From a virus: DNA of 64,000 bases. The position numbers were made by a program, and so were the translations under genes. Where the stretch lies: positions 7,915 through 71,914 of the IMG/VR virus record IMGVR_UViG_3300020219_000016. One strand, 5' to 3'. This document shows positions 1-64,000 of the stretch, piece by piece. The notes beneath the pieces were generated by a model. That model was given only the letters and a program-made list of their open reading frames with translations, was not told the DNA's origin and did not search any database. Numbering within the stretch: position 1 is the stretch's first letter; each line of letters starts with the position of its first letter.

Positions 1-1
1 T

Positions 2-286
2 CACAGAAAGGTAAAACTGTCGCCCGTGCCTTTGCTGAAGGAAGGTCACGTTGAGGGGGCAGTCGGTCGCCGAAAGAGCGGATTGCCAACGGCTCAGCCA
101 GGGCGTCAGAGTATCGTCGTAACAATTAAGATCCCTGCGCAGTGGGATGAAGCTCTCCGGCATGAGTGGGGGAGCAAGGCAAGCCAGAGGATGAAGGCTG
201 CTGCACAGTTGCGTGTCGAGAAAGAGACGGGGAAATTACTGCCTGTTCAGCGCGGCATGGGGCCATTTCTGGGGCGTGAGGGGTAA
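2..286 (+). CDS. hypothetical protein, 5'-truncated by window edge
   Basis: Frame of ORF 26..286 is open back to position 2. Confidence 0.5.
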   Translation, partial: HRKVKLSPVPLLKEGHVEGAVGRRKSGLPTAQPGRQSIVVTIKIPAQWDEALRHEWGSKASQRMKAAAQLRVEKETGKLLPVQRGMGPFLGREG

Positions 287-308
287 TTGATTATTTCTCA
301 ATCTTCTG

Positions 309-337
309 TTGCATTGCGTAGGCGTGTTTTGTAGAGT
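309..337 (+). promoter_or_regulatory. sigma70-like promoter
   Basis: TTGCAT-N17-TAGAGT in intergenic DNA. Confidence 0.5.
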
Positions 338-385
338 TACGCTTCCGAAGTCGCAAGACAACTATCTAAACAACCAAACTATCGC

Positions 386-494
386 ATGAATGAGCCCTGT
401 CGTCAGGGTTATGCCTGTCCATAGCGAAAGCGTGGGCAAGGCGGTCAATAGTCCGCCTGGAAAGGCTAAAATCACGATAGCAGGGCTCTTTCAT
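386..494 (+). ncRNA. candidate structured leader RNA
   Basis: Closing stem ATGAA-TGAGCCCTG / CAGGGCTC-TTTCAT enclosing GAAA-capped hairpins. Confidence 0.3.
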
Positions 495-515
495 GCGCAG
501 TCAAAGGCCCGCACG

Positions 516-839
516 ATGCGAATCACGTGGAACCCAATTTCGATAGGGACGTGGAAGGCAGATGTCACGCGGATCGGAAGTGATGTTCCGAAAGTGACGT
601 TTGTTGGAGAAATCTTTCCTGATGAAGCAGCTCAGGGGATTGATCCAGAAGAGTGGAACGAGAAGGTGTGGAAGATTGTTGGACACGACGGCAGAATGAC
701 TCTGACGTGTACTCATACAGACGGATCGGTATTGAGGATTGAGTCTGGATGCTATGGTGGAGTGGCGGTACTTGATGAGGTGAGAGACCCAGGTGGCTTG
801 TGTGCCGCGTTTGTTTATGACGAAGATGAATGTCCGTAG
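516..839 (+). CDS. hypothetical protein
   Basis: ORF 390..839, likely start ATG 516; followed by terminator. Confidence 0.6.
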   Translation: MRITWNPISIGTWKADVTRIGSDVPKVTFVGEIFPDEAAQGIDPEEWNEKVWKIVGHDGRMTLTCTHTDGSVLRIESGCYGGVAVLDEVRDPGGLCAAFVYDEDECP

Positions 840-851
840 TAGTCATTCCTG

Positions 852-884
852 AAGCCCGCCTGAAGGATCAAGCGGGCTTTTTTC
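852..884 (+). terminator. intrinsic terminator
   Basis: AAGCCCGC...GCGGGCTT followed by T-run. Confidence 0.8.
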
Positions 885-931
885 TTGCGCTGAACGAGAT
901 TTCTGTTGTTTTGTACAAAATCACGAAAAAG

Positions 932-966
932 ATCTGCGGTCGTCAGAAAACGATCGTATATGTCAT
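932..966 (+). promoter_or_regulatory. recurrent phage promoter-like motif
   Basis: ATCTGCG-N16-CGTATATGTCAT upstream of recT; CGTATATG core recurs at ~10 operon starts. Confidence 0.65.
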
Positions 967-1001
967 TGTTCAGATCAACATGGCATATGGGGACGATACA
1001 C

Positions 1002-1802
1002 ATGGCTGAAGAGAAGGTTGAAGAGTTGCCTGCACGGCAGGAACAGAAGCCGAAAGACTTGAGAACGATACTTACCGGCGATGCAATGCTCGCCCAGTTC
1101 GAGAAGGCTTTACCTAAGCATCTTTCTGCAGATCGGTTTATCCGTGTGGCTTGCACGATGCTGCTGCGTGTTCCGCTACTGGCGGAATGCACGCACGAGA
1201 GTTTCTTCAAGTGCATGCTGGATCTGTCGGCGATGGGTTTGGAGCCTGATGGCGTTCGAGCTCACCTGATACCGTTTCGAAACAACCAGAAAAGCACAGT
1301 CGAGTGTACGCTGATCATCGACTACAAGGGCATGGTTGAACTGGTGCGACGGTCTGGTGACGTGGTAAAGATCAATGCCGACGTGATCTGTGATGGCGAC
1401 ACGTACGTACATGAAATGGGCGAGGTTGTGAGCCATACCTTTTCGCTCACTGAGAAACGTGGTGAACCGATCGCCGCGTATGCACAGGTTAAGTTTCGCA
1501 GTGGCGATGTCCAGTGCGTGATTATGACCAAGGATGAGATCGAAAGCATCCGCGCTCGCAGCAAGTCTGGCACCAAAGGTCCGTGGGTAACGGACTGGAA
1601 GGAAATGGCAAAAAAAACAGCGTTCAGGCGTTTATGCAAATGGCTGACGCTTAGTCCTGAAGTGCATCAATACATTGCCGCTGCGGATGAAACAGAGTTT
1701 GATTACCAGCGCCAGCAGCCAATGAAGGCAATTGAGCACAAGCGCACAGTTCCGGTCGATCCGTTTAAGCAGGAGGCACCCGGCAATGATAGTAATGGCT
1801 AA
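1002..1802 (+). CDS. recT: RecT-family single-strand annealing protein
   Basis: ALPKHLSADRF, GLEPDG-AHLIPF, IIDYKGMVEL..RSG, PWVTDWKEMAKKT motifs; coupled to exonuclease. Confidence 0.92.
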   Translation: MAEEKVEELPARQEQKPKDLRTILTGDAMLAQFEKALPKHLSADRFIRVACTMLLRVPLLAECTHESFFKCMLDLSAMGLEPDGVRAHLIPFRNNQKSTVECTLIIDYKGMVELVRRSGDVVKINADVICDGDTYVHEMGEVVSHTFSLTEKRGEPIAAYAQVKFRSGDVQCVIMTKDEIESIRARSKSGTKGPWVTDWKEMAKKTAFRRLCKWLTLSPEVHQYIAAADETEFDYQRQQPMKAIEHKRTVPVDPFKQEAPGNDSNG

Positions 1803-2421
1803 CGTGCAACAGGGTTCGGAGCCTTGGTTTGCCATGCGGCGTGGCAGACCTACGGCCAGCAACTTCAAACATATTCTGACGGCAAAGAAAGTGGAGCTGG
1901 CAGCGGCACGCTGGACGTACATGGATGAACTGATCGCAGAGTGCTACCACCCGGAGTTAACTACGTGGACAGGTAACTTCTGGACGGATCGCGGTGAAGA
2001 ACTGGAGCCGATCGCCCGTAAAGAGTTCACGAAGGTGACAGGTCTTGAGGTGTCTGAGATCGGCTTTATTACACGCGACGATCAGATCGTGGGTTGCTCG
2101 CCTGACGGGTTGATTGCCGGGGCGGATGGCGAATGGATCGCCGGATTGGAAATGAAGTGTCCTGCGCCAAAGACTCATGTGCAATACGTTCGAGAGGGCG
2201 TGTTGCCGGATGCGTACAAGGCGCAGGTGCATGGTTCTATGGCTGTGACAGGATTGGACGTGTGGCATTTCTTTTCGTACTGCCCGCGTATGCAGCCGTT
2301 TCATTTGATTGTGAAGCGCGACGATTACACGGAGCGGTTATCGAATGCACTGGATGCTTTCTTGATTGAGTACGCTCAGGTGCGTGCTGACGTGATTCCG
2401 AAACTGACGCTGCCTGAGTAG
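1786..2421 (+). CDS. YqaJ/lambda-exonuclease family protein
   Basis: QGSEPWFAMRRGRPTAS, GCSPDGL, LEMKCP, Y.AQVHG motifs. Confidence 0.9.
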   Translation: MIVMANVQQGSEPWFAMRRGRPTASNFKHILTAKKVELAAARWTYMDELIAECYHPELTTWTGNFWTDRGEELEPIARKEFTKVTGLEVSEIGFITRDDQIVGCSPDGLIAGADGEWIAGLEMKCPAPKTHVQYVREGVLPDAYKAQVHGSMAVTGLDVWHFFSYCPRMQPFHLIVKRDDYTERLSNALDAFLIEYAQVRADVIPKLTLPE

Positions 2422-2447
2422 TGTTTCCATTTCCAAGGGGATTGTTC

Positions 2448-2666
2448 ATGTTTTTGTACGTGTTTGAAACTGGTGAAGTTGAGTGGCACGACGCCGGTCC
2501 AACGGAGGAAGACTTTCGTGCGGTGGATGAAAACCGTCTGTCGGTGTACGAATTCACTGGCATGGAGATCATCGAGCACAAGTCAGCCGAATTGACGGTT
2601 GGTGTTGAAAAGTGCAGCATTGATGCTACGTACGATTGCCACATTCCTGCTGAAAGTGATGATTGA
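2448..2666 (+). CDS. hypothetical acidic protein
   Basis: ORF tiles the operon. Confidence 0.55.
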   Translation: MFLYVFETGEVEWHDAGPTEEDFRAVDENRLSVYEFTGMEIIEHKSAELTVGVEKCSIDATYDCHIPAESDD

Positions 2667-2744
2667 TATGTCAACAGTCGCATTCGTTGAGTTTGCAGCG
2701 ACTTTGGTTGAGTTGAAGGCGATGACCACTATTGAGGCAGGATC

Positions 2745-3233
2745 ATGAATAAATACGACGGTGATGTATTCAATGCTGAGACTGCACATCACGAACTTGA
2801 ATTCGAATTGAATGATTCGGTGGATGCGTTTCGTACGCAAGAGCGAGCTCGCATGGAGTCAAGGTTTGCAGTTGCTGATCGGACCATCAAGGTTGCAAAA
2901 GAGAAGTGGGCCGCAGAGCAGGTATTGCTGGATGCGGCGGCAGTTACAGAGGCTTTGCGGGATAAACGGATCGGTAAGATCTACGTCGAGTGGGAAAATG
3001 TCGGCTTTGCGATGAAAGCGCGGAAAACTGGCAAACGAGGCATATGCGAGGTGATGACAGACGAACACAAGAAACTGTCGCATGGCGACAAGGCTACGAC
3101 TGGTAAACTGTGCTTTCGTCAATTAAAGAAAGATGGTTCGCCGTCAAAGATTTTTCATGTGTTCAAGTTAAATTGGAGCGCCGGTGAATCAGAGCCACCG
3201 TGGGGATGGTATCCTGAAGGCGTAGATCGATAG
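2745..3233 (+). CDS. hypothetical protein
   Basis: 162 aa ORF with AGGA RBS. Confidence 0.7.
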   Translation: MNKYDGDVFNAETAHHELEFELNDSVDAFRTQERARMESRFAVADRTIKVAKEKWAAEQVLLDAAAVTEALRDKRIGKIYVEWENVGFAMKARKTGKRGICEVMTDEHKKLSHGDKATTGKLCFRQLKKDGSPSKIFHVFKLNWSAGESEPPWGWYPEGVDR

Positions 3234-3241
3234 AAGATCGT

Positions 3242-3395
3242 TTATTGGCGGCGTGGACGGTGACACCCGGTGGAGGCTCCTACAGCCTGTGAAGCCGGTT
3301 GAGATGAAAGAAAAATCTGACTTGGCTTCAGTAATTAAACGTGACGTGGCCACCACCTTTTAAGCTCACAGCAGGTTCGATCCCTGCCCAATAAA
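3242..3395 (+). ncRNA. tRNA-like RNA 1 (expanded anticodon region)
   Basis: Acceptor TTATTGG/CCAATAA, T-arm GCAGG-TTCGATC-CCTGC, ~100 nt multi-hairpin middle. Confidence 0.65.
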
Positions 3396-3439
3396 TTATT
3401 GAAAGGTTTGCTCCGAACCCGCCTGGCGAATCGGAGCGT

Positions 3440-3552
3440 CGATCTGAACCCAAAGCACCAAAAGTGCGGCTGGGTGGCGGTTGCTTCCTGTGAGAGTCGC
3501 GATGCTAAACAGGAAGTGTAAATCCATCCTGGTTCGAATCCGGGCAGGTCAA
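3440..3552 (+). ncRNA. tRNA-like RNA 2 (enlarged D and anticodon arms)
   Basis: GATCTG/CAGGTC acceptor, T-arm CCTGG-TTCGAAT-CCGGG, long stem GCTTCCTGT/ACAGGAAGT. Confidence 0.55.
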
Positions 3553-3639
3553 ATGATGCAACACGAAAAGCCAGGGCTACTGGCGAGTTGCATAGAGATG
3601 TAGCCGTGATGCGGTGAGTTGCACTACAAACAAACACGT

Positions 3640-3792
3640 TGACATGTGGCGGAAATCAGACGCGGCATCGCAAAGTACACGCGGTGTGACGAAGGGAGAA
3701 TACAGAGGATCAAGCTGGTCAAATGCGGGCCAGCCTCAATGGCTCTGCTTTAGGGCAGAGAAGCCCTGCAGGTTCGAATCCTGCCATGTCAG
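3640..3792 (+). ncRNA. tRNA-like RNA 3 (expanded anticodon region)
   Basis: Acceptor TGACATG/CATGTCA, D-arm GCG-GAAATCAGA-CGC, T-arm GCAGG-TTCGAAT-CCTGC, ~105 nt middle with three hairpins. Confidence 0.7.
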
Positions 3793-3813
3793 TTTCTAAG
3801 TGTAAGTGGCAAT
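3793..3813 (+). repeat. 21-bp direct repeat, copy 1
   Basis: TTTCTAAGTGTAAGTGGCAAT identical at 4259..4279; both follow a tRNA-like 3' end. Confidence 0.85.
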
Positions 3814-3963
3814 ATTCTGAAATGCTTTCGACTCTTGGGTTTCGTGGGTCACTTGCTAAAGATCAGATGAGCCATCTGTGCTTTAGTATTGGAGCACAGA
3901 GTCTTGGTAGAACCCCGGATCAACGAAACTGGTTGAAACAGACCATAGGGCATTCAGTTTTTC

Positions 3964-4058
3964 GGAACGTAGGTGTAACGGTTGCATTGCAGGTCAGTAT
4001 CGAAATATATACCGGAGAGGCGCTGCCGGGGGAGAAGGTTCAATTCCTTCACGTTCCA
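3964..4058 (+). ncRNA. tRNA-like RNA 4
   Basis: Acceptor GGAACGT/ACGTTCC, D-loop-like TAACGGTT, T-arm GAAGG-TTCAATT-CCTTC, oversized anticodon arm GCAG...CTGC. Confidence 0.65.
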
Positions 4059-4177
4059 ATCCTAGACATAAAAACCTGAATCAACACTTCCACCCGTTGG
4101 GCTTTAGCTGTTGAGGTGGATCGCGGAGGCTGACTAATCAGGAGCCTCTCATTCCGGATGCGTCAATGGCCGGAAAC

Positions 4178-4257
4178 GGGTCAGCTAGCTTAGAGGTAGA
4201 GCGCCGCGTTGTACCGGTAGTACGCGGAGGTCGGTGGTTCGATTCCATCCTGATCCA
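4178..4257 (+). tRNA. tRNA-like RNA 5, near-canonical cloverleaf with 14-nt anticodon loop (identity undetermined)
   Basis: GGGTCAG/CTGATCC acceptor, GCTTAGAGGTAGAGC D-arm, CCGCG/CGCGG stem, AGGTC variable loop, GGTGG-TTCGATT-CCATC T-arm. Confidence 0.7.
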
Positions 4258-4258
4258 A

Positions 4259-4565
4259 TTTCTAAGTGTAAGTGGCAATCAGCTTCGGCAACTGATTCGA
4301 ACGAAGGGGATAGCTGGCCGCTGGGAATGTCATCCAACAAATCAAGTAGGCAAAATTTAATGAGCCGAACGAAGCGAAAGAGATGCTTGCATGTACCCTG
4401 ACAAAGAGAGACACCCCTACGAAGGAAAGTCGTTTACTAAACCATCTCTGGAGACCGGTCGGATAGATTCCAATACCGAAAGGTGCGGATAAAGACACGG
4501 TTGCTGACGAGCCGCATGGATCTGCGAGAGTGATCAGACAGCCGGAATAGACGGCACATTTCATT
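4259..4565 (+). ncRNA. candidate ~300 nt structured ncRNA
   Basis: No credible + strand ORF; begins with the 21-bp repeat; several GNRA-type loops (GCGAAAG, ACCGAAAGGT, GCGAGAGT). Confidence 0.4.
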
Positions 4566-4593
4566 TTCGAAAGTATTAACACGTGAAGGAGTG

Positions 4594-4938
4594 ATGATGA
4601 AGGTTATTGGGACTAACAATTCGGCAATTATCGTGGAACTGAGTGCTTCCGAGTGGGCGGCAATAGGCGGCAGAATACATGTGGTGGGCTACAATACGTT
4701 CCCAACTAGCTCGCCTGTGCCTGACGTTTACGAAACGGCAAAAGCCTTGAGGAATATCAAGGACGCAACGCCAGATCTGAATCGGATCAGGGCGACGTTT
4801 CAATCGTTCCTGATGCTCACGGAGCCACAGGCGATAATTGAAGTGCTCAAGAAATGTGGCATCGCTGAGAAGGCTACAGAGCCACAGTCGGATCTCGCCA
4901 AGGACGAAGTTGGACGTGCGGCGTTATCCACTGGCTAA
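4594..4938 (+). CDS. hypothetical protein
   Basis: AAGGAG RBS, ~114 aa ORF. Confidence 0.7.
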   Translation: MMKVIGTNNSAIIVELSASEWAAIGGRIHVVGYNTFPTSSPVPDVYETAKALRNIKDATPDLNRIRATFQSFLMLTEPQAIIEVLKKCGIAEKATEPQSDLAKDEVGRAALSTG

Positions 4939-4950
4939 AATTCGATAAAA

Positions 4951-4962
4951 CGTATATGTCAT
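4951..4962 (+). promoter_or_regulatory. recurrent promoter-like motif
   Basis: CGTATATGTCAT intergenic. Confidence 0.6.
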
Positions 4963-4993
4963 AATCGGGAACAATTCGGTACAATGCTGAGTA

Positions 4994-5022
4994 ACGCCTA
5001 CTCAGTGGCTTTGTAACTGAGA
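4994..5022 (+). repeat. dispersed 29-bp hairpin repeat
   Basis: ACGCCTACTCAGTGGCTTTGTAACTGAGA; similar at 19886..19914 and 54733..54761. Confidence 0.6.
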
Positions 5023-5042
5023 CCAAATGGGCACTACTGGGG

Positions 5043-5399
5043 GTGAGTAACGTAACGGAGACAGCGATGGTAAAAAGAGGTTTAGCAGATCGCATTGCGG
5101 GCATTAAAGTATTTGCGCGTAGCAGTGTGTGGTACGACAAATTGTCAGCACCATGCCAGTTGCAGTTTCTGGAAGCCTACTCGCTGTTTTTGTCTGGTAT
5201 ACCGGATCTTCCGACTAAGTCACATCTTCATCGGTGTGTTGGTCAGATGATGCAGGAAGACTTTCCCACGGAGATGCATTTATGGCCAAAGCGAGATCAG
5301 TTCTGCAGGTTGATCAGGGACAAAAGCCTGTTTCTGGCAGAGGAGCTAAAGCGACTCAAGAAGCCAGCAAAACGGTCGCCGAAAAGATCCAGGCAATAG
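5043..5399 (+). CDS. hypothetical protein
   Basis: 118 aa ORF overlapping next gene. Confidence 0.6.
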   Translation: MSNVTETAMVKRGLADRIAGIKVFARSSVWYDKLSAPCQLQFLEAYSLFLSGIPDLPTKSHLHRCVGQMMQEDFPTEMHLWPKRDQFCRLIRDKSLFLAEELKRLKKPAKRSPKRSRQ

Positions 5400-6427
5400 T
5401 ATCCAGTGAGCAGGTATCAGAGCGTGAGGCGGTTGAAGATCGGTTGAAGGCAAAGATCCGTCGTCTCGAGGTAGATGTCGCTTCGGAGCGTTCACGTGTG
5501 AAGCGTTCGCAGGATGCCATGAATTCACTACAGGAACGCATAGAGCTCGCTGAGGCTACGTACAATCCATCTCGCAGGTATCAGGTCGGATCAGCCAGCA
5601 AAGGCGCTAAGTCAACGTGTACGGCAATTGTGATGCTGAGCGATCTTCATCTTGAGGAAAAGGTCGATCCGTCTGTCTGCATGGGAAACGAATACAATCT
5701 GGACATCGCGAAGCGGCGTAATGACAGAGTGATCAACACGATGGTGAATGTACTGGAAAGTCACAGACGATTTTACCCGTGGAAGGATCTGGTGATCTGG
5801 TTGGGTGGTGACATGATTTCGGGTGCAATCCATGATGAACTGGAAGCCACCAATTTCATCGGACCAACGGAAGCGATCATGTTCGCTCAAGACCTGATGT
5901 TGGCGAATATCGATCTGCTTCGGAAGGTACTGACGCCTCGCAAGACGACTGTCGTGTGCAACATGGGTAATCATGGACGTACGACTCCGAAGAAGCGGTT
6001 TGCGGACGGCTACAACTATAGCTGGGAGTGGCTTGCGTACAACAACATGGCGCGTGTGCTTCAGTCGGACAAGTCGATTGAGTTTATCATTGCCAAGGGA
6101 TCGCTGATTGAGATCGAGATTGAAGGCATCGCAACGCGGTTTACGCATGGTGACGACCTTCGGTTTGCGGGTGGCGTTGGTGGCGTGTACATCCCATTGG
6201 CAAAGATGATCATGAATTGGGACAAGCGGTGGAAGGCATCCAAGACGATTTTGGGTCACTATCACCAGCATTTTCATATTGGCAACGCGATCATGAATGG
6301 TTGCCTGATAGGCCCGAATGCGTATTCGATCTCAGGCGGTTTTGATGCACAGCGTCCGAGTCAGACAACTGCGATTGTGGACAGCCATCGTGGGTATGTG
6401 GACGTAACACAGATTTTTGCGGAGTAG
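5282..6427 (+). CDS. calcineurin-like metallophosphoesterase with N-terminal coiled coil
   Basis: SDLH, GGDMISG, GNHGR, THGD, GHYH motifs; start uncertain. Confidence 0.85.
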   Translation: MAKARSVLQVDQGQKPVSGRGAKATQEASKTVAEKIQAIVSSEQVSEREAVEDRLKAKIRRLEVDVASERSRVKRSQDAMNSLQERIELAEATYNPSRRYQVGSASKGAKSTCTAIVMLSDLHLEEKVDPSVCMGNEYNLDIAKRRNDRVINTMVNVLESHRRFYPWKDLVIWLGGDMISGAIHDELEATNFIGPTEAIMFAQDLMLANIDLLRKVLTPRKTTVVCNMGNHGRTTPKKRFADGYNYSWEWLAYNNMARVLQSDKSIEFIIAKGSLIEIEIEGIATRFTHGDDLRFAGGVGGVYIPLAKMIMNWDKRWKASKTILGHYHQHFHIGNAIMNGCLIGPNAYSISGGFDAQRPSQTTAIVDSHRGYVDVTQIFAE

Positions 6428-6434
6428 TTTTGAG

Positions 6435-7193
6435 ATGAGTGGTTTAACAAAGTTCTGCTACATCGCTGGCCCAATGACTGGAATTCCTCTGTTTAACTTC
6501 CCGGCGTTTGATGAGGCACGAGATTTCCTGAACAGGGCATCTGAATACCGCGCTGTTTCGCCTGCTGATATGGACCGGGAATTGGGTTTCGATCCAACCA
6601 CGTTGCTGAAAGACTGGGACTGGAATGTGATTCCGGCAACCACAGGCGGTCTCAATGCCATTATTGACCGATGCTACACGGCTGTGATGCAATGTGACGC
6701 GATCTTTCTTCTGCCGGGTTGGGAGAAGAGTAAGGGTGCTTTGGCTGAACTGGCGATTGCCAAGTGGCGAGGGCTGAAGATACTCGGTGATGGGCAACCG
6801 GCAGCGGAGTACAATGTTCATATCGACAATGCCTTCTCAGAGGCTTCATATCTGAGACACTCAACTGTGAAACCAGACGTATCAGTGAAAGATGGCTCAA
6901 GCACTGAGGATATTCTGGATATCGCCAAGGCCATCACTTCAGGCGACCGTCAGCATGCTTACGGTCCACCGGATCAGGACTTCCGTCGAACTGCTGACAT
7001 GTGGACAGCTCTGTTCGGCCATATGCTCCGGGAAGGCGTTGCGTTCGAGACTTGGAATGTCGCCCAGGCAATGGTACTGCTGAAGTTGTCTCGTTTGCAG
7101 CACAGCCGGAAGCGTGACAACGTGATCGATGCTGCAGGCTACTCGAGGTGCATGGATATTTGCTACAGAGCGGGAGGCGGGTATCAATCATGA
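6435..7193 (+). CDS. DUF4406 (deoxyribosyltransferase-like) + DUF6378-like fusion
   Basis: YIAGPMTG..FNFPAF..CDAIFLLPGWEKSKGA..E; C-terminal GDRQHAYGPP..F..W..KLSR..D..IDAAGY. Confidence 0.75.
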   Translation: MSGLTKFCYIAGPMTGIPLFNFPAFDEARDFLNRASEYRAVSPADMDRELGFDPTTLLKDWDWNVIPATTGGLNAIIDRCYTAVMQCDAIFLLPGWEKSKGALAELAIAKWRGLKILGDGQPAAEYNVHIDNAFSEASYLRHSTVKPDVSVKDGSSTEDILDIAKAITSGDRQHAYGPPDQDFRRTADMWTALFGHMLREGVAFETWNVAQAMVLLKLSRLQHSRKRDNVIDAAGYSRCMDICYRAGGGYQS

Positions 7194-7468
7194 TTCCAAA
7201 GACCATCCAGATTCTTGGTCGTGAATACAAGATCCGTCGCAGGCGCATGAAGGACTATGCGGGCGTCGATCCGGATGCACGGATAATCTGGATTCGGTCT
7301 GGCGTAAATGATGAGACGGCGAGGGAATGCCTGTTGCACGAAGTGCTGCACGCGATTTTGCACCAGAGCGGGAATAACTACCAACTGGATGCGAAGCAGG
7401 AAGAAGCAATCGTACGATCGATTGAGCATGGGCTGACTCAAGCTGGTTACGGTTTGCACGTTGAATAA
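7190..7468 (+). CDS. small zincin-like (HExxH) protein
   Basis: LLHEVLHAI plus downstream EE; ATGA coupling. Confidence 0.7.
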   Translation: MIPKTIQILGREYKIRRRRMKDYAGVDPDARIIWIRSGVNDETARECLLHEVLHAILHQSGNNYQLDAKQEEAIVRSIEHGLTQAGYGLHVE

Positions 7469-7537
7469 TCCCGCACGGGATTGAATGGGCTGTTTTGTGT
7501 TTCCGGTTGGTGATTGTTTACCGATCGGGATTTGTTT

Positions 7538-7549
7538 TGTATATGTCAT
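7538..7549 (+). promoter_or_regulatory. recurrent promoter-like motif
   Basis: TGTATATGTCAT upstream of ATPase. Confidence 0.5.
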
Positions 7550-7569
7550 GCTCTGGGGAGTGAATTACT

Positions 7570-9165
7570 ATGGTTGATGGATTGAAGATCGTGTCTCTGA
7601 CGGCAGAGAACATTAAAAGAGTGCGGGCGGTTTATATCGAACCAAGCGACGATGGGCTGGTGATCGTCGGCGGCAATAACGCACAGGGCAAGTCGAGCGT
7701 TTTGGATTCGATAATGTATGCCCTTGGTGGCACATCGACCGTTTCTGAGGAACCGATTCGCCGTGGAGAGACATCTGCGAGCATTCGGGTGGATCTTGGC
7801 GACTACGTTGTGACAAGGCGGTTTACGCCATCAGGTTCAACCGTGAAAGTGACGACGCGCGACGGTGCGTCGTTCTCGTCGCCTCAGAAGATCTTGGACG
7901 GCTTGTTCTCGAGGCTGACGTTTGATCCGTTGAAGTTCTCGAACATGAAGGCAGACGAACAGTCTCGCACGCTGATTGCCCTGCTGGGTATCGACACGAA
8001 GGATCTGGATGCGGAGCGGGCGAAGTTGTACGAGGAGCGTACTGGCATGAACCGACTGGTTCTGGAGTCCCAGGTCACGATTTCGAAAGTCGCGGAGAGT
8101 TGCGGAGACATTCCAGTGGCACGTCCTGATGCTGCTGAACTGATGAAGCAATTTGAGGCAGCAGTGTCCTCGAACTCAAAGCGAGAACGGATCAAGGCTG
8201 ACTGGGCTGATGACGAGCGGGATCAGGTGTTGGCTCTTGAGAGTCTTGCTCGTCTTGAGGCAGTGTCTGAAACCATGCAGTCTGATTGGGACACTGTTTT
8301 TGAACAATTGCGGTACAAGAACGATGCACGTGATGCTGGGTTGCGAACCCGACATGAACTTGAACTAAAAGAGTTGGCAGAACGGCATAAGTCAGACTGG
8401 GTGTCTCGTGAGGCGGACCGAGAGAGTGATGTTAACACCTGCAACGAGCGAGAGTTGCGTGCCACGGCGGAACATGCTGAAGAAATCGCATCCGCAAAGG
8501 CACGAGTCGCACAACTCAATGAAAGCGTGATGACTCGGGAAGCCCTGCCTGACAGAGAAGACACGGATGCAATCAGTGAGCAGGTCGATTCAGCATCCGC
8601 GTTGGCCAAACTCTGGGATGCACGAGAAGTGCGACGTACGTTGTTAGCGACGTATGACAAGCACAAGGCATCGTCTGACGCCATCACGGCACGTATGGAA
8701 GCCATCGACGATTCTAAGCGTGAACGTCTTTCCAAGGCGGCATATCCGATCGAAGGGCTGGCAGTATCTGAAACTGGATCAGTGCTGTTCAACGGAATTC
8801 CGTTCTCTCAGGCGTCACGTGCTCAGAAGATCAGAACGTCGGTCGCCATTGGTGCGGCGATGAACCCGAAGCTCAAAGTGCTGCTGATTGAAGACGGGTC
8901 GTTACTGGATGACGACGGCTTGAAGCTTGTGGCTGGTCTGGCTGACGAGTACGGGTTTCAGATCTGGATTGAGCGTGTAGGCGACAAGGATGCGTCGGCC
9001 ATCATTATCGAAGATGGTCACGTGCGTGGTGCTGAGGTGGCTACTGAACCTGTGGTAGAAGCGAAGCCTGCAAAGGCACCGCGTAAACCACGAGCGAAGA
9101 AGTCGGTGGATTTGTTCAATCTTGCTGAAGGTGAGGTGCCATTTGAAACTGTTGAGACTGCTTAA
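7570..9165 (+). CDS. SMC/Rad50-like ATPase with central coiled coil
   Basis: Walker A GNNAQGKSS, long coiled coil, signature-like SQASRAQ, Walker B LLIEDG. Confidence 0.85.
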   Translation: MVDGLKIVSLTAENIKRVRAVYIEPSDDGLVIVGGNNAQGKSSVLDSIMYALGGTSTVSEEPIRRGETSASIRVDLGDYVVTRRFTPSGSTVKVTTRDGASFSSPQKILDGLFSRLTFDPLKFSNMKADEQSRTLIALLGIDTKDLDAERAKLYEERTGMNRLVLESQVTISKVAESCGDIPVARPDAAELMKQFEAAVSSNSKRERIKADWADDERDQVLALESLARLEAVSETMQSDWDTVFEQLRYKNDARDAGLRTRHELELKELAERHKSDWVSREADRESDVNTCNERELRATAEHAEEIASAKARVAQLNESVMTREALPDREDTDAISEQVDSASALAKLWDAREVRRTLLATYDKHKASSDAITARMEAIDDSKRERLSKAAYPIEGLAVSETGSVLFNGIPFSQASRAQKIRTSVAIGAAMNPKLKVLLIEDGSLLDDDGLKLVAGLADEYGFQIWIERVGDKDASAIIIEDGHVRGAEVATEPVVEAKPAKAPRKPRAKKSVDLFNLAEGEVPFETVETA

Positions 9166-9331
9166 CCTGGATTTAAAGGCATGTTTTGTTCCTGTAGAGA
9201 AGGTGCTGTTGATTGACAGTGCTGATGACGGAACCAGCAGCATTTGGGTCGAAGGATTACCTGATCCCGTCTGTGTACTTCAAACGGCTGACGCCGTGGC
9301 GGATATGGTTGAGGAAGAATTGAAGAAGTGA
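9152..9331 (+). CDS. hypothetical protein
   Basis: ORF 9122..9331, start uncertain. Confidence 0.5.
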   Translation: MRLLNLDLKACFVPVEKVLLIDSADDGTSSIWVEGLPDPVCVLQTADAVADMVEEELKK

Positions 9332-9340
9332 GATCCGTCA

Positions 9341-9562
9341 ATGATTGATGAAGTGCTGTTAAAGCGACTGACTCGTGAACTGCGTGCCGCGAATGGAATC
9401 GAGCGCACGCCGTCACAGGTGGCCGCATGGCTGGATTCTAATTCGAATCGTCCGAATTCGTTTATACGCAGGGTGATGGACGACCCTGACTTGCTGCTGG
9501 ATTTGGCAAACAGGATGCGTATTCCGTATTTGGACAAGGCACCGAATGTTGATGAAGATTGA
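9341..9562 (+). CDS. hypothetical protein
   Basis: Tiled ORF. Confidence 0.6.
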   Translation: MIDEVLLKRLTRELRAANGIERTPSQVAAWLDSNSNRPNSFIRRVMDDPDLLLDLANRMRIPYLDKAPNVDED

Positions 9563-9885
9563 GGGGTATTTCGATGGACTATGGAATCTGTGTCTACTGG
9601 TGTAGTGAGGGTGTCTTCGCAGTGAAGAAATTCGAGGCGTCTCAACGAATCAGCCCACACGCTAATTCGGAGCAGAGGTCGATTTCTGAATCTACTGTGG
9701 CTGAGGCTGTTAAGTCGCAGTTAGACCGGTTCACAATGGATGCACGTTGCGATCTAATCAGTATGATTGAGGAGCTTCTCACAAAGTGTTACTACCTGTC
9801 GCCAGATAGGGCTCCGGACGCGATAGACGTAATCGAACGGGCTCAAAGAATTGTCATTGAGCATAAGCAGAGGCAGGTGATTTGA
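9559..9885 (+). CDS. hypothetical protein
   Basis: Tiled ORF. Confidence 0.6.
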   Translation: MRGISMDYGICVYWCSEGVFAVKKFEASQRISPHANSEQRSISESTVAEAVKSQLDRFTMDARCDLISMIEELLTKCYYLSPDRAPDAIDVIERAQRIVIEHKQRQVI

Positions 9886-9886
9886 A

Positions 9887-10132
9887 ATGAGTAATACCGA
9901 TGGCGGGCCGGCGTTTCCTGTTGTGGAGTCTGATCTGTTGCGTGGCACTCGTGTGTCAGGTGGGATGTCACTTCGTGACTACTTCGCTGGTCAGGCTGTG
10001 GCAAATCTACTTTCCTTTCCTCCTCCAGAGTCGATGAATGTGGGTGACTACTGGGAATTTAGCCATGTTGCTGATGAGTCGTACAAAATTGCAGACGCCA
10101 TGCTGAAAGCGAGGGGTGATGTCATTAAATGA
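9887..10132 (+). CDS. conserved small phage protein
   Basis: GGPAFP...GMSLRDYFAGQA...Y.IADAMLKAR motif common in phages. Confidence 0.8.
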   Translation: MSNTDGGPAFPVVESDLLRGTRVSGGMSLRDYFAGQAVANLLSFPPPESMNVGDYWEFSHVADESYKIADAMLKARGDVIK

Positions 10133-10733
10133 AAGCCAGAGTCCGATACTGATGCTCGGAGGTAGTGCGCACGGTACGTACGCAAGAGGTCGTCGCGATG
10201 TTTATATCAAAACATCGCCAGGGATTGGCGTCCGTTTCAATCATCGTGATGAATATGCCAGTCACGATAATTTGAACGTTACGACATATCGCCTTCAGAT
10301 GTTCGGGTTTCGGACACGCGACGGGGCGGACCATTATGTTGACGTACTTGTCGCAGCGGGTGTCGATGGCGATAAGTTATTCGACCGGTGCGAACTGGTG
10401 TTCGGTTTCAATGACGAAGATGTTTTTGACATTCGGCGGTCTATTCACTGGCCGGGAGATATCTCTCCAGGTGGATGCGTCGGGGAGCCAGGAGAGGTGA
10501 CAGGGGTGTACATTGAAAAAGAGCGTCGAGTTGTTCCGATCAATGGATTTAGGGTCGAGGACAGGTTCACGGAATACGGTCCTGAAGACTTGTGGCTCCT
10601 GAAGTTCTTCGGGATCGCGCGTGGTGTGATGATGCGTAATCCACCGACACTTCGTCTCTCAAAGCGGGAGCTTGAGCGAATCAATCTTGATCGCCGTGCG
10701 ATGAGTCGAAGTGAGCGACGGTACACTGTTTAA
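10116..10733 (+). CDS. hypothetical protein
   Basis: 205 aa tiled ORF. Confidence 0.65.
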   Translation: MMSLNESQSPILMLGGSAHGTYARGRRDVYIKTSPGIGVRFNHRDEYASHDNLNVTTYRLQMFGFRTRDGADHYVDVLVAAGVDGDKLFDRCELVFGFNDEDVFDIRRSIHWPGDISPGGCVGEPGEVTGVYIEKERRVVPINGFRVEDRFTEYGPEDLWLLKFFGIARGVMMRNPPTLRLSKRELERINLDRRAMSRSERRYTV

Positions 10734-10753
10734 ATCTGTTAATTGGAATAACG

Positions 10754-10951
10754 ATGCATCCTAAGTCTGTAACGTTCAACGAGGACGAGTTGAGCAATTT
10801 GCGCACGGTGGTTTGGTGGCTAATGATGGCAGAGAAGCCGACCCGTGCATTTTGGTTGAGTCGTATCAGCGAAGAGATTGCTGAGTGCGATCGAGAACTG
10901 TTTCTTGACAAGTTGTCAGCGATCGGGCTGCTGGTGGAGGGTGAAAGATGA
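10754..10951 (+). CDS. hypothetical protein
   Basis: Tiled ORF, ATGA-coupled to next. Confidence 0.6.
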   Translation: MHPKSVTFNEDELSNLRTVVWWLMMAEKPTRAFWLSRISEEIAECDRELFLDKLSAIGLLVEGER

Positions 10952-11253
10952 TCGAGTCGATTGAAGATATTGAGTTCAAGGCGTTCCTTGTGAGTCGTGA
11001 GTTGCAGGCGTTCCTCGTGAGCCTTGAGCATCGGTGTCATCCACATACTCACAGCGGTGGATTGGCTGCAGATAACAGGCTGTTGCAGAAGGCATTGATT
11101 TTGATCCGGTTGTTCAAGGCACAGTCTGAGTTGCTTCAGTTAGCAATCGACGCAGGCGGCTGGGACATGTCGCCGTGTGGACGTTGCGGAATAGTGATCG
11201 TCTGCCTGCCTGATGGCTTGCCGATGTGCGAGAAGTGCGCGATGTCAGAGTAA
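10948..11253 (+). CDS. hypothetical protein with C-terminal CxxC pairs
   Basis: CGRC...CEKC. Confidence 0.6.
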   Translation: MIESIEDIEFKAFLVSRELQAFLVSLEHRCHPHTHSGGLAADNRLLQKALILIRLFKAQSELLQLAIDAGGWDMSPCGRCGIVIVCLPDGLPMCEKCAMSE

Positions 11254-11266
11254 CTAAGGAACCACT

Positions 11267-11446
11267 ATGCCTGGTGAGCACGGTGATCAAAGAGACGTTC
11301 GGCAGTCGAGTTTGTACAAATGCGGACACTGCGGTAGATCTGTTAATCGATGCAGCACAAAGCAATGGCTGAAAAGCTACTGCTCTAGTACGGGCAAGAA
11401 TGTTCGACTGGTGAGAGTTTCGAAAACAAAGGGGACAGTGAAGTGA
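11267..11446 (+). CDS. small Cys-containing hypothetical protein (59 aa, not in ORF track)
   Basis: AAGGA RBS, MPGEHG...CGHC..., GTGA-coupled to next gene. Confidence 0.5.
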   Translation: MPGEHGDQRDVRQSSLYKCGHCGRSVNRCSTKQWLKSYCSSTGKNVRLVRVSKTKGTVK

Positions 11447-11895
11447 ACAAGACAGTTAATACCATGAACAACGCATTTAAAAACGACCCGGCAGCGATTC
11501 GCGCATTGATGTGCAATCGTGTTCCGTGTAATGGATACCTCGCGGATGATCCAGTGGTTCAGGTGGATCTGGACATACATATCGAAGGTGAGCATTTCAC
11601 TGTTGGCGCTCTCGGTTTGATAAATGGAGTTCTTGCGGCAAATGGATTGCCTTTGTTGTCGATGATGTGGGATGATGAATTAGTAATTGGTGTTCCATGC
11701 CAGTTTCTTGGGTTCACTGAATACGTGCCATCAGTGGATCACGAGAAAGGAATGTCTGATTGGTATACAGCGAAGCGTGAGGCTCAACAGGCAGAGTTTG
11801 CCAAGATGATTAACATGCGAGAGTCTGGCGCGAGCCATGAGGCGATCGAGAAACAGCGTCAGATTATGTACGACGCTGGCGACACTGGAGATTGA
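11443..11895 (+). CDS. hypothetical phage protein
   Basis: DPAAIRAL..RVPCN..LADDP..VGALGLING. Confidence 0.7.
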   Translation: MNKTVNTMNNAFKNDPAAIRALMCNRVPCNGYLADDPVVQVDLDIHIEGEHFTVGALGLINGVLAANGLPLLSMMWDDELVIGVPCQFLGFTEYVPSVDHEKGMSDWYTAKREAQQAEFAKMINMRESGASHEAIEKQRQIMYDAGDTGD

Positions 11896-11913
11896 AACAA
11901 AGTTTGCAAAAAC

Positions 11914-11948
11914 ATCTGCGTTGATCTGATTTTGATCGTATATGCTGT
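11914..11948 (+). promoter_or_regulatory. recurrent promoter-like motif
   Basis: ATCTGCG-N16-CGTATATGCTGT. Confidence 0.6.
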
Positions 11949-11994
11949 AACGCTGATGTGGCGTGATGCATTCTGTCACATGTTTGGGATTGAT

Positions 11995-12348
11995 ATGCAA
12001 ACCTCTGAAAAGTGCTTCGAATCCGACATGGCAGCTATTACTGACCTTGGCTGGCAGGATAGCCGCGAGGTACGCTCAAGTCGAGCTGACATGATATGGG
12101 AGCGTCATTTTCCTGATGAGCCGCGATGTTCAGCGAGTGGTAATGATCCATTGTGGATTCAACTCCTACTGCATGATGAACGAAGACATGGTTTCGGATG
12201 GCGGTTTGACTTGGAAATTTTCGCTCAACCATCTGGAAATCCAGGATGGTTCAAAGTATCAATGTACGGTATCGAATCCGTTTCGGATATTGAGGCGAAC
12301 ATTCAATGCGCTCTTCGTGCATGGCGTGCTGTTCAGCCTGTCGCGTGA
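11995..12348 (+). CDS. hypothetical protein
   Basis: ORF 11932..12348, likely start 11995. Confidence 0.6.
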   Translation: MQTSEKCFESDMAAITDLGWQDSREVRSSRADMIWERHFPDEPRCSASGNDPLWIQLLLHDERRHGFGWRFDLEIFAQPSGNPGWFKVSMYGIESVSDIEANIQCALRAWRAVQPVA

Positions 12349-12614
12349 AGGGGTTCCCAATGATCTGCGTTCACCCAGAAACGGGCCTTCGCATTGTCGT
12401 GAAGACTGTCGTTGTTGAGCATGAAGTCACAAACGCTCGTGGCGAAACGAAGCTGGTCAGCCCGTGAGATTGCACAGTTGGAGGCGATTGCTATATGTGG
12501 CGAGCGTGAGGCAGCCAGTTGGAGTGGCGGGAGTTCAATGGTTCGCAGTGTGTCAGGGGTAACCTGCAAGTTGTGTGTTTCAATGAATTTGCATATTATT
12601 GACAAGGAACTCTA

Positions 12615-12836
12615 ATGTCAAAGCGTCACAGTCTTGTGGCACTACGCAGGCGGATAGCCATTGTGAAGGATCGCATGGATGCAGACACGGCATTGTACCA
12701 ATGCTTGCAGCGTAAGGCGTCGATACTGAGTGCTGAGGTTGCCATAGAGGCGATGCCTGAGTACATGCGTAACACATTGGTGTATTCTGGTCAGTCTACA
12801 TGTTCTGTTCCGCGTAAACCTGTCGTGAATGATTGA
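12615..12836 (+). CDS. hypothetical protein
   Basis: AAGGA RBS. Confidence 0.55.
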   Translation: MSKRHSLVALRRRIAIVKDRMDADTALYQCLQRKASILSAEVAIEAMPEYMRNTLVYSGQSTCSVPRKPVVND

Positions 12837-12848
12837 AGGATCGAGTCA

Positions 12849-13292
12849 ATGCTTGACGTAACAGCCGAAATACGATGCGGTAACTGCGGCGCTGAGTTCG
12901 CGGATCACAACTACGTTAAGGATTCGATCGACAAGTACGTCTGTCCGCATTCGCATGTTGAATGTGGCTATGGATACTTTAAAGGTGGCGATCCACGTAA
13001 GTTTAGCCCGGATGGTGATGCTTGCAGTCCTGACGAGATTTCCAACCACAAAGCATCGTGCGATCTGTGGAATGATATGGAGAGCAAAGGCAAGACGCCA
13101 TCGCCTGAAGATTGTCCATCAGGTTGGATCTACGATACAGACGGCAAGACTGTCGCTCACGTGCTGGTGGCTCCGTACGGTATCGGTGTCTACTCTGTGG
13201 AGTTTGAGCAATACTTCGATGCAAGAGATTTCGACGATCAGGTCGCGGAAGAATACGACTTCGAGATCGACTTTGAAGAGGATGAGGAATAG
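12849..13292 (+). CDS. Cys/His-rich acidic hypothetical protein
   Basis: CGNC..H..C; AAGGA RBS. Confidence 0.65.
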   Translation: MLDVTAEIRCGNCGAEFADHNYVKDSIDKYVCPHSHVECGYGYFKGGDPRKFSPDGDACSPDEISNHKASCDLWNDMESKGKTPSPEDCPSGWIYDTDGKTVAHVLVAPYGIGVYSVEFEQYFDARDFDDQVAEEYDFEIDFEEDEE

Positions 13293-13550
13293 TTGACTGA
13301 AAAGGCAATTTTCGAGGAGGCGATGATGTTCAGTGTTGATCAAAAGCGGTCTATCTCGGACGCTGTACAGAAGATCCTGCGAGATACAAATCACCCTGAG
13401 TTACCATCGGGGGATATCGATTTTCTGCTGCACGTCGAAGGCAAGGACGTATCGTGTTGGGCACGCATTCGCAACAATGGAGCAATTGGCAACGCTTATG
13501 TAAATCCGTGGAATGAACTGCAGGGCGGCAAGACGCTGACCAGCAGATAA
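13293..13550 (+). CDS. hypothetical protein
   Basis: Tiled ORF. Confidence 0.6.
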   Translation: MTEKAIFEEAMMFSVDQKRSISDAVQKILRDTNHPELPSGDIDFLLHVEGKDVSCWARIRNNGAIGNAYVNPWNELQGGKTLTSR

Positions 13551-13594
13551 ACGAAAGCCGCCCTGCCACGTTGAAATTCTTTTTTTGGTGCAGT

Positions 13595-14158
13595 ATGGCA
13601 ATTTGGTTCACATCAGACACGCATTTCAATCATGCGAAAATCATCGAGTATTCATCACGACCATTCAGTAGTTTGGATGCGATGAACGATGCTTTAGTTG
13701 ATATCTGGAATGCAGAAGTCAAGCGTGGTGACACCGTGTATCATCTTGGCGATTTCGCGTTGTCATGGGGGAAGCAGCATACTGACTTGATAGACAGGTT
13801 TCTTGCGAGTCTGAACGGAAACAAGTGGTTGATTGTCGGCAACCATGATCGTGACGAGGTTGCGAAGAACGATCGATGGATCAATGTCGTTAAGTACCAT
13901 GAAATAAAGGTCGATTTGGGTGAGCCGCACAAACAGAGAATTGTGATGAGTCACTACGCAATGCGAGTTTGGAATCAGATGCATCGCGGCGCATGGATGT
14001 TGCACGGGCACAGTCACGGTAATCTGATCGATATTGGCGGTCTCACAATGGATGTCGGCGTTGACTGCCATAACTTTCGACCAATACACCTTGATGAAGT
14101 GGCGGCGTTTATGCGTGGTCGCGTTATTGTTGAGTGCGATCATCATACTTCCGTATGA
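13595..14158 (+). CDS. metallophosphoesterase (calcineurin-like phosphoesterase)
   Basis: FTSDTHFNH, YHLGDF, GNHD, HGHSH, DVGVD motifs. Confidence 0.9.
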   Translation: MAIWFTSDTHFNHAKIIEYSSRPFSSLDAMNDALVDIWNAEVKRGDTVYHLGDFALSWGKQHTDLIDRFLASLNGNKWLIVGNHDRDEVAKNDRWINVVKYHEIKVDLGEPHKQRIVMSHYAMRVWNQMHRGAWMLHGHSHGNLIDIGGLTMDVGVDCHNFRPIHLDEVAAFMRGRVIVECDHHTSV

Positions 14159-14199
14159 CGCCACAAAGCAGTTGTCGCAAGTATTCCGTGAGGTTTGAT

Positions 14200-14400
14200 A
14201 TGAATACAATGCCAGTCGAATGGCACGTTGAGAGTCTGAGAAACGCACGTATTTATCACGTCCGATTGCTTGAGGAATTGGAGCTATTAACGGATCGTGC
14301 TAGAACGTCGTCTGCAGATAACCGCGATTACGCTAAGCAGATTGAACGGGCAATACGCGAAAAGAAGCCGTCATTCGATCGCGACAATTTCAAGGTGTAA
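14200..14400 (+). CDS. hypothetical protein
   Basis: ORF 14134..14400, likely start 14200. Confidence 0.55.
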   Translation: MNTMPVEWHVESLRNARIYHVRLLEELELLTDRARTSSADNRDYAKQIERAIREKKPSFDRDNFKV

Positions 14401-14426
14401 CGCCAATTTTAACGAAGGGGATTTTG

Positions 14427-14711
14427 ATGCCAGTGAATCGTCGCAAATGCTGGAGTTGCAGCAATGTTGCCGAACATCGCGATAACTACGGACAGCATAT
14501 TGTTTGCACACAATGCCGCAGCCGAGACACCAGACTCGTGAAGATGCCAGAGCAACCGCCGGTTCTTCGAGACCCAACACCACTGCAAGTATGGTCTGCC
14601 TGCGTGTCGTTCCGGCATGACTTCGGATTACTGAGTCCGGAAGACAGGGCGTCCATTGAACTCACGGCTATCGAATGGCTGCGAGCGTGGCAGCATCAGG
14701 GCGTTATCTAA
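14427..14711 (+). CDS. zinc-ribbon hypothetical protein
   Basis: CWSC...CTQC. Confidence 0.6.
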   Translation: MPVNRRKCWSCSNVAEHRDNYGQHIVCTQCRSRDTRLVKMPEQPPVLRDPTPLQVWSACVSFRHDFGLLSPEDRASIELTAIEWLRAWQHQGVI

Positions 14712-14750
14712 GGCGGAGTTGAGCGTTTTTTATTTTTCGGGAGGTTCATC

Positions 14751-14969
14751 GTGCAATTAGAAATGATCAATAAACTGTTTTTAGAGCTGTCTCAGGTGGC
14801 GACCGCAAAGACAGCGCGAGAGTGTCTCTTGGAAGACGTACTTGTCTCTGTGCGGACCATCGCTCAACGTCATGGTGAAAACACAGCATGGGCGACGTTA
14901 GACGCAAAACTCGAGTCGCTTGGGGTCGGGAGCGTAACGGCCAAAGTGTTTAAGCTCCACTTTGACTGA
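14751..14969 (+). CDS. hypothetical protein
   Basis: GGAGG RBS with GTG start. Confidence 0.6.
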   Translation: MQLEMINKLFLELSQVATAKTARECLLEDVLVSVRTIAQRHGENTAWATLDAKLESLGVGSVTAKVFKLHFD

Positions 14970-14977
14970 GTTCGACA

Positions 14978-15081
14978 TAACGGCACCGGCGTTCACTCGA
15001 TCGACAAAACAGTATCAAGGAAACGACATGTCCGAGCATGAAGAAACGATCGTAGCGGATTCGGCGGCAATGCCTTTGTCA
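14978..15081 (-). repeat. degenerate attC-like site
   Basis: TAAC..GGCGTT-CACTCGATC ... GATTCGGCGG-C-AATGCC..GTCA imperfect inverted repeat enclosing RBS and ATG of 15028. Confidence 0.3.
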
Positions 15082-15291
15082 CCGATCGACATTCCTGAAT
15101 TGAATGTGCCGATTCTTTTCTGGGTGTGTCCGGTGTGTGAGCATTCGGCGGTAGAGTGGCATGGAAAGAAGGCGTCATGCTGTCGATGCGGCCAATCGAA
15201 CGACGATTCAGTGTGCCAGTGCGGAAAGCCGAGTGCGATGAAACGAAACGGAGAGTGGGTAGGGTGTTGCAACGACTGTCTTCCGTTTTGA
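15028..15291 (+). CDS. Cys-rich hypothetical protein
   Basis: Multiple CxxC; AAGGA RBS. Confidence 0.6.
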   Translation: MSEHEETIVADSAAMPLSPIDIPELNVPILFWVCPVCEHSAVEWHGKKASCCRCGQSNDDSVCQCGKPSAMKRNGEWVGCCNDCLPF

Positions 15292-15332
15292 GGCGAACAT
15301 GGTTCAATTAAACCGCGACATTCCCACACAAC

Positions 15333-15381
15333 TTGCACCAATCTTCACCCCCTGTGATACTACTTCACAGGGGGTGTTTTT
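15333..15381 (+). promoter_or_regulatory. integrase promoter overlapped by 12-bp inverted repeat (operator or terminator)
   Basis: TTGCAC-N17-GATACT; CACCCCCTGTGA/TCACAGGGGGTG followed by T5. Confidence 0.5.
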
Positions 15382-15972
15382 ATGGTCAAGGTTACAGTGG
15401 TCCGGTTTAGAGGCCGTCCGCACCTGATGCTTCGGTTCACAGATCCGATCACGGGCAAGCGTGTTCATAAGTCGGCTGATACGGCGAATGCGAAAGAGGC
15501 AGAGCGTGCGGCAGAGCGCTGGCAGGCTGCGTTCAATAAGTTCGAAGATCTGACCGGCATAGCGAAGATGCCCGATGCGCACGGCTTGCTCCACAAGTAC
15601 GAAGTGGATCTGCGTAAGTCGAAAGTGTCAGTCAATACGGTGGCAACGTACATGAAGCACATGCGTACGGCGCTGTACTGGGCTGGTGAGCATGGCTACA
15701 TCGATCATCAGAAGATCAAGGTTCCCGCTGGTTCATAAGACCAGATGAAAGGTCGAGCCGTTGAAGACGCTGAATTTCCATTGATGCTGGCTGCTGTGGA
15801 TGAGGTGATTCCTGAGTACGCTGCCGAGTGGAAGCATTACCTGACCGGGCTGTGGCTGAGTGGGCTCCGCAGATCGATTCAGAATCCAGACTTTATCTGG
15901 AATAACTCACAGAAAGTTTCGGACGAATCAATTTACCTTCGGTTATTAGTGAAAGTAGCAAACAAACACTGA
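15382..15972 (+). pseudogene. int: tyrosine integrase pseudogene
   Basis: Arm-binding N-terminus (DPITGKRVHKS..AERAA), SAM-like NTVATYMKH, in-frame TAA at 15736, then MKGR...LWLSGLRR (first catalytic Arg) and no HxxR/Tyr part. Confidence 0.8.
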
Positions 15973-15991
15973 TATAAACTCGAGGTGAACT

Positions 15992-16528
15992 GTGAGAGAC
16001 GTTGAAGAACAGAAGTTACGGATGAAGGATTCCCTTGCCAAGTGGAATGCGATGAGGGATCGCATCGATGCCTGCGACCGTGGCCCTGAAGTCGGAGACG
16101 AGTATGTTTTCGCTGAAACAGCGGGAGATGGGATATTGTGGCTCGTCGCCATGCTGCATATAGACGATCCATCCATGCTGTACTGCTTGCCAGTAGATAT
16201 GGGCGGCATGGTCGGAACGTGGGATGTCGAGATCAATGAAAGTTCAGACTGCGGATCTGGCGCTGTAAGGTGTGGGTGTGGTGTTTGGCTAAGTGCTGAC
16301 TTCGTCACAGCGTCAGGGCTACGCTCAGGATTTCTTGAGCCGCGTTATGTCAGCAAGTGTTGCCGTCTTCTGTCAGCAATGGTGACAGGCGACGAAAATA
16401 AGGTACAACACCTGCAAGAAGTGGATTGCGATCCTGACCGGGATGAGTGGATTGAGACAGTGACGACAGCCGCTGAACGACTTGAACGCTGCTCCAGACT
16501 ACGCAGTTTGATTGTGACTCAAAGGTAA
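15992..16528 (+). CDS. hypothetical protein
   Basis: GAGGTG RBS, 178 aa. Confidence 0.65.
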   Translation: MRDVEEQKLRMKDSLAKWNAMRDRIDACDRGPEVGDEYVFAETAGDGILWLVAMLHIDDPSMLYCLPVDMGGMVGTWDVEINESSDCGSGAVRCGCGVWLSADFVTASGLRSGFLEPRYVSKCCRLLSAMVTGDENKVQHLQEVDCDPDRDEWIETVTTAAERLERCSRLRSLIVTQR

Positions 16529-16714
16529 CAAAAAGGTAACAAAACAGTCGGGAATACAGGATTTGAACCTGCGACCTCTTGGCCCCCAGTCAGTTAATGA
16601 TTGCTGGATGCTGTTCGGTTGGTGTTCGGTTGCAGCGTTTTGTTTGGTGTCATAAATCTGGATGTGTCAGTCGCACGCATGATTTTACGCCATTTGGTAA
16701 CAGAAAAGGTAACA
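16524..16714. mobile_element. attP: tRNA-Pro(GGG) 3'-half core flanked by arm-type repeats
   Basis: Minus strand 16547..16593 = CTGACTGGGGGCCAAGAGGTCGCAGGTTCAAATCCTGTATTCCCGAC; GGTAACA pairs at 16524/16535 and 16696/16708. Confidence 0.8.
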
Positions 16715-16811
16715 AAGGAATAATTTCATCGTATATTTCATAAAGTGCGAAATGCTTCTGGGTTACTGCTGGTTGGTGCCGTATTGATATTCGGTTAGTG
16801 CATGTTGTGTC

Positions 16812-16836
16812 AAAAGTGCTTACTGGTAAGCAGTTT
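16812..16836. promoter_or_regulatory. 26-bp palindrome copy 1
   Basis: AAAAGTGCTTACTGGTAAGCAGTTT; copies at 22853 and 43417. Confidence 0.7.
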
Positions 16837-16869
16837 CCGTTTTCGAGTGTGTTTTATCGAGTCAGTCGC

Positions 16870-17340
16870 ATGAATGCAGATCGAGAAGTGAAAGTCGTAA
16901 CAGAGACAACGCATTGGGGCGTCGCGATCGACACAGACGCATATGCCGGGTGTTTTGAGCGTCAAATGTGCGCACACATCACAGGCCAAGTAGGTGACTG
17001 CAATGTGGGAGAAGACTTCATTTCAGAATCGTTGTTCGAAGACTCCCGGATTTGCCATATTCCGGATGAGCACGGTTGCAGTCGGCCATGTGCCATAACT
17101 ATCACGCCAGGCGGACCATACAACAATTCAGTGGTTATCTTTTTCGAGACAGAGCCAGACGACAATGAGATAGCGATTATCAAAGAACGCGCAGGATCAT
17201 TCATCGCTACATGGAATGGAAAGTATGTAGGAGATCCGTATATGTGGATAAAGATGACTGAAGTTATAGGGTTTCGCGTATTGAAGTACGAAACCGTGGT
17301 GACAGAACGTGTAGTCGGTGAATTATTAGTGGATCTTTAA
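16870..17340 (+). CDS. hypothetical phage protein
   Basis: IDTDAYAGCFERQMCAHITGQVGDC.VG. Confidence 0.7.
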   Translation: MNADREVKVVTETTHWGVAIDTDAYAGCFERQMCAHITGQVGDCNVGEDFISESLFEDSRICHIPDEHGCSRPCAITITPGGPYNNSVVIFFETEPDDNEIAIIKERAGSFIATWNGKYVGDPYMWIKMTEVIGFRVLKYETVVTERVVGELLVDL

Positions 17341-17360
17341 CGAAGGGTTTGGAGAGAGAA

Positions 17361-18317
17361 ATGATGGATGAACATGAAAAACCCCAGGCGGGCGAGTGGT
17401 GGGAGTCGAAACACTGGCGGCGAGTATTTGTGATCGGCCAGACATGTGACGGCAAGATTGTCGTTGAGTTCTGGAACTTTAACTTGCGAATCATAACAGA
17501 CGTCGAGTTCGAAACGTGCGGCGAATGGCGGCGTCTCGACGGCTGCGACTCGTTCGAGTGGGTCGAGTCACCAGACTGGGTTTCACTGACTGATCCAGAG
17601 CACGAACTACGAGCGTGCGACTGGGTAAGGCGAAAGAAGGACACGGAATGGAAGCCGAGCGTGTGGCATGACTACGGAGTTAAAATTAAGGATCTTACTG
17701 GGCTTCGCTGGGAGTTCCGTTGCCTGCGAAAAGACGTGCCTGCTGTCGTGCCAGCGCCTGATACGTATCCGCAGTGGTGGACGACAATTGATGGGCCGGA
17801 CTCGCCGATTGCGTTTGTGCGCCGAGACTCTGCGACAGAAATGACAATAGTTCGCAAGGATGGCATTAAGTCTACAGGATTTACGTGGAGCACAGCTTGC
17901 GGAAAGCGCACGCGACTGACCGAGGCCGAAGCACTGGCATTGCTCGATCCGCCAGCGACTGAGACATTTCCTCAGTGGATCATACGGGTAGGCAATCGAT
18001 TCAAGGACGCGGCTTACCTGCTGCGGGGAAGTCAAGACTTCACGTGTCGAGTGCTGCCTGATGGCAAAACGGAGATGATGTTGTGGGATGAACATTGCGA
18101 GTCATGTGTTCAGTACGGAGACTGGAAACGATGTACGCAAGCCGAGGCACAGGCTTTGCTAGATCCACTGCCGACGAAAGCGCTCACTATCACAGTGACG
18201 CGGTGGCTGTGCTCTGATGACGGCGAGACTTGGGTGAAGGTATTTAACAGCGTGGCTCCGACTGCGTGGAAGACGGCGATACCACATGGCACAGAAACCT
18301 ACGAGGTGCCATTGTGA
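17361..18317 (+). CDS. modular Trp-rich hypothetical protein with internal duplicated domain
   Basis: Two T(Y/F)PQW...DG...T.AEA.ALLDP units. Confidence 0.7.
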   Translation: MMDEHEKPQAGEWWESKHWRRVFVIGQTCDGKIVVEFWNFNLRIITDVEFETCGEWRRLDGCDSFEWVESPDWVSLTDPEHELRACDWVRRKKDTEWKPSVWHDYGVKIKDLTGLRWEFRCLRKDVPAVVPAPDTYPQWWTTIDGPDSPIAFVRRDSATEMTIVRKDGIKSTGFTWSTACGKRTRLTEAEALALLDPPATETFPQWIIRVGNRFKDAAYLLRGSQDFTCRVLPDGKTEMMLWDEHCESCVQYGDWKRCTQAEAQALLDPLPTKALTITVTRWLCSDDGETWVKVFNSVAPTAWKTAIPHGTETYEVPL

Positions 18318-18481
18318 GTTATCATCACTGCCCTATTGAGCCGTCTGACTGTAGCGACGGGCAGAACGATCCGGAAGACGAAGGGTGTCCAGATTGCGTG
18401 GATGGCAAGATTAACCGTGATGCAATGACGATCGACGGTATTGTGTATCCAGCGATCGTGGATCAGTTACGTTCAGGGTAA
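18314..18481 (+). CDS. small hypothetical protein
   Basis: GTGA-coupled, CPDC. Confidence 0.4.
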   Translation: MSYHHCPIEPSDCSDGQNDPEDEGCPDCVDGKINRDAMTIDGIVYPAIVDQLRSG

Positions 18482-18537
18482 ACGTGTGTTTGTCGATACA
18501 GCGGCGTGGATCGCGTTTCTCAAGGAGGGTCGAAAGC

Positions 18538-18834
18538 ATGGTAGCGCCAAGTGAGCTGACAGCGTCTGTGGCTGCTTCTCTTCACAAGTACGAGGAATTG
18601 TGTGCCGACGCCATCGCATGGGCTAAGACGGCCTGTCCTGTGACCGAGGGAGACGATTGGCGCTGGGGAGGTCGGAAATTTAATGTCGTTAGTGTATATG
18701 CCAGACTTCTGCGTGATATCGACCCAGATATCGTTCCGCGCATTGTGTGGTGTGCTGATCTGATGGAAGTGACTGGTGTTGTGTTGCATGTAACTGAGCT
18801 GTCGATGCCAACAGCCAAAAATCCTCAAAACTGA
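18538..18834 (+). CDS. hypothetical protein
   Basis: GGAGG RBS. Confidence 0.6.
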   Translation: MVAPSELTASVAASLHKYEELCADAIAWAKTACPVTEGDDWRWGGRKFNVVSVYARLLRDIDPDIVPRIVWCADLMEVTGVVLHVTELSMPTAKNPQN

Positions 18835-18851
18835 ATTGGAGTGTTGATCTG

Positions 18852-19106
18852 ATGAATGCGATTGCGTGCTTGGGACCGGTGGCGATTGAGATCGAATTGC
18901 GTGAAGTTGTTCGCCGTGCCGGTGGTGAGGTGTTTATGCTTGAAATCGACGAGACCAGTATTTTGGTTTCGATGAATCTGGTGCTTGGTGATGCGATGAG
19001 TCGTCATGCTCACTACGTGCGAGACCCGCTGGGGCGTCGTTCAGAACTTTTCATTGCGATGCGCGACTGGATTTTGCGAAAGGCAAAGGAACATGCAGCC
19101 GTCTGA
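18852..19106 (+). CDS. hypothetical protein
   Basis: GGAG RBS. Confidence 0.6.
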   Translation: MNAIACLGPVAIEIELREVVRRAGGEVFMLEIDETSILVSMNLVLGDAMSRHAHYVRDPLGRRSELFIAMRDWILRKAKEHAAV

Positions 19107-19203
19107 ATTTTTGATAATGTTCGGTGCTGTGTGTGCCGGGCTGTTTTTGGTAGAAGAGGTTTGGCAGTGGTTAACTTTTTCAGATTCGGAGGTGGAGTTG
19201 TGA
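19093..19203 (+). CDS. small membrane protein
   Basis: MQPSEFLIMFGAVCAGLFLV hydrophobic; AAGGA RBS. Confidence 0.4.
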   Translation: MQPSEFLIMFGAVCAGLFLVEEVWQWLTFSDSEVEL

Positions 19204-19430
19204 ACAGTTTAATTAGTAGTTTTTCGGTGAATGATGCCGTACTGATTTCTTGCAGGAGCGGATTGTCAATGCGGCGTGTGATCGCGATGACACCAAAGGG
19301 ACTGGCTGTCGTGTACAAGGAACAGTATTCAGGGGAACCAGATGTAGTGATCGAGACAGACGACTGGGTTCATATTGGGCGATACCAACGCACGTTTTTC
19401 GGCACATACAAATTCATTCCTAGAGGGTAA
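19200..19430 (+). CDS. hypothetical protein
   Basis: GTGA-coupled start. Confidence 0.5.
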   Translation: MNSLISSFSVNDAVLISCRSGLSMRRVIAMTPKGLAVVYKEQYSGEPDVVIETDDWVHIGRYQRTFFGTYKFIPRG

Positions 19431-19439
19431 TGTGTCCCA

Positions 19440-19724
19440 ATGAGTAGATCGATATATCCACCAATCGAAAACATGAAGTGCGCAATATGCGGCAAGCCTG
19501 CTCGCGGGTGGAACGTTGCTGGCCCGTTTTGCTCGGACGAGCATTATCAGCGGAGTGATGAGTTCGAGGAACGGTATGAAAAGATGCATCAAGACAGCCT
19601 GAATGCGCGCAATCTGTTGCACAGGATTGAGGCACTCGAATCAGAACTGCTTCGCATTTCTGCCGTCGTCGGAGAAGTGGATTACGAATTGATCCAAAGC
19701 CTGCTCGCGGACGATCTGAAATAA
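19440..19724 (+). CDS. zinc-finger (CxxC..FCS..H) + coiled-coil protein
   Basis: CAICGK...FCSDEH. Confidence 0.65.
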   Translation: MSRSIYPPIENMKCAICGKPARGWNVAGPFCSDEHYQRSDEFEERYEKMHQDSLNARNLLHRIEALESELLRISAVVGEVDYELIQSLLADDLK

Positions 19725-19744
19725 ATCTCAAATAAATGGTATAT

Positions 19745-19778
19745 GTGACGTTGACACGTCACGAACCGTCGATATGCT
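19745..19778 (+). promoter_or_regulatory. sigma70 promoter with palindrome over -35
   Basis: TTGACA-N16-TATGCT; GTGACGT-TGAC-ACGTCAC. Confidence 0.55.
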
Positions 19779-19840
19779 TCGCAATAACTGATGGACAATA
19801 TCAGAGCGAAATCATTTGGTTGACTTCGGTCTCCAAACTT

Positions 19841-19882
19841 AAGCCCGTGCAGAGGATTGTCCCCTTTGCATGGGCTTTTTTT
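19841..19882 (+). terminator. intrinsic terminator
   Basis: AAGCCCGTGCAGAGG...CCTTTGCATGGGCTT + T-run. Confidence 0.8.
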
Positions 19883-19890
19883 GTTACGCC

Positions 19891-19960
19891 TTCTCAGTGG
19901 CTTCGTAACTGAGATATATGCCTGAATGGTTTTAGCCAGGTTCGATTCCTTGCCGGGAAA
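19891..19960 (+). other. degenerate tRNA-like element
   Basis: TTCTCAG/CCGGGAA acceptor-like pairing and CCAGG-TTCGATT-CCTTG T-arm. Confidence 0.3.
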
Positions 19961-20436
19961 TTTTCCAATCGTTTCAGTGAATCGAAGCGATTAGTTTTGC
20001 GTCGCAAACACGACCAAAAATTTGATGAGACATAGCCACCAGACTTTAGGCGTGATGCTGGTAAAACATGACCTGAGCCCGAGTAGTCCGACTTAGAGAG
20101 CGGATCAGAAGGCGTTGACGGTTTGACAGCCAGTCCCTTAATCACACAAACTGCCGTGAGCCCGAATGGGATAGAGGCTCAACTGCTGAGAGGCAGAAGA
20201 AGACGCGGCATGCGTCGGAAGGTTAACAATCGATCCAGGGGTCAAGCCAAAGCGTCGATATCGGCTCTTTGGCCTGGTTCACACGGCCTGTTGTTGTACG
20301 CCGAAGCGAAGTGTGGATCGGTTTACTACAAGATAGTCGGTTACTCTCTGAGTAAAGCATCCCTCCTATAAGACAAAGGGGAGGCGTGTTTCCCAGAAAG
20401 ACCTAAGGCCAGAAGAGCGCGCAAGGAACAATAAAA

Positions 20437-20763
20437 ATGGCATCAAAATTGAGGCAACTGCGAGATAGAGACAGGGCAGTTGATCGATACGCCAGTCAGG
20501 AAAAAGTGTTGCCTGGCGTGATGCCTTTTGGTATTTATCAAGGCGGCAAGGTGAGTGCGCTCCCGACAGACTATTTGGAAAACATGCTGAAGGCAGACCG
20601 TCTTCCACAAGTGACATACGATGCGATCGTTGACGTGCTGGTGCAACGGACACTGAAGTCTGCAAAGAACGATGCTGCACCGAAGAAGCCTCGCAACAGA
20701 AAGCCGCGATTTCGGAAGTTGAAGAATAAGGAACAGAAAGATGAATCGAGCGCTACGGCGTAG
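20437..20763 (+). CDS. DUF3820-like (MPFGxYxG) domain protein with basic tail
   Basis: VMPFGIYQGGKVSALPTDYL. Confidence 0.65.
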   Translation: MASKLRQLRDRDRAVDRYASQEKVLPGVMPFGIYQGGKVSALPTDYLENMLKADRLPQVTYDAIVDVLVQRTLKSAKNDAAPKKPRNRKPRFRKLKNKEQKDESSATA

Positions 20764-21025
20764 CCAAAAGGATCGTATGAAGCGATGGGCGAAGCGAGTG
20801 GCTGGTGTTATTTGGAGATACGCCACTGGTGATACGAAGTCGGAGAATGTAGTAGACACGTTCGTACGGAATGCAGACCATTTGAAGTCGTGTAGTTGCG
20901 AAGGGTGTTGCAATCCTCGCCGCAGTGGCTGGCGTAAAAATCATGGTAAGACACGCAAAGAAATTCAGGCAGATCAAGACATGAGGGAACAGGAACACAA
21001 TGATATCCGTAAAAAAACTGACTGA
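20741..21025 (+). CDS. basic hypothetical protein
   Basis: CSCEGCCNPRR motif. Confidence 0.65.
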   Translation: MNRALRRSQKDRMKRWAKRVAGVIWRYATGDTKSENVVDTFVRNADHLKSCSCEGCCNPRRSGWRKNHGKTRKEIQADQDMREQEHNDIRKKTD

Positions 21026-21185
21026 TGCCGAGTTGCAATCAGAGTGGCTCGAACTTGAGCGACTGATCGGAGATCCTATTGATTGCATGCCTGATAAGAT
21101 GAATGCGATGTATGAGCGACAGCATGAAGTAGAATGCGAGCAAGAACATCGAGATCAAGACACGAGGGAACAGACCAATGGCTAA
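21000..21185 (+). CDS. hypothetical protein
   Basis: Tiled ORF. Confidence 0.55.
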   Translation: MISVKKLTDAELQSEWLELERLIGDPIDCMPDKMNAMYERQHEVECEQEHRDQDTREQTNG

Positions 21186-21399
21186 TGTGGATAAGCCGCC
21201 GATCGGAATAGTGCCAGAAAAATACTGGATCGAAGCACGGTTTGGTGAGCTTTCTGAGGCGTGCAATCGCTTTATGCAAGCTGACAAGCCGATACCTTCA
21301 GAGTGGAAAGATGAAATGATTCGGCATTATCGTCGCATTAAGTTCGATGATCAGGTTCGTGCTGACGCCTGGATGCGTTTCTTCGGTCGGGGGAAGTAA
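21178..21399 (+). CDS. hypothetical phage protein
   Basis: KPPIGIVP..W...R..EL...IP.EW..E. Confidence 0.65.
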   Translation: MANVDKPPIGIVPEKYWIEARFGELSEACNRFMQADKPIPSEWKDEMIRHYRRIKFDDQVRADAWMRFFGRGK

Positions 21400-21402
21400 T
21401 CA

Positions 21403-21678
21403 ATGAGCACGCCATTAAGTGATTTGAGCGATACAGCAAGAGCTTTAATCGTTGACGCCATACTCAAGATTGACGCTGGTACATTTTCCGACAGCGTTAA
21501 GGACGAGATCATTCTGTGGGCTCGTTTAGTTTCCGGAGAATGCTGTAGCAACACTGATTGCATAAATGCTGGTACGCAGTGGCATGTGTGCCCGTACAAG
21601 CACGCTATGTTTGACGACAGTGAAACGCTGTGCAATTGCTGCGACGATTGTCGCTGGCAGTGTTTGCAGGACATTTGA
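21403..21678 (+). CDS. Cys-rich hypothetical protein
   Basis: HVCPY...CNCCDDC..C..DI. Confidence 0.65.
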   Translation: MSTPLSDLSDTARALIVDAILKIDAGTFSDSVKDEIILWARLVSGECCSNTDCINAGTQWHVCPYKHAMFDDSETLCNCCDDCRWQCLQDI

Positions 21679-21689
21679 AAGGTATTTCA

Positions 21690-21974
21690 ATGGCACGATT
21701 CAAAGTAAACGACCGCGTGATTGTAGTGTCGGCGGAAACTGTCTCGCGTGGACTACTCGGTCTCGTTGTGAGCTCTGGCGGCGATGATGGCACTTACTAC
21801 GGTGTGATGCTGGAAGGCGATACGAAGGCTATGGGCTTCAGTGAATATGAGTTGGAGCGAGTTGTCACTAAAGCACTTCCAGACGGCTGGATCACAGATC
21901 GACCGCCAGTTTACGGAGACTGTGAAGAAAGTTCTGGCAGTTGTGTCCAGGTTACGCATTTAGATCGTGGGTGA
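21690..21974 (+). CDS. SH3-like hypothetical protein
   Basis: FKVNDRV...G.V...YGV...FSEYELE. Confidence 0.55.
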   Translation: MARFKVNDRVIVVSAETVSRGLLGLVVSSGGDDGTYYGVMLEGDTKAMGFSEYELERVVTKALPDGWITDRPPVYGDCEESSGSCVQVTHLDRG

Positions 21975-22057
21975 TCGGAAGCATGTCTGTGGTGGCGTGG
22001 CGTCGTATTCGACCGGCGTTTGTTGGTTGATATGGTAAGTTCTTTAAGGGGCAGAAG

Positions 22058-22309
22058 ATGATTACAGAGATTCATTTCAATTGGCATTACAGCACAGAGA
22101 GTGGTGAAGACTTTTCAGGCTTCAAGGTTGGTGATTGTGGCGTGACACAGATCAGGAACGTCTCAGAAGACAACTCGGTTTGTTACCGAGTCGATTTTGG
22201 GGACGGTACGGCGCAGTTGATCTACAATCCTAATCTGGTGTTTAGGAGTGCGCCGGTCGTGAATGATATTGGTGGTGGTTTGGTAGAGAACTATCAGGGT
22301 GTTCGCTGA
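22058..22309 (+). CDS. hypothetical protein
   Basis: Tiled ORF. Confidence 0.6.
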   Translation: MITEIHFNWHYSTESGEDFSGFKVGDCGVTQIRNVSEDNSVCYRVDFGDGTAQLIYNPNLVFRSAPVVNDIGGGLVENYQGVR

Positions 22310-22332
22310 GTCTGGCATTTCAAGGAGTCAAA

Positions 22333-22566
22333 ATGGCATACACCAAGAAAAAACCGAGTGATCGTGAGGTGGAATTCTTTGCACGCCTGCGAGCGTTGCT
22401 GAAAGAGTTCGACGTAGATATTGACATAGTTGATGAAGGCTTACAATACGGTAACCCGACGCCATTTGTTCGCTTTGAGTTCAATGCTGAATACGGGGTG
22501 TATAATTTCAGTCGAATCAGTTCGGCGGATGAGCTTGGTGAAGATGGTGCCTGTAAGGTTTCTTGA
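22333..22566 (+). CDS. hypothetical protein
   Basis: AAGGAG RBS. Confidence 0.65.
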   Translation: MAYTKKKPSDREVEFFARLRALLKEFDVDIDIVDEGLQYGNPTPFVRFEFNAEYGVYNFSRISSADELGEDGACKVS

Positions 22567-22580
22567 GATAGGAAGCGAAG

Positions 22581-22817
22581 ATGCAGATGCAGACTGATAA
22601 CGACCGCAGTGACTTCATTCTTCTCAAGGCCCAAAAGGCGATTGAAGACTTCACGCAGGAGGCGTTGTATTGGCAAGGCATTCCAGTAACCGTCTTGCAC
22701 CATGAGCCGACGTGGCTTGAGTTGCGTGATGCAATCACATCAGTGTTGTTCGATATGGATCGCGAGCAGGCTGAGGCTGAACGTGAGGCACAGCGGGTAG
22801 TTCGGGACTGTGTTTGA
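22581..22817 (+). CDS. hypothetical protein
   Basis: AGGA RBS. Confidence 0.6.
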   Translation: MQMQTDNDRSDFILLKAQKAIEDFTQEALYWQGIPVTVLHHEPTWLELRDAITSVLFDMDREQAEAEREAQRVVRDCV

Positions 22818-22852
22818 ATAGACAAATCTCAGCAGAAAGGCGGTGTAAAGTC

Positions 22853-22878
22853 AAAAGTGCTTACCGGCAAGCACTTTT
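22853..22878. promoter_or_regulatory. 26-bp palindrome copy 2
   Basis: AAAAGTGCTTACCGGCAAGCACTTTT. Confidence 0.7.
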
Positions 22879-22977
22879 CGAAAGTGTAGTAGCCGTAGTT
22901 CGAATCAGTGTCCATTAGGGCTTATGTCCACTCATGTTTCGTGGGGGGAAAAGCCAAGATGAGGGAAGAAAAACAAG

Positions 22978-23301
22978 ATGAGTGCTGTGAAGTTGCCGGT
23001 AGGAACCGGAGTGTGGCGTGCTGAGGTGTCCCGGTCTGCGAAGTCGAATAAGACTTCGCATGTTTTCATGGGAGACATACCATCTGTGAGTCTGGATGCA
23101 GGTGTAGACCTGGAAGAATTTGTGAGGACGGTGTTCGTCGAGATCGAGAAGCGTGGCTATATGACGGTCACAGTGAGTTTGGCGTGTGGCGACATCTTGT
23201 GGATCGATGCAATCAACGACCAGGATGGTGTTGACGTGCTGGCAGTTCGGCACAATGCGTCAACGTTTCCGGGTGGTTTCGTGGGTATTTGGGTTTCGTA
23301 A
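22978..23301 (+). CDS. hypothetical protein
   Basis: Tiled ORF. Confidence 0.6.
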   Translation: MSAVKLPVGTGVWRAEVSRSAKSNKTSHVFMGDIPSVSLDAGVDLEEFVRTVFVEIEKRGYMTVTVSLACGDILWIDAINDQDGVDVLAVRHNASTFPGGFVGIWVS

Positions 23302-23316
23302 ATTGGGGATTGAGTA

Positions 23317-23667
23317 ATGGGCAAGAAACGTTCCGCAGTCGAAGTGGCTGAAGTGGTGGCGGCAGTTGAGATCCATCAGGATGATGCGTCAGAAGAAATA
23401 CCGAAGGGTCAATTGGGCGACTGGGGAGACAAGATGCATCCCGACGTTCGGCAGGCTGCTGACGAGTATATTTCGTTGCTGCGAGAGCACAACGCGGCAA
23501 AGGAGTCGATGAATGTGGCCAAGGAAGACTGCATAGTCAAGATGAAGGAACATGGCGTGTTGCGAGTGCAGATCGACGAAGGCGGCAAGTATCTGGTTTG
23601 CGAGGATGCGGTGAAGCTGGTGACAAAGGCCGCTAAGAAAGAGAAGGGCGGGAACGACGATGAGTAG
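23317..23667 (+). CDS. hypothetical protein
   Basis: Tiled ORF. Confidence 0.65.
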   Translation: MGKKRSAVEVAEVVAAVEIHQDDASEEIPKGQLGDWGDKMHPDVRQAADEYISLLREHNAAKESMNVAKEDCIVKMKEHGVLRVQIDEGGKYLVCEDAVKLVTKAAKKEKGGNDDE

Positions 23668-24313
23668 TGCATTGATTTTAGATCTGATCGAGATCGTGCT
23701 GAGTTTGTCAGTCGGCACGGTGTTCGGGATGTTGCTTGGCGCATTTTTGGATCACAAGGACGTGCTATATGTGTGTCCGCGTTGCAAGGCAATTGGTGGC
23801 AGGAAGCCAAACGTTTTGGAAGAGTGCAAGGACGACTTCAACCGATTGAGTGAGACGTTGAAACAGTCAGAGGAAGAAGATCTCCAATATCGTGATCGCA
23901 TTAAGGATGTTGAAGATAGACATCGTAATCGCAGTCGTGAAATCGAAGCCGCAGATGTGGATGCGGATCTATCTATCCTGGATGAGCTCCACGAACTTCT
24001 GGATTGCGTTGAATCTGATATGTCATTGAATGGCATCGACGAGTTCAACCGGGATTCGCTGAGTAGTTTAGGGCAAACACTGTACGACGTGCTGCTGCAT
24101 GGCAATGCGGCTACGGTGAGGCTTAAGAACGCGAATGACAGCCTTACAAGGTTGCGTGCTGAGGTAGTGACGCTAACGGCACAGCGTAATGCGGCACAGG
24201 AACAGCATACTGACGGTTTGCTGTTTGGAGATTTGCATTCGCGTGTGCAGCATCAACTTGGCGCGACGAAAGAGGCGATGGCAAGGGAACGCAATCTGTC
24301 GGAAGGACTGTGA
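23660..24313 (+). CDS. membrane-anchored coiled-coil protein
   Basis: N-terminal hydrophobic helix, CPRC, coiled coil. Confidence 0.65.
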   Translation: MSSALILDLIEIVLSLSVGTVFGMLLGAFLDHKDVLYVCPRCKAIGGRKPNVLEECKDDFNRLSETLKQSEEEDLQYRDRIKDVEDRHRNRSREIEAADVDADLSILDELHELLDCVESDMSLNGIDEFNRDSLSSLGQTLYDVLLHGNAATVRLKNANDSLTRLRAEVVTLTAQRNAAQEQHTDGLLFGDLHSRVQHQLGATKEAMARERNLSEGL

Positions 24314-24319
24314 GTAAAT

Positions 24320-25156
24320 ATGGCCGACAAGCATTCAACTGCCCATATTTACTCATTGCTGGCAGCACGATACGCAGGTAATGAGTGGGTTTACATAAAT
24401 GAAGTGCCGGACGGAACTGGCATGAAGAAAAATCGTAGCGCGGATGCTGTTGCCATCGGCTTGTGGGGCAAAAACGCTAAGGAGTTTCATGCGTTCGAGG
24501 TGAAGTCTTCTCGGTCGGACTGGACACATGAGCTTCAGGATATGGAAAAGTCGCGATCGTGGAGAAACACGGTCGCTTCGTTTTGGCTGGTAGCAGGACG
24601 CGGAGTCGCGAAACTGGAAGAGGTTCCTCCCGACTGGGGGTTTCTTGAGGTGGCAGCAAATGGCGAGTCCCTCAAGATTCGCAAGCAGCCGGCAGTTATG
24701 CCACGTGACAGCGTCAAGCTCAATGTGGTAGCGGCTATGGTGCGTAGAGCGGCTGATATGCTTCCGGAAATCTATAAGCCGGAACTGGCTGAAGGACGCG
24801 ACCAGTATCAGGCAGGGTATACTGAGGGGCGTCTGCGAGAGAAAGAGATCTACAAGGGAACGGAAAAGCGGCTGGAGCACCTGGAAGGCGTTATCAAGAG
24901 ACTTGGCGTGATGATGGGACAAAGCGTTGAGTTCATGGGTCCAGACAACGTGGCGCTGAAAATAATGAAGGCGGCAATGCACGGTAACATCGGTCATTTA
25001 CTAAATCGGATGAAACGAGCCTGCACTGGCGCAACGCAATTGCAGTCTTCTTTGACAGGCATCAGTGACGAGCTTGGAGCCACATTGGCAGAGATCGAAA
25101 ACTTTTCTAAATCGGCACTAAATTCTGAATCGGTCCTGATCAATGGTCAGAATTGA
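24320..25156 (+). CDS. MmcB-like PD-(D/E)xK endonuclease domain protein
   Basis: EV..GTG..RSADAVAI.LW...FEVKSSRSDW..EL...WG. Confidence 0.75.
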   Translation: MADKHSTAHIYSLLAARYAGNEWVYINEVPDGTGMKKNRSADAVAIGLWGKNAKEFHAFEVKSSRSDWTHELQDMEKSRSWRNTVASFWLVAGRGVAKLEEVPPDWGFLEVAANGESLKIRKQPAVMPRDSVKLNVVAAMVRRAADMLPEIYKPELAEGRDQYQAGYTEGRLREKEIYKGTEKRLEHLEGVIKRLGVMMGQSVEFMGPDNVALKIMKAAMHGNIGHLLNRMKRACTGATQLQSSLTGISDELGATLAEIENFSKSALNSESVLINGQN

Positions 25157-25157
25157 T

Positions 25158-25169
25158 CGTATATGTCAT
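25158..25169 (+). promoter_or_regulatory. recurrent promoter-like motif
   Basis: CGTATATGTCAT(TGTTC). Confidence 0.6.
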
Positions 25170-25212
25170 TGTTCGATTTGGCTGGTTGCTCGATCATAAA
25201 TGGATTAGTGAC

Positions 25213-25716
25213 ATGCAGACATCAGGAACTTTGCAGATTCGCTGGCTGATACGGCGTGACATGCCGGAAGTGCTGAATATCGAGCGGCACAGTTCTATGT
25301 CGCCGTGGACCTCGGATCAGTTCGTGACGTCTCTGAAATTGCGTAACTGCATTGGCATAGTCGCAGAGCTTGATGGTCAGATTGTGGGATTCATGCTGTA
25401 TCTGCTTGAGAAGGATCATCTTTATGTGATCAACTTTGCTGTCCACGAAGATCATCGGCGTACAGGTGTCTGGCGTCAGATGTGCGAGAGATTGATCGCA
25501 AAGTTGGCGCAGCAAAGACGTCAATATATCGACGTGCTGATACCGGAGAGGAACGTCGCGTGTCAGCTATGTTTGGCGTCCTTTGGATTCAGTGTGGTAC
25601 GTACTGAGAAGCCGAGTTTTTCTGACTGCGATGAATACTTGATGCGATATGCTGTAGCGTCCAGCTCGGTCGAGAGCGGCAACCGGATTAGTGAATACTT
25701 TGAAGATGGTGAATAG
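25213..25716 (+). CDS. rimI: RimI-like GNAT acetyltransferase
   Basis: IRWLIRRDMPEVL.IE...NCIGIVAE...VGFMLY...NFAVH...RR.GV...ERN. Confidence 0.8.
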   Translation: MQTSGTLQIRWLIRRDMPEVLNIERHSSMSPWTSDQFVTSLKLRNCIGIVAELDGQIVGFMLYLLEKDHLYVINFAVHEDHRRTGVWRQMCERLIAKLAQQRRQYIDVLIPERNVACQLCLASFGFSVVRTEKPSFSDCDEYLMRYAVASSSVESGNRISEYFEDGE

Positions 25717-25742
25717 GGGTCTCGTTTCTGTGGGAGAGTTTT

Positions 25743-26837
25743 GTGAAAATTCAATGTGGTGTGCGTGAGTTGATTGAGGCTTTGGCAATCGCGGCATCCG
25801 CGACGGCAGCAAAGAGCGCTAAGCAGATTATGATGAACGTGTTCGCGACGGCGAATGGATCGTCGCTTACGCTATACGGAACGGATGCCGAAGTGTCGGC
25901 GTCAGTGACGCTGTCAGTGTCGTGTGACGGTGGTGGAGACTTTCTGATACCGACACGACGTCTGTCGTCGATTCTGGCTGAACTGATGGTAGAGACTGTT
26001 GAACTGACCGTCACGGAAAAAGGTATTCGGATACAATCTACTGGTGTAGACTTTCGATTGTCGAATGAGAGCGCGGCAGAATATCCATCGATGAGTTCAG
26101 GGCAGTCTGACAAATGGTTCAAGATTTCGTCTGTGGCTCTGAAGAAGTTGATTCAGAGAACGATCTTCGCGCGTGATTCGAATTCGACGCGGTACGCTCT
26201 TGGCGGCGTTCTGTTTGAGGTCGATAAGGGGGAACTTACCTGTGCGGCGACAGATAGTCGCAGACTGGCAGTTTGCAATTTTACTGTCGGTGGTGAAGTT
26301 GATCTTACGATGCGTGGCGTCATTCCAGTTAAGATCCTGAAGATGGTTGATCGGATTGCGCCGTGTGAACTCGAGGTGTCGATCACCGACAATAGCATCG
26401 TGTTTCGGTCGGAAACCATGACGTTCACAAGCCGTGTTGTCGAAGGCAGGTTTCCTCGATGGCGTGATGTTGTGCCAAAGAAGTTCGGAATTGAGCTCAA
26501 TGTGATGTCGCACATGGCGGCAACGGCAGTACGGCAGGCGATGGTTGTGACGACCGAGGAAAGCCGAGGCGTCGTTGTCAGCCTTGCGGAGGGTCTTGTA
26601 ACTATCAAGTCACAGTCGTCTGACGTTGGTTCGTCGGACATCGAACTGATGGTTTCGGCACCGATAGACGCTGAGTGTTCGTTGACGATCGATCCGAAAT
26701 ATGTTTCGGACTTTCTGAAATGTGTGCCTGCTGAAGATCTGGTGTACTGGAGGATGAACGACGCGGATTCGGCTATGATGCTGACGGACGGCGAGAACTT
26801 TCGGTACGTGATTATGCCTTTAGCACAGGACCGGTAA
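25743..26837 (+). CDS. dnaN: DNA polymerase III beta sliding clamp
   Basis: GTD.E, TRYALGGVLF, ATDSRRLA, VEGRFPRWRDVVP, YVIMPL. Confidence 0.92.
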   Translation: MKIQCGVRELIEALAIAASATAAKSAKQIMMNVFATANGSSLTLYGTDAEVSASVTLSVSCDGGGDFLIPTRRLSSILAELMVETVELTVTEKGIRIQSTGVDFRLSNESAAEYPSMSSGQSDKWFKISSVALKKLIQRTIFARDSNSTRYALGGVLFEVDKGELTCAATDSRRLAVCNFTVGGEVDLTMRGVIPVKILKMVDRIAPCELEVSITDNSIVFRSETMTFTSRVVEGRFPRWRDVVPKKFGIELNVMSHMAATAVRQAMVVTTEESRGVVVSLAEGLVTIKSQSSDVGSSDIELMVSAPIDAECSLTIDPKYVSDFLKCVPAEDLVYWRMNDADSAMMLTDGENFRYVIMPLAQDR

Positions 26838-26841
26838 AGTT

Positions 26842-27642
26842 ATGGTTCAACCAATCAAGTGGCATGGCGGAAAGTCGTATCTATCAGCCTGGATAATAGG
26901 GAATTTTCCTGATCGCAACAGTTATACGCACTACAACGAAGCGTTCGCCGGTGGATTGTCAGTGCTGTTCGCACATGATCCAGATGGCAAGTCGGAGGCC
27001 GTAAACGACCTAAATTCAGGGTTGTCCGATTTCTGGTTCATTCTTTCCACGACACCGGAAGCAATGATTCGCGAATTATGGGCGACGCCTTTATCTCAGG
27101 AAGTCTGGGAGTCTGCGACTGAAATGCGAGCCGATGACGATCGCATGAAACGAGCGACCGCATTCTTTGTTCGTTACCGGCAGTCACGACAGGGACTTGG
27201 AAAGGATTTCGCGACTCCAACGACACGAGTACGGCGAGGAATGAATGAAAACGTGTCTGCCTGGCTTACAGCAGTCGAAAGTCTGCCTGAAGCCCATGAA
27301 CGGCTACGTCGCGTGGAAGTTCGGAACATGGACGGCATTAAGTTCATAGAGAAGTACGATCACGAAAGCGCATTATTCTATCTCGATCCTCCTTATGTGC
27401 ATGAAACACGTGTGACAACGAAAGATTATGAATGCGAGATGTCAGTCGCAGATCATCTCCGGCTGCTGGAAGTTCTCGTGAAACTGAAAGGCAAGTTTCT
27501 GCTGAGTGGATATGACAGCGAGATGTACAGGCGGGTTGCTGATCAGAATGGGTTCCGGAAAGTCGAGAAAGAGATCGACAACAAGGCGAGCAGCAAGGAT
27601 GTAAAAGAGAAGAAGACAGAGTGTCTGTGGATGAATTATTAG
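26842..27642 (+). CDS. dam: Dam-like (D12 class) N6-adenine DNA methyltransferase
   Basis: KWHGGK, EAFAGG, VNDLN, FYLDPPY, LSGY, TECLWMNY. Confidence 0.9.
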   Translation: MVQPIKWHGGKSYLSAWIIGNFPDRNSYTHYNEAFAGGLSVLFAHDPDGKSEAVNDLNSGLSDFWFILSTTPEAMIRELWATPLSQEVWESATEMRADDDRMKRATAFFVRYRQSRQGLGKDFATPTTRVRRGMNENVSAWLTAVESLPEAHERLRRVEVRNMDGIKFIEKYDHESALFYLDPPYVHETRVTTKDYECEMSVADHLRLLEVLVKLKGKFLLSGYDSEMYRRVADQNGFRKVEKEIDNKASSKDVKEKKTECLWMNY

Positions 27643-27694
27643 GCGATAACTCGCAAGAGTCTTAAACAGTGTGATTTGTTTATTTGAGTAAATC

Positions 27695-28030
27695 ATGTCG
27701 AGTATAGATAATTATCACGACGATTGGCACGCGGAATACTTCGCAGCACATAAATGCTGGGACGTGACGCGCGGGCCAGCAGACGATGCCTCGGAGCGGT
27801 TTTCTGTCATCGAAGAATTAACTGAATCGGATGCGAAACTGATTGCGGCGTCACACAAGTTGCTCGAGGCGTGCTGTGCTGTGTTGGCAGCACTGGAGAA
27901 AGAGGCAGAAGAAACAGGACATATACTCTGGCTAGATCCGCCATACGTGTTGCCTGGTGTTCATGTGTCTGCGATTGAGATGTTACAGTTGGTGATCGAT
28001 GAGGCAATGAACAAAGCAAAGGATGAGTAA
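27695..28030 (+). CDS. hypothetical phage protein
   Basis: DAKLIAAS.KLLEAC motif. Confidence 0.65.
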   Translation: MSSIDNYHDDWHAEYFAAHKCWDVTRGPADDASERFSVIEELTESDAKLIAASHKLLEACCAVLAALEKEAEETGHILWLDPPYVLPGVHVSAIEMLQLVIDEAMNKAKDE

Positions 28031-28033
28031 ACA

Positions 28034-28477
28034 ATGCCAGCAATGCAACTTCAGTGCATCGGTGCCGTGGTGCGAGAGTACCAGAGCGAAGATGCGGAAT
28101 CCATATCTTTGATCGACGATGCTTCACGTACGGGCGCGATGTCGGTCGTCAAACTACTAGACTATGCAAACGACATGCTCGTACTGGAACGATCGGGCAA
28201 GATCCGTGGCTACTGCCTTTATTCAGAGCGGCGTAATTCGTTTCGCATTCTGCATATGAGCGTGGATCAGCAGCGGAGCGGGTTCGGCTGTCGTTTGATC
28301 AATGCGTTGCTCACTCGTGCGATCACCAAGGGCAAGAGCCGCATTGATGCTTATGTGGACGAGAAGAACGTGCAAGGGCAGTTGTGGTTCGCTAAGCGTG
28401 GCTTTGAATGCGTCGAGATCGTGACTGTGGGTAAGTTGGTGCAGTACGTGTTTCGATCGTTGCGGAGCCAACTGTGA
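28034..28477 (+). CDS. GNAT acetyltransferase (RimI-like)
   Basis: GYCLY..ILHMSV..QRSGFG..L...VDEKN..GQLWF.K.GF. Confidence 0.8.
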   Translation: MPAMQLQCIGAVVREYQSEDAESISLIDDASRTGAMSVVKLLDYANDMLVLERSGKIRGYCLYSERRNSFRILHMSVDQQRSGFGCRLINALLTRAITKGKSRIDAYVDEKNVQGQLWFAKRGFECVEIVTVGKLVQYVFRSLRSQL

Positions 28478-28926
28478 GTGATTCAATGTGGGGTAAAATG
28501 CCTGTCGTAAAAATTGGCGGAAAGGTAGTACACGCCAGTAGCATGGTATTTGATCCAGGCATCCGTTTATCCGAGAACAACGGATCGATTTATAGGCTTC
28601 AAAAACCAACTCCGTCAATCACGATAGCCGTCTCAATAGGTGACTACGAATTGTATTCAGAAAACCATGTGAGACTTGTCTTCGCGACAAAGAAGCGGTG
28701 GAAGTTCCCTGACGACAGATTCGTTTCCTACGATCAGTCTGATGAGTCATGGTGCAGGTATTTGGGCATCGGCCACGAAGTGGAATACAATCCGGTGATC
28801 GAAATGCAAAACGCATTCGTTGAAGACGCGGATTACGATCGAGTTCGTTTCGTGGGCAGTATCGAACATAAAAATTGTGACGTGGACAGTTCCTGTGTCG
28901 AGTCTTTGATTGGCGGGCAGTCGTGA
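28474..28926 (+). CDS. hypothetical protein
   Basis: GTGA-coupled on both sides. Confidence 0.65.
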   Translation: MSDSMWGKMPVVKIGGKVVHASSMVFDPGIRLSENNGSIYRLQKPTPSITIAVSIGDYELYSENHVRLVFATKKRWKFPDDRFVSYDQSDESWCRYLGIGHEVEYNPVIEMQNAFVEDADYDRVRFVGSIEHKNCDVDSSCVESLIGGQS

Positions 28927-30620
28927 GCGAATCCGGAATTCACTACAGAGACTATCAGCAGCGAGCGGTTGATGCTGTGTGGTCCCACTGGGATGCTGGT
29001 GTGCGGAGCACGTTGTGTGTGGCTGCGACAGGCACAGGTAAGAGCATTTGTTGCGCTGGTATCGTAAACAGGATGCTTGAAAGTTCACGGTTCATGTACA
29101 TCGTGCATCGTGACGCGCTGGCCAAGCAAGCTGTGAAACAGTTTCGTAAGTTCACTGATCGGACAATTGCCGTTGAGATGAAGCAAGAGGGCATCGGACG
29201 TAATCACGACGGCAGCGCTCAGATCATTGTCGCAAGCGTGCATTCATTGCGGTTTCGCCGAAAGAAGTACGCGAAAGATGCGTTTGACTTCGTGGGTACG
29301 GATGAAAGCGACAGGTTCGCCGGCAATACCTGGGCTGAGATCGTCGGATACTTTGAGGCTCAGCATCGGATCGGGTTTACGGCAACGCCACATCGGCATG
29401 ACGGCGTTAAACTGATCGGTGAAGGCTGCGAGTTCGATTCGATGGCATTCTGCTATCCGATTGAGGAAGGCGTTGACAACGGCTGGATCGTGCCGTTCAG
29501 GTGGCAGGTTGAGCATTGCCGCGACATTGATCTGGAATCGATCGAGCTCACAGGAACAGGCGACTTGTCACCTGGTGGCGTAGAGCGGGAAATGTCCAAA
29601 GATCCCGTGGTACAGTTCATGGTCCGCAAAATGATTCATGTCGCGCAAGGCAAGCAGGGCATGCTATTCTGTGCGTCGGTCGATCAGGCTCACGCTTGCA
29701 GCCGAGAGTTCCATAAGCAGGGTGCGACGGCAGTAGCGATCACGGGAGACACGCCAGAGTTCGTACGTGATTACCTGGACCGTGAATTCAAGTCTGACAG
29801 GGCACAGTTCATCTGCGTGTGTGAAATGCACGTGGAAGGCTACGACCATCCAGCGATTCAGGTTGTGGGCATGGGGCGTTTGACGTGCTCATGGCGTAAG
29901 TATGTGCAAATGGGCGGTCGTGGATCGCGCACGATGGGAGAACCTGTTGGAGCGACGGCAGGGGAACGTCGGGCGTGGATAGCAGCATCGGAAAAGCCGC
30001 ACTGTACGATACTCGACTTCGTTGGCAACAGTACGCGCCACAGCATGATGTTCGGCATTCACCTGATGGGCGGGCAGTTTACGCCGGAAGAATTGGCCGA
30101 AGCTGTTCGGCTGGTGACGGATCAGGGCAAGGCGTTCAATCTGGAACAGGTGGAATACGACGCAAAGAAGAATGTGGCGGCACGACCGAAGTCAATGACA
30201 GTGAGTGAGTTCAGTTTCAACGACACGGCTGAAGAGCGCAGGTTTACTCGCAACCATCGGGCAGATCCTTTTGAGATCCTGCAATTGGATAAGTCGGCAC
30301 CGCAGAGAGTGATAGCTGAGGAAGACACTTACGGTGCTGGCTGGAGATCGGCACGCGAGTTTTTGGTAGAAAGTAAGATCCCGGAGAGCGACATCGGTAA
30401 CTTGTGTCAGTATTCTATCGTATATCTCAGGGATGAATTGAAGCGACGTTCGCGGGAGGGGTTGTGTACGTTTCCGCAGGCGATGAGGCTTTACAATCTG
30501 GGGTATGATTGTGGCGACATGACGTATCGTCAGGCGAGAGACAAGATTATCGCAGCACGGGCGATAAATTGGCTGCGACCTGTGAACGACGGGCCAAATA
30601 AGAGGTTTGTGAACCGATGA
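28923..30620 (+). CDS. SF2 (DEAD/DEAH-like) helicase
   Basis: RDYQ, ATGTGKS, DESD, GFTATP.R.D, EGYD.P, QM.GRG.R. Confidence 0.9.
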   Translation: MSESGIHYRDYQQRAVDAVWSHWDAGVRSTLCVAATGTGKSICCAGIVNRMLESSRFMYIVHRDALAKQAVKQFRKFTDRTIAVEMKQEGIGRNHDGSAQIIVASVHSLRFRRKKYAKDAFDFVGTDESDRFAGNTWAEIVGYFEAQHRIGFTATPHRHDGVKLIGEGCEFDSMAFCYPIEEGVDNGWIVPFRWQVEHCRDIDLESIELTGTGDLSPGGVEREMSKDPVVQFMVRKMIHVAQGKQGMLFCASVDQAHACSREFHKQGATAVAITGDTPEFVRDYLDREFKSDRAQFICVCEMHVEGYDHPAIQVVGMGRLTCSWRKYVQMGGRGSRTMGEPVGATAGERRAWIAASEKPHCTILDFVGNSTRHSMMFGIHLMGGQFTPEELAEAVRLVTDQGKAFNLEQVEYDAKKNVAARPKSMTVSEFSFNDTAEERRFTRNHRADPFEILQLDKSAPQRVIAEEDTYGAGWRSAREFLVESKIPESDIGNLCQYSIVYLRDELKRRSREGLCTFPQAMRLYNLGYDCGDMTYRQARDKIIAARAINWLRPVNDGPNKRFVNR

Positions 30621-31909
30621 ACTTCTACAACGACAATGATCCCTTTGCGGCTGAGTGGCTGCAGTTGCTGATCGATGGTGAAGCGATTCCGAAAGGTAAA
30701 GTTGATGGTCGGTCAATCATCGAAATTACAGCAGCAGACGTTCTGGGATACCGACAGTGCCATTGGTTCGCAGGCGTTGCAGGCTGGCCAGAAGCCTTGC
30801 GAATTGCAGGGTACGGCAGTGCAGACGGGATATGGACAGCCTCAATGCCTTGTCAACCGCTTTCGAGTGCCGGTAAACATCACGGTGAGAAAGATGAACG
30901 ACACCTCTGGCCAGAATTCTACCGTCTCGTTAGCGAGTGTCGCCCTGCAATCATTATTGGAGAACAATCTGCGAGCGCGGATGGACGTGAATGGCTTGAT
31001 GGAATATCGCTTGATCTGGAAGAGGTGGGATATGGGGTCGGGGCGTCAGATTTGTGCGTTGCGGGGATCGGCTCGCCGCATATCAGGCAGCGAATCTATT
31101 GGGGCGCTGTTCGGATGGCCGACACCGAATACGATGCCGGATGCGCCGAACATGTCACAGAATCGCGGGGACGGTGTGCGAAATCGGGAGACACCTCAGA
31201 GTGTGAAGGGGCTTGTCGGATGGCCGACACCGATCGTGAACGACAGTCGCGGCGGGAGAAACAGTACGGCTGTGAGAAGCAATCCGAACAGCAAGCATCA
31301 CGACGGGATGACACTGGTGGATGCAGTGAGTCTGACAGGCTGGCCGACACCGCGAGCAGTAACGGGCGGCGCGGAAAGTGCGGAAAGAAAACAGGAACTT
31401 GGCAGGACGGTGAGCGGCGGGTCGGATCTGCAGGCAGTTGCGCAGTTGACAGGCTGGGGAACTCCGAGAGTGACAACGAACGGGGGTCAAGGATCAGTAA
31501 ATCGTGCGACGGACGGCAAAGCCCGACTGGAGGATCAGATTCAAGGGTTGACGGGATGGGTTACGCCATCAGCCAGGGACTACAAGGACACTCCGGGCAT
31601 GTCACAGACAGGGATAAATCCGGATGGGTCGGAGAGAACGCGACTGGATCAGTTGCCGCGTCAAGTGCATGGTCTGATTTCAGGATCGTCGGATGCCTTG
31701 ACGGCAAGTACAGGCGTCTTAGCGCCACAGATGAGCCGTTGGTTGCAGGGATTCCCCGAAGCATGGGATCGTTTGAGCCCCGGATACAAGGAATGGCAAA
31801 GCGTGCAAGACGCAATCGTATCGGCAGGTTGAAGGGCTACGGAAATGCCATTTGCCCACAACTTGCCGCAGTTTTCATTCAGTCATTTATGGACGCAGTC
31901 AGCCATTGA
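30617..31909 (+). CDS. C5-cytosine DNA methyltransferase, alpha polypeptide
   Basis: FAGVAG, catalytic PCQ, DERHLWP, GEQ, HIRQRIY, motif X LKGYGNAI. Confidence 0.85.
   Translation: MNFYNDNDPFAAEWLQLLIDGEAIPKGKVDGRSIIEITAADVLGYRQCHWFAGVAGWPEALRIAGYGSADGIWTASMPCQPLSSAGKHHGEKDERHLWPEFYRLVSECRPAIIIGEQSASADGREWLDGISLDLEEVGYGVGASDLCVAGIGSPHIRQRIYWGAVRMADTEYDAGCAEHVTESRGRCAKSGDTSECEGACRMADTDRERQSRREKQYGCEKQSEQQASRRDDTGGCSESDRLADTASSNGRRGKCGKKTGTWQDGERRVGSAGSCAVDRLGNSESDNERGSRISKSCDGRQSPTGGSDSRVDGMGYAISQGLQGHSGHVTDRDKSGWVGENATGSVAASSAWSDFRIVGCLDGKYRRLSATDEPLVAGIPRSMGSFEPRIQGMAKRARRNRIGRLKGYGNAICPQLAAVFIQSFMDAVSH
30675..31832 (+). CDS. overlapping out-of-frame ORF, probable C5-MTase beta polypeptide with GWxTP repeats
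   Basis: 385 aa open frame inside alpha; five GW(P/G/V)TP units; motif IX-like L.P..SRWLQGFP..W. Confidence 0.7.
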   Translation: MVKRFRKVKLMVGQSSKLQQQTFWDTDSAIGSQALQAGQKPCELQGTAVQTGYGQPQCLVNRFRVPVNITVRKMNDTSGQNSTVSLASVALQSLLENNLRARMDVNGLMEYRLIWKRWDMGSGRQICALRGSARRISGSESIGALFGWPTPNTMPDAPNMSQNRGDGVRNRETPQSVKGLVGWPTPIVNDSRGGRNSTAVRSNPNSKHHDGMTLVDAVSLTGWPTPRAVTGGAESAERKQELGRTVSGGSDLQAVAQLTGWGTPRVTTNGGQGSVNRATDGKARLEDQIQGLTGWVTPSARDYKDTPGMSQTGINPDGSERTRLDQLPRQVHGLISGSSDALTASTGVLAPQMSRWLQGFPEAWDRLSPGYKEWQSVQDAIVSAG

Positions 31910-31917
31910 GCGATAAT

Positions 31918-31936
31918 CGTATATGCCATACAGTGG
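31918..31936 (+). repeat. 19-bp direct repeat containing promoter motif (copy at 32781..32799)
   Basis: CGTATATGCCATACAGTGG on both sides of the SPPY methyltransferase. Confidence 0.8.
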
Positions 31937-31943
31937 GGAAGTA

Positions 31944-32768
31944 ATGCCAACGTCAGTTGAAGAAAGTTCCAGTCTGCCGTTGGATCAAATCGTCTGCGGT
32001 GACAACGTCGCTGTACTCAGTACGTTTCCGGATGCGTGCATTGATCTCGTGGTGACATCGCCGCCGTACGATAATTTGCGCACTTATTCATCTGGTAAGC
32101 CGATGAGTGAGTTATGGGACTTCGAAGGCGTGGCTCAGCAACTGTGGCGAGTTATCAAACCGGGTGGCGTTGTTGTTTGGGTGGTGGCTGATGCGACGGT
32201 TGACGGCAGCGAGACGGGAACATCGTTTCGGCAGGCGTTGCGGTTTATGGATATCGGGTTCAATCTTCATGACACAATGATCTATTTGAAAAACAGCTAT
32301 CCTTTTCCGCCATCGAATCGTTATTACCAACAATCGGAGTATATGTTCGTGCTAACAAAAGGAAATCCTGCGACGTTTAACGGATTGGTACAGCCTACTC
32401 AGTGGCGCAAAGATACAAATGAAGTCAGTACGACAAGGCAGGCAGACGGATCGACGAAAGAAATGCAGTATGAGAAAGGGAAAGAAACACGATTGCGTGA
32501 TAACGTGTGGAAAGTTGATACTGGCTTTATGCGGACGACGGGCGATAGAATCGCGTACAACCACCCTGCCATCTTTCCAGAAACCATCGCCCGCGATCAT
32601 ATCCTTTCATGGTCAAACGAAGGCGACGTCGTTCTCGATCTGTTCAACGGATCTGGTACCACGTCGAAAATGGCACGAGAAATGGGCAGGCGATACATCG
32701 GAATTGAAGTCAACCCAGACTACTGCAAGATCGCAGAAAACAGGCTGGCGCAGCAAATCTTGTTTTAG
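31944..32768 (+). CDS. N4-cytosine/N6-adenine DNA methyltransferase (beta class)
   Basis: DLVVTSPPY, HPAIFP, VLDLFNGSGTT, YIGIE; ends QQILF. Confidence 0.92.
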   Translation: MPTSVEESSSLPLDQIVCGDNVAVLSTFPDACIDLVVTSPPYDNLRTYSSGKPMSELWDFEGVAQQLWRVIKPGGVVVWVVADATVDGSETGTSFRQALRFMDIGFNLHDTMIYLKNSYPFPPSNRYYQQSEYMFVLTKGNPATFNGLVQPTQWRKDTNEVSTTRQADGSTKEMQYEKGKETRLRDNVWKVDTGFMRTTGDRIAYNHPAIFPETIARDHILSWSNEGDVVLDLFNGSGTTSKMAREMGRRYIGIEVNPDYCKIAENRLAQQILF

Positions 32769-32859
32769 TTGTTCAATTAGCGTATATGCCATACAGTGGA
32801 GGTGTTCAATCGACGTAATCAATCAGACGGATGGATTTCCGCAAGAGTTAGGGCCCGGC

Positions 32860-33123
32860 ATGATGCTGCGCAAAGTTTCGATGGATGTGGTGGGCAGGGA
32901 TGAACCGCGAAAACTACAGGATGTAATCGCACTGGCAAATTTTCCAGTGGCAGAGTGGGGCGTTAAACTAAAGAGCAAAGCGTCTCTCAAGGTATTACGT
33001 CGCATGGCTGTCGTGTTGTTCGGTTCATCGGCACAAACTGATGAACTGCGTTTAGCGCGTACAAATGCGCCAGTGTCGTTTGTGCTCGAAAGTGTTCGTG
33101 TTCCGCGAACGCATATGTCGTAA
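32860..33123 (+). CDS. hypothetical protein
   Basis: 3' part of ORF 32419..33123 downstream of promoter motif. Confidence 0.4.
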   Translation: MMLRKVSMDVVGRDEPRKLQDVIALANFPVAEWGVKLKSKASLKVLRRMAVVLFGSSAQTDELRLARTNAPVSFVLESVRVPRTHMS

Positions 33124-33143
33124 TTCAAAAGGGGTGCTGAAGC

Positions 33144-34202
33144 GTGTCAGAAAGTAAGTCAGAAAAAATCGCCGGGTATGACGTTCATCCGCAGGCTGCG
33201 AAGTTCCCGTTGCTCGAAGGCGCGGAGTTCGATGAACTGGTAGTGTCCGTGAAGGCAAACGGGCTAAAGAAGCGGATCAAGCTCACGAGTCTTGGGGTTC
33301 TTGTCGATGGTCGAAACCGTCTGCGAGCGTGCATCAAGGCAGGCATTGACCCGCAGTTTGAGCAATTGCCGGAGGGCACGGATGTGCTGCAGGTAATCGT
33401 TCAGGAAAACATTCTGCGTCGGCATCTGACCGTTAGTCAGCGAGCGATGTTTGCGGCTGAGTTGGTGACGGCTGGAACCGGGCGTCCATCAGGTGGTACG
33501 GATCGGGTATCGTCGGCAGAAGCTGGCAAAAAACTCAGCGTGTCAAAATCTACGGTGGATCATGCCAAGAGCGTCATAGCCAAGGGCGCTCCAGAAGTTG
33601 TGGCGGCAGTAAAGTCTGGTGAGATCGACGTGAAGCCAGCGGCTAAGATCGTGGATCTGCCGAAAGAGGACCAGCCAGCGGCTGTTGAGCAGCACAAGGC
33701 GGATAAGGGCAAGCCGCGTCAGAAGTCTACAGATGCGTCTTTCAAGCGTGATAAGTGGCGTGCTAAGGCAGAGACAGCGCTGAGTAAACTGGTCGCAGAA
33801 GCTCCAGCAGACCTGCATGACTGGGCGCGTGGTGCGTTGCGTGACTGCACGGGCGGTTCATTGCGTCGTGAGGCGAAACTGAACGTGCCGGAAGGTGACG
33901 AGGTTGCTCTGTACGATGAGTCTGACGTGATCAGCCGCATTGAGTGCATGTTGAAGGAAATACCTGCTGGCGAGCGAAAGACGATCGGCCAGGCGATTGG
34001 GTGTTATTTCATCGGCAAGAAGCCAGAGCACTATCTGCCGGCGTTTGTGGCCGAAGACGGTGAGGCTGAGAAGATCGGCGGCGTGATCGCTGAGTTGCGT
34101 CATCGGCTGAAGCAATTGGAAGAGATTCCGGAGGCAGCGAAGGTGCTGAAACGTGCAGCGCTGGAGTTGAAGAAACTCACGAAGGCTGAAGACGCCGAAT
34201 AA
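33144..34202 (+). CDS. ParB/Spo0J-like N-terminal domain + HTH protein
   Basis: HP.A..FP, LVDGRNRLRAC, ENILRRHLT.SQRA, AGKKLSVSKSTV. Confidence 0.85.
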   Translation: MSESKSEKIAGYDVHPQAAKFPLLEGAEFDELVVSVKANGLKKRIKLTSLGVLVDGRNRLRACIKAGIDPQFEQLPEGTDVLQVIVQENILRRHLTVSQRAMFAAELVTAGTGRPSGGTDRVSSAEAGKKLSVSKSTVDHAKSVIAKGAPEVVAAVKSGEIDVKPAAKIVDLPKEDQPAAVEQHKADKGKPRQKSTDASFKRDKWRAKAETALSKLVAEAPADLHDWARGALRDCTGGSLRREAKLNVPEGDEVALYDESDVISRIECMLKEIPAGERKTIGQAIGCYFIGKKPEHYLPAFVAEDGEAEKIGGVIAELRHRLKQLEEIPEAAKVLKRAALELKKLTKAEDAE

Positions 34203-34422
34203 CGATCTGAAGGAGAGTTTCCGTGAATGATGTTGACAACGTACTTTCATGGTTCGCGTGTGGCGTTAAGTGGCTTGGGATCTGTTCGATTCTGCTTTGG
34301 CCGCTCGGTGCATGGAAGCTCGTCGAAGTTGTGATTTGGATCTGTGGGCTGTTGTGTTGATTGAATCGACACGTTGATGGGACGTGTCGATTTTTTGTCT
34401 GAATGTAGACATGGGGTGCTTT

Positions 34423-34797
34423 ATGGCTGTGGAAGATTTGGAAGAGTGGCGCATTATTGACTCGCATCCAGAAAGGAGTTCTCTGGATATCCATTATGGC
34501 CATCAGCACGTAGCCTTTCTCTTAATGATCGAAGGCAGGGAAGAGCAGCAGCGGCGCAATGCTACGCTGATTATCGCGGCAAAGGATCTGCTGCGAGCGT
34601 GTGAGTCTGCCATGCGAATCGTTGACCTGTGGGGGCCGATAGATGGTCTCGAGAACTCCTTAGAAATGTCGGCACTATCCGCAATGAAGCACGGATTCGA
34701 AGCCGCGATTTCAAAAGCCAGGACGGTCAACATTGTGCGGACAGCGCCAGCAACTGAACCTGAACCAGGCGAAATGAACCTCGAATCGCTCATATAG
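34423..34797 (+). CDS. hypothetical phage protein
   Basis: NATLIIAAKDLLRAC motif. Confidence 0.65.
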   Translation: MAVEDLEEWRIIDSHPERSSLDIHYGHQHVAFLLMIEGREEQQRRNATLIIAAKDLLRACESAMRIVDLWGPIDGLENSLEMSALSAMKHGFEAAISKARTVNIVRTAPATEPEPGEMNLESLI

Positions 34798-34807
34798 GAT
34801 ATTTAAC

Positions 34808-35464
34808 ATGCTGTCAGTGGATGAAGCGAATGAGTTGGCACAGGTTGTCCTGAAGCACGGCATCGAAGATCTGATTCGTGCCGTTGGCTTCGGTAAGATC
34901 GAATTGCCGGAAGCCGCAAGGATAGCGCAGTTGCCAAACGGAAAGCAGCATGCGCTGGCAGTAACAGGATTTATTGCGCCGGTGGAGCGTGATCTGGTGG
35001 CTGAGATTGAGGCTCTGTGGCATGGTGCGAGTAAAGCAGAGCAGTCGGAGGCGCTGGGTTCAATAGCTGACATACTGGGGTTGGATGTGCCTAAGCGGCA
35101 ACAGGGTGCGTTGTTCGCAGATGATCGTCCAGTGGCTGCACGAACGAAGACATCAGATGCTGAGTTCGAAGTGTTCTGGAAGGCGTTTCCACGCAAGACA
35201 GACAAGGTTAAGTCACGCGCAGCCTTTGAGAAGTCAGTTGCTGGGCTGTGCAAGGATATGGCGATTGAGGAAGCCATCCGCAAGATCATGGATGGCGTGG
35301 CAGCGTATGCCAAGAGCATCAAGGATGACGTGGTGTGTCATGCGACGACGTGGTTAAATCGCGCACGCTGGGAAGATGAGATTGGTGCGACAGGTTCTGT
35401 GACGGACAAAAAGCGGTTCGGTGAGTTTCGAAAGAAGACACCTCAAGAGTTGGCTGTATTTTAG
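34808..35464 (+). CDS. phage replication initiator-like protein
   Basis: FEVFWKAFPRK..K...HATTWLN..RWEDE C-terminal domain, upstream of loader/helicase. Confidence 0.7.
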   Translation: MLSVDEANELAQVVLKHGIEDLIRAVGFGKIELPEAARIAQLPNGKQHALAVTGFIAPVERDLVAEIEALWHGASKAEQSEALGSIADILGLDVPKRQQGALFADDRPVAARTKTSDAEFEVFWKAFPRKTDKVKSRAAFEKSVAGLCKDMAIEEAIRKIMDGVAAYAKSIKDDVVCHATTWLNRARWEDEIGATGSVTDKKRFGEFRKKTPQELAVF

Positions 35465-35483
35465 TTTAACAAAAGGGCTAAAG

Positions 35484-36284
35484 ATGAAATATCTGGAAGA
35501 CGGCAGTGCAGTTGAAGTGGTGGCTGAGATTGAAGCCGGTGTAGTAGTTAAAACGTACTACGAAGACTGGTCTGAGGATGGTGAACCTGACGAGTTTCTT
35601 GGCGATAAATTGACGGTCGTCAAGCGAGTATTCGACAATCCGCCGATGGAGAAAATGTACAAAGAGGTCGCAGAACTGGACCGTCTAGTGTGTGAAACTC
35701 ACAAGGCGCTGGAAGCGGCTAGACTTGATTTGCTAACCGTCCTGAAAGAGCGTGATGCCTTCATGAAAAAGGCGGCGCAGTATCCTGCACTGAAGAATAT
35801 CGAAGACTTTATCGACGGGAAGATAACGCACTATGTCAGGGTGAACGACGGAAGTGTGCAGATACTTGATCGACTCAAGTGGGTCGAAGATGGTAGGACA
35901 CACGCGAATAATCAGCAGTTATTGTCGCTGCACGGAGATTCAAAAGGAAATCTCACGTGGAACCTGAATCAATACTCAGAGCCAAACAGCGGTGGATGGA
36001 CACAAGTTATCCCGTGTCTTTCGAAAGAAGATGCCCTCAGTGTTGCGATACCGTTGGCGCTGGCGGCGCTGGCTTCGGCTCAAGATTATTACTTGGAATA
36101 CAGAATCGTTGAGTGCAAAGCACTAGGCATTGAGATTCCGGAGGAGATCACACGTAGGCTTGAGGCATACAAGGTGAAAGGCATCCTTGATGAGGTGGAT
36201 GCAGCCAAGAAAAAAGTGAAGGAATGTGAGTCTCGGCTATTGGCAGTTACAGCGAAAGGTGCTGGTAATGCCAATGTCACCTGA
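35484..36284 (+). CDS. hypothetical phage protein
   Basis: IEDFIDGKITHYV...LLSLHG.S.G.L.W.LNQY. Confidence 0.7.
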   Translation: MKYLEDGSAVEVVAEIEAGVVVKTYYEDWSEDGEPDEFLGDKLTVVKRVFDNPPMEKMYKEVAELDRLVCETHKALEAARLDLLTVLKERDAFMKKAAQYPALKNIEDFIDGKITHYVRVNDGSVQILDRLKWVEDGRTHANNQQLLSLHGDSKGNLTWNLNQYSEPNSGGWTQVIPCLSKEDALSVAIPLALAALASAQDYYLEYRIVECKALGIEIPEEITRRLEAYKVKGILDEVDAAKKKVKECESRLLAVTAKGAGNANVT

Positions 36285-36486
36285 TGAGAAGTTTATAGCA
36301 GACTTCATCGCCATCGCGCGGGAGCGGATTGGTCTGTGCGAAACATCGGCAGAACTTGCGGCGTTCGGTCAAGAAATCGCGGATTCGATGAAAGAACTCA
36401 GCATCAGATCGAATCAGTTGACGCCGATGCGACCGGCGTATTTGGCTCGAAACAAGATACTAATCGAGCGTGAGGCTAAGGAGTGA
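36268..36486 (+). CDS. hypothetical protein
   Basis: Tiled ORF. Confidence 0.55.
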   Translation: MPMSPDEKFIADFIAIARERIGLCETSAELAAFGQEIADSMKELSIRSNQLTPMRPAYLARNKILIEREAKE

Positions 36487-37097
36487 ATGTCATGGATGCT
36501 GGGCGTGAACGAATGGTGCGGATCGTCGGGGAAAGGTATGCAGACTGCGACTTTTCCACGTTCAATATTGGTGATGATAACGACACTGAAGATCGACGCC
36601 ATTGCGGGCAGGTTGCGTTTCGTTACGCAGCATTGCTCGAAGAGAACTGTGCAGGGGGCAGAAACCTCGTGTTCTCAGGTCCAAAGGGCACTGGCAAGGA
36701 TCACCTGGCAGTTTCCGTGTTACGGCGGGCGTTATCAAAAGGCATGACTGTCGCGATGGTGAGAGGATCGGTCTTGATGCGTGAAATGCTGGAGGGCATT
36801 AAGTCTGGTGATGGCATAGATCTGAAATACGAGTCGCGCGACATTCTTCTGTTGTCAGACATCGAACCGCGAGCTGACAAAACAGGGTCAACGTTTTTCC
36901 AGGAATCATTGCTGGATCTGATCGACGCACGGTACAGGCAGAATCGCCCAATTATCGTGACGACGAATACAGAGTCACGTGATGAGATGGTGAATGTGAT
37001 TGGAGATCGTGCCGTCGATCGACTGCTGGAAGGTGCTGTGATTATTCGCACAAACTGGGCCTCCTATCGTAATCCAAAGGAGGCGTCTAATGCTTGA
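36483..37097 (+). CDS. dnaC: DnaC/IstB-like AAA+ helicase loader
   Basis: GPKGTGKDHLA, LLLSDI, IDARY...IIVTTN, DRAVDRL. Confidence 0.85.
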   Translation: MNVMDAGRERMVRIVGERYADCDFSTFNIGDDNDTEDRRHCGQVAFRYAALLEENCAGGRNLVFSGPKGTGKDHLAVSVLRRALSKGMTVAMVRGSVLMREMLEGIKSGDGIDLKYESRDILLLSDIEPRADKTGSTFFQESLLDLIDARYRQNRPIIVTTNTESRDEMVNVIGDRAVDRLLEGAVIIRTNWASYRNPKEASNA

Positions 37098-38367
37098 AGA
37101 TGAACTCAGACTACCACCGCAGAATCTGGATGCAGAGCGTGCTGTACTTGGCAGTATGACGATGTCAGAGGAGGCGGCAGAACACGCTGTCACAGTGCTA
37201 TGCGAAAACGACTTCTACAGTCAGCAGCATCGAATCATGTTCTGTGCGATTAAGCGATTGCTGGCAAGTAAGGTGCCGTGTGATCCGGTGACAATCGCGG
37301 ATGATCTCGTGTCAAAGGGTGAGCTTGAGGATGTTGGCGGCATTCCGTATGTGGTTGCCATCATGGAAGCGGTTCCGACATGGGCTCACGTTCGCTACTA
37401 CGCGAATATCGTCAAGCGTGAGTCTGTTCGCAGGCGTATGATTCATCTGATGGTGGAAGGGCAGAACGATGGCTACAACAGCACAGTAGAGCTTGAGCCA
37501 CTGATAACCAGGCTGACGGATGGTCTGGATGACCTGGTAGCTGAGAGATCCACGGAGTTGCAGCCTGTATCGGCAGTCGTGTTGCAGATGCGAGAGGAAC
37601 ATACGAAGCCGAAATATCCGCACGGCACAGGGCTGGAAGATCTGGATCAGATGTTGATGGGCGGTGTGCGTCCTGGACAATTGACGGTGATTGCAGCGCG
37701 GCCTTCGATCGGTAAGACATCGCTCGGAATGCAGTTCGCTGAGTTCGTGTCTAAGAATCAAATCGCGGCGTTGTTTTTCTCTGTGGAAATGTCGGCAGTT
37801 GAGTTGGTAGAGCGCGTGGCAAAGCAGGGTCCAAAGCGAGCGGATGAACTCGCGGCACTGCCATTATTCATCGAGGACAAGTACCTGGATCTGGAAGACA
37901 TCATGAACTGCATCCGGATGGCAAAGCGCCGTCAGATGGTGAAGTTCGTCGTGATTGATTATTTGCAGTTAATTCGAACCAATGACCGGTTGCAAAAGCA
38001 TGAAAAGATCGAGCGATGCACGAATGAACTGAAGCTGCTGGCCAAAGAATTGCGAATCGCGATTGTCGTGCTCGCACAGATCAACAGGCAGAGCGAAAAG
38101 CGAGACGACAAGAAGCCGACACTGGCAGACATCAAGGGCGCTGGTGGAGTGGAAGAGGCGGCTGACGTGGCCATGCTGCTGCATCGTCCAGAATTTTACG
38201 ATCCGGATGATATGCCGGGCGTGGCACAGATCATTGTCGCCAAGAATCGTAATGGTCCGACAGGCACGGTGGATGTGGGCTACGTGAAAGAAAAAACGAT
38301 GTTTGTGCCTTTTAAGAACAGGCCGATTGACGTGAGTGCGTACGAAGGAATTGGAGCGCCGTTCTGA
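37090..38367 (+). CDS. dnaB: replicative DNA helicase
   Basis: PPQNLDAERAVLG, AARPSIGKT, FSVEM, IDYLQL, AQINR, IVAKNRNGPTG. Confidence 0.95.
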   Translation: MLEDELRLPPQNLDAERAVLGSMTMSEEAAEHAVTVLCENDFYSQQHRIMFCAIKRLLASKVPCDPVTIADDLVSKGELEDVGGIPYVVAIMEAVPTWAHVRYYANIVKRESVRRRMIHLMVEGQNDGYNSTVELEPLITRLTDGLDDLVAERSTELQPVSAVVLQMREEHTKPKYPHGTGLEDLDQMLMGGVRPGQLTVIAARPSIGKTSLGMQFAEFVSKNQIAALFFSVEMSAVELVERVAKQGPKRADELAALPLFIEDKYLDLEDIMNCIRMAKRRQMVKFVVIDYLQLIRTNDRLQKHEKIERCTNELKLLAKELRIAIVVLAQINRQSEKRDDKKPTLADIKGAGGVEEAADVAMLLHRPEFYDPDDMPGVAQIIVAKNRNGPTGTVDVGYVKEKTMFVPFKNRPIDVSAYEGIGAPF

Positions 38368-38603
38368 TGTTCGGAGACACGAATAAAGATCCAGAGGATG
38401 ATGAATATGATTCGTTTGACGAGTCAGAGATTTTCGACGATGAACTCGAGGACAACTTCGAGCCAGTGGGTTCATGTGAAGAATGCTGCACGAATCTCTA
38501 TGAGGAAGATGATCCGGAACTGTGCGACCAGTGTTTGTGGGCAGCAACCGGTGGCGATGTGCCAGATGAAGATGACGAAGAGTTTTTCTGTTTGGATTTC
38601 TGA
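38367..38603 (+). CDS. very acidic CxxC protein
   Basis: D/E-rich, CEEC..CDQC. Confidence 0.55.
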   Translation: MFGDTNKDPEDDEYDSFDESEIFDDELEDNFEPVGSCEECCTNLYEEDDPELCDQCLWAATGGDVPDEDDEEFFCLDF

Positions 38604-38621
38604 GTTGCGAGAGGGGCTAGT

Positions 38622-39284
38622 ATGAACGGGTTGATTTTTGATACAGAAGTGAATTCACTGGAACACATGGAACCGGTGGAGGTGGCTCATTGCGTAGTTT
38701 CGCTGGATGATGGAGTTCTGTCAGCAGGTCCGATCATCACTAATCGCTATAAGCCATCTCAGGCATTTGAGATCGGGGCAATCAGCGTGCATCTGATTAT
38801 CCCAGAGGACGTGGTAGACTGTGATGCATCGGACACGGCGACAATTCCAATAACGGAGTATGTGATCGGGCACAATGTTGACTTCGACATGAACGTAATG
38901 AAGATCGATGGACCAAAGCGGATTTGCACGCTGGCGATATGTCGGCATCTGTGGCCAGAAACGAAGTCTCACACATTGACGGCGATGTTTCTGTCCCTGA
39001 TGTTTGTGACTCGCGAAAACATAGAGCGGGTCCGATCTGCGCATGCTGCCGATGCTGATGTAATGATGACGTCTGACATTTTGCGATGCATCCTTGCATT
39101 GACTGACATCCAGACATTTGAGGAATTGTACGTACTTTCTGAGAGGTCAAGAATTCCGACACACATGCCATACGGAAAGCACAAAGGAGAGTTGCTGTCA
39201 AAGGTTCCTCGGGATTACAAGCAGTGGCTGCTGAAGCAATCGGACGTAGACCCGTATTTACGCAAGGCGTTGCAGGATGCGTAA
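38622..39284 (+). CDS. exoX: exodeoxyribonuclease X-like DEDDh 3'-5' exonuclease
   Basis: FDTE, GHNVDFD, ICTL, AH.A.AD, C-terminal MPYGKHKG..VP.DY..WL. Confidence 0.88.
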   Translation: MNGLIFDTEVNSLEHMEPVEVAHCVVSLDDGVLSAGPIITNRYKPSQAFEIGAISVHLIIPEDVVDCDASDTATIPITEYVIGHNVDFDMNVMKIDGPKRICTLAICRHLWPETKSHTLTAMFLSLMFVTRENIERVRSAHAADADVMMTSDILRCILALTDIQTFEELYVLSERSRIPTHMPYGKHKGELLSKVPRDYKQWLLKQSDVDPYLRKALQDA

Positions 39285-39918
39285 ACGATCACTGCGCGAC
39301 TGCATACTGGATGCTTCACCTGATGGCTGGATGCCAGTGGTTGGTTCGTACGTGCTTGTGCCTGCGAAGGCGGTTATTGGTGCGTGGAGTGCGAAGGTTG
39401 TCGCTGTGCATGGCGACATTGTGCGGGTGATCGTGCCGCGATTGAATTACGGTCGGCAAGAATGGATTGCGGGCGATGTTCGTCCGCATCCGTATATGGC
39501 GGAGGTGTTTATGGAATCTACAGACAATGTGCCGCGTGGCGTTCCAACTCTGAACGTGGCGATAAATGCGATGCTCAATAAGAGTCGCATAGACCACGAG
39601 ATGGACGTGGTACGCGCTCGATTTCGACGCGACATGGTAGAGTTGCTGCTGGATGGACCGAAGAAGTCACGGCCAGTCAAGGCGATGTTTCTGGATCTCA
39701 ATGGTCGTGTCTCTGCATTGGATGCAGACGGTCAGTTAATCGATGAACTTCAGGTGTCAGTGATAGAGCTCTGGGCTGAGCACGCAGCACGCAATGGATT
39801 TGACGTGCAAGGCTGCGAAGTGAGAACGATGGTACTAGATGGGATTGCTGGGGCGGGGCCACATGGGACTTTAAACGTGTGTCCGAGTGGAATTCAGATG
39901 AATTGGAATTCGAAGTAA
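39277..39918 (+). CDS. hypothetical protein
   Basis: Tiled ORF. Confidence 0.6.
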   Translation: MRKRSLRDCILDASPDGWMPVVGSYVLVPAKAVIGAWSAKVVAVHGDIVRVIVPRLNYGRQEWIAGDVRPHPYMAEVFMESTDNVPRGVPTLNVAINAMLNKSRIDHEMDVVRARFRRDMVELLLDGPKKSRPVKAMFLDLNGRVSALDADGQLIDELQVSVIELWAEHAARNGFDVQGCEVRTMVLDGIAGAGPHGTLNVCPSGIQMNWNSK

Positions 39919-39946
39919 TTAGACTTAGGCTTTAGGGGGGTTAACA

Positions 39947-41224
39947 ATGAGGCAAACACAACTTGAAAAAGACTTTATCCATTGGCTGCGCGAACGGGCT
40001 AAAGGAGTTGAGCGTCGATTTGGACGTTCGTTCGAGAGTGAGGACGGCGATATGGACGACGACGAGTATTGCGTCGAGTGCATTGGAGAAGTGCAAAAAG
40101 AACGCAAGGCGTCAAAAAATCCTTGCTGTATTATTTATGGATGGGATGAAGCTCCCGAGACAGACAGTGAGCCTCGTTGCGAGAAGTGTGGCTGTGGGCT
40201 GATGTTTTCTCCAACGTCCCATTTCATTAAGGGCAACATTGAGTGGCTCGAAGAAACAAATGAACTAGACGCTGGCGGCGCTGAATTATTGCACGTTTGG
40301 CTTGATGGAATGGGTGACTATTCCCGAGATGAAATGTGGCCGATGATTGCGGCACACGCTAAGCGGATTATGAAACGTGCAGGCATGACGTGTGTTCCGA
40401 ATGGATGGATCACGTTCACTCCATCGGATCAGCATGACTGGTGTAGAAGTTACTCAGTGTGGCTTTCGATCTATCAGCACTTTGCAAGATTGCTGTCAAA
40501 GTGGATTGATACAACAGGCAAAGGTGAACAGGGCTGGCTGTGCGACACGTCCGGCATAAACGTTCGATCGTTTCAGGTAATCGACAGTAAGGAAAAGGCT
40601 GAGAAATGTGTCAGGAAGTTGCTGTCCAGCGCTGGTGAAGACAACGATCGCGGTGACTTCCTGAGAAGCATCAATCTTTGGTCCGGTCAAGAAATGGATA
40701 AGCCAATTCGCATTAAAGATCAGCGATGCGACTGGCCGGAGTTCGGAGTCCGTGGGCGACAACTGAAGGTGTCTCCAAACGAGTTTCATACGGACGCAGT
40801 GATTCTTACTCATTCAAGCATGCAATTGTCGGCATGTGGCAAGTTTTGGCGTTATGAGATGGGTTACAGCGACAATCACTATGAGCCAACTTCATGGTGC
40901 GTGAGTATCAGTCAGAGAGATCAGAAAGAATGGATGAGTCTCCCAGTTTTCATGGATGCCATCGTGTCCTGGAAAGAAGATATCCTGAAACCAGAGGAGG
41001 AAACTCGCAAATATCGAGGCTACTATGGTGATTGGGATGCCGTCCATGACTCTCTGAGGAGGCTGTTTTACTTCCCGATGGGTGAGCACTATCTGGGCGT
41101 CGAACTGACTGATCAATTTATGAACATCAAGGGGTATGCCAGTACGAAACATCGTGTTGAAATGAATCGAAGAAAACTGTCGATTTTGGAGTCGTGGATC
41201 AAGCAAGCATTGGAGATAAAATGA
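39947..41224 (+). CDS. hypothetical protein with CxxC pairs
   Basis: 425 aa ORF, CVEC..CEKC. Confidence 0.7.
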   Translation: MRQTQLEKDFIHWLRERAKGVERRFGRSFESEDGDMDDDEYCVECIGEVQKERKASKNPCCIIYGWDEAPETDSEPRCEKCGCGLMFSPTSHFIKGNIEWLEETNELDAGGAELLHVWLDGMGDYSRDEMWPMIAAHAKRIMKRAGMTCVPNGWITFTPSDQHDWCRSYSVWLSIYQHFARLLSKWIDTTGKGEQGWLCDTSGINVRSFQVIDSKEKAEKCVRKLLSSAGEDNDRGDFLRSINLWSGQEMDKPIRIKDQRCDWPEFGVRGRQLKVSPNEFHTDAVILTHSSMQLSACGKFWRYEMGYSDNHYEPTSWCVSISQRDQKEWMSLPVFMDAIVSWKEDILKPEEETRKYRGYYGDWDAVHDSLRRLFYFPMGEHYLGVELTDQFMNIKGYASTKHRVEMNRRKLSILESWIKQALEIK

Positions 41225-41784
41225 ACACAATGGTCGTTGGGGTCGATGCGTCTCTGAGTTGCACGGGTATCGTGGTTGGTGATAGCCCGCAGTCATTTAT
41301 TGCCAGCGCGGTGAAGATCAAGCCAATGGGCAAGGATATGCGAAACAAGTTCATCCGACTGAAGACGATCGTGAACTGGGTGATGGAGCATTTGAAGGAC
41401 GTGCAAGAGCCGATCATCTTCATTGAAGGGTACGGGTTCGCGTCTCAGTCGGCAGTGGCGCAAGCTGAGCTTGGCGGGATGCTGCGAGTTGGGTTGCTGT
41501 CCGTATTGGGTGAACATGGTCGGCTGATTGAAGTGCCACCGACAAGCATCAAGTTGTTCGTGGCTGAGCATGGACACGCGAAAAAGCCAATGATCGCTGA
41601 GTGGGTGAAGAAACGCTGGGACGTGGCATTCAAGACGGATGATGAATGCGATGCGTACGGGATCTGGCGCTTCGGGCGGGCGTATTTGGGGATCGACACT
41701 GGCTTGTCAGCGAAGCAGGCTGAGAGCGTGGACAAGGTGAAAAACCCAAAATGCAAGGTGCGTAAGATAAAAAAAACTGCGTAA
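41221..41784 (+). CDS. ruvC: RuvC-like Holliday junction resolvase
   Basis: VGVDASLSCTG, IEGY, ELGG, DDECDA. Confidence 0.85.
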   Translation: MNTMVVGVDASLSCTGIVVGDSPQSFIASAVKIKPMGKDMRNKFIRLKTIVNWVMEHLKDVQEPIIFIEGYGFASQSAVAQAELGGMLRVGLLSVLGEHGRLIEVPPTSIKLFVAEHGHAKKPMIAEWVKKRWDVAFKTDDECDAYGIWRFGRAYLGIDTGLSAKQAESVDKVKNPKCKVRKIKKTA

Positions 41785-41805
41785 AGTGTTTGTTCCATCG
41801 TATGT

Positions 41806-42246
41806 GTGGTAAATCGGAGGTGTTTTGTGATAACGTTAGAAGTGGCGTTGAAGTATTCGTTGGATTTGACTGCGTTGCAGGTTGAATCGGATTCGATCAA
41901 TGGCAAGAGCACTGACGTGCTTGAGGTGTTTAGCGCAGCATTGGAATTGCTTGGCTGGGAACCGAATGAACAACCGGTTACTGCCAAGGCGGAAGTTGCT
42001 GCGTCGCCTGAGATAACCATTGAGTCGATCGAGCCATCCACTGATTTGTACAAGGAAGGCGACATCGTCGAAACCCGTTGCGGTGAGCACGCAATAATTA
42101 TCGGACGGAACCAGAGTGGTGGTTACATCGGACACACGAACGCAAACTACCTTGCGTGGGACAGTAATGGGTTTTTATTTTGCAGCGATTTCGAACACCC
42201 AAAAGATCTGGTGCGTCGGATCGGGCGAGTTTGCGATTCAAAGTGA
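41806..42246 (+). CDS. hypothetical protein
   Basis: Tiled ORF, start uncertain. Confidence 0.55.
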   Translation: MVNRRCFVITLEVALKYSLDLTALQVESDSINGKSTDVLEVFSAALELLGWEPNEQPVTAKAEVAASPEITIESIEPSTDLYKEGDIVETRCGEHAIIIGRNQSGGYIGHTNANYLAWDSNGFLFCSDFEHPKDLVRRIGRVCDSK

Positions 42247-42271
42247 ACGGTCTTGTGTATTTGCGAATTGA

Positions 42272-42283
42272 CGTATATGTTAT
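42272..42283 (+). promoter_or_regulatory. recurrent promoter-like motif
   Basis: CGTATATGTTAT. Confidence 0.55.
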
Positions 42284-42297
42284 GCCGTGACGTGTGC

Positions 42298-42387
42298 TTT
42301 TAACGAAACGATCACCCGGCAACGGGAGGAGAATAACCATGAGTGAAACCGAACTACCGTTGCTCGGCGTGCATCGCCTTGTTAGCT
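42298..42387 (-). mobile_element. attC-like recombination site, copy 1
   Basis: Minus strand CTAAC-AAGG-CGAT-G-CAC-GCCG-A-GCAACGG...CCGTTGC-CGGGTG-ATCG-TTTC-GTTA with extrahelical bases. Confidence 0.65.
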
Positions 42388-42497
42388 GCGATTCGATGGT
42401 GGGAGTGCCGTACAAGAAGGACTTCCTGCCGATTCTTCTTGTATCAAAAGAACAGCAGATATTGGCGAAAGATTACAAGACGGCGGCTGATCAGTAA
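42339..42497 (+). CDS. small cassette-like ORF starting inside attC-like site
   Basis: GGAGGAG RBS + ATG in hairpin loop; ends TAA-C. Confidence 0.55.
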   Translation: MSETELPLLGVHRLVSCDSMVGVPYKKDFLPILLVSKEQQILAKDYKTAADQ

Positions 42498-42535
42498 CCA
42501 TGTTAGTGACGTAGGTTTAACCTCGGAGTATTTGT

Positions 42536-42844
42536 ATGAAGAATTTGGAAGCATTCAAGACATCATTTGTTCGTTTGACGGCTGTCTTCGGCCAGCCTGT
42601 GTTCGCAGACAAAGGTTGTATCAGGGATGAAACGTTCGCGGAATACGTTCGTGCGATGGGTGTGTATGAAAGTGTGAGCGATGATGATATTTCGAAGGCG
42701 ACAGATTTCATCATCAACTATGGTCTGGCGTTTCCTTTTCCTGTGCAGTTCGTCAATGCGGTTTTTCAATTGAGAAATGAAGCGGCAGAGGATTTGAAGG
42801 AAGCTGCGAAGGCTGCTGCGAAGGCTGCGACAGTCAAAAGTTAA
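42536..42844 (+). CDS. hypothetical protein
   Basis: GGAG RBS. Confidence 0.65.
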   Translation: MKNLEAFKTSFVRLTAVFGQPVFADKGCIRDETFAEYVRAMGVYESVSDDDISKATDFIINYGLAFPFPVQFVNAVFQLRNEAAEDLKEAAKAAAKAATVKS

Positions 42845-42879
42845 TCAGGCTGAAATGTCCTGTAGTTTAGGATCATGCC

Positions 42880-43407
42880 ATGCGAATCACCGAAGAGATA
42901 CCAGACACAGACCATGCGTACGGCGCGTGTTACGACACAGACTTAGTCTATCGATACGCGATGTGGCGTAGTTGGCAGCCGCGTATTCGTCCCGAACAGA
43001 TGGTGGCGTTCATTGGCGTCAATCCACCAGTTACGGATGAGTCTGAAAAAGACGCCACTCATTCCCGCTGTGTCAACTTAGCGAAGCGTTGGGGATACGC
43101 TGGCGTCGTGCTGGTGAATCTGTTCGCTCTTTGCGTAACCAAGCCGATGGAGCTCAAGCGAGATACCGTACGTGATCCTGTGGGGCCAGAGAATGACGAG
43201 ATGCTGGAGTCGATCGCATTTACTTGTCCGCAGATCGTTTTGGCGTGGGGTAATCATGGCGGTTTTCTGAACCGGGATTGTGAAGTGATTGCGATGCTGA
43301 ATCAAAACGCGGCTGGAAAGATCGTACACCTCGGATTGACGACGGCAGGATTTCCGAAACATCCGCAGTACGTCAGGGATACCGTGAAGCGCACCCCGTG
43401 GTTTTAA
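42880..43407 (+). CDS. DUF1643 family protein
   Basis: YRY..WR.W, FIGVNP...D.T..RC, VNLFA, VGPEND, AWG.HG, G.PKHP.Y. Confidence 0.85.
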   Translation: MRITEEIPDTDHAYGACYDTDLVYRYAMWRSWQPRIRPEQMVAFIGVNPPVTDESEKDATHSRCVNLAKRWGYAGVVLVNLFALCVTKPMELKRDTVRDPVGPENDEMLESIAFTCPQIVLAWGNHGGFLNRDCEVIAMLNQNAAGKIVHLGLTTAGFPKHPQYVRDTVKRTPWF

Positions 43408-43416
43408 GCGTGGTCG

Positions 43417-43441
43417 AAAACTGCTTACCAGAAAGCACTTT
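43417..43441. promoter_or_regulatory. 26-bp palindrome copy 3
   Basis: AAAACTGCTTACCAGAAAGCACTTT. Confidence 0.65.
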
Positions 43442-43461
43442 AGTGTTTTAGGAGTTAAAAC

Positions 43462-44373
43462 ATGAGGTTATTCGCGATTCTGTTGCTGAGTTGTGCGTCA
43501 ATTCTGGCAGACGAGCCTGATTTGGTGGGTGAGCGGTACACGTCGGCATCGTGTGTGCCGTGTCGGCGTTACGAGACGAATGAGCAGAGTCGCGTGACGT
43601 TCGAGTTTGCTGTCGTAAATACAGACAGTAAGCAGGGCTGCGAGCAGGCTGCGAGGTTCAAGGTTACTAAGGTTCCGGCGTTCATCATTCGCGACAAGCA
43701 TGTGGGTACAGTTATTGCCAGGGCGGATGAGTTTCAGACGGCTGAACAGATCAATGCACTGGTTAAAAAGGCGAGTGCTGACCGTCTGGCGCGAGTGAAA
43801 CACAATGAGGCGTTGCTTAAAACTGCCAGCGTTCGTATCACTCACACTGTAGGGTACAGCCGTGCGTGCGGCAGTGGCACGATTATCCGGGTAAGAAACA
43901 AGCGGGCGTGGGTATTGACGGCGGCACATTTGTTTCCGGGTGACGGAGCGATTACGGTTGAGCCTGTGCATCAGCAGGCAGGTAAGCGGTACGTCGGTTG
44001 CATCGTGGTGCATGACAGCATTAAAGATTTGGCCGTGATCAGATTTGATGCCGACGCTGATCTGCTGGCGCTGGAAGACATTGGCACGGCGACGACAGGT
44101 AGTGGATCTGTGGTCGTGTGCGGCTACCCAGGTGATTGGTCGGTATTTCGTAGGTTGGATACCAAGATGCTTCGGCTATCACTGGCGGATGGGTTGCCGA
44201 TCGTCGTAACACAGGGTGATGTTGAGTCGGGAACAAGCGGAGGTGCGTTGACGTTGCACGGGACGATCGTCGGCGTGGTGTCGTGCGTTGATAGAGCAGC
44301 GAAGGAGACATACTGCCCGAACGGTGACAGCATCCAGGCGATTTTGTCACAGGTTGAGTTCCCGAAAGACTGA
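43462..44373 (+). CDS. secreted thioredoxin-like + trypsin-like serine protease
   Basis: Signal peptide, SCVPC, VP.F; protease triad LTAAH / DLA / GTSGG. Confidence 0.85.
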   Translation: MRLFAILLLSCASILADEPDLVGERYTSASCVPCRRYETNEQSRVTFEFAVVNTDSKQGCEQAARFKVTKVPAFIIRDKHVGTVIARADEFQTAEQINALVKKASADRLARVKHNEALLKTASVRITHTVGYSRACGSGTIIRVRNKRAWVLTAAHLFPGDGAITVEPVHQQAGKRYVGCIVVHDSIKDLAVIRFDADADLLALEDIGTATTGSGSVVVCGYPGDWSVFRRLDTKMLRLSLADGLPIVVTQGDVESGTSGGALTLHGTIVGVVSCVDRAAKETYCPNGDSIQAILSQVEFPKD

Positions 44374-44417
44374 TGATTTCGAAAGTTTGCCAAAAATTGG
44401 CAGAAAGGCCAATAATC

Positions 44418-44453
44418 ATCTGCGGCGTGGTCGAGATTTATCGTATATGTCAG
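44418..44453 (+). promoter_or_regulatory. recurrent promoter-like motif
   Basis: ATCTGCG-N17-CGTATATGTCAG. Confidence 0.6.
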
Positions 44454-44498
44454 AGTGGTGTGTTGATTATCTTCGAGGCATGTTCTGGGGGAACAGTG

Positions 44499-46892
44499 AT
44501 GGGAACAGTATTTGACCATGTGCAACGGTCAGTGGTGCAGAAGACAAAAGTGCAGAAATTCGCGGTTGGCCGGATCGTCAAAGAATTTCAGCGTAAACAC
44601 TGTTCATTGGTCACGATGGCGTGCGGTTCCGGTAAGTCCCGTGTGACGTTCAGTGTGATCGAGAAACTGAAGAAGACGATCAGCATTGTCGCGGTACCGA
44701 ATCTCGGGTTGATTAAGCAGGTAAGAGACGGCGTTTCTGACCGTAAGCTATTGCGCAATCACACTCAGTTGCTGGTGTGTTCTACCATTCGGCATGGCGA
44801 TGTGCGTGAAACTCCAGAGGATTACGGGTTTTATGTCACAACAGACCCGCAAACGATTCTGGAAGCGTGCCAAGCGGCTACAGTGAAGAAGCCACTGTTG
44901 ATCGTCGTGACGTACCAGAGCTTTGACAAGATCCAGGCGGCGATGCTTCTGGCAAAGAAGTCTCGCAAGCCGGTAACGCTCGGACTACTTGTCGCTGATG
45001 AGGCGCACAATACGGCGGGTGAAAACACGAAGAAGATGTCGCTGTGCTTGAGTGACAGCGTGGCAAAGATCCAGAAGCGGTTGTTTCTGACAGCAACACC
45101 GCGTGTCGCAGGCGAGACTGTATTGCGCCCTGAAACGTTGAACTGCATGAATGACACCAGCGTATACGGCAATCTGGTTTATGACCTGTCGTTCGCAAAG
45201 TCCATTAAGCAGGGCATCACATGTGACTACGAGATCCGTAGCATGGAAGTCAAATGTGATTCAGAAAAGGCTAAGAAACTGAATGGCAAAGACTACCAGA
45301 AAAGTGAAGGCCGCATTACGGAACTGGCAAAGTTCATCGCTCGTGAAATGAAAAAGAAGCCGGGTATGCGGATCTTCTCGTTTCATACGAAGTGCGAGAA
45401 TGCGGAGGCGTTTAATCAGGCGTTGCTCAAATGCAAAGTGTGGAGTCGCTGCATCACGGGTGAGATGAAGTTCAGCGACCGTGAACAGATTCTGCGGGAG
45501 TTTGAGTCGCCAGGTGAAAGCCGAATCATTACCAGCGTGCGAGTGTTCGCAGAAGGCGTTGACGTGCCGTCAGTTGATACGGTGATGTTGACAGATCCGC
45601 TGACGACAGCAGGTCAGATTGCACAGATGGTTGGGCGTGGCCAGCGCGTGGAAGCTGGTAAGGAAAAACTGACCGTGTTTCTGCCGATCTTTCATCCGGT
45701 CGGGGAAGATGGCGATTTGGCAGAGCAGACGGCGAAGTGTTCGTACTTTCGCAGTGCGCTGAAGGTTCTGCGGGTGATGGCGTCGTTGGATGAGCGGCTG
45801 GTTTCGGAATTGCGCAATTCGAACGAAATAACTGGCGATGAGGATGATGATCCACGGCGAATCATGAAGTTCGAGTTTTCGGAACAGTTTGCGCCGGTGA
45901 TTAAGTCGCTGTTGCTGAATAAGGTTGCACCGTTCGAGCCGAAGACTATTGAGGAAATGGTTGCTGGTTTTCGTGCATCGGAAGTATTGCGACCATCGCC
46001 GGAAACAGGAACGCTCGTTCTGTGTGGAAAGACGCTAAGTGCATGGCGAGCTTATCTATCGCGTCATAAGTTCGAAAAAACGCTGTCAGAGGTTTTCGAT
46101 ATGACATGGCCCGAAACAGCGGAGTTCAACCCAAAAACCGTCGCGGAGATGGTTGCTGGTTTTCGTGCATCAGGTATATCACGACCATCGCAGGCAAAGG
46201 ATAACCTGTCGTTCGTTCTGTGTGGCAGGAGACTGGATACATGGTCAGAGTATCTATCGCGTCATAAGTTCGAAAAAACGCTGTCAGGGGTTTTCGATAT
46301 GACATGGCCCGAAACAGCGGAGTTCAACCCAAAAACCGTCGCGGAAATGGTTGCTGGGTTTCGTGAATCAGGAGTCTCACGACCATCGCAAGCAAGAGAT
46401 AACCAGTCGTTTGTTCTGTGTGGAAAGACGCTAACTACATGGGGACCGTATCTCGTTCGTCATAAGTTTGGTAAAAAGCTGTCCGACGTGTTCAACATGA
46501 CATGGCCTGAAACAGCGGATTGGAGTCCGGAGACGATTGCGGAGATGATTGCTGGTTTTCGTGCATCAGGTATATCACGACCATCGCAGGCAAAGGATAA
46601 CCTGTCGTTCGTTCTGTGTGGAAGGCGACTGGATGCATGGCAACCGTATATAAGGCTCCGTAAGTTTGGAAAAACGCTGTCCGAGGTGCTCGACATGACA
46701 TGGCCACCAAACGGCTACTGGCTCCCATCCTCAATCGACGAAGCCGTCACCCGTCTCCGCAAAGATCACAAGCGTGTTCCATCATTCGGCGAGCAACCAT
46801 GTGGCTTCGCAGCGGATCACTGGGATAACATCGCCAAGAGCCTTGGCATAACAGTACCAGAACTCATGCGTCGTGCATGGCCTGATGCGTAG
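44499..46892 (+). CDS. SF2 DEAH helicase with C-terminal tandem 66-aa repeats
   Basis: MACGSGKS, TYQS, DEAH, LTATPR, EGVDVP, QMVGR.QR; repeats PKT..EM.AGFR..RPS..LCG..L..W..Y...KTLS.VFDMTWP. Confidence 0.9.
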   Translation: MGTVFDHVQRSVVQKTKVQKFAVGRIVKEFQRKHCSLVTMACGSGKSRVTFSVIEKLKKTISIVAVPNLGLIKQVRDGVSDRKLLRNHTQLLVCSTIRHGDVRETPEDYGFYVTTDPQTILEACQAATVKKPLLIVVTYQSFDKIQAAMLLAKKSRKPVTLGLLVADEAHNTAGENTKKMSLCLSDSVAKIQKRLFLTATPRVAGETVLRPETLNCMNDTSVYGNLVYDLSFAKSIKQGITCDYEIRSMEVKCDSEKAKKLNGKDYQKSEGRITELAKFIAREMKKKPGMRIFSFHTKCENAEAFNQALLKCKVWSRCITGEMKFSDREQILREFESPGESRIITSVRVFAEGVDVPSVDTVMLTDPLTTAGQIAQMVGRGQRVEAGKEKLTVFLPIFHPVGEDGDLAEQTAKCSYFRSALKVLRVMASLDERLVSELRNSNEITGDEDDDPRRIMKFEFSEQFAPVIKSLLLNKVAPFEPKTIEEMVAGFRASEVLRPSPETGTLVLCGKTLSAWRAYLSRHKFEKTLSEVFDMTWPETAEFNPKTVAEMVAGFRASGISRPSQAKDNLSFVLCGRRLDTWSEYLSRHKFEKTLSGVFDMTWPETAEFNPKTVAEMVAGFRESGVSRPSQARDNQSFVLCGKTLTTWGPYLVRHKFGKKLSDVFNMTWPETADWSPETIAEMIAGFRASGISRPSQAKDNLSFVLCGRRLDAWQPYIRLRKFGKTLSEVLDMTWPPNGYWLPSSIDEAVTRLRKDHKRVPSFGEQPCGFAADHWDNIAKSLGITVPELMRRAWPDA
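45939..46710 (+). repeat. four ~198-bp intragenic tandem repeats
   Basis: CCAAAAACCGTCGCGGA at 46131 and 46329 (198-bp period) with matching flanking units. Confidence 0.9.
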
Positions 46893-46947
46893 GTCCATAG
46901 AAGCGTGTGTAAGTGTTTAAACCTTGATTTTGAAAGCGAGTGTAGTT

Positions 46948-47685
46948 ATGAAACGACGACAAATTCTCAGAGCCCTTGGTGGAGTCAGTGCCCTTACTGC
47001 AACAGCAGCGGTCGCTGGTCACAATGTCGGCTTTACAAACGATGGTTCCCCGGCAGTGGCAGTGCCATTTCTCACAAGACTGATGGTCATTGCCAGCGCA
47101 CTCGGTGGTGAGTCTGTAATGCGTATCGCATTCGCAGAGTACATGTGCTGGTATCAGCGTGGCGTGCGCGTGTCGTTCTGCCATACGGATGAGCAGCATG
47201 GCGATCTGTCAGAAATGATGGTGGAGATCGAATTGCTGAAAGACAAGAACGAAACGGCAATTAAGCATCTGCGAAAGATTTGCGCAGACGCATCAGGTCT
47301 CAGGTACGAGGCTGTGATGCATGGTCTCACATGGGACGATAAGCGTCGGATGGCAGCGTGGTTGACGGCAGCGTATCTACAGAACGCAGTGGAAGTCTTT
47401 GAGCGGCAGTGCGAACCCGTACAACGGCGTTCAGCGTTTGAGGGTATGATTTGTTCAACGAGTATCGAGCATACTGCGACAATGCTCGATGTGCGGTCAG
47501 ACGGTATTCATCCCCCTGATCTGCTTCGAGCAGAGTTGATTCGCGTATCGCTCGAAATAAAAACGATCGTCGATGAAGGGCACAGGTTCATAAATGTGTC
47601 GATTAAGTCGCATGACAACGGTCATTGCACAGTATCTTGCTATGGCGTGAATCATACGCAAGTTGTTCCCAAACAAGGGTCTTGA
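46948..47685 (+). CDS. twin-arginine signal protein, paralog 1
   Basis: MKRRQILRALGG..AVA; GLTWDDKRRM. Confidence 0.7.
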   Translation: MKRRQILRALGGVSALTATAAVAGHNVGFTNDGSPAVAVPFLTRLMVIASALGGESVMRIAFAEYMCWYQRGVRVSFCHTDEQHGDLSEMMVEIELLKDKNETAIKHLRKICADASGLRYEAVMHGLTWDDKRRMAAWLTAAYLQNAVEVFERQCEPVQRRSAFEGMICSTSIEHTATMLDVRSDGIHPPDLLRAELIRVSLEIKTIVDEGHRFINVSIKSHDNGHCTVSCYGVNHTQVVPKQGS

Positions 47686-47706
47686 TTAGTATCTACTTAA
47701 CAGAAA
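47592..47706 (+). repeat. 115-bp duplication (copy at 49656..49770)
   Basis: AAATGTGTCGATTAAG...TCTACTTAA.AGAAA near-identical. Confidence 0.85.
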
Positions 47707-47717
47707 GAGAGTGACGT

Positions 47718-48458
47718 ATGAATCGTAGAAGCATTCTGAAGTCCGTCAGTGGCGCATTGGCATTGGCGGCAGGGCATCGGGTGGCAGTGGCAGTGCCGGA
47801 GGTGCCGTCTCAGCAGATATCATGGATGTATCGCGCCATCGCGTTGATGCGTCGCATGTGTGTCGATCAAACAATGTGCCGTGTGTTCTATGCACTGCAG
47901 CGGCAGTTGCAATGTGGGTATGAGCCATGCCACATGTCGTCACCGGATGAGTTGAACAGCCTATTGTGTACCCGCAGGGATATGACCACGTTTTATTTAA
48001 GGAACAATGTTATTCAGGTTCCCGTGGAACTCCAGAGGATCGCAGATTCATTGGGGCACCTGAGTAACGAAGAACTTGTCCAAGACTTGTCGTGGGATGA
48101 GCGACGCCGAATCGGAGCGGAAATCATGGAATGGTCATTACGGAAGTTCATGATTTATGAAATGAAAATCGGCGATGGTGGACCACGGAAAGGGACGGAG
48201 ATGGTAGGAGGTTGCCGGGTAGGTCCAGATGACATCGCATTCAAAGTAAGCGACGATGGTGTTTCTGGCGTTGAAGCGCTTCTCAGAAGACTTGAAAAAG
48301 TGAAAGGCTATCTTCTCGAAGATGCGAGGAAGCACACTGTGGTGTACGGTGAAGTCGAATCTTACGAAACTGGTGAAATGTGGATTCGCAGTTACGGTGT
48401 GCGCAATCCAGCAGTCGAAAGTTTCCGATCTCGCGAAACGAAAGTAGGTGCCGTATGA
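47718..48458 (+). CDS. twin-arginine signal protein, paralog 2
   Basis: MNRRSILKSVSGALALAAG; DLSWDERRRI. Confidence 0.7.
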   Translation: MNRRSILKSVSGALALAAGHRVAVAVPEVPSQQISWMYRAIALMRRMCVDQTMCRVFYALQRQLQCGYEPCHMSSPDELNSLLCTRRDMTTFYLRNNVIQVPVELQRIADSLGHLSNEELVQDLSWDERRRIGAEIMEWSLRKFMIYEMKIGDGGPRKGTEMVGGCRVGPDDIAFKVSDDGVSGVEALLRRLEKVKGYLLEDARKHTVVYGEVESYETGEMWIRSYGVRNPAVESFRSRETKVGAV

Positions 48459-49120
48459 AGCGTAGAAGCGTGTTGCAAGCGGTTGGTTGGCTGATGGCGT
48501 TGGTTGGTGGCGGCGTGGCAAAAGCGTCTGTCGATTCAGGAGACGCGCAAGTCTCATTCATGGTTCGAGCGTTAGCCTTAGCTCGCATGATTGGCGATCG
48601 TGACCTTGTGGCCAGAACATTTAGGTCATTGAGTCGCGATCTTCTCTTCGGAATGCAAATGACGATCATGCCATCAGATGATGAGTATGATATGATAAGT
48701 AAAATAGCGTGGGCATCGGGTATTGGGGGGCCAGCTAGTTTAGACGATCGCATTGATGCACTAACAGACACTGCGAAAGGAATGACGTGTGCTGACCTGT
48801 TTCGAGGTCTGTCATGGGACGATCAACGACGGATCGTTATGGCAATTGAAGAACTAACGAAACGATCACCCGGCAACGGGAGGAGAATAACCATGAGTGA
48901 AACCGAACCACCGTTGCTCGGCGTGCATCGCCTTGTTAGTTGCGATTCGATTGTCGTGTCATGGGAAGGCGACGGGCAGTTAGAGGCACATGAGTATGCA
49001 GCCATTTATCAAGAGTGGCAGCGTAACGGCAACAAGGCGTTTCTTTGCCGCGGCATCGAAGACGCTAAGTTCCTGGCGCTCCAATTGGTGAATGGATCGT
49101 GTAATGACTGTCTTGTTTAA
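48455..49120 (+). CDS. twin-arginine signal protein, paralog 3, fused in frame to cassette ORF 48893..49120
   Basis: MKRRSVLQAVG..AKA; GLSWDDQRRI; switches into attC-like duplicate at 48855. Confidence 0.65.
   Translation: MKRRSVLQAVGWLMALVGGGVAKASVDSGDAQVSFMVRALALARMIGDRDLVARTFRSLSRDLLFGMQMTIMPSDDEYDMISKIAWASGIGGPASLDDRIDALTDTAKGMTCADLFRGLSWDDQRRIVMAIEELTKRSPGNGRRITMSETEPPLLGVHRLVSCDSIVVSWEGDGQLEAHEYAAIYQEWQRNGNKAFLCRGIEDAKFLALQLVNGSCNDCLV
48852..48941 (-). mobile_element. attC-like recombination site, copy 2
   Basis: AACTAAC...GTTAGTT perfect outer boxes; 48855..48951 matches 42301..42397 with 2 mismatches. Confidence 0.65.
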
Positions 49121-49304
49121 CGCCATTCATTTGGCAGTACGAGAGAATAAGATGGGAAAGTTCTTCATCTGATAGTTGGCGATGTGCGTAGACGGTGAAT
49201 TGAACGCGAAGTTCTTCGTCTCGGAATTCGTGAAAGACGTTTGGCATTACGGCGTTCATGGATGAATCCTTTTCAGTAGCAACTAACAATTTATTCATCA
49301 ACAC
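49065..49304 (-). CDS. hypothetical protein (opposite strand)
   Basis: AAGGA RBS before MNAVMPNV; fills + strand gap. Confidence 0.4.
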   Translation of the reverse strand: MLMNKLLVATEKDSSMNAVMPNVFHEFRDEELRVQFTVYAHRQLSDEELSHLILSYCQMNGVKQDSHYTIHSPIGAPGT

Positions 49305-49379
49305 ATCGGTCGCAGCGAAGTTCTGAAGGAACGAGTTTGCTACAAGGAATCAGATTCCGATATCGAGGCTTATTGCATA

Positions 49380-49670
49380 GTGTTCAGTGGACCATGTCGG
49401 CTTGCAGGTGGAGACTACACCTTCTCAAGTGCAGATGTGGAAATGAAGTATTCTCTGAACAAGACTATGTCGTTAATGGAAAAAGCGCTACAAGGAACAA
49501 CCGGCATTTCCATCGGCAGATTCACGCCGGTTTCATGGGGCGGGTTTGCCGTGAAGTTCTATTGCAAACCAATACGTGAAAATCTCGAAGAACTTAAACG
49601 GCGCAAGTACGGAAGTGAAAATTGGATCGAGGAGATGATTGCGCGAGACGAGCGAAAATGTGTCGATTAA
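49380..49670 (+). CDS. hypothetical protein
   Basis: Tiled ORF, start uncertain. Confidence 0.4.
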   Translation: MFSGPCRLAGGDYTFSSADVEMKYSLNKTMSLMEKALQGTTGISIGRFTPVSWGGFAVKFYCKPIRENLEELKRRKYGSENWIEEMIARDERKCVD

Positions 49671-49781
49671 GGCGCATGACAACGGTCATTGCACAGTATC
49701 TTGCTATGGCGTGAATCATACGCAAGTTGTTCCCAAAAAAGGGGTTTGATTAGTCTCTACTTAATAGAAATCGAGTTGAGT

Positions 49782-50408
49782 ATGAAGTGTCTAAACGTGT
49801 TGCAAGCCGTCGGTGTCGCGTGTCCATACGGGCAGCGTGCGATGGAGTTGGCGAAACGAATGTGCAATGAGGATGCGTTCGACGGTGTCGTATGGGAATT
49901 GAACACTCGTATTCTCGACAACGACTGTCGCTTCGGTGTCAATGGAATGTGCAGTGAGGATTGGAAGAACATGAGCAGTCCGGAATATCGGCTTGAATTA
50001 AAGTCCGAATTGTCGGTCTATTTTCGTGAGCCAAACGCACTTGAAGCGTGGAGCGACAAGGATCTAATCGACGACATGTCATTCGAGGAGCGTTTTCTCA
50101 TTGGCTCTACAATCGCGATGGAGTCTTTGAAGGAGTACGTGTCGCGAAAAGGTAATGTGCCGGAAGATCGATCGGGCACTAATGAACACGCGAAAGTATT
50201 GGGGGCGGCGTCATGGGATGCAGGCATGCTCACATTTAGTAAACCATTTGAAACTCGATCGGCAATGGAGTCGTTTCGTCATGCTATGTCAACAGCACAA
50301 AGTCATGCACAATTGGTGATGGATCACGAACGAGTGGTTGTGTTAGAGTTTCGACTACATCGTGCGTGTCTTGAGCCGACATATCTCGGATTTGATTCTA
50401 CCCCTTAA
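49782..50408 (+). CDS. paralog 4 of the Tat-signal family, signal eroded
   Basis: MKCLNVLQAVG (cf. MKRRSVLQAVG), RAMELAKRM, DMSFEERFLI. Confidence 0.6.
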   Translation: MKCLNVLQAVGVACPYGQRAMELAKRMCNEDAFDGVVWELNTRILDNDCRFGVNGMCSEDWKNMSSPEYRLELKSELSVYFREPNALEAWSDKDLIDDMSFEERFLIGSTIAMESLKEYVSRKGNVPEDRSGTNEHAKVLGAASWDAGMLTFSKPFETRSAMESFRHAMSTAQSHAQLVMDHERVVVLEFRLHRACLEPTYLGFDSTP

Positions 50409-50591
50409 ACCGCACACGCTGTGGCCGCAAGACGCAGACACAAATGGCGGCAATGACAGCAGTGGGTCTGGAGCGTAGAGTCACGAGCGCAAACTGGTAT
50501 CGTCGTAATTCATTGGCTGTTGCCGTCGATCAGCAGTCCAGAATCGTGACAATCGACTTTCTTTTGTTCAATCTTTAGGGGGGTGGTCAAA

Positions 50592-50891
50592 ATGTCAGAG
50601 CGTTTTACTGTTGATCGTGAGTCAGGATATCCAGCTTCAGACGGTAGTCTGTGCGTTACAGACAACCTGCATTACGAGGATTGGCACACTAATGCATACT
50701 GGTGTGAACCAAATGGAAATAGAGTACTGTGTGTCGAATTGTACAAGTTCATTAACTTCAGAGGTCCAATGTATTTGCCGGATGATCAAATACAGGAAAT
50801 GAATAAACTATGCATTCAGTTTATTGAAACGGAGATCTCGGAAGCGGCAGCAAAGTCCGAAGCATCCGAAAAGGAAGTGAACATCGCGTAG
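50592..50891 (+). CDS. hypothetical protein
   Basis: ORF 50583..50891. Confidence 0.6.
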   Translation: MSERFTVDRESGYPASDGSLCVTDNLHYEDWHTNAYWCEPNGNRVLCVELYKFINFRGPMYLPDDQIQEMNKLCIQFIETEISEAAAKSEASEKEVNIA

Positions 50892-50915
50892 CCGCAATCA
50901 GTTCTCTGAATTGAC

Positions 50916-50955
50916 AGGGTGATGATGCTGCTGAAAATGTGGCATCATCACCTTT
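50916..50955 (+). terminator. hairpin, possible terminator
   Basis: AGGGTGATGATGC...GCATCATCACCTT. Confidence 0.45.
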
Positions 50956-51017
50956 GCGTTGATAAATACATGCAAAACGAAAACAATTCAGAATCTGCCG
51001 AAATCTGATAAACTCGC

Positions 51018-51050
51018 TTGCCAGAATATGGCGATGATCGTATATTCCAT
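51018..51050 (+). promoter_or_regulatory. promoter upstream of sigma factor
   Basis: TTGCCA-N17-TATATT within CGTATATTCCAT variant of the motif. Confidence 0.55.
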
Positions 51051-51230
51051 AAATAGACCCACCGTCAGGGTCAAGTGTGAGTGCTGTACGCGGACATGTT
51101 TCGTGGCAGTGCTTGCAGGAAGCCGTTTAAGAGTTCGGGATATATCACTTTACGTGACCGGCCCCGGAGATTGATGAATCGAGGTTCAAAGATTGCGGGA
51201 ATAAATCACCACTCGAACAGGATTGCAAAA

Positions 51231-51779
51231 ATGTGCGGGCCAGAATGTATAGTCGCCATCGCGGCAGGGGATGAGCAGGCGTTCGGAAACCTGATGGTTG
51301 AGTACGAGCGCAAGATGATTCGCTGGTTTTACAACCATGATGTTTCTTGGGATGTCGCCAGAGAGCTCACTCAGGATTTATTCCTGAAGATCTGGAAAAA
51401 GGCCGGCACATTTAAATCGCAATTCGATGTTCACGGATGGCTGTACGCAATCGCGCGGAACATAGCCAAAGATCACCATCGAGCTTTGAATCGTGAAAAG
51501 CGGCACGCATGTGTGTTGCAGTGCGATGACTTTAGCTCGATTGCAGACAGTTACTCAGATGAGTCTCGGCGGATCGACGCGAAAGATGTCGTGGATGCGC
51601 TACTGGCAGGCGAGGATGAGTCTGTGCGAGATTTCCTGTATGACATGGTAGACGGCAGCGGCAGTCGGCTTGAGGAAATGGCCGAGGAACAGCACCTGAG
51701 CTGTGGCGGTGTCCGGTATCGCTACGGCGTTTTATTGAAATCTTTGCGTCAAACAGCAGAATCGTCTGCAATGGTTTAG
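51231..51779 (+). CDS. ECF-type sigma-70 factor
   Basis: GDEQAF..L...Y, ARELTQDLFLKIW, WLYAIARN...D; degenerate region-4 HTH. Confidence 0.85.
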   Translation: MCGPECIVAIAAGDEQAFGNLMVEYERKMIRWFYNHDVSWDVARELTQDLFLKIWKKAGTFKSQFDVHGWLYAIARNIAKDHHRALNREKRHACVLQCDDFSSIADSYSDESRRIDAKDVVDALLAGEDESVRDFLYDMVDGSGSRLEEMAEEQHLSCGGVRYRYGVLLKSLRQTAESSAMV

Positions 51780-51799
51780 GTTTCAGCCGTATATGTCAT
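51764..51799 (+). promoter_or_regulatory. recurrent promoter-like motif
   Basis: GTCTGCA-N17-CGTATATGTCAT upstream of csrA. Confidence 0.6.
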
Positions 51800-51863
51800 T
51801 GTTCGGTGTGTGAATCGCCGCAGTGGCGTGGTTAAATTCGGGGTCTGCATGGAGGAAAGAGAA

Positions 51864-52079
51864 ATGGGTATGCTTTGCTTGAGTCGGAAGGTGGGTCAGT
51901 CTATCGTGCTGGCAGACGGCACGATTGAAATCAACGTGCTCGATATTGCGAGAGGGTGCGTGCGGATCGGAATTTCCGCACCAAAAGACATTGATATTAA
52001 CCGCAAGGAAGTTTATGAACAAATCGTCGTGCAGCGTTCTGAATCTGAGTGCAATCCGGAAGGTGCTGCTGCTGGGTAA
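51864..52079 (+). CDS. csrA: carbon storage regulator CsrA-like RNA-binding protein
   Basis: MLCLSRKVGQSI...I.INVL.I....VRIGISAPKDI.I.RKEVY. Confidence 0.9.
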   Translation: MGMLCLSRKVGQSIVLADGTIEINVLDIARGCVRIGISAPKDIDINRKEVYEQIVVQRSESECNPEGAAAG

Positions 52080-52281
52080 GTTCGTGGCTCTGGAGGGTGA
52101 CCGTCGAGCGGTGGCAGAATCGCTTGGAATCGGCTATACAAGTACCGTGACCAGTATTCGCGAGATCGTGCCACTGCGAAGTAACCCGGACGCTGAGTTG
52201 AGAGACTCAGCCGTGCGAGGCTTGAAAGCACTACGAGACGAGATTTCTCGTCTGATTCAGCAGGCACAAAATGCAGGCTGA
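52063..52281 (+). CDS. hypothetical protein
   Basis: 3' part of ORF 51925..52281. Confidence 0.4.
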   Translation: MLLLGKFVALEGDRRAVAESLGIGYTSTVTSIREIVPLRSNPDAELRDSAVRGLKALRDEISRLIQQAQNAG

Positions 52282-52291
52282 CATTGAATAA

Positions 52292-52386
52292 TCTGCTGCC
52301 TTAACTCCCGTGTGGTGACGGTAAAAGTTGCATCGTGGTCCTCCTGTACCGTGGTGTAGTGAGTTGAGGCCGCAGGTTTCTTTTTT
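52292..52386 (+). terminator. long imperfect hairpin ending in T-run
   Basis: CTGC.GCCTTAACTC ... GAGTTGAGGC.GCAG + TTTCTTTTTT. Confidence 0.45.
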
Positions 52387-52401
52387 CGGGCGTGTGTAGC
52401 A

Positions 52402-52704
52402 ATGGCTGAAATTGACGTGCGTGTAAAGTGCGGCGAGGAAGAGTTCGCCGTGTTGGTGCGATCGTGCGTCGTCACAGGTGCAATCGACACGATGTTATTC
52501 TGCGATGCAGGATTTGCGCAATCGTACTGCAAAGCCCGCTGGCTGATACCAGTTAATGACTGGGAGGCATACCTGATTCAGCCTCAAGCAGGATCGGCAC
52601 TGAAGTACAACGAGGAACCTGTGCGTTACTGCGGCTGGAAGTGCGCAAAGGACGAAACCGAATGGCTGCACATTCATCTTGAGAAGCCGGTAGTTGAATT
52701 CTGA
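52402..52704 (+). CDS. hypothetical protein
   Basis: 100 aa ORF. Confidence 0.6.
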   Translation: MAEIDVRVKCGEEEFAVLVRSCVVTGAIDTMLFCDAGFAQSYCKARWLIPVNDWEAYLIQPQAGSALKYNEEPVRYCGWKCAKDETEWLHIHLEKPVVEF

Positions 52705-52775
52705 AAGAGTTTCTGCAGTGTTTTACTGTCCAGAAAATACTTTCCGAAATCTTTGTAAATCGACACCGAATAAGA

Positions 52776-52804
52776 TTGACGGTCGAATCGGGATGGACGA
52801 TACT
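52776..52804 (+). promoter_or_regulatory. sigma70-like early promoter (rightward)
   Basis: TTGACG-N17-GATACT. Confidence 0.6.
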
Positions 52805-52877
52805 CCTGAAGTCGCGAGTCGGAATTACTGACTCGGATGAAACAAGGTTGGCCCCGTGAGGGCTTGGAGAAATTGAG

Positions 52878-53051
52878 ATGACGAAAGTAATAAAATCCAG
52901 CAGCGTAGATCTTAGTCAGCGTGAAATTGTGGCGACGTTCGAGTCACTCGAAGAAGCTGTCGTGTACATTGCAGAGCACACAGTTGATGGTGTTAACGTC
53001 AGCGAAGATCCCGATTGCGACTATCTGCGGATCGATGGTGTTGACGACTAA
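52878..53051 (+). CDS. small acidic early protein (57 aa, not in ORF track)
   Basis: ATG after repeat RBS; MTKVIKSSS...DGVDD. Confidence 0.65.
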   Translation: MTKVIKSSSVDLSQREIVATFESLEEAVVYIAEHTVDGVNVSEDPDCDYLRIDGVDD

Positions 53052-53146
53052 GTTGAGTCGCTCAGCAATCCCCAGCCGACCCTCCCGAGGGTCGGCTTGC
53101 GGGCGTGGTGACTTTTCGAGTTGGCCCCGCGAGGGCTAGGGAGAAA

Positions 53147-53506
53147 ATGAAGATGAACAATTTAAAATCAACAGCATCAGCAATGTACATCGAGGCAGCA
53201 AACCAGACGGAAGAATTCCTCAAATCACTGTCCTCAGATGATCGGCTCAACTGTGACGACCTGCGCGACGAGATCGCCGCCTATCGCGAGGCCGCATCGT
53301 CTGGGTCGTGGCCATTACTCTACAGATGGTTCGCGGGAAAAAATACCCCAGTCGTTTTCGCTGGTAGTGCTGGCGTGTATTGGTACGAGGTAATGGCTGA
53401 CGTCGCTGCTGGCGTCTGCTCGGTTCTGATCCGGATCGGATCGTATTATTACGAGGTTAACAGTGATGGCATGGCGACGGGAAAACACATTCGACTAGCC
53501 AACTAA
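53147..53506 (+). CDS. hypothetical early protein
   Basis: ATG after repeat RBS. Confidence 0.7.
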   Translation: MKMNNLKSTASAMYIEAANQTEEFLKSLSSDDRLNCDDLRDEIAAYREAASSGSWPLLYRWFAGKNTPVVFAGSAGVYWYEVMADVAAGVCSVLIRIGSYYYEVNSDGMATGKHIRLAN

Positions 53507-53598
53507 TCCACGCCGCCTGACAGCCGATCCTTACGAGGGTCGGCTTGCGGGCGTGGTGACTTTTCGAGTTGGCCCCGCGAGGGCCGGGAGAAATTCAT

Positions 53599-53886
53599 AT
53601 GAGCCGACAGTTGTCCTCAGACGACATCCTACACGTCCGTCACGGATTAAGATTTCATCTGTGGCGAGTGCTCTGTGAGTCTCCTCCTGTGCTGCCTGAT
53701 CCGCTGGATCAATGTCGCGATCGGGCGACGCATGTTTTGACGGAGGAAGAGGCGTGTTTCTTCAGGCTATTTATTCCGCCTTTTGTTTCGCCGATCGTCC
53801 ACGAGGTCGAGACGATCCGAGATTTCGTACCGTCGATCAGCCGACGTTTACGTTTCGCTGAACAGATCAGCGACATTGAGAATTAA
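53599..53886 (+). CDS. hypothetical early protein
   Basis: ATG after repeat RBS. Confidence 0.7.
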   Translation: MSRQLSSDDILHVRHGLRFHLWRVLCESPPVLPDPLDQCRDRATHVLTEEEACFFRLFIPPFVSPIVHEVETIRDFVPSISRRLRFAEQISDIEN

Positions 53887-53939
53887 GTGCTCTGTCTTTT
53901 TAACGAGGGTGGCCCCGCGAGGGCCTGGAGAATTGAACG

Positions 53940-54092
53940 ATGAAACGTTTCCAGATTATCGGTGGTGATTTTAGCCCGATCGAATCAGAGTCGATATTCG
54001 ACTCAATGGCCGAGGCTCAGGCGTCGCTTGAATTTCTTCAGGAAATGAATCCAGATTGCGATGCACGCATTGTGGAAATCAATGCCGAGTAA
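53940..54092 (+). CDS. small acidic early protein (50 aa, not in ORF track)
   Basis: ATG after repeat RBS; MKRFQIIGG...EINAE. Confidence 0.65.
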   Translation: MKRFQIIGGDFSPIESESIFDSMAEAQASLEFLQEMNPDCDARIVEINAE

Positions 54093-54121
54093 TTAGCCGT
54101 CCAGTTTTTTAAGGCTATGAC

Positions 54122-54355
54122 ATGACTTTTGCGAATCGTCAGACCGTACATTTATCGAATTATGCGGTCGCGCTTAGCAAGGATCTTCAGGCCGAGTTGG
54201 GCTGCGAGTCCATGTCTGAGCTGCTGGAGTGGCTGATACTGAGTCAGCGTCATTCATTCGTTGATGCGCGTGCATTGCTGAGTCAGCGGAGCAAGCGTGG
54301 GCGGCGGTGGCCGAATGTGCTTTCGGATGATGCCGTGTTACCGCCAGAGGGCTGA
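54122..54355 (+). CDS. possible ribbon-helix-helix regulator
   Basis: RQTVHLS...L...L...SMSELLEWLI. Confidence 0.55.
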   Translation: MTFANRQTVHLSNYAVALSKDLQAELGCESMSELLEWLILSQRHSFVDARALLSQRSKRGRRWPNVLSDDAVLPPEG

Positions 54356-54472
54356 CACGATTTGTGCGTATCGCTTTGATTAAACCGGCGGCGAGAGATC
54401 GCCGCCATTGAAACCGACGTTGCCGCCGCTCGGTTTCAATCAATTGTTATGCGGCGATCTGGAGACTTAGCG

Positions 54473-54730
54473 ATGGCCGTAATTATTAAACCCGGACCAA
54501 CCGACCCAGTCACAAATAGTATCTGGCTAGAGGACACCGAGACCGGGGAGCAATATTTTTTGGACGGTGGAGATGGACAAGACGTGGGGTGCGATGTCGA
54601 GACGGGTGATGATCCGTGGTGGTCGGCATTCGTCTCAGGATGCGACGGGAAAAGTCGAGAGGAAGCGGATGAATGGCTTGATGAGCATGCTGATTGTGGA
54701 AGCGACGGATGGGAGCTCCCGTCCGCATAA
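54473..54730 (+). CDS. very acidic small protein
   Basis: GGAG RBS, D/E/W-rich. Confidence 0.65.
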   Translation: MAVIIKPGPTDPVTNSIWLEDTETGEQYFLDGGDGQDVGCDVETGDDPWWSAFVSGCDGKSREEADEWLDEHADCGSDGWELPSA

Positions 54731-54854
54731 CAATGCCTTCTCAGTGGCTTTTTCACTGACATGGTGATTGATGGTCGATTACCAACAACGAAGTTCAGTC
54801 CGAGGTGGGCTGAGTGGGTTTCAAACGTTCCGAGGCGGAACAAAGGGGTTTCTG

Positions 54855-55250
54855 ATGATTGATTCATCTTCTGCGCCTGCTGCGCTAGTACCTTCCATTT
54901 CTGACCGTCCTATTCGCGTCGTAGTGCTGCGATCTGAGGATAGTGTTCTGTGGATCGAGCCGAACAGAAATGGATTAACCAGCTATGTCTGGTCGCGTCG
55001 CCTGAACAGTTCTATAGCCAGGCTTGTTCGGCAGTTCTACACAAAGGCTGAGGCACAAGTCGTCGCACGGCAGCTCGGTTTCCTTTTGTCTGATGTTCGG
55101 CAGCATGAGACTCGTTTCCATCGGTTTTGGTGTGTGATCGGAAACGAAGGTGGTCTTCTGGCTGACGAGTCGTCAGTGGTCAATGCACAGTGTGATCCCC
55201 TTCAGGATGTGATTGCTGGGCATTCACGGTTTCTGCCGTCTCCGGCGTGA
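54855..55250 (+). CDS. hypothetical protein
   Basis: ORF 54768..55250. Confidence 0.55.
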   Translation: MIDSSSAPAALVPSISDRPIRVVVLRSEDSVLWIEPNRNGLTSYVWSRRLNSSIARLVRQFYTKAEAQVVARQLGFLLSDVRQHETRFHRFWCVIGNEGGLLADESSVVNAQCDPLQDVIAGHSRFLPSPA

Positions 55251-55384
55251 ACAAACAATCCCTGCGGGGATTTGTCTCTCAGGTTTCCTCCTCCACGTTT
55301 GGCGAGAGACGGGCAACACAGCGAGGTGCTGTGGCTGACGGAAACAAAACAACTGCCGGGAGGACCGGCAAAGAAAGTAAGACC

Positions 55385-56368
55385 ATGTCTACAGTAGCAC
55401 AGAGTGAGTCACGGTATCAGTTGCGCTATAAACTGACACCAAAGGCGATTATTGAACGGGTGAAGGCGACAGGTGATTCTGGCATTGACGTCGGCGTCAC
55501 AATCAAGCACGGCGATCCGCATTTTGAGCGTGCGGTTGATTTGATTGGGCTTGACAAGATGAGTGGCAAGTCAAGTTACCAGTGGATCGTCGTGGATGGC
55601 GAATTTGATTCGATGGATATTACGGCTGACGTGCTTCTGGATAAGCTCGAGGAGGCTGTCCGTGAGCAAGAGGAAGAATGGGACGAGGCACGCGCTGAGT
55701 ATGAGGCCGAAGTTCAGCGACTTCTAACGTGTGATCCGAAGGCATTGCTGTGCAATCGCAACGGCGTTCGGAGTGCGATTGATAATCCACCATCGCATGA
55801 TAAGCCGTGGGTACAAGCTCCTGCGTTGGCCTTCTTGTTTCCGAAGGCCGGAGCAAAAAATCAGTCTCGCAATGAGCCATTGTCAAACAAGCGATGTGCT
55901 GACGTGGTGGCGGAAATGGCCAGGTTGATTCAGGAACAGGATATCATTCTGTCAGCGATCGAGGCAGGCGTTAAATCGGCTGCTGCCAACGACCGATCGG
56001 GCTGGATCGAATTGAACGGAAGCGATCGTCTGAAGAAATGTTCCGCAGAAGGGATTCAGTGCGACGCGATCTATCGTGATGAGCGGCTGGCGAGCGAGAG
56101 GCCGGGTTGGTGCTGGTACGATCAATGTGTCGGCGCAAGCGATGCTCCTCGGAATCCTGACAGTGAAGCATTTGAAATGCTGGAAGATGCGCGAAAGTTC
56201 GACGCTGAATCTGAAATGTATTTTCATACAGTGTCAGCGTACGATGAGTTTGACGACGACGGCTTCACTGGCGAGAGAAATAATGGATGGCGTGGCTACA
56301 CTGCCGAGGCTATGTTTCAGGGAAAGCGAATCACCTTCGGGCTGCCTGAAGAGTTCTGGGAGAAGTAG
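55385..56368 (+). CDS. hypothetical protein
   Basis: ORF 55247..56368, likely start 55385; WI...GSDRLK...Y.DERL..ERPGW. Confidence 0.75.
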   Translation: MSTVAQSESRYQLRYKLTPKAIIERVKATGDSGIDVGVTIKHGDPHFERAVDLIGLDKMSGKSSYQWIVVDGEFDSMDITADVLLDKLEEAVREQEEEWDEARAEYEAEVQRLLTCDPKALLCNRNGVRSAIDNPPSHDKPWVQAPALAFLFPKAGAKNQSRNEPLSNKRCADVVAEMARLIQEQDIILSAIEAGVKSAAANDRSGWIELNGSDRLKKCSAEGIQCDAIYRDERLASERPGWCWYDQCVGASDAPRNPDSEAFEMLEDARKFDAESEMYFHTVSAYDEFDDDGFTGERNNGWRGYTAEAMFQGKRITFGLPEEFWEK

Positions 56369-56392
56369 TCACGTGGTGACGTGAATAAACCG

Positions 56393-56422
56393 TGAGGCAG
56401 GTGGAAGCGCCTGCCTCATTTT
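56393..56422 (+). terminator. intrinsic terminator
   Basis: TGAGGCAGG..CCTGCCTCA-TTTT. Confidence 0.6.
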
Positions 56423-56454
56423 GTTTCCAATAGTATCTCTTTGAGGATTACACC

Positions 56455-56646
56455 ATGATGATTTCAGTCGGGGACAATGTACAGTGTGTCGAAGACGGCT
56501 GGGCCGGTCGCGTGACAGGCTTCGCGCGGCAGAACGGTGTTACGATGCTGGTCTGCCATCACGTGGTGGCGGGAGAGATTGAATTAGACGATAAGCGGTG
56601 GCTTGACCCTCGCGACGTTCACGTGGTCACTTCGGCATGTGCGTAG
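56455..56646 (+). CDS. SH3-like small protein
   Basis: GAGGA RBS; ISVGDNV...G.V. Confidence 0.65.
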   Translation: MMISVGDNVQCVEDGWAGRVTGFARQNGVTMLVCHHVVAGEIELDDKRWLDPRDVHVVTSACA

Positions 56647-56743
56647 TGATTCAGATGCCGGGTAGGGTGAAAACCGAATCTGAGTCTCTAGTGTCAGCAG
56701 GTTATTGGGCTGATGGCGTGAGGCGGCACATGTACGGTATGGT

Positions 56744-56794
56744 AAAAACGGATTTGGAAAACCGAAACCAAAAAACGGATTTGGAAAACCGAAA
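56744..56794 (+). repeat. tandem 24-bp repeat, 27-bp period
   Basis: AAAAACGGATTTGGAAAACCGAAA x2. Confidence 0.8.
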
Positions 56795-57165
56795 TGGAAA
56801 ACAGAAAAACGATTGAGCAAGTGGCCGGTATGCTTAAAACGGAAACGGAAAATCAATTCCGAAATGGTGCGTCGATGTATGTGTTCAACTGGCCTGCGTC
56901 GAGCGACTCGTGGAAAGCGAAGATGCCGACGTATGTGGTTGAGACTCCGCCCACCACAATAACTGTAGCGATTAGTCAACAAATGTATGGCTTGCCGGTG
57001 TACGTCACTCGCAGAGGCTTGTTTGGCTTCGTGCCTGATGGGCCGAGTTACGTTCCGAGACGGGAAAAGGCTTCAGAATGCACCTTAAACGCGACGGGCT
57101 TTCAGATATCCGTTATGGTTGCATTTACAATCGGAATGCTGTGTGCGATCGCGGGGGCGTTTTGA
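56794..57165 (+). CDS. hypothetical protein with C-terminal TM helix
   Basis: 123 aa ORF. Confidence 0.5.
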   Translation: MENRKTIEQVAGMLKTETENQFRNGASMYVFNWPASSDSWKAKMPTYVVETPPTTITVAISQQMYGLPVYVTRRGLFGFVPDGPSYVPRREKASECTLNATGFQISVMVAFTIGMLCAIAGAF

Positions 57166-57528
57166 CCGGCAGTTCAGATCAGAATCTGAATCGGATTTGA
57201 AAAACGAGCAAGCCGTTTTGGATTTCGTTTTGGAATTTTCGGCTGGACCTGATAGTCCCACACTTTTTTTTCATTGACGGGGGGGGGGTCTTTTTGAAAA
57301 CCGGGTCGAGCGTTTTTTCGTTTGCGTGGTGAGGTGAAAATCGCTGAGATAATTTTCGCCGGAGGGCAGTTTGGGCAATCTGGCCGTTCCGGTTGTGGTT
57401 CCGTTTTTGCGTGCCTGAAATCGCATAGGATCACTCAGGATGCAATCGGATTGAACTAGACGACAGAATATACGCTGAGAATCGGAACGCGGTTAAAGGC
57501 ACGTTTTGGCGTTTGGCGCTAACGGCAT

Positions 57529-57603
57529 AAAAAACAACGCGGGAAACGTGTTGCCGGGAAATTGTGGTTCCGGGGTTTGCGTTTCCCGCGTTGTGCGCGG
57601 GTT
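57529..57603 (-). terminator. minus-strand terminator with competing 5' hairpin, copy 1
   Basis: AACCCGCGCACAACGCGGGAAACG...CGTTTCCCGCGTTG-T6. Confidence 0.65.
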
Positions 57604-57696
57604 GAACTTGGTCAAATTATGGCCGATTGTTTCGGACTGGTTTGTGGCTCCTATCAACAGGACGATGAAAACGACATCGGTTCAGAGAATTGCGAT

Positions 57697-57771
57697 CGAT
57701 TGCCAGCGATTGTCAGCGATTGTCAGTAATCGTGTTGCCAGCGATTGCCAGTGCTCGCCATCGCTCGCCAG
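57697..57771. repeat. degenerate 10-bp tandem repeats
   Basis: CGATTGYCAG units. Confidence 0.7.
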
Positions 57772-57775
57772 CAAT

Positions 57776-57839
57776 AAAAAAAACGCGGGGAATGCTCAAA
57801 CCGTTTCCGGAAGGCATTCCCCGCGTTGTGCGCGGGTTT
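57776..57839 (-). terminator. minus-strand terminator with competing 5' hairpin, copy 2
   Basis: AAACCCGCGCACAACGCGGGGAATGC...GCATTCCCCGCG-T8. Confidence 0.7.
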
Positions 57840-57852
57840 GTGGTTGTGGTTA

Positions 57853-58011
57853 CTATGTCGGAACGGGTGGAAACCAATCGGGACGACGGTTTGTGTCTTC
57901 CCACAATTCGGCCAAACGATTGTATTCGGCTCGTTCCTTTCCTTCCAGTGTTTCTCCTGAGATAACGCGGTTCAGCATCGCGTTAAACGTTTCCCGTTCA
58001 ATTCTTGACAT
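57853..58011 (-). CDS. small early protein (52 aa, not in ORF track)
   Basis: AAGGA RBS; MSRIERETFN...FPPVPT. Confidence 0.55.
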   Translation of the reverse strand: MSRIERETFNAMLNRVISGETLEGKERAEYNRLAELWEDTNRRPDWFPPVPT

Positions 58012-58426
58012 TGTTTATCCTTTCGCCGCAGACTCGCTCGATAGACCAGTCGGAATCGATTCGGTGAACCGGAAGGTTTGCATTGCAGGACCAGCAATTG
58101 TAACGCGCTGAATTGTCGATATCAACGCCATCTAGTTGCATGGCGGTCTCAGTCTCAGTTACTCCGGATGGATAGACGTCGGCAGGAAATTGCGAAAGCA
58201 ATTTAAGCAATTCTTTTCCGCTGACATTGTGTTTTTGCATTGTGGTTGCTCCTGGTAATGGTGAAACTGAAAACGTAGTCAATTCCGGTTTGATGTACTT
58301 TCCGGAGTCCAGACGTCTGAAACGTTTCGATGACAGCTTAACGCAATCGGCGATTGTTTCGTTTCCGTGTTCGTCGAATATCGAACAACGGAAACGTTCG
58401 CCAAGTTTAAGTTCACTGAACTGCAT
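57998..58426 (-). CDS. hypothetical early protein (second internal start with CAGGAG RBS at 58240)
   Basis: ORF 57998..58438. Confidence 0.55.
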   Translation of the reverse strand: MQFSELKLGERFRCSIFDEHGNETIADCVKLSSKRFRRLDSGKYIKPELTTFSVSPLPGATTMQKHNVSGKELLKLLSQFPADVYPSGVTETETAMQLDGVDIDNSARYNCWSCNANLPVHRIDSDWSIERVCGERINNVKN

Positions 58427-58601
58427 TGCCAGCCTCAATTCTCGCCTGATTCCTCGCTATCAGGATAGCGCGGTTTTCCGGATTGTCCGGCAGTGTCTCA
58501 ACGTGTTGCCCGTTGCGCAGGACGACAAGCGTACGGATCAAAAACGGAAACGTACGTTTTTCTTCGGATCTTTGGATAACTTGCCAGCTGTCGGATTTCA
58601 T
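58413..58601 (-). CDS. small early protein
   Basis: ATGA-coupled to upstream gene. Confidence 0.55.
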   Translation of the reverse strand: MKSDSWQVIQRSEEKRTFPFLIRTLVVLRNGQHVETLPDNPENRAILIARNQARIEAGNAVQ

Positions 58602-58834
58602 CGGTTGACTTTCTTTGACGGGAGTCCAATCGGTTCCGAGGTATAGCGTTGTCGCGTCGCGAACGGCAACCAGTTGAATGCTGCCATTGCTTGTTCGGCG
58701 TTGGCATGATACGACATCGGGAACCAACTGGAACCTGATTTGACATCGAGACAAGCGCCGCGGTCAAGCCTGGGATTCTTGCAACGCGAAATGACGATAG
58801 CAATCGGAATGGTTTGTGGTTCAATGGTTTTCAT
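58598..58834 (-). CDS. small early protein
   Basis: Start-associated TTACAGGAGTTC. Confidence 0.65.
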   Translation of the reverse strand: MKTIEPQTIPIAIVISRCKNPRLDRGACLDVKSGSSWFPMSYHANAEQAMAAFNWLPFATRQRYTSEPIGLPSKKVNR

Positions 58835-58863
58835 AGTCTGAACTCCTGTAATGTGGTGAATTA

Positions 58864-59223
58864 TCAAACTGAGAACGAATTGACGCGATCCATAATTTCG
58901 GTTGCCTCAATTTGTGTCATCCCGTTGAGACTATCCAGACTTTCAAACCGCGGATTTGTGTCGAATTCGCGCTGCCATGCCAGGTCGCGTGGGCTGAACA
59001 CTTTCAGAAACTCGAGATATTCGGAAGAACCTTCACCGAAGACATCTATCATTGCTGTTTTGATATAACCGATTGCAAACCCGCGATTTTCATTATCTGC
59101 GGAGATACTTGCGTTTTCCAAATTGCAAAGCAATCTCTGCATCCTTTCAGTATCGTGGACATCGTGAAAATTGTCCCAAACGTACTGACAGAGTGTCTCG
59201 GTAAGTGTTTCGAGATTTTGCAT
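58864..59223 (-). CDS. hypothetical early protein
   Basis: Start-associated TTACAGGAGTTC. Confidence 0.7.
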   Translation of the reverse strand: MQNLETLTETLCQYVWDNFHDVHDTERMQRLLCNLENASISADNENRGFAIGYIKTAMIDVFGEGSSEYLEFLKVFSPRDLAWQREFDTNPRFESLDSLNGMTQIEATEIMDRVNSFSV

Positions 59224-59321
59224 ATGAACTCCTGTAAGGTGGTGAATTGCGAGCAAACGTAAACCTCGCAACCGTGCGCACGGGATTCCGTGCGCAGTGT
59301 TCCAGGGTTTGTGGGAACGTG

Positions 59322-61187
59322 TTAACGGTCTTGAGAAAGCGGCATCATCAGATAACCCCCATTGATTCCATCACAAGTCAGCAGACAAGCTGTGTCCGGA
59401 GAATTGAAACCGATTGAAACGTTTTCAGACTTGCCGGTTTTCAGATATTCGGCAACGTATTTCGGATCGAGCGTAATTGGTTTCAAATGCTGTCCTGTTG
59501 CGTCAACGTTGTCGTAAGTGTTGATCCGGACAGCATCACAATTGACAACGGATTTGCCACAATTGGCGGACTGAGAAACCAGTTCAAGCTGCGCTGAACT
59601 TGAAAACGGAAACCTGAAATCAACGCCACTTGATTCTTCGTCTGTTGCAACCATTGCCGACTGAACCGCGCTCAAAAGCGTAGCGCGGTTGAAATCGAAA
59701 TTTGACGCAAATGAACGTGGAATTACGTCACGATAACGCGGAAATCTGCCATCGATGACTGAACCTCGTAGCGAGAAAGCGCCTGGCAATTCAAAAACGA
59801 ATTCAGTGCGAAGTGTCTGCATTGTCAGAATTCCGTCAATCGTGACTATCCGTTGTCCGGGTCCGCTGGTTTCTTTTGCGTACGCTTGTCGAGACGAAAC
59901 GACAACTTCGGCAACCGCAAACGAAACGACTGACGTTTTCCGTTTTTTGATTTCGTCCGCCAGCAGGTTCAGCGCGCGACAAGGAATCACGGCGGTTTGC
60001 TTGTCTTCCGGCAGTGTTCCGAGAACTTCTGCCGGCAACGTTTCCCACGCAAGACGTCGCGAGTCGGTTCCAACAATGTCGAGTGTATCGGCACCAGTCG
60101 GCGCGAAACACAAACCGCCAAGCGCGTAGCGAGACGATTCCGTGTCTGTTGCAAATTCGCAATTTTCGATTGCGCTGAACAGTTCAGTCGCGTTGAGATT
60201 GTGCGCAAACGATGCTGGAAAGTCAGACGTAAACGCGGTAGAATCGTTTGGCGCTTGCGTTTTGAGCGTGAAAACCGCGCTATCGGTTTTTACAGTCAGA
60301 CTATACTCATTCAACACGTTGCAAACGTTCAAAGTGATCGTCACGAACTTCGTTTTCGTTTTCGTGCAAACGTCCAGTAGAGCAACCAATGGTAGCGAGG
60401 TTGAAACGTTGCCGGTTGCTGTGTTGCAGTTTTCGGAAAACGCGAACCGTGCATCGGCATCAAGCGCGACGAAATCAACAACGCCTTGATTGATTGAAAT
60501 CGTGAACGGGTTAACGTACGCAATTTTGCGAGTGATCAGTTTCTTTAGACGTTTCAGCGATTGCGTAAGCGTACTGCCAGCAAATTCAGCCGATGCCGTT
60601 TCCGTGTTGCGTTTTCGGAATGCGTGAACTGCCATTGCCAGGAGTTCAGTCGTGACTTTAGACGTTGCCGTTTTGTGCTCGCAAGACAGGTTCACGTCGC
60701 AAACGGTTTCCAGATAATAAATCACGTTTTCACGCTTCCATGTTGCCGGGTTTGACAGCCAATTGAAATCGCGCAGCTTGTTATGCTGCGCCGAAGAAAC
60801 CCGTTCCGCCAAAATCTCGGTAATCGGCATCGGTTCCAAGGTGTCGATTCCAGCGACTTCATTGAAACAACGGTCAACACGTTGTTTCAAGTCGTATCGG
60901 TCGATTGGCGCGCAGTGTTCCGGGTTTGTTCCGGTTTGCAAACAATGTGCGGAGCGTACACGCCATGCGTTCCCGTCGGCGCAAACGAAATCAGTGAAAC
61001 CAGCCGGCGTATTCGCGGTTTCCGCATGCCATGAATGAACCGGATTTAGAAAAGGCATTGTCTCAACGGTTGCCGGTTTGCGGTGAATTGTCAGACGATC
61101 AACGCGGCCACCGCCGTAATTAAGTCGATACGAAACCGTTTCGCGTTCCGGTTTCGTCGTTTCGTTTCGTCGTGCAATAGCTAGCAT
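59322..61187 (-). CDS. dnaN: extended beta-clamp (DnaN) homolog with ~200-aa N-terminal domain
   Basis: FATDTESSRYALGG, GTDSRRLA, IDGRFPRYRDVIP, DEESSGV, LDPKYV, YLMMPLSQDR. Confidence 0.85.
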   Translation of the reverse strand: MLAIARRNETTKPERETVSYRLNYGGGRVDRLTIHRKPATVETMPFLNPVHSWHAETANTPAGFTDFVCADGNAWRVRSAHCLQTGTNPEHCAPIDRYDLKQRVDRCFNEVAGIDTLEPMPITEILAERVSSAQHNKLRDFNWLSNPATWKRENVIYYLETVCDVNLSCEHKTATSKVTTELLAMAVHAFRKRNTETASAEFAGSTLTQSLKRLKKLITRKIAYVNPFTISINQGVVDFVALDADARFAFSENCNTATGNVSTSLPLVALLDVCTKTKTKFVTITLNVCNVLNEYSLTVKTDSAVFTLKTQAPNDSTAFTSDFPASFAHNLNATELFSAIENCEFATDTESSRYALGGLCFAPTGADTLDIVGTDSRRLAWETLPAEVLGTLPEDKQTAVIPCRALNLLADEIKKRKTSVVSFAVAEVVVSSRQAYAKETSGPGQRIVTIDGILTMQTLRTEFVFELPGAFSLRGSVIDGRFPRYRDVIPRSFASNFDFNRATLLSAVQSAMVATDEESSGVDFRFPFSSSAQLELVSQSANCGKSVVNCDAVRINTYDNVDATGQHLKPITLDPKYVAEYLKTGKSENVSIGFNSPDTACLLTCDGINGGYLMMPLSQDR

Positions 61188-61377
61188 TTTGAGCATTCCT
61201 GAATTGTGTTGCGAGTGGTGGCAACACGGGGTGAAGATATCGCGTTGAACAATCAACGCGGGAAGTAGCGAGAAACCTCGCGAGTCTGCGCACTGGAAAC
61301 AGTGCGCAGTATCCCAGGGTTTACATCGAGAGAAACCCCGCGCAGAACTTACTGCGCGGGAACTTGAAACCTGCGAA

Positions 61378-62820
61378 CTATGCCGAAACGCCAAAGACCC
61401 TGCTGAGTTCATCCGCGTTGATTGTTTTGGCCGACGTGAATACGTTCTGCCATCTGTCGCCAGTCCATAGCATAGCGCTGCCAGCCGCACTCTCAGCGGT
61501 TTCCTGAAGTCCTGGGGAAAACTGCTGCGCAGCGCGTGTGATACCCTGGATAACGTCAAACGCCGTCACTCGGCTGAACTCGGTTCGCTGGTCTTTAAAT
61601 CCGTTTAGAATTCCGTCTGCAGCATTCTTCGTCAACCCTGGGATATTCAAGGAACGCAGAACAGCGCCGATTGCCGGAATAGCATCGATCGTCGCGCTGT
61701 GTTCGCGTGTCAACAGCATTGCATCGATACCGCTACCGAGTAGCGGAATCTGACGGTTCAGATTCTCGCGAATCAACGACGCAAGCGATTGCAGGTCGAT
61801 TGCGCCGCGATGAACTTTCTTGATTACGCCAGTTCCTTTAACTTCGTCCCAGATACAACCATTCATACAAATCGCTCTGAAGACACTCGGACAGGTTGAA
61901 AGTTTACGCTCGCCAGTTTCCCCATTGCCGAACGCGAGCATTCCGCCGTATTCGGAGTCTGTTTCTGCGCGCATTGAGTCCGGTATCAGGATGTTACCGA
62001 AGATAGAATCGCAATTGTCAGGACTTCGGAAGTGCGAAATTAATCCGTCGGGAATGATCGATCGCATAACTTCCAAAAACCAGCGATTGTCGAGAATTGT
62101 ATACTGTCCAGACAACACAGCGCGCAACGTTCCATCTGTTCGCAGCCTCAACAGATTCTCTTTATCAGAGATATGTCGCAAACCGTTTGTGAAGACATCG
62201 CACAATGTGCGCTTGTCGTTGTCATCGCCAGTGATCAACCTGCGCGGCAGTGTCAATCCGGTTCCAGTCCATGCCGCAAACTGGTCAAGTGACGTTTCGG
62301 TGAACTTCAACCGCGTTCCGTGTTCATCGACCAAACCGACTCCTGCAGTATCGTTGACAACGGTCAGTTTTCCGAATTCGCTGCAGACGTCGCGAGTCTG
62401 ACCCTGTTCGCGTTCAACGTGTTCAAACGCCATATCCCAGGTCATCACACGAGAATCTGACGGATCATTCGCGCGCTCAGTCCATCCGCGCGAAACGTTT
62501 CGGAAACGATCGTCCATCGTTTGAGTCTGATGAACGAAATCACCGGAACGGCCAGTGCCTTTCAACGGTTGCAAGCTGTCAAGCTGCTCAAACTGGTCAG
62601 GGTAATCGTTGAACGTTTCAATCGGTTGAACTGTAATAATCTCGGCGGGTTTCGGCTTGTCGCCGACGTGGACAACGACAAGTCGCTTTGAAACCCGCTT
62701 CACTGTCGGCGCGGGAATCGTCTCGACGTCGCGCAGTGCGACATCGAGACGCGAAACGTTTGGCGCTTCCAATGTTGCCGTGTTGCCAGACGATGCGTTT
62801 TTCAGATGAGCAAGAAACAT
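61378..62820 (-). CDS. DUF932-like phage/plasmid protein
   Basis: LRAVLS..Y..LDN, GNGETG...FRAIC.NG...H. Confidence 0.7.
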   Translation of the reverse strand: MFLAHLKNASSGNTATLEAPNVSRLDVALRDVETIPAPTVKRVSKRLVVVHVGDKPKPAEIITVQPIETFNDYPDQFEQLDSLQPLKGTGRSGDFVHQTQTMDDRFRNVSRGWTERANDPSDSRVMTWDMAFEHVEREQGQTRDVCSEFGKLTVVNDTAGVGLVDEHGTRLKFTETSLDQFAAWTGTGLTLPRRLITGDDNDKRTLCDVFTNGLRHISDKENLLRLRTDGTLRAVLSGQYTILDNRWFLEVMRSIIPDGLISHFRSPDNCDSIFGNILIPDSMRAETDSEYGGMLAFGNGETGERKLSTCPSVFRAICMNGCIWDEVKGTGVIKKVHRGAIDLQSLASLIRENLNRQIPLLGSGIDAMLLTREHSATIDAIPAIGAVLRSLNIPGLTKNAADGILNGFKDQRTEFSRVTAFDVIQGITRAAQQFSPGLQETAESAAGSAMLWTGDRWQNVFTSAKTINADELSRVFGVSA

Positions 62821-62957
62821 GACAGAACTCCTGTTTGAGGTTCGAATTGTGGCAATTCGAACCTGTTGAAAATGCGCCAAAAATGGCGCGAATAGCGGGA
62901 ACAAACCCGCAATTCTGCGCACTGTTGCCAGTGCGCAGTGTTGCGAATTCGGCCTGG

Positions 62958-63245
62958 CTATTCTCCCGAATAACCAACCGGAACTGTGATTACCTGGGAA
63001 GTGCAAATGTAAACCATGTTCGACCAGCCAGAGCGGGAATACGCTCCCGGAAAGCGAATCCGCATTCCACCGCAAGTGAAGTGTCCACCGCGCGTCCCCG
63101 TCAGCTTCGGTGCGTTGCAATCAGCAGACTCGATGACAGGAACTGCAGACGAAACGCCGAAACGGGAACGCAAGTCGGTTCGCAGTGCGGACGCATCGCG
63201 AGAATCCAGACGAAGTGCCAGGTTTGACCATGATGAACTCGACAT
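62958..63245 (-). CDS. hypothetical early protein
   Basis: CAGGAGTTC RBS. Confidence 0.65.
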   Translation of the reverse strand: MSSSSWSNLALRLDSRDASALRTDLRSRFGVSSAVPVIESADCNAPKLTGTRGGHFTCGGMRIRFPGAYSRSGWSNMVYICTSQVITVPVGYSGE

Positions 63246-63357
63246 TGATAGAACTCCTGAAAGTGTGTCCGGTGGTGACCAGACGAAACGGAAAAACGGG
63301 ATCAACAGAAACCCCGCAACCGTGCGCACGGGATGCCATGCGCAGTGTTGCGAGGTT

Positions 63358-63516
63358 TCAGTCGATTACAACGCAACCTGTCACTGTTCCCCCCCACAAT
63401 GATTCCGCGAGCGCCGCTGACTTCGCTATTTCCGCAGTATCTGCGAAACCTATCCAAACAGACCGCACGTGTTGATTCGCAGCGTAAAAAACGATTGTTA
63501 CCTTGTATTTGTACAT
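63358..63516 (-). CDS. small early protein
   Basis: Start-associated TTACAGGAGTTC; first gene after promoter. Confidence 0.65.
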   Translation of the reverse strand: MYKYKVTIVFYAANQHVRSVWIGFADTAEIAKSAALAESLWGGTVTGCVVID

Positions 63517-63583
63517 TGTGAGAACTCCTGTAAGTGGTGATTGCCAGGCCGGTGAATCAGTCACAAGTAGACTGATACGGTGA

Positions 63584-63612
63584 ATAGTAGAATCCGCTAT
63601 CGTATACGTCAA
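63584..63612 (-). promoter_or_regulatory. sigma70-like early promoter (leftward)
   Basis: TTGACG-N17-TACTAT on minus strand. Confidence 0.7.
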
Positions 63613-63757
63613 TACATAAATCGTCAGAAAAGGATAGAATAATCACTTACCGACATGAACTCAAGCAATACGCTGGGAATTATCTCTTTCGAATACGAGA
63701 GAATCAGCACAGCGTGCCGGATAGTGGGAGCGTGGGAGCGTTGGAGTGCCGGCGATA

Positions 63758-63978
63758 GACGCTCACGCCACGCCATCGCCTGATCGCTCACGCTCACGCC
63801 TGATCGCTCACGCCATCACGCCACGCTCACGCCATCACGCCACGCCATCACGCCATCACGCCACGCCATCACGCCTGATCGCTCACGCCTGATCGCTCAC
63901 GCCATCACGCCACGCTCACGCCATCACGCCACGCCATCACGCCTGATCGCTCACGCCATCAAAGCGCCCAAAGCGCCA
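63758..63978. repeat. compound short tandem repeat array
   Basis: Interleaved CACGC, CACGCT, CACGCCAT, CACGCCTGATCGCT units. Confidence 0.9.
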
Positions 63979-64000
63979 AAGGTACTCCCGAAGCGCTGTC

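What the first reader, a model, noticed from the sequence alone, without database searches (positions are those of the whole stretch)
42298..49121. Integron attC-like sites heading inverted mini gene cassettes, with no integron integrase in the window
Seen: 42301..42397 and 48855..48951 are the same 97 bp (2 mismatches). On the minus strand this reads CTAAC-AAGG-CGAT[G]CAC-GCCG[A]GCAACGG-loop-CCGTTGC-CGGGTG-ATCG-TTTC-GTTA: AAC/GTT outer boxes, unpaired spacers and extrahelical bases on one arm. Identity starts exactly at TAAC. The loop holds a GGAGGAG RBS and the ATG of a + strand ORF (MSETE.PLLGVHRLVSC). The two ORFs diverge after ~19 codons, and both end in TAA-C (42495..42498, 49118..49121). 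Copy 1 sits between a promoter motif and the next gene; copy 2 interrupts Tat paralog 3. Known: IntI recombines folded attC at G|TT and can insert cassettes at minimal GTT secondary sites. Inference: the phage gains or shuffles small genes as cassettes bounded by AA|C on both sides, probably using a host IntI. The ORF is inverted relative to normal cassettes and carries its translation start inside the site.
Basis: partly seen in the sequence, partly recalled or inferred. Interest (0 to 1): 0.8.

Follow-up and report, generated by a model that had tools for sequence, protein, structure and literature searches.

The report
Integron-type gene cassettes in a phage
A phage from microbial mats carries small genes as mobile cassettes, each headed by a folded DNA site built like the recombination sites of bacterial integrons, and one of them is caught present or absent inside a phage gene in different natural strains.

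Summary

- **The repeat.** 42301-42400 and 48855-48954 are 97% identical and are the only two copies on the 71.9-kb viral contig. A third copy heads an unrelated 90-aa ORF on a contig from another metagenome (L005).
- **The fold.** On the + strand the 90-nt site folds as an integron attC bottom strand: AAC/GTT R box, single unpaired bases at positions 16, 20 and 24 of the 3' arm (C, C, T) and a purine-rich 31-nt loop. Known attC sites folded the same way show 16/23 or 16/20/24.
- **The insertion.** In run X3 one contig joins 48851 to 49285 at an AAC and restores a 260-aa ORF. So a 433-nt cassette (48854-49286) sits inside Tat paralog 3.
- **The cassette signature.** The cassette's right end (49279-49287) is the exact complement of its own R''. 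The same holds for a third cassette I found (54372-54730) and for a 632-nt cassette in L005.
- **The genes.** Cassette ORFs lie on the bottom-strand sense, inverted relative to classical cassettes.
- **Limits.** I found no recombinase gene on the contig. A surrogate attC model gives only marginal scores, and the IntegronFinder model could not be run.

attC clusters in phages are in print (Qi 2023), and this scan has noted integron-like cassettes in other phages.

The parts
42298..42387 (+). attC-like site 1, with the + strand as bottom strand. R' is TTTTAAC and R'' is GTTAGCT. Unpaired 3'-arm bases are C16, C20 and T24. The 31-nt VTS holds GGAGGAG and the ATG at 42339.
   Evidence: MFE fold and position count; strict grammar hit; surrogate CM 9.3 bits in the full-length canonical register.
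42339..42497 (+). ORF A, 52 aa. It starts inside the loop of site 1, and its first 19 residues are shared with the cassette 2 ORF.
   Evidence: Codon-usage score 0.29 per codon overall and 0.46 after the module, like real genes; the antisense ORF scores -0.18.
42304..42520 (+). Cassette 1, right end uncertain. The left cut is 42303|42304. Candidate right cuts are 42497|42498 (CAGTAA|C) and 42520|42521 (GTTTAA|C).
   Evidence: No exact complement of R''+2 within 3 kb; candidates read from the sequence. This part is inferred.
48852..48941 (+). attC-like site 2. R' AACTAAC pairs 7/7 with R'' GTTAGTT. Unpaired 3'-arm bases are C16, C20 and T24; the VTS is 31 nt.
   Evidence: strict grammar hit; surrogate CM 15.4 bits, second best of the window.
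48854..49286 (+). Cassette 2, 433 nt, inserted in Tat paralog 3. It is absent in one contig of run X3.
   Evidence: Joint 48851->49285 with 3 nt (AAC) fitting both sides, one contig at depth 6.6; X3 depth is 6.5 on both flanks and 0.9 within the unit. Present in L004 and covered in X1, X2 and X4.
48893..49120 (+). Cassette 2 ORF, 75 aa, starting in the loop of site 2. It is also in frame with the N-part of paralog 3, giving a 221-aa fusion.
   Evidence: Codon-usage score 0.25 to 0.34 per codon. The fused protein is conserved in P0001 at 98% identity.
49279..49287 (+). Right terminus of cassette 2: GCAACTAAC, the exact complement of R'' plus 2 nt (48935-48943). The cut is 49286|49287.
   Evidence: 11-nt perfect inverted repeat 48933-48943 / 49279-49289; the only exact match within 3 kb; it coincides with the X3 joint.
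48455..48853 (+). N-part of Tat paralog 3 (133 codons), upstream of the insertion.
   Evidence: Homology to paralogs 1 and 2 and to P0002 ends at residues 131-138.
49287..49670 (+). Orphaned C-part of paralog 3. It is read in frame with the N-part once the 433 nt are removed, giving 260 aa in all.
   Evidence: open frame of 127 codons; codon-usage score 0.19 per codon.
54366..54452 (+). attC-like site 3, of a different sequence family. R' is GCGTATC (ATC instead of AAC) and R'' is GTTATGC. The CM alignment puts C at EHB position 16 and T at position 23.
   Evidence: Surrogate CM 29.7 bits, E 1.5e-4 for the whole window, best hit. The unconstrained MFE prefers another fold.
54372..54730 (+). 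Cassette 3, 359 nt: site 3 plus the 85-aa ORF 54473-54730. The ORF's TAA stop is the TAA of the terminal CCGCATAA|C.
   Evidence: Exact 9-nt complement of R''+2 at 54723-54731, the only one within 3 kb; ORF and RBS.

Best explanation
These are integron-type gene cassettes sitting singly in a phage genome.

**Structure.** Each cassette begins, on the + strand, with a folded single-strand recombination site built like the bottom strand of an attC site. Its cargo gene follows on the same strand.

**Proposed mechanism (inferred).** A free circular cassette recombines through its folded + strand with a short target (5'-GWT-3' on the opposite strand, AAC or ATC on the + strand). The cut falls between A and C.
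- The bulk of the site ends up at the left end of the inserted cassette.
- The 6 nt that pair with the cassette's own R'' end up at the right end.

**What this did to the phage.**
- It put a 433-nt cassette into the gene for Tat paralog 3, replacing the gene's C-terminal 127 codons by a cassette-encoded tail.
- It put a 359-nt cassette between two genes at 54.4 kb.
- It probably put a third cassette between a promoter-like motif and the gene at 42536.

**Shared sites.** Sites 1, 2 and L005-B are about 97% identical because they come from one homogeneous site family, as in sedentary chromosomal integrons, while their cargo differs.

**Shown versus inferred.** Shown here: the site geometry, the presence/absence polymorphism, borders at AAC, end complementarity and gene orientation. 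Inferred: that the enzyme is an IntI-type integrase supplied in trans (by the host or a co-resident element), the circular intermediate and the single-strand exchange.
For: **1. Geometry, with controls folded the same way.** Criteria were read as passages of Nivina 2016 (PMC5027507) and Nivina 2020 (PMC7439510):
- R' 5'-RYYYAA|C and R'' GTTRRRY;
- EHBs on the L'' arm at position 16, optionally 20, and 23/24, the last a conserved T, with a 6-bp stem between first and last;
- total length 57-141 nt and a VTS of 3-100 nt.

Unconstrained MFE folds gave unpaired 3'-arm bases as follows:

| Site | Unpaired 3'-arm bases |
|---|---|
| aadA1, aadA2, psp and qacH-side sites (MH445380); TJE1 site | G16, T23 |
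| estX, cmlA, dfrA sites | C16 |
| All 3 module copies | C16, C20, T24 |

Shewanella phage M16-3 integron sites show 16/20/24 (A, A, T). The module's VTS is 22/31 purines.

**2. Specificity.**
- A strict grammar (no stem mismatch, apical stem >= 7 bp, >= 2 outer R-box pairs) hit 7 times in 26.4 Mb of random sequence, 2 of them three-EHB. That is 0.27 and 0.076 per Mb per strand.
- In the window it hit only the two module copies.
- At zero mismatches it also found 5 known class 1 sites, and 7 with one mismatch allowed.

**3. Mobility.**
- One X3 contig joins 48851 to 49285, with AAC fitting both sides.
- The joined form is one open 260-aa frame although 433 is not a multiple of 3.
- X3 contigs on the flanks show 0 differences over 47641-48483 and 49339-49702.

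**4. Cassette signature.** The reverse complement of R''+2 is found exactly:
- at 49279-49287 for cassette 2;
- at 54723-54731 for cassette 3;
- as the R' region of site B for L005 cassette A, 632 nt.

Of 238 relaxed candidates in six sources, 15 had an exact partner. These included known class 1 and Shewanella cassettes, and in the window only these two sites. Scrambled targets matched in 70 of 4,645 trials, or 1.5%. The two window sites are also ranks 1 and 2 of the surrogate CM.

**5. Third context.** L005 shares only the 89-nt block with the phage.

**6. Surrogate CM.**
- It finds 2 TJE1 sites that were not in its training set, at 37.8 and 31.6 bits.
- The module aligns full length in the canonical register at 15.4 and 9.3 bits.
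- That is inside the 9.1-22 bits of 16 regularly spaced true Vibrio chromosomal attC sites scored in the same way.

**7. Precedent.** IntI inserts cassettes at genomic 5'-GWT-3' sites, can disrupt genes and leaves single attC sites (passages of the Loot preprint 10.1101/2022.09.11.507474). attC clusters occur in phages (Qi 2023, PMC9892861, section 3.4 and tables).
Against: - **No recombinase.** No PF00589, PF00239 or PF01797 match at E <= 1 on the contig, which is estimated to be 78% complete.
- **CM scores are weak.** The IntegronFinder attC model could not be run. My surrogate gives copy 2 E = 0.44 for the whole window and puts copy 1 at noise level, 9.3 bits against a background of 7-10. 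Unseen true TJE1 sites scored 31-38 bits.
- **UCS.** It is 4 nt per arm, with only 2 unpaired in the MFE, not the usual 5-6.
- **EHB 16.** It is C, not the usual G.
- **Orientation.** All cassette ORFs are on the bottom-strand sense. [quoted passage not shown]
- **Cargo.** Its codon usage looks like the phage's own genes.
- **Cut position.** The cut implied for cassette 2 is the outer AAC, 4 nt from the canonical place in the integrated fold.
- **Copy 1.** It has no complementary right end within 3 kb. The only alternative allele at locus 1 has borders at 42262/42879, not at AAC.
- **The empty allele.** It rests on one Logan contig (depth 6.6) of one run, and the tool marks 'between: not known'.
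- **No covariation.** Only 3 positions vary among the 3 module copies and none is in a stem, so structure is not shown by covariation.
- **Few members.** No further members were found in viral or genome collections.
Confidence: 0.7

Rival explanations
1. These are hairpin-bounded cassettes of a phage-specific, integron-like system run by another recombinase, for example a short Xer-like tyrosine recombinase encoded by related phages. The resemblance to attC would then be convergent.
For: - No IntI on the contig.
- Genes follow the site on the same strand, the reverse of integron cassettes.
- Cargo codon usage is like phage genes.
- Earlier unchecked notes of this scan describe such systems in other phages, one with genes facing the other way.
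Against: - The EHB positions 16/20/24, the terminal T, the AAC/GTT boxes and the AA|C borders are the features that IntI reads, and they match real attC controls exactly.
- No tyrosine recombinase of any kind was found here.
- The site family was not seen elsewhere in the scan.
Confidence: 0.15
2. The 89-nt block is an mRNA leader element, such as a translational operator or a processing hairpin that presents the RBS and start codon in its loop. It is shared by a family of small genes, and the genes move by illegitimate or microhomology-mediated recombination at the foot of the hairpin.
For: - The hairpin lies on the sense strand and folds well as RNA (z -4.1 for copy 2).
- The RBS and ATG are in the loop.
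- The junction microhomology is only 3 nt.
- L005 has an upstream ORF that ends on the start codon, which suggests translational coupling.
Against: - It does not explain the exact attC geometry, for which about 0.01-0.03 chance hits are expected per window.
- It does not explain the exact 9- to 11-nt complement of R'' at the far end of two cassettes and in L005.
- It does not explain site 3, which has the same design but no start codon in its loop.
- Rfam has no match.
Confidence: 0.1
3. This is an ordinary segmental duplication of 100 nt of coding DNA from paralog 3 to the intergenic spot at 42.3 kb, or the reverse, with no site function.
For: - The region is full of paralog recombination (joints among paralog 5' ends).
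- Copy 2 is in frame in paralog 3.
- MAFFT can align the paralog 3 tail to its siblings.
Against: - The same block heads a different gene on an unrelated contig from another metagenome.
- The block is the left end of a 433-nt indel.
- C-terminal homology of the paralog 3 tail to its siblings is not significant: z 1.8 at best, -0.4 to -0.7 for the others.
Confidence: 0.03

Closest known systems
Integron attC sites occurring singly or in small clusters without an integrase (SALIN / CALIN), created by attC x attG insertion (Cury 2016; Neron 2022; Loot preprint 10.1101/2022.09.11.507474)
   Same: - Folded imperfect hairpin with an AAC/GTT R box, EHBs at 16/(20)/23-24 and a variable loop.
- Cut at AA|C.
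- Insertion at a 5'-GWT-3' target, here GTT and GAT; both targets read TGWT.
- Insertion into a gene, and a precise empty allele.
- No integrase nearby.
   Different: - The cargo gene is on the bottom-strand sense, so the site comes first and the gene second.
- One site family carries the RBS, the start codon and 17 codons in its loop.
- The UCS is 4 nt, and EHB 16 is C.
- The host replicon is a phage.
- The enzyme was not identified.
attC clusters and integrons in phage genomes (Qi et al. 2023, PMC9892861)
   Same: attC-type sites without an integrase in phage genomes. That paper reports 17 CALINs in 10,705 phage genomes, and 5 of 6 tested phage sites were recombined by IntI1.
   Different: - Those were found with the published models, as clusters of at least 2 sites within 3-4 kb, mostly with genes in the usual orientation.
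- Here the sites are 5.5-6.5 kb apart and inverted relative to their genes.
- Here one insertion is caught as a natural presence/absence polymorphism inside a phage gene.
Homogeneous attC families of sedentary chromosomal integrons, such as VCR of Vibrio (three EHBs at 16/20/24 per Nivina 2016)
   Same: - Near-identical sites (about 97%) with unrelated cargo.
- The three-EHB layout.
- A long VTS.
   Different: No array and no intI were seen. The source integron, if any, is unknown. Only 3 members were retrieved, plus one partial member seen as a loose contig end.
CTX-phage attP(+) hairpin used by host XerCD, and IS200/IS605 subterminal hairpins (recalled, not tested against sequences here)
   Same: A folded single strand serves as the recombination substrate, and the enzyme is supplied in trans or elsewhere.
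   Different: No dif-like core is present and no Y1 transposase was found. There is one hairpin per unit, not two. The borders and bulge geometry fit attC.

Membership tests
Integron attC site | R box: 5'-RYYYAAC-3' on the bottom strand paired with 5'-GTTRRRY-3', with AAC/GTT conserved | tested here: met
   - Site 2: AACTAAC / GTTAGTT, 7/7 paired, 6/7 to each consensus.
- Site 1: TTTTAAC / GTTAGCT, 6/7 to each consensus.
- Site 3: the integrated R' is GCGTATC (ATC), but its circle form would read GCATAAC.

Integron attC site | Extrahelical bases on the L'' arm at position 16, optionally 20, and 23/24, with a 6-bp stem between first and last | tested here: met
   Unconstrained MFE: positions 16, 20 and 24 unpaired in all 3 module copies. 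Controls gave 16/23 (8 known sites) and 16/20/24 (Shewanella sites).
Integron attC site | EHB identities: usually G at 16, conserved T as the last EHB | tested here: inconclusive
   T24 is met. Position 16 is C, as in the estX, cmlA and dfrA control sites but unlike the usual G.
Integron attC site | Unpaired central spacer, usually 5-6 nt on each arm | tested here: not met
   GAAA / CCTT, 4 nt per arm, of which 2 per arm are unpaired in the MFE. The distance from the R box to the first EHB is nevertheless canonical.
Integron attC site | Length 57-141 nt, VTS 3-100 nt, purine-rich unpaired parts on the bottom strand | tested here: met
   90 nt overall; VTS 31 nt with 22 purines; 5' spacer GAAA.
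Integron attC site | Significant score with the published attC covariance model (IntegronFinder; HattCI + Infernal, 20 bits) | not testable with these tools
   The model is not on hand. A surrogate built from 8 control sites gave:
- site 3: 29.7 bits (E 1.5e-4);
- site 2: 15.4 bits (E 0.44 window-wide);
- site 1: 9.3 bits;
- true Vibrio chromosomal sites: 9.1-22 bits.

Integron gene cassette | Borders at the AA|C (G|TT) cut, with the 6 nt before the downstream cut belonging to the cassette and complementing its own R'' | tested here: met
   - Cassette 2: X3 joint at AAC and an exact 9-11-nt complement at 49279-49289.
- Cassette 3: 9/9 at 54723-54731.
- L005 cassette A: 9/9.
- Null: 1.5% per candidate.
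- Cassette 1: not met.
Integron gene cassette | Gene on the top strand, with attC downstream of the gene | tested here: not met
   Sense-strand ORFs score as genes and top-strand candidates score as antisense, in all 3 window cassettes and in L005. Here the site comes first and the gene second.
Complete integron | intI (a tyrosine recombinase with the IntI-specific insert) and attI next to the array | tested here: not met
   No PF00589 match at E <= 1 on the 71.9-kb contig, which is estimated to be 78% complete. attI was not searched.
CALIN (at least 2 attC within 4 kb, no integrase) | Clustered attC sites | tested here: not met
   The window sites start at 42298, 48852 and 54366, so they are 6.5 and 5.5 kb apart and count as single sites (SALIN type). 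L005 does hold two sites 632 nt apart.
Integron attC site | Recombined by an integron integrase as a folded bottom strand | not testable with these tools
   Needs the attC x attI suicide-conjugation assay.

The most novel reading that the evidence does not exclude
Phages of this community share a pool of 'sense-strand' integron cassettes in which the recombination site doubles as a portable translation start: RBS, ATG and 17 codons sit inside the attC loop. With an integrase borrowed from the host, a phage can add small genes. It can also land a cassette in frame inside one of its own genes and so exchange the C-terminal domain of a secreted (Tat-signal) protein in one step, as seen in paralog 3, where the fused 221-aa form is kept in a second strain.
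Probability: 0.25. Interest if true: 0.75.

Novelty: new variant of a known kind. Interest (0 to 1): 0.55.

Why it matters
Integron cassettes are known as a bacterial gene-capture system. attC clusters in phages were reported only in 2023, and cassette insertion outside integrons (attG sites) has mainly been shown in laboratory assays.

- **A natural event.** Here such an event is caught in nature. The same phage exists with and without a 433-nt cassette inside one of its genes, with borders and end complementarity that fit the integron mechanism.
- **Testable questions.** It gives concrete substrates and predicted junctions for asking whether environmental phages use host integrases to shuffle accessory genes.
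- **Unusual design.** The gene lies on the recombining strand, and the start codon lies inside the site. That raises the question of whether attC sites can serve as translation-initiation or gene-fusion modules.

Tried and rejected
**Searches that found nothing useful**
- Rfam on 40-52 kb: no match at E <= 1.
- Phage GenBank collection with 41800-43400, blastn: no match.
- Viral-contig scans with neighbouring or cargo proteins: no relative.
- Viral-contig scan with the 5'-arm 19-mer: one hit, L003, an AT-rich unrelated phage sharing only the 19-mer at an RBS. I judged it chance.
- 3'-arm 22-mer in viral contigs: none.
- Peptide-pattern scans for the shared N-terminus in viral and genome contigs: none confirmed.
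- Protein searches: the 75-aa cassette ORF has no homolog. Paralog 3 has only P0001, P0002 and its sibling P0003. The cassette 3 ORF has only its own cluster.
- Pfam and PHROGs: nothing at or below E 0.01 for any cassette ORF.

**Tests that were inconclusive or negative**
- I tried to decide from sequence whether the repeat is native to paralog 3. Smith-Waterman z-scores of the C-terminal halves were inconclusive for both the fused tail and the orphan tail.
- A supposed similarity (MKYSL) between ORFs 41806 and 49380 was chance.
- The right end of the unit has no hairpin and no terminator.
- IS200/IS605 idea: no Y1 transposase. Serine recombinase: none.
- Group I or II intron and intein readings were rejected by eye. 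The border bases do not fit and 433 is not a multiple of 3.

**Limits of my own tools**
- The MFE-geometry scan alone is unspecific: 2 other loci in the window, and several in the controls.
- The surrogate CM with default filters missed the module and all Vibrio sites.
- No further sites were found in the first 8.2 kb of the contig.
- The depth tables are per contig and are used only as stated.
- Supplementary tables of Qi 2023 and of the Loot preprint, which hold attC coordinates and attG motifs, were not seen.
- The host (planctomycete?) was not tested here.

Full report
**What is there.** The window is bases 7915-71914 of a 71,914-nt IMG/VR viral contig, estimated to be 78% complete. A 100-nt direct repeat, 42301-42400 and 48855-48954, is 97% identical. 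Its mismatches are at 42355, 42386 and 42398. It has only these two copies on the contig. Identity begins abruptly at TAAC and fades 12-15 nt after GTTAG.

The repeat folds into an imperfect hairpin of about 90 nt. Its 31-nt loop holds GGAGGAG and an ATG that opens a 52-aa ORF (42339-42497) and a 75-aa ORF (48893-49120). The two ORFs share their first 19 residues but for one. Fold z-scores are modest: copy 1 gives -1.3 as DNA and -1.5 as RNA, and copy 2 gives -3.05 as DNA and -4.1 as RNA. Rfam has no match.

**Copy 2 is the left end of an insertion.** Copy 2 lies in frame inside paralog 3 of a family of four Tat-signal proteins. Detectable homology of paralog 3 to its siblings and to the only database relatives stops at residues 131-138, and the repeat starts in codon 134. 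Comparisons of the C-terminal halves were inconclusive.

Four microbial-mat runs hold the region. I laid them on 41500-50500.
- Run X3 has one contig (depth 6.6) that joins 48851 to 49285, with the three letters AAC fitting both sides.
- X3 depth is 6.5 on both flanks and 0.9 inside the skipped part.
- The flanking X3 contigs show no difference from the window.
- The tool marks 'between: not known', and this allele rests on that one contig.

Removing the 433 nt, which is not a multiple of three, gives one open frame of 260 codons, the length of the family (245-264 aa). The rejoined C-part scores as coding. The occupied form is present in L004, a 5,253-nt metagenome contig of a strain 93-99.7% identical, whose fused protein is P0001.

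However, the unit ends at 49286|49287, not at 49121.

**A third context.** A scan of metagenome contigs with 22 nt of the 3' arm found L005, 1,132 nt, from another metagenome.
- The same block heads a different 90-aa ORF there, and nothing else on L005 resembles the phage.
- The three-way conserved block is 42302-42390 (89 nt), from AAC to 3 nt beyond GTTAGYT.
- It has three variable positions, none in a stem.
- In L005 an in-frame TGA lies 15 codons before the ATG, so the start codon in the loop is the real start.

**Is it an attC site?** I took the definition from passages of Nivina 2016 and Nivina 2020:
- a bottom strand with R' 5'-RYYYAA|C and R'' GTTRRRY;
- extrahelical bases on the L'' arm at position 16, optionally 20, and 23/24, the last a conserved T;
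- a 6-bp stem between the first and last EHB;
- spacers of usually 5-6 nt, total length 57-141 nt and a loop of 3-100 nt;
- purine-rich unpaired parts.

As controls I fetched the class 1 arrays of phage P1 isolate MH445380, phage TJE1, a Vibrio phage and a Shewanella prophage, all named in Qi 2023.

Unconstrained folding gives these unpaired 3'-arm positions:

| Sites | Unpaired positions |
|---|---|
| 8 known control sites | 16 and 23 (G/T or C/T) |
| Shewanella sites | 16/20/24 |
| All three module copies, read on the + strand | C16, C20, T24, after R'' GTTAGYT and spacer CCTT |

The loop is 22/31 purines. The shortfalls are a spacer of 4 nt and a C at position 16.

A strict grammar built on these rules behaved as follows:
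- at zero mismatches it found 5 known class 1 sites, and 7 with one mismatch allowed;
- in the window it hit only the two module copies;
- it hit random sequence 7 times in 26.4 Mb.

The published attC covariance model was not available, so I built a surrogate from 8 control sites.
- It found two TJE1 sites it had not seen.
- With filters off it aligned the module full length in the canonical register, but at only 15.4 and 9.3 bits. Window-wide, copy 2 ranks second at E 0.44.
- Sixteen true Vibrio chromosomal sites score 9.1-22 bits under the same conditions.

The surrogate therefore neither proves nor excludes membership.

**The cassette signature.** In integron arrays the letters before each AA|C cut belong to the preceding cassette and pair with that cassette's own R''.
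- The right terminus of the 433-nt unit (49279-49289) is a perfect 11-nt complement of 48933-48943.
- In L005 a second, diverged site lies 632 nt upstream of the module, and the R' of the module (AACGAAC) is the exact complement of that site's R''.
- The best surrogate hit of the window, 54366-54452 (29.7 bits), predicted a right end that occurs exactly once within 3 kb, at 54723-54731. This delimits a 359-nt cassette whose 85-aa ORF ends in the terminal TAA|C.

I then ran the test on all 238 relaxed candidates in six sources. It picked 15, including known class 1 and Shewanella cassettes, and in the window it picked only these two sites. Scrambled targets matched in 1.5% of trials. Copy 1 has no such partner, so its right end is undefined.

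**Orientation and enzyme.** Codon-usage scores show that the sense-strand ORFs are genes and that the canonical-orientation candidates are not. No tyrosine recombinase, serine recombinase or Y1 transposase was found on the contig.

Both delimited cassettes sit at targets that fit the 5'-GWT-3' attG consensus of the Loot preprint (GTT and GAT), and both are followed by CAAT.

The cut implied for cassette 2 is the outer AAC, 4 nt from the canonical place in the integrated fold. It becomes canonical if the free circle folds with the 9-bp R box formed by its two ends.

**Verdict.** The most likely reading (0.7) is that these are integron-type cassettes inserted singly into a phage genome by an IntI-type integrase acting in trans. 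The rivals are:
- another phage recombinase using look-alike sites (0.15);
- an mRNA leader moved by illegitimate recombination (0.1);
- plain duplication (0.03).

attC clusters in phages (Qi 2023, section 3.4 and tables read) and attG insertion (Loot preprint, passages read) are already in print, and integrons are reported in Planctomycetes (Cury 2016, passage). Earlier notes of this scan describe integron-like cassettes in other phages, though not this site family.

Three things are new here: the natural presence/absence allele inside a phage gene, the inverted gene orientation, and a site family that carries a translation start.

Noticed in passing
46924-50408: The Tat-signal paralog array varies in copy number between strains. 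Contigs join 46946->48454 (X3), 46946->49781 (X4, depth 56.8) and 47049->47796 (X4). L004 has a single paralog 1/2 hybrid of 262 aa.
   Followed up: partly
44373-46892: The helicase-like 839-aa ORF ends in 198-nt tandem repeats whose number varies. X4 has a joint 45946->46661, and the ORF is 775 aa in L004.
   Followed up: no
49639-49819 versus 47592-47755: The tail of paralog 1, the spacer and the next signal-peptide start are duplicated at 85% identity before paralog 4. The tail copy is out of frame with the orphan C-part of paralog 3.
   Followed up: partly
42262-42879: Run X3 holds the window's arrangement (contig 42233-42908, 0 differences). It also holds an allele in which 616 nt are skipped or replaced: the promoter-like motif, site 1, ORF A and the 102-aa ORF. 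The borders are not at AAC.
   Followed up: no
41806-42246: There is a 176-nt deletion allele (42027->42204, in X3 and X4) and a 13-nt insertion after 42020 (X4) in the 146-aa ORF upstream of site 1.
   Followed up: no
48899-48937: X1 and X2 each hold a contig that shares only these 39 nt (the end of the loop and the 3' arm up to GTT), with unlike sequence on both sides. This is probably another member of the site family in the same community. It could not be retrieved.
   Followed up: no
L005 rc 732-800 (L005 333-401): A 22-codon upstream ORF with an AGGAG RBS runs through the 5' arm of the site and stops at a TGA overlapping the start codon of the 90-aa ORF (ATGAGTGA). This hints at translational coupling.
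   Followed up: partly
49287-49290 and 54731-54734: Both delimited cassettes are followed by CAAT, so both targets read TG|TT and TG|AT on the other strand. That resembles the TGWT preference reported for IntI2 in the Loot preprint. With only two cases this may be chance.
   Followed up: partly
54473-54730: The cassette 3 protein cluster (P0004) is recorded on 3 contigs, the longest 110.8 kb. That may be a more complete genome of this phage.
   Followed up: no
51081-52079: Read by eye from the translations and not tested: an ECF-sigma-like ORF (51081-51779) followed by a CsrA-like ORF (51810-52079). CsrA binds GGA motifs in hairpin loops, which may bear on the GGAGGAG loop of the module.
   Followed up: no
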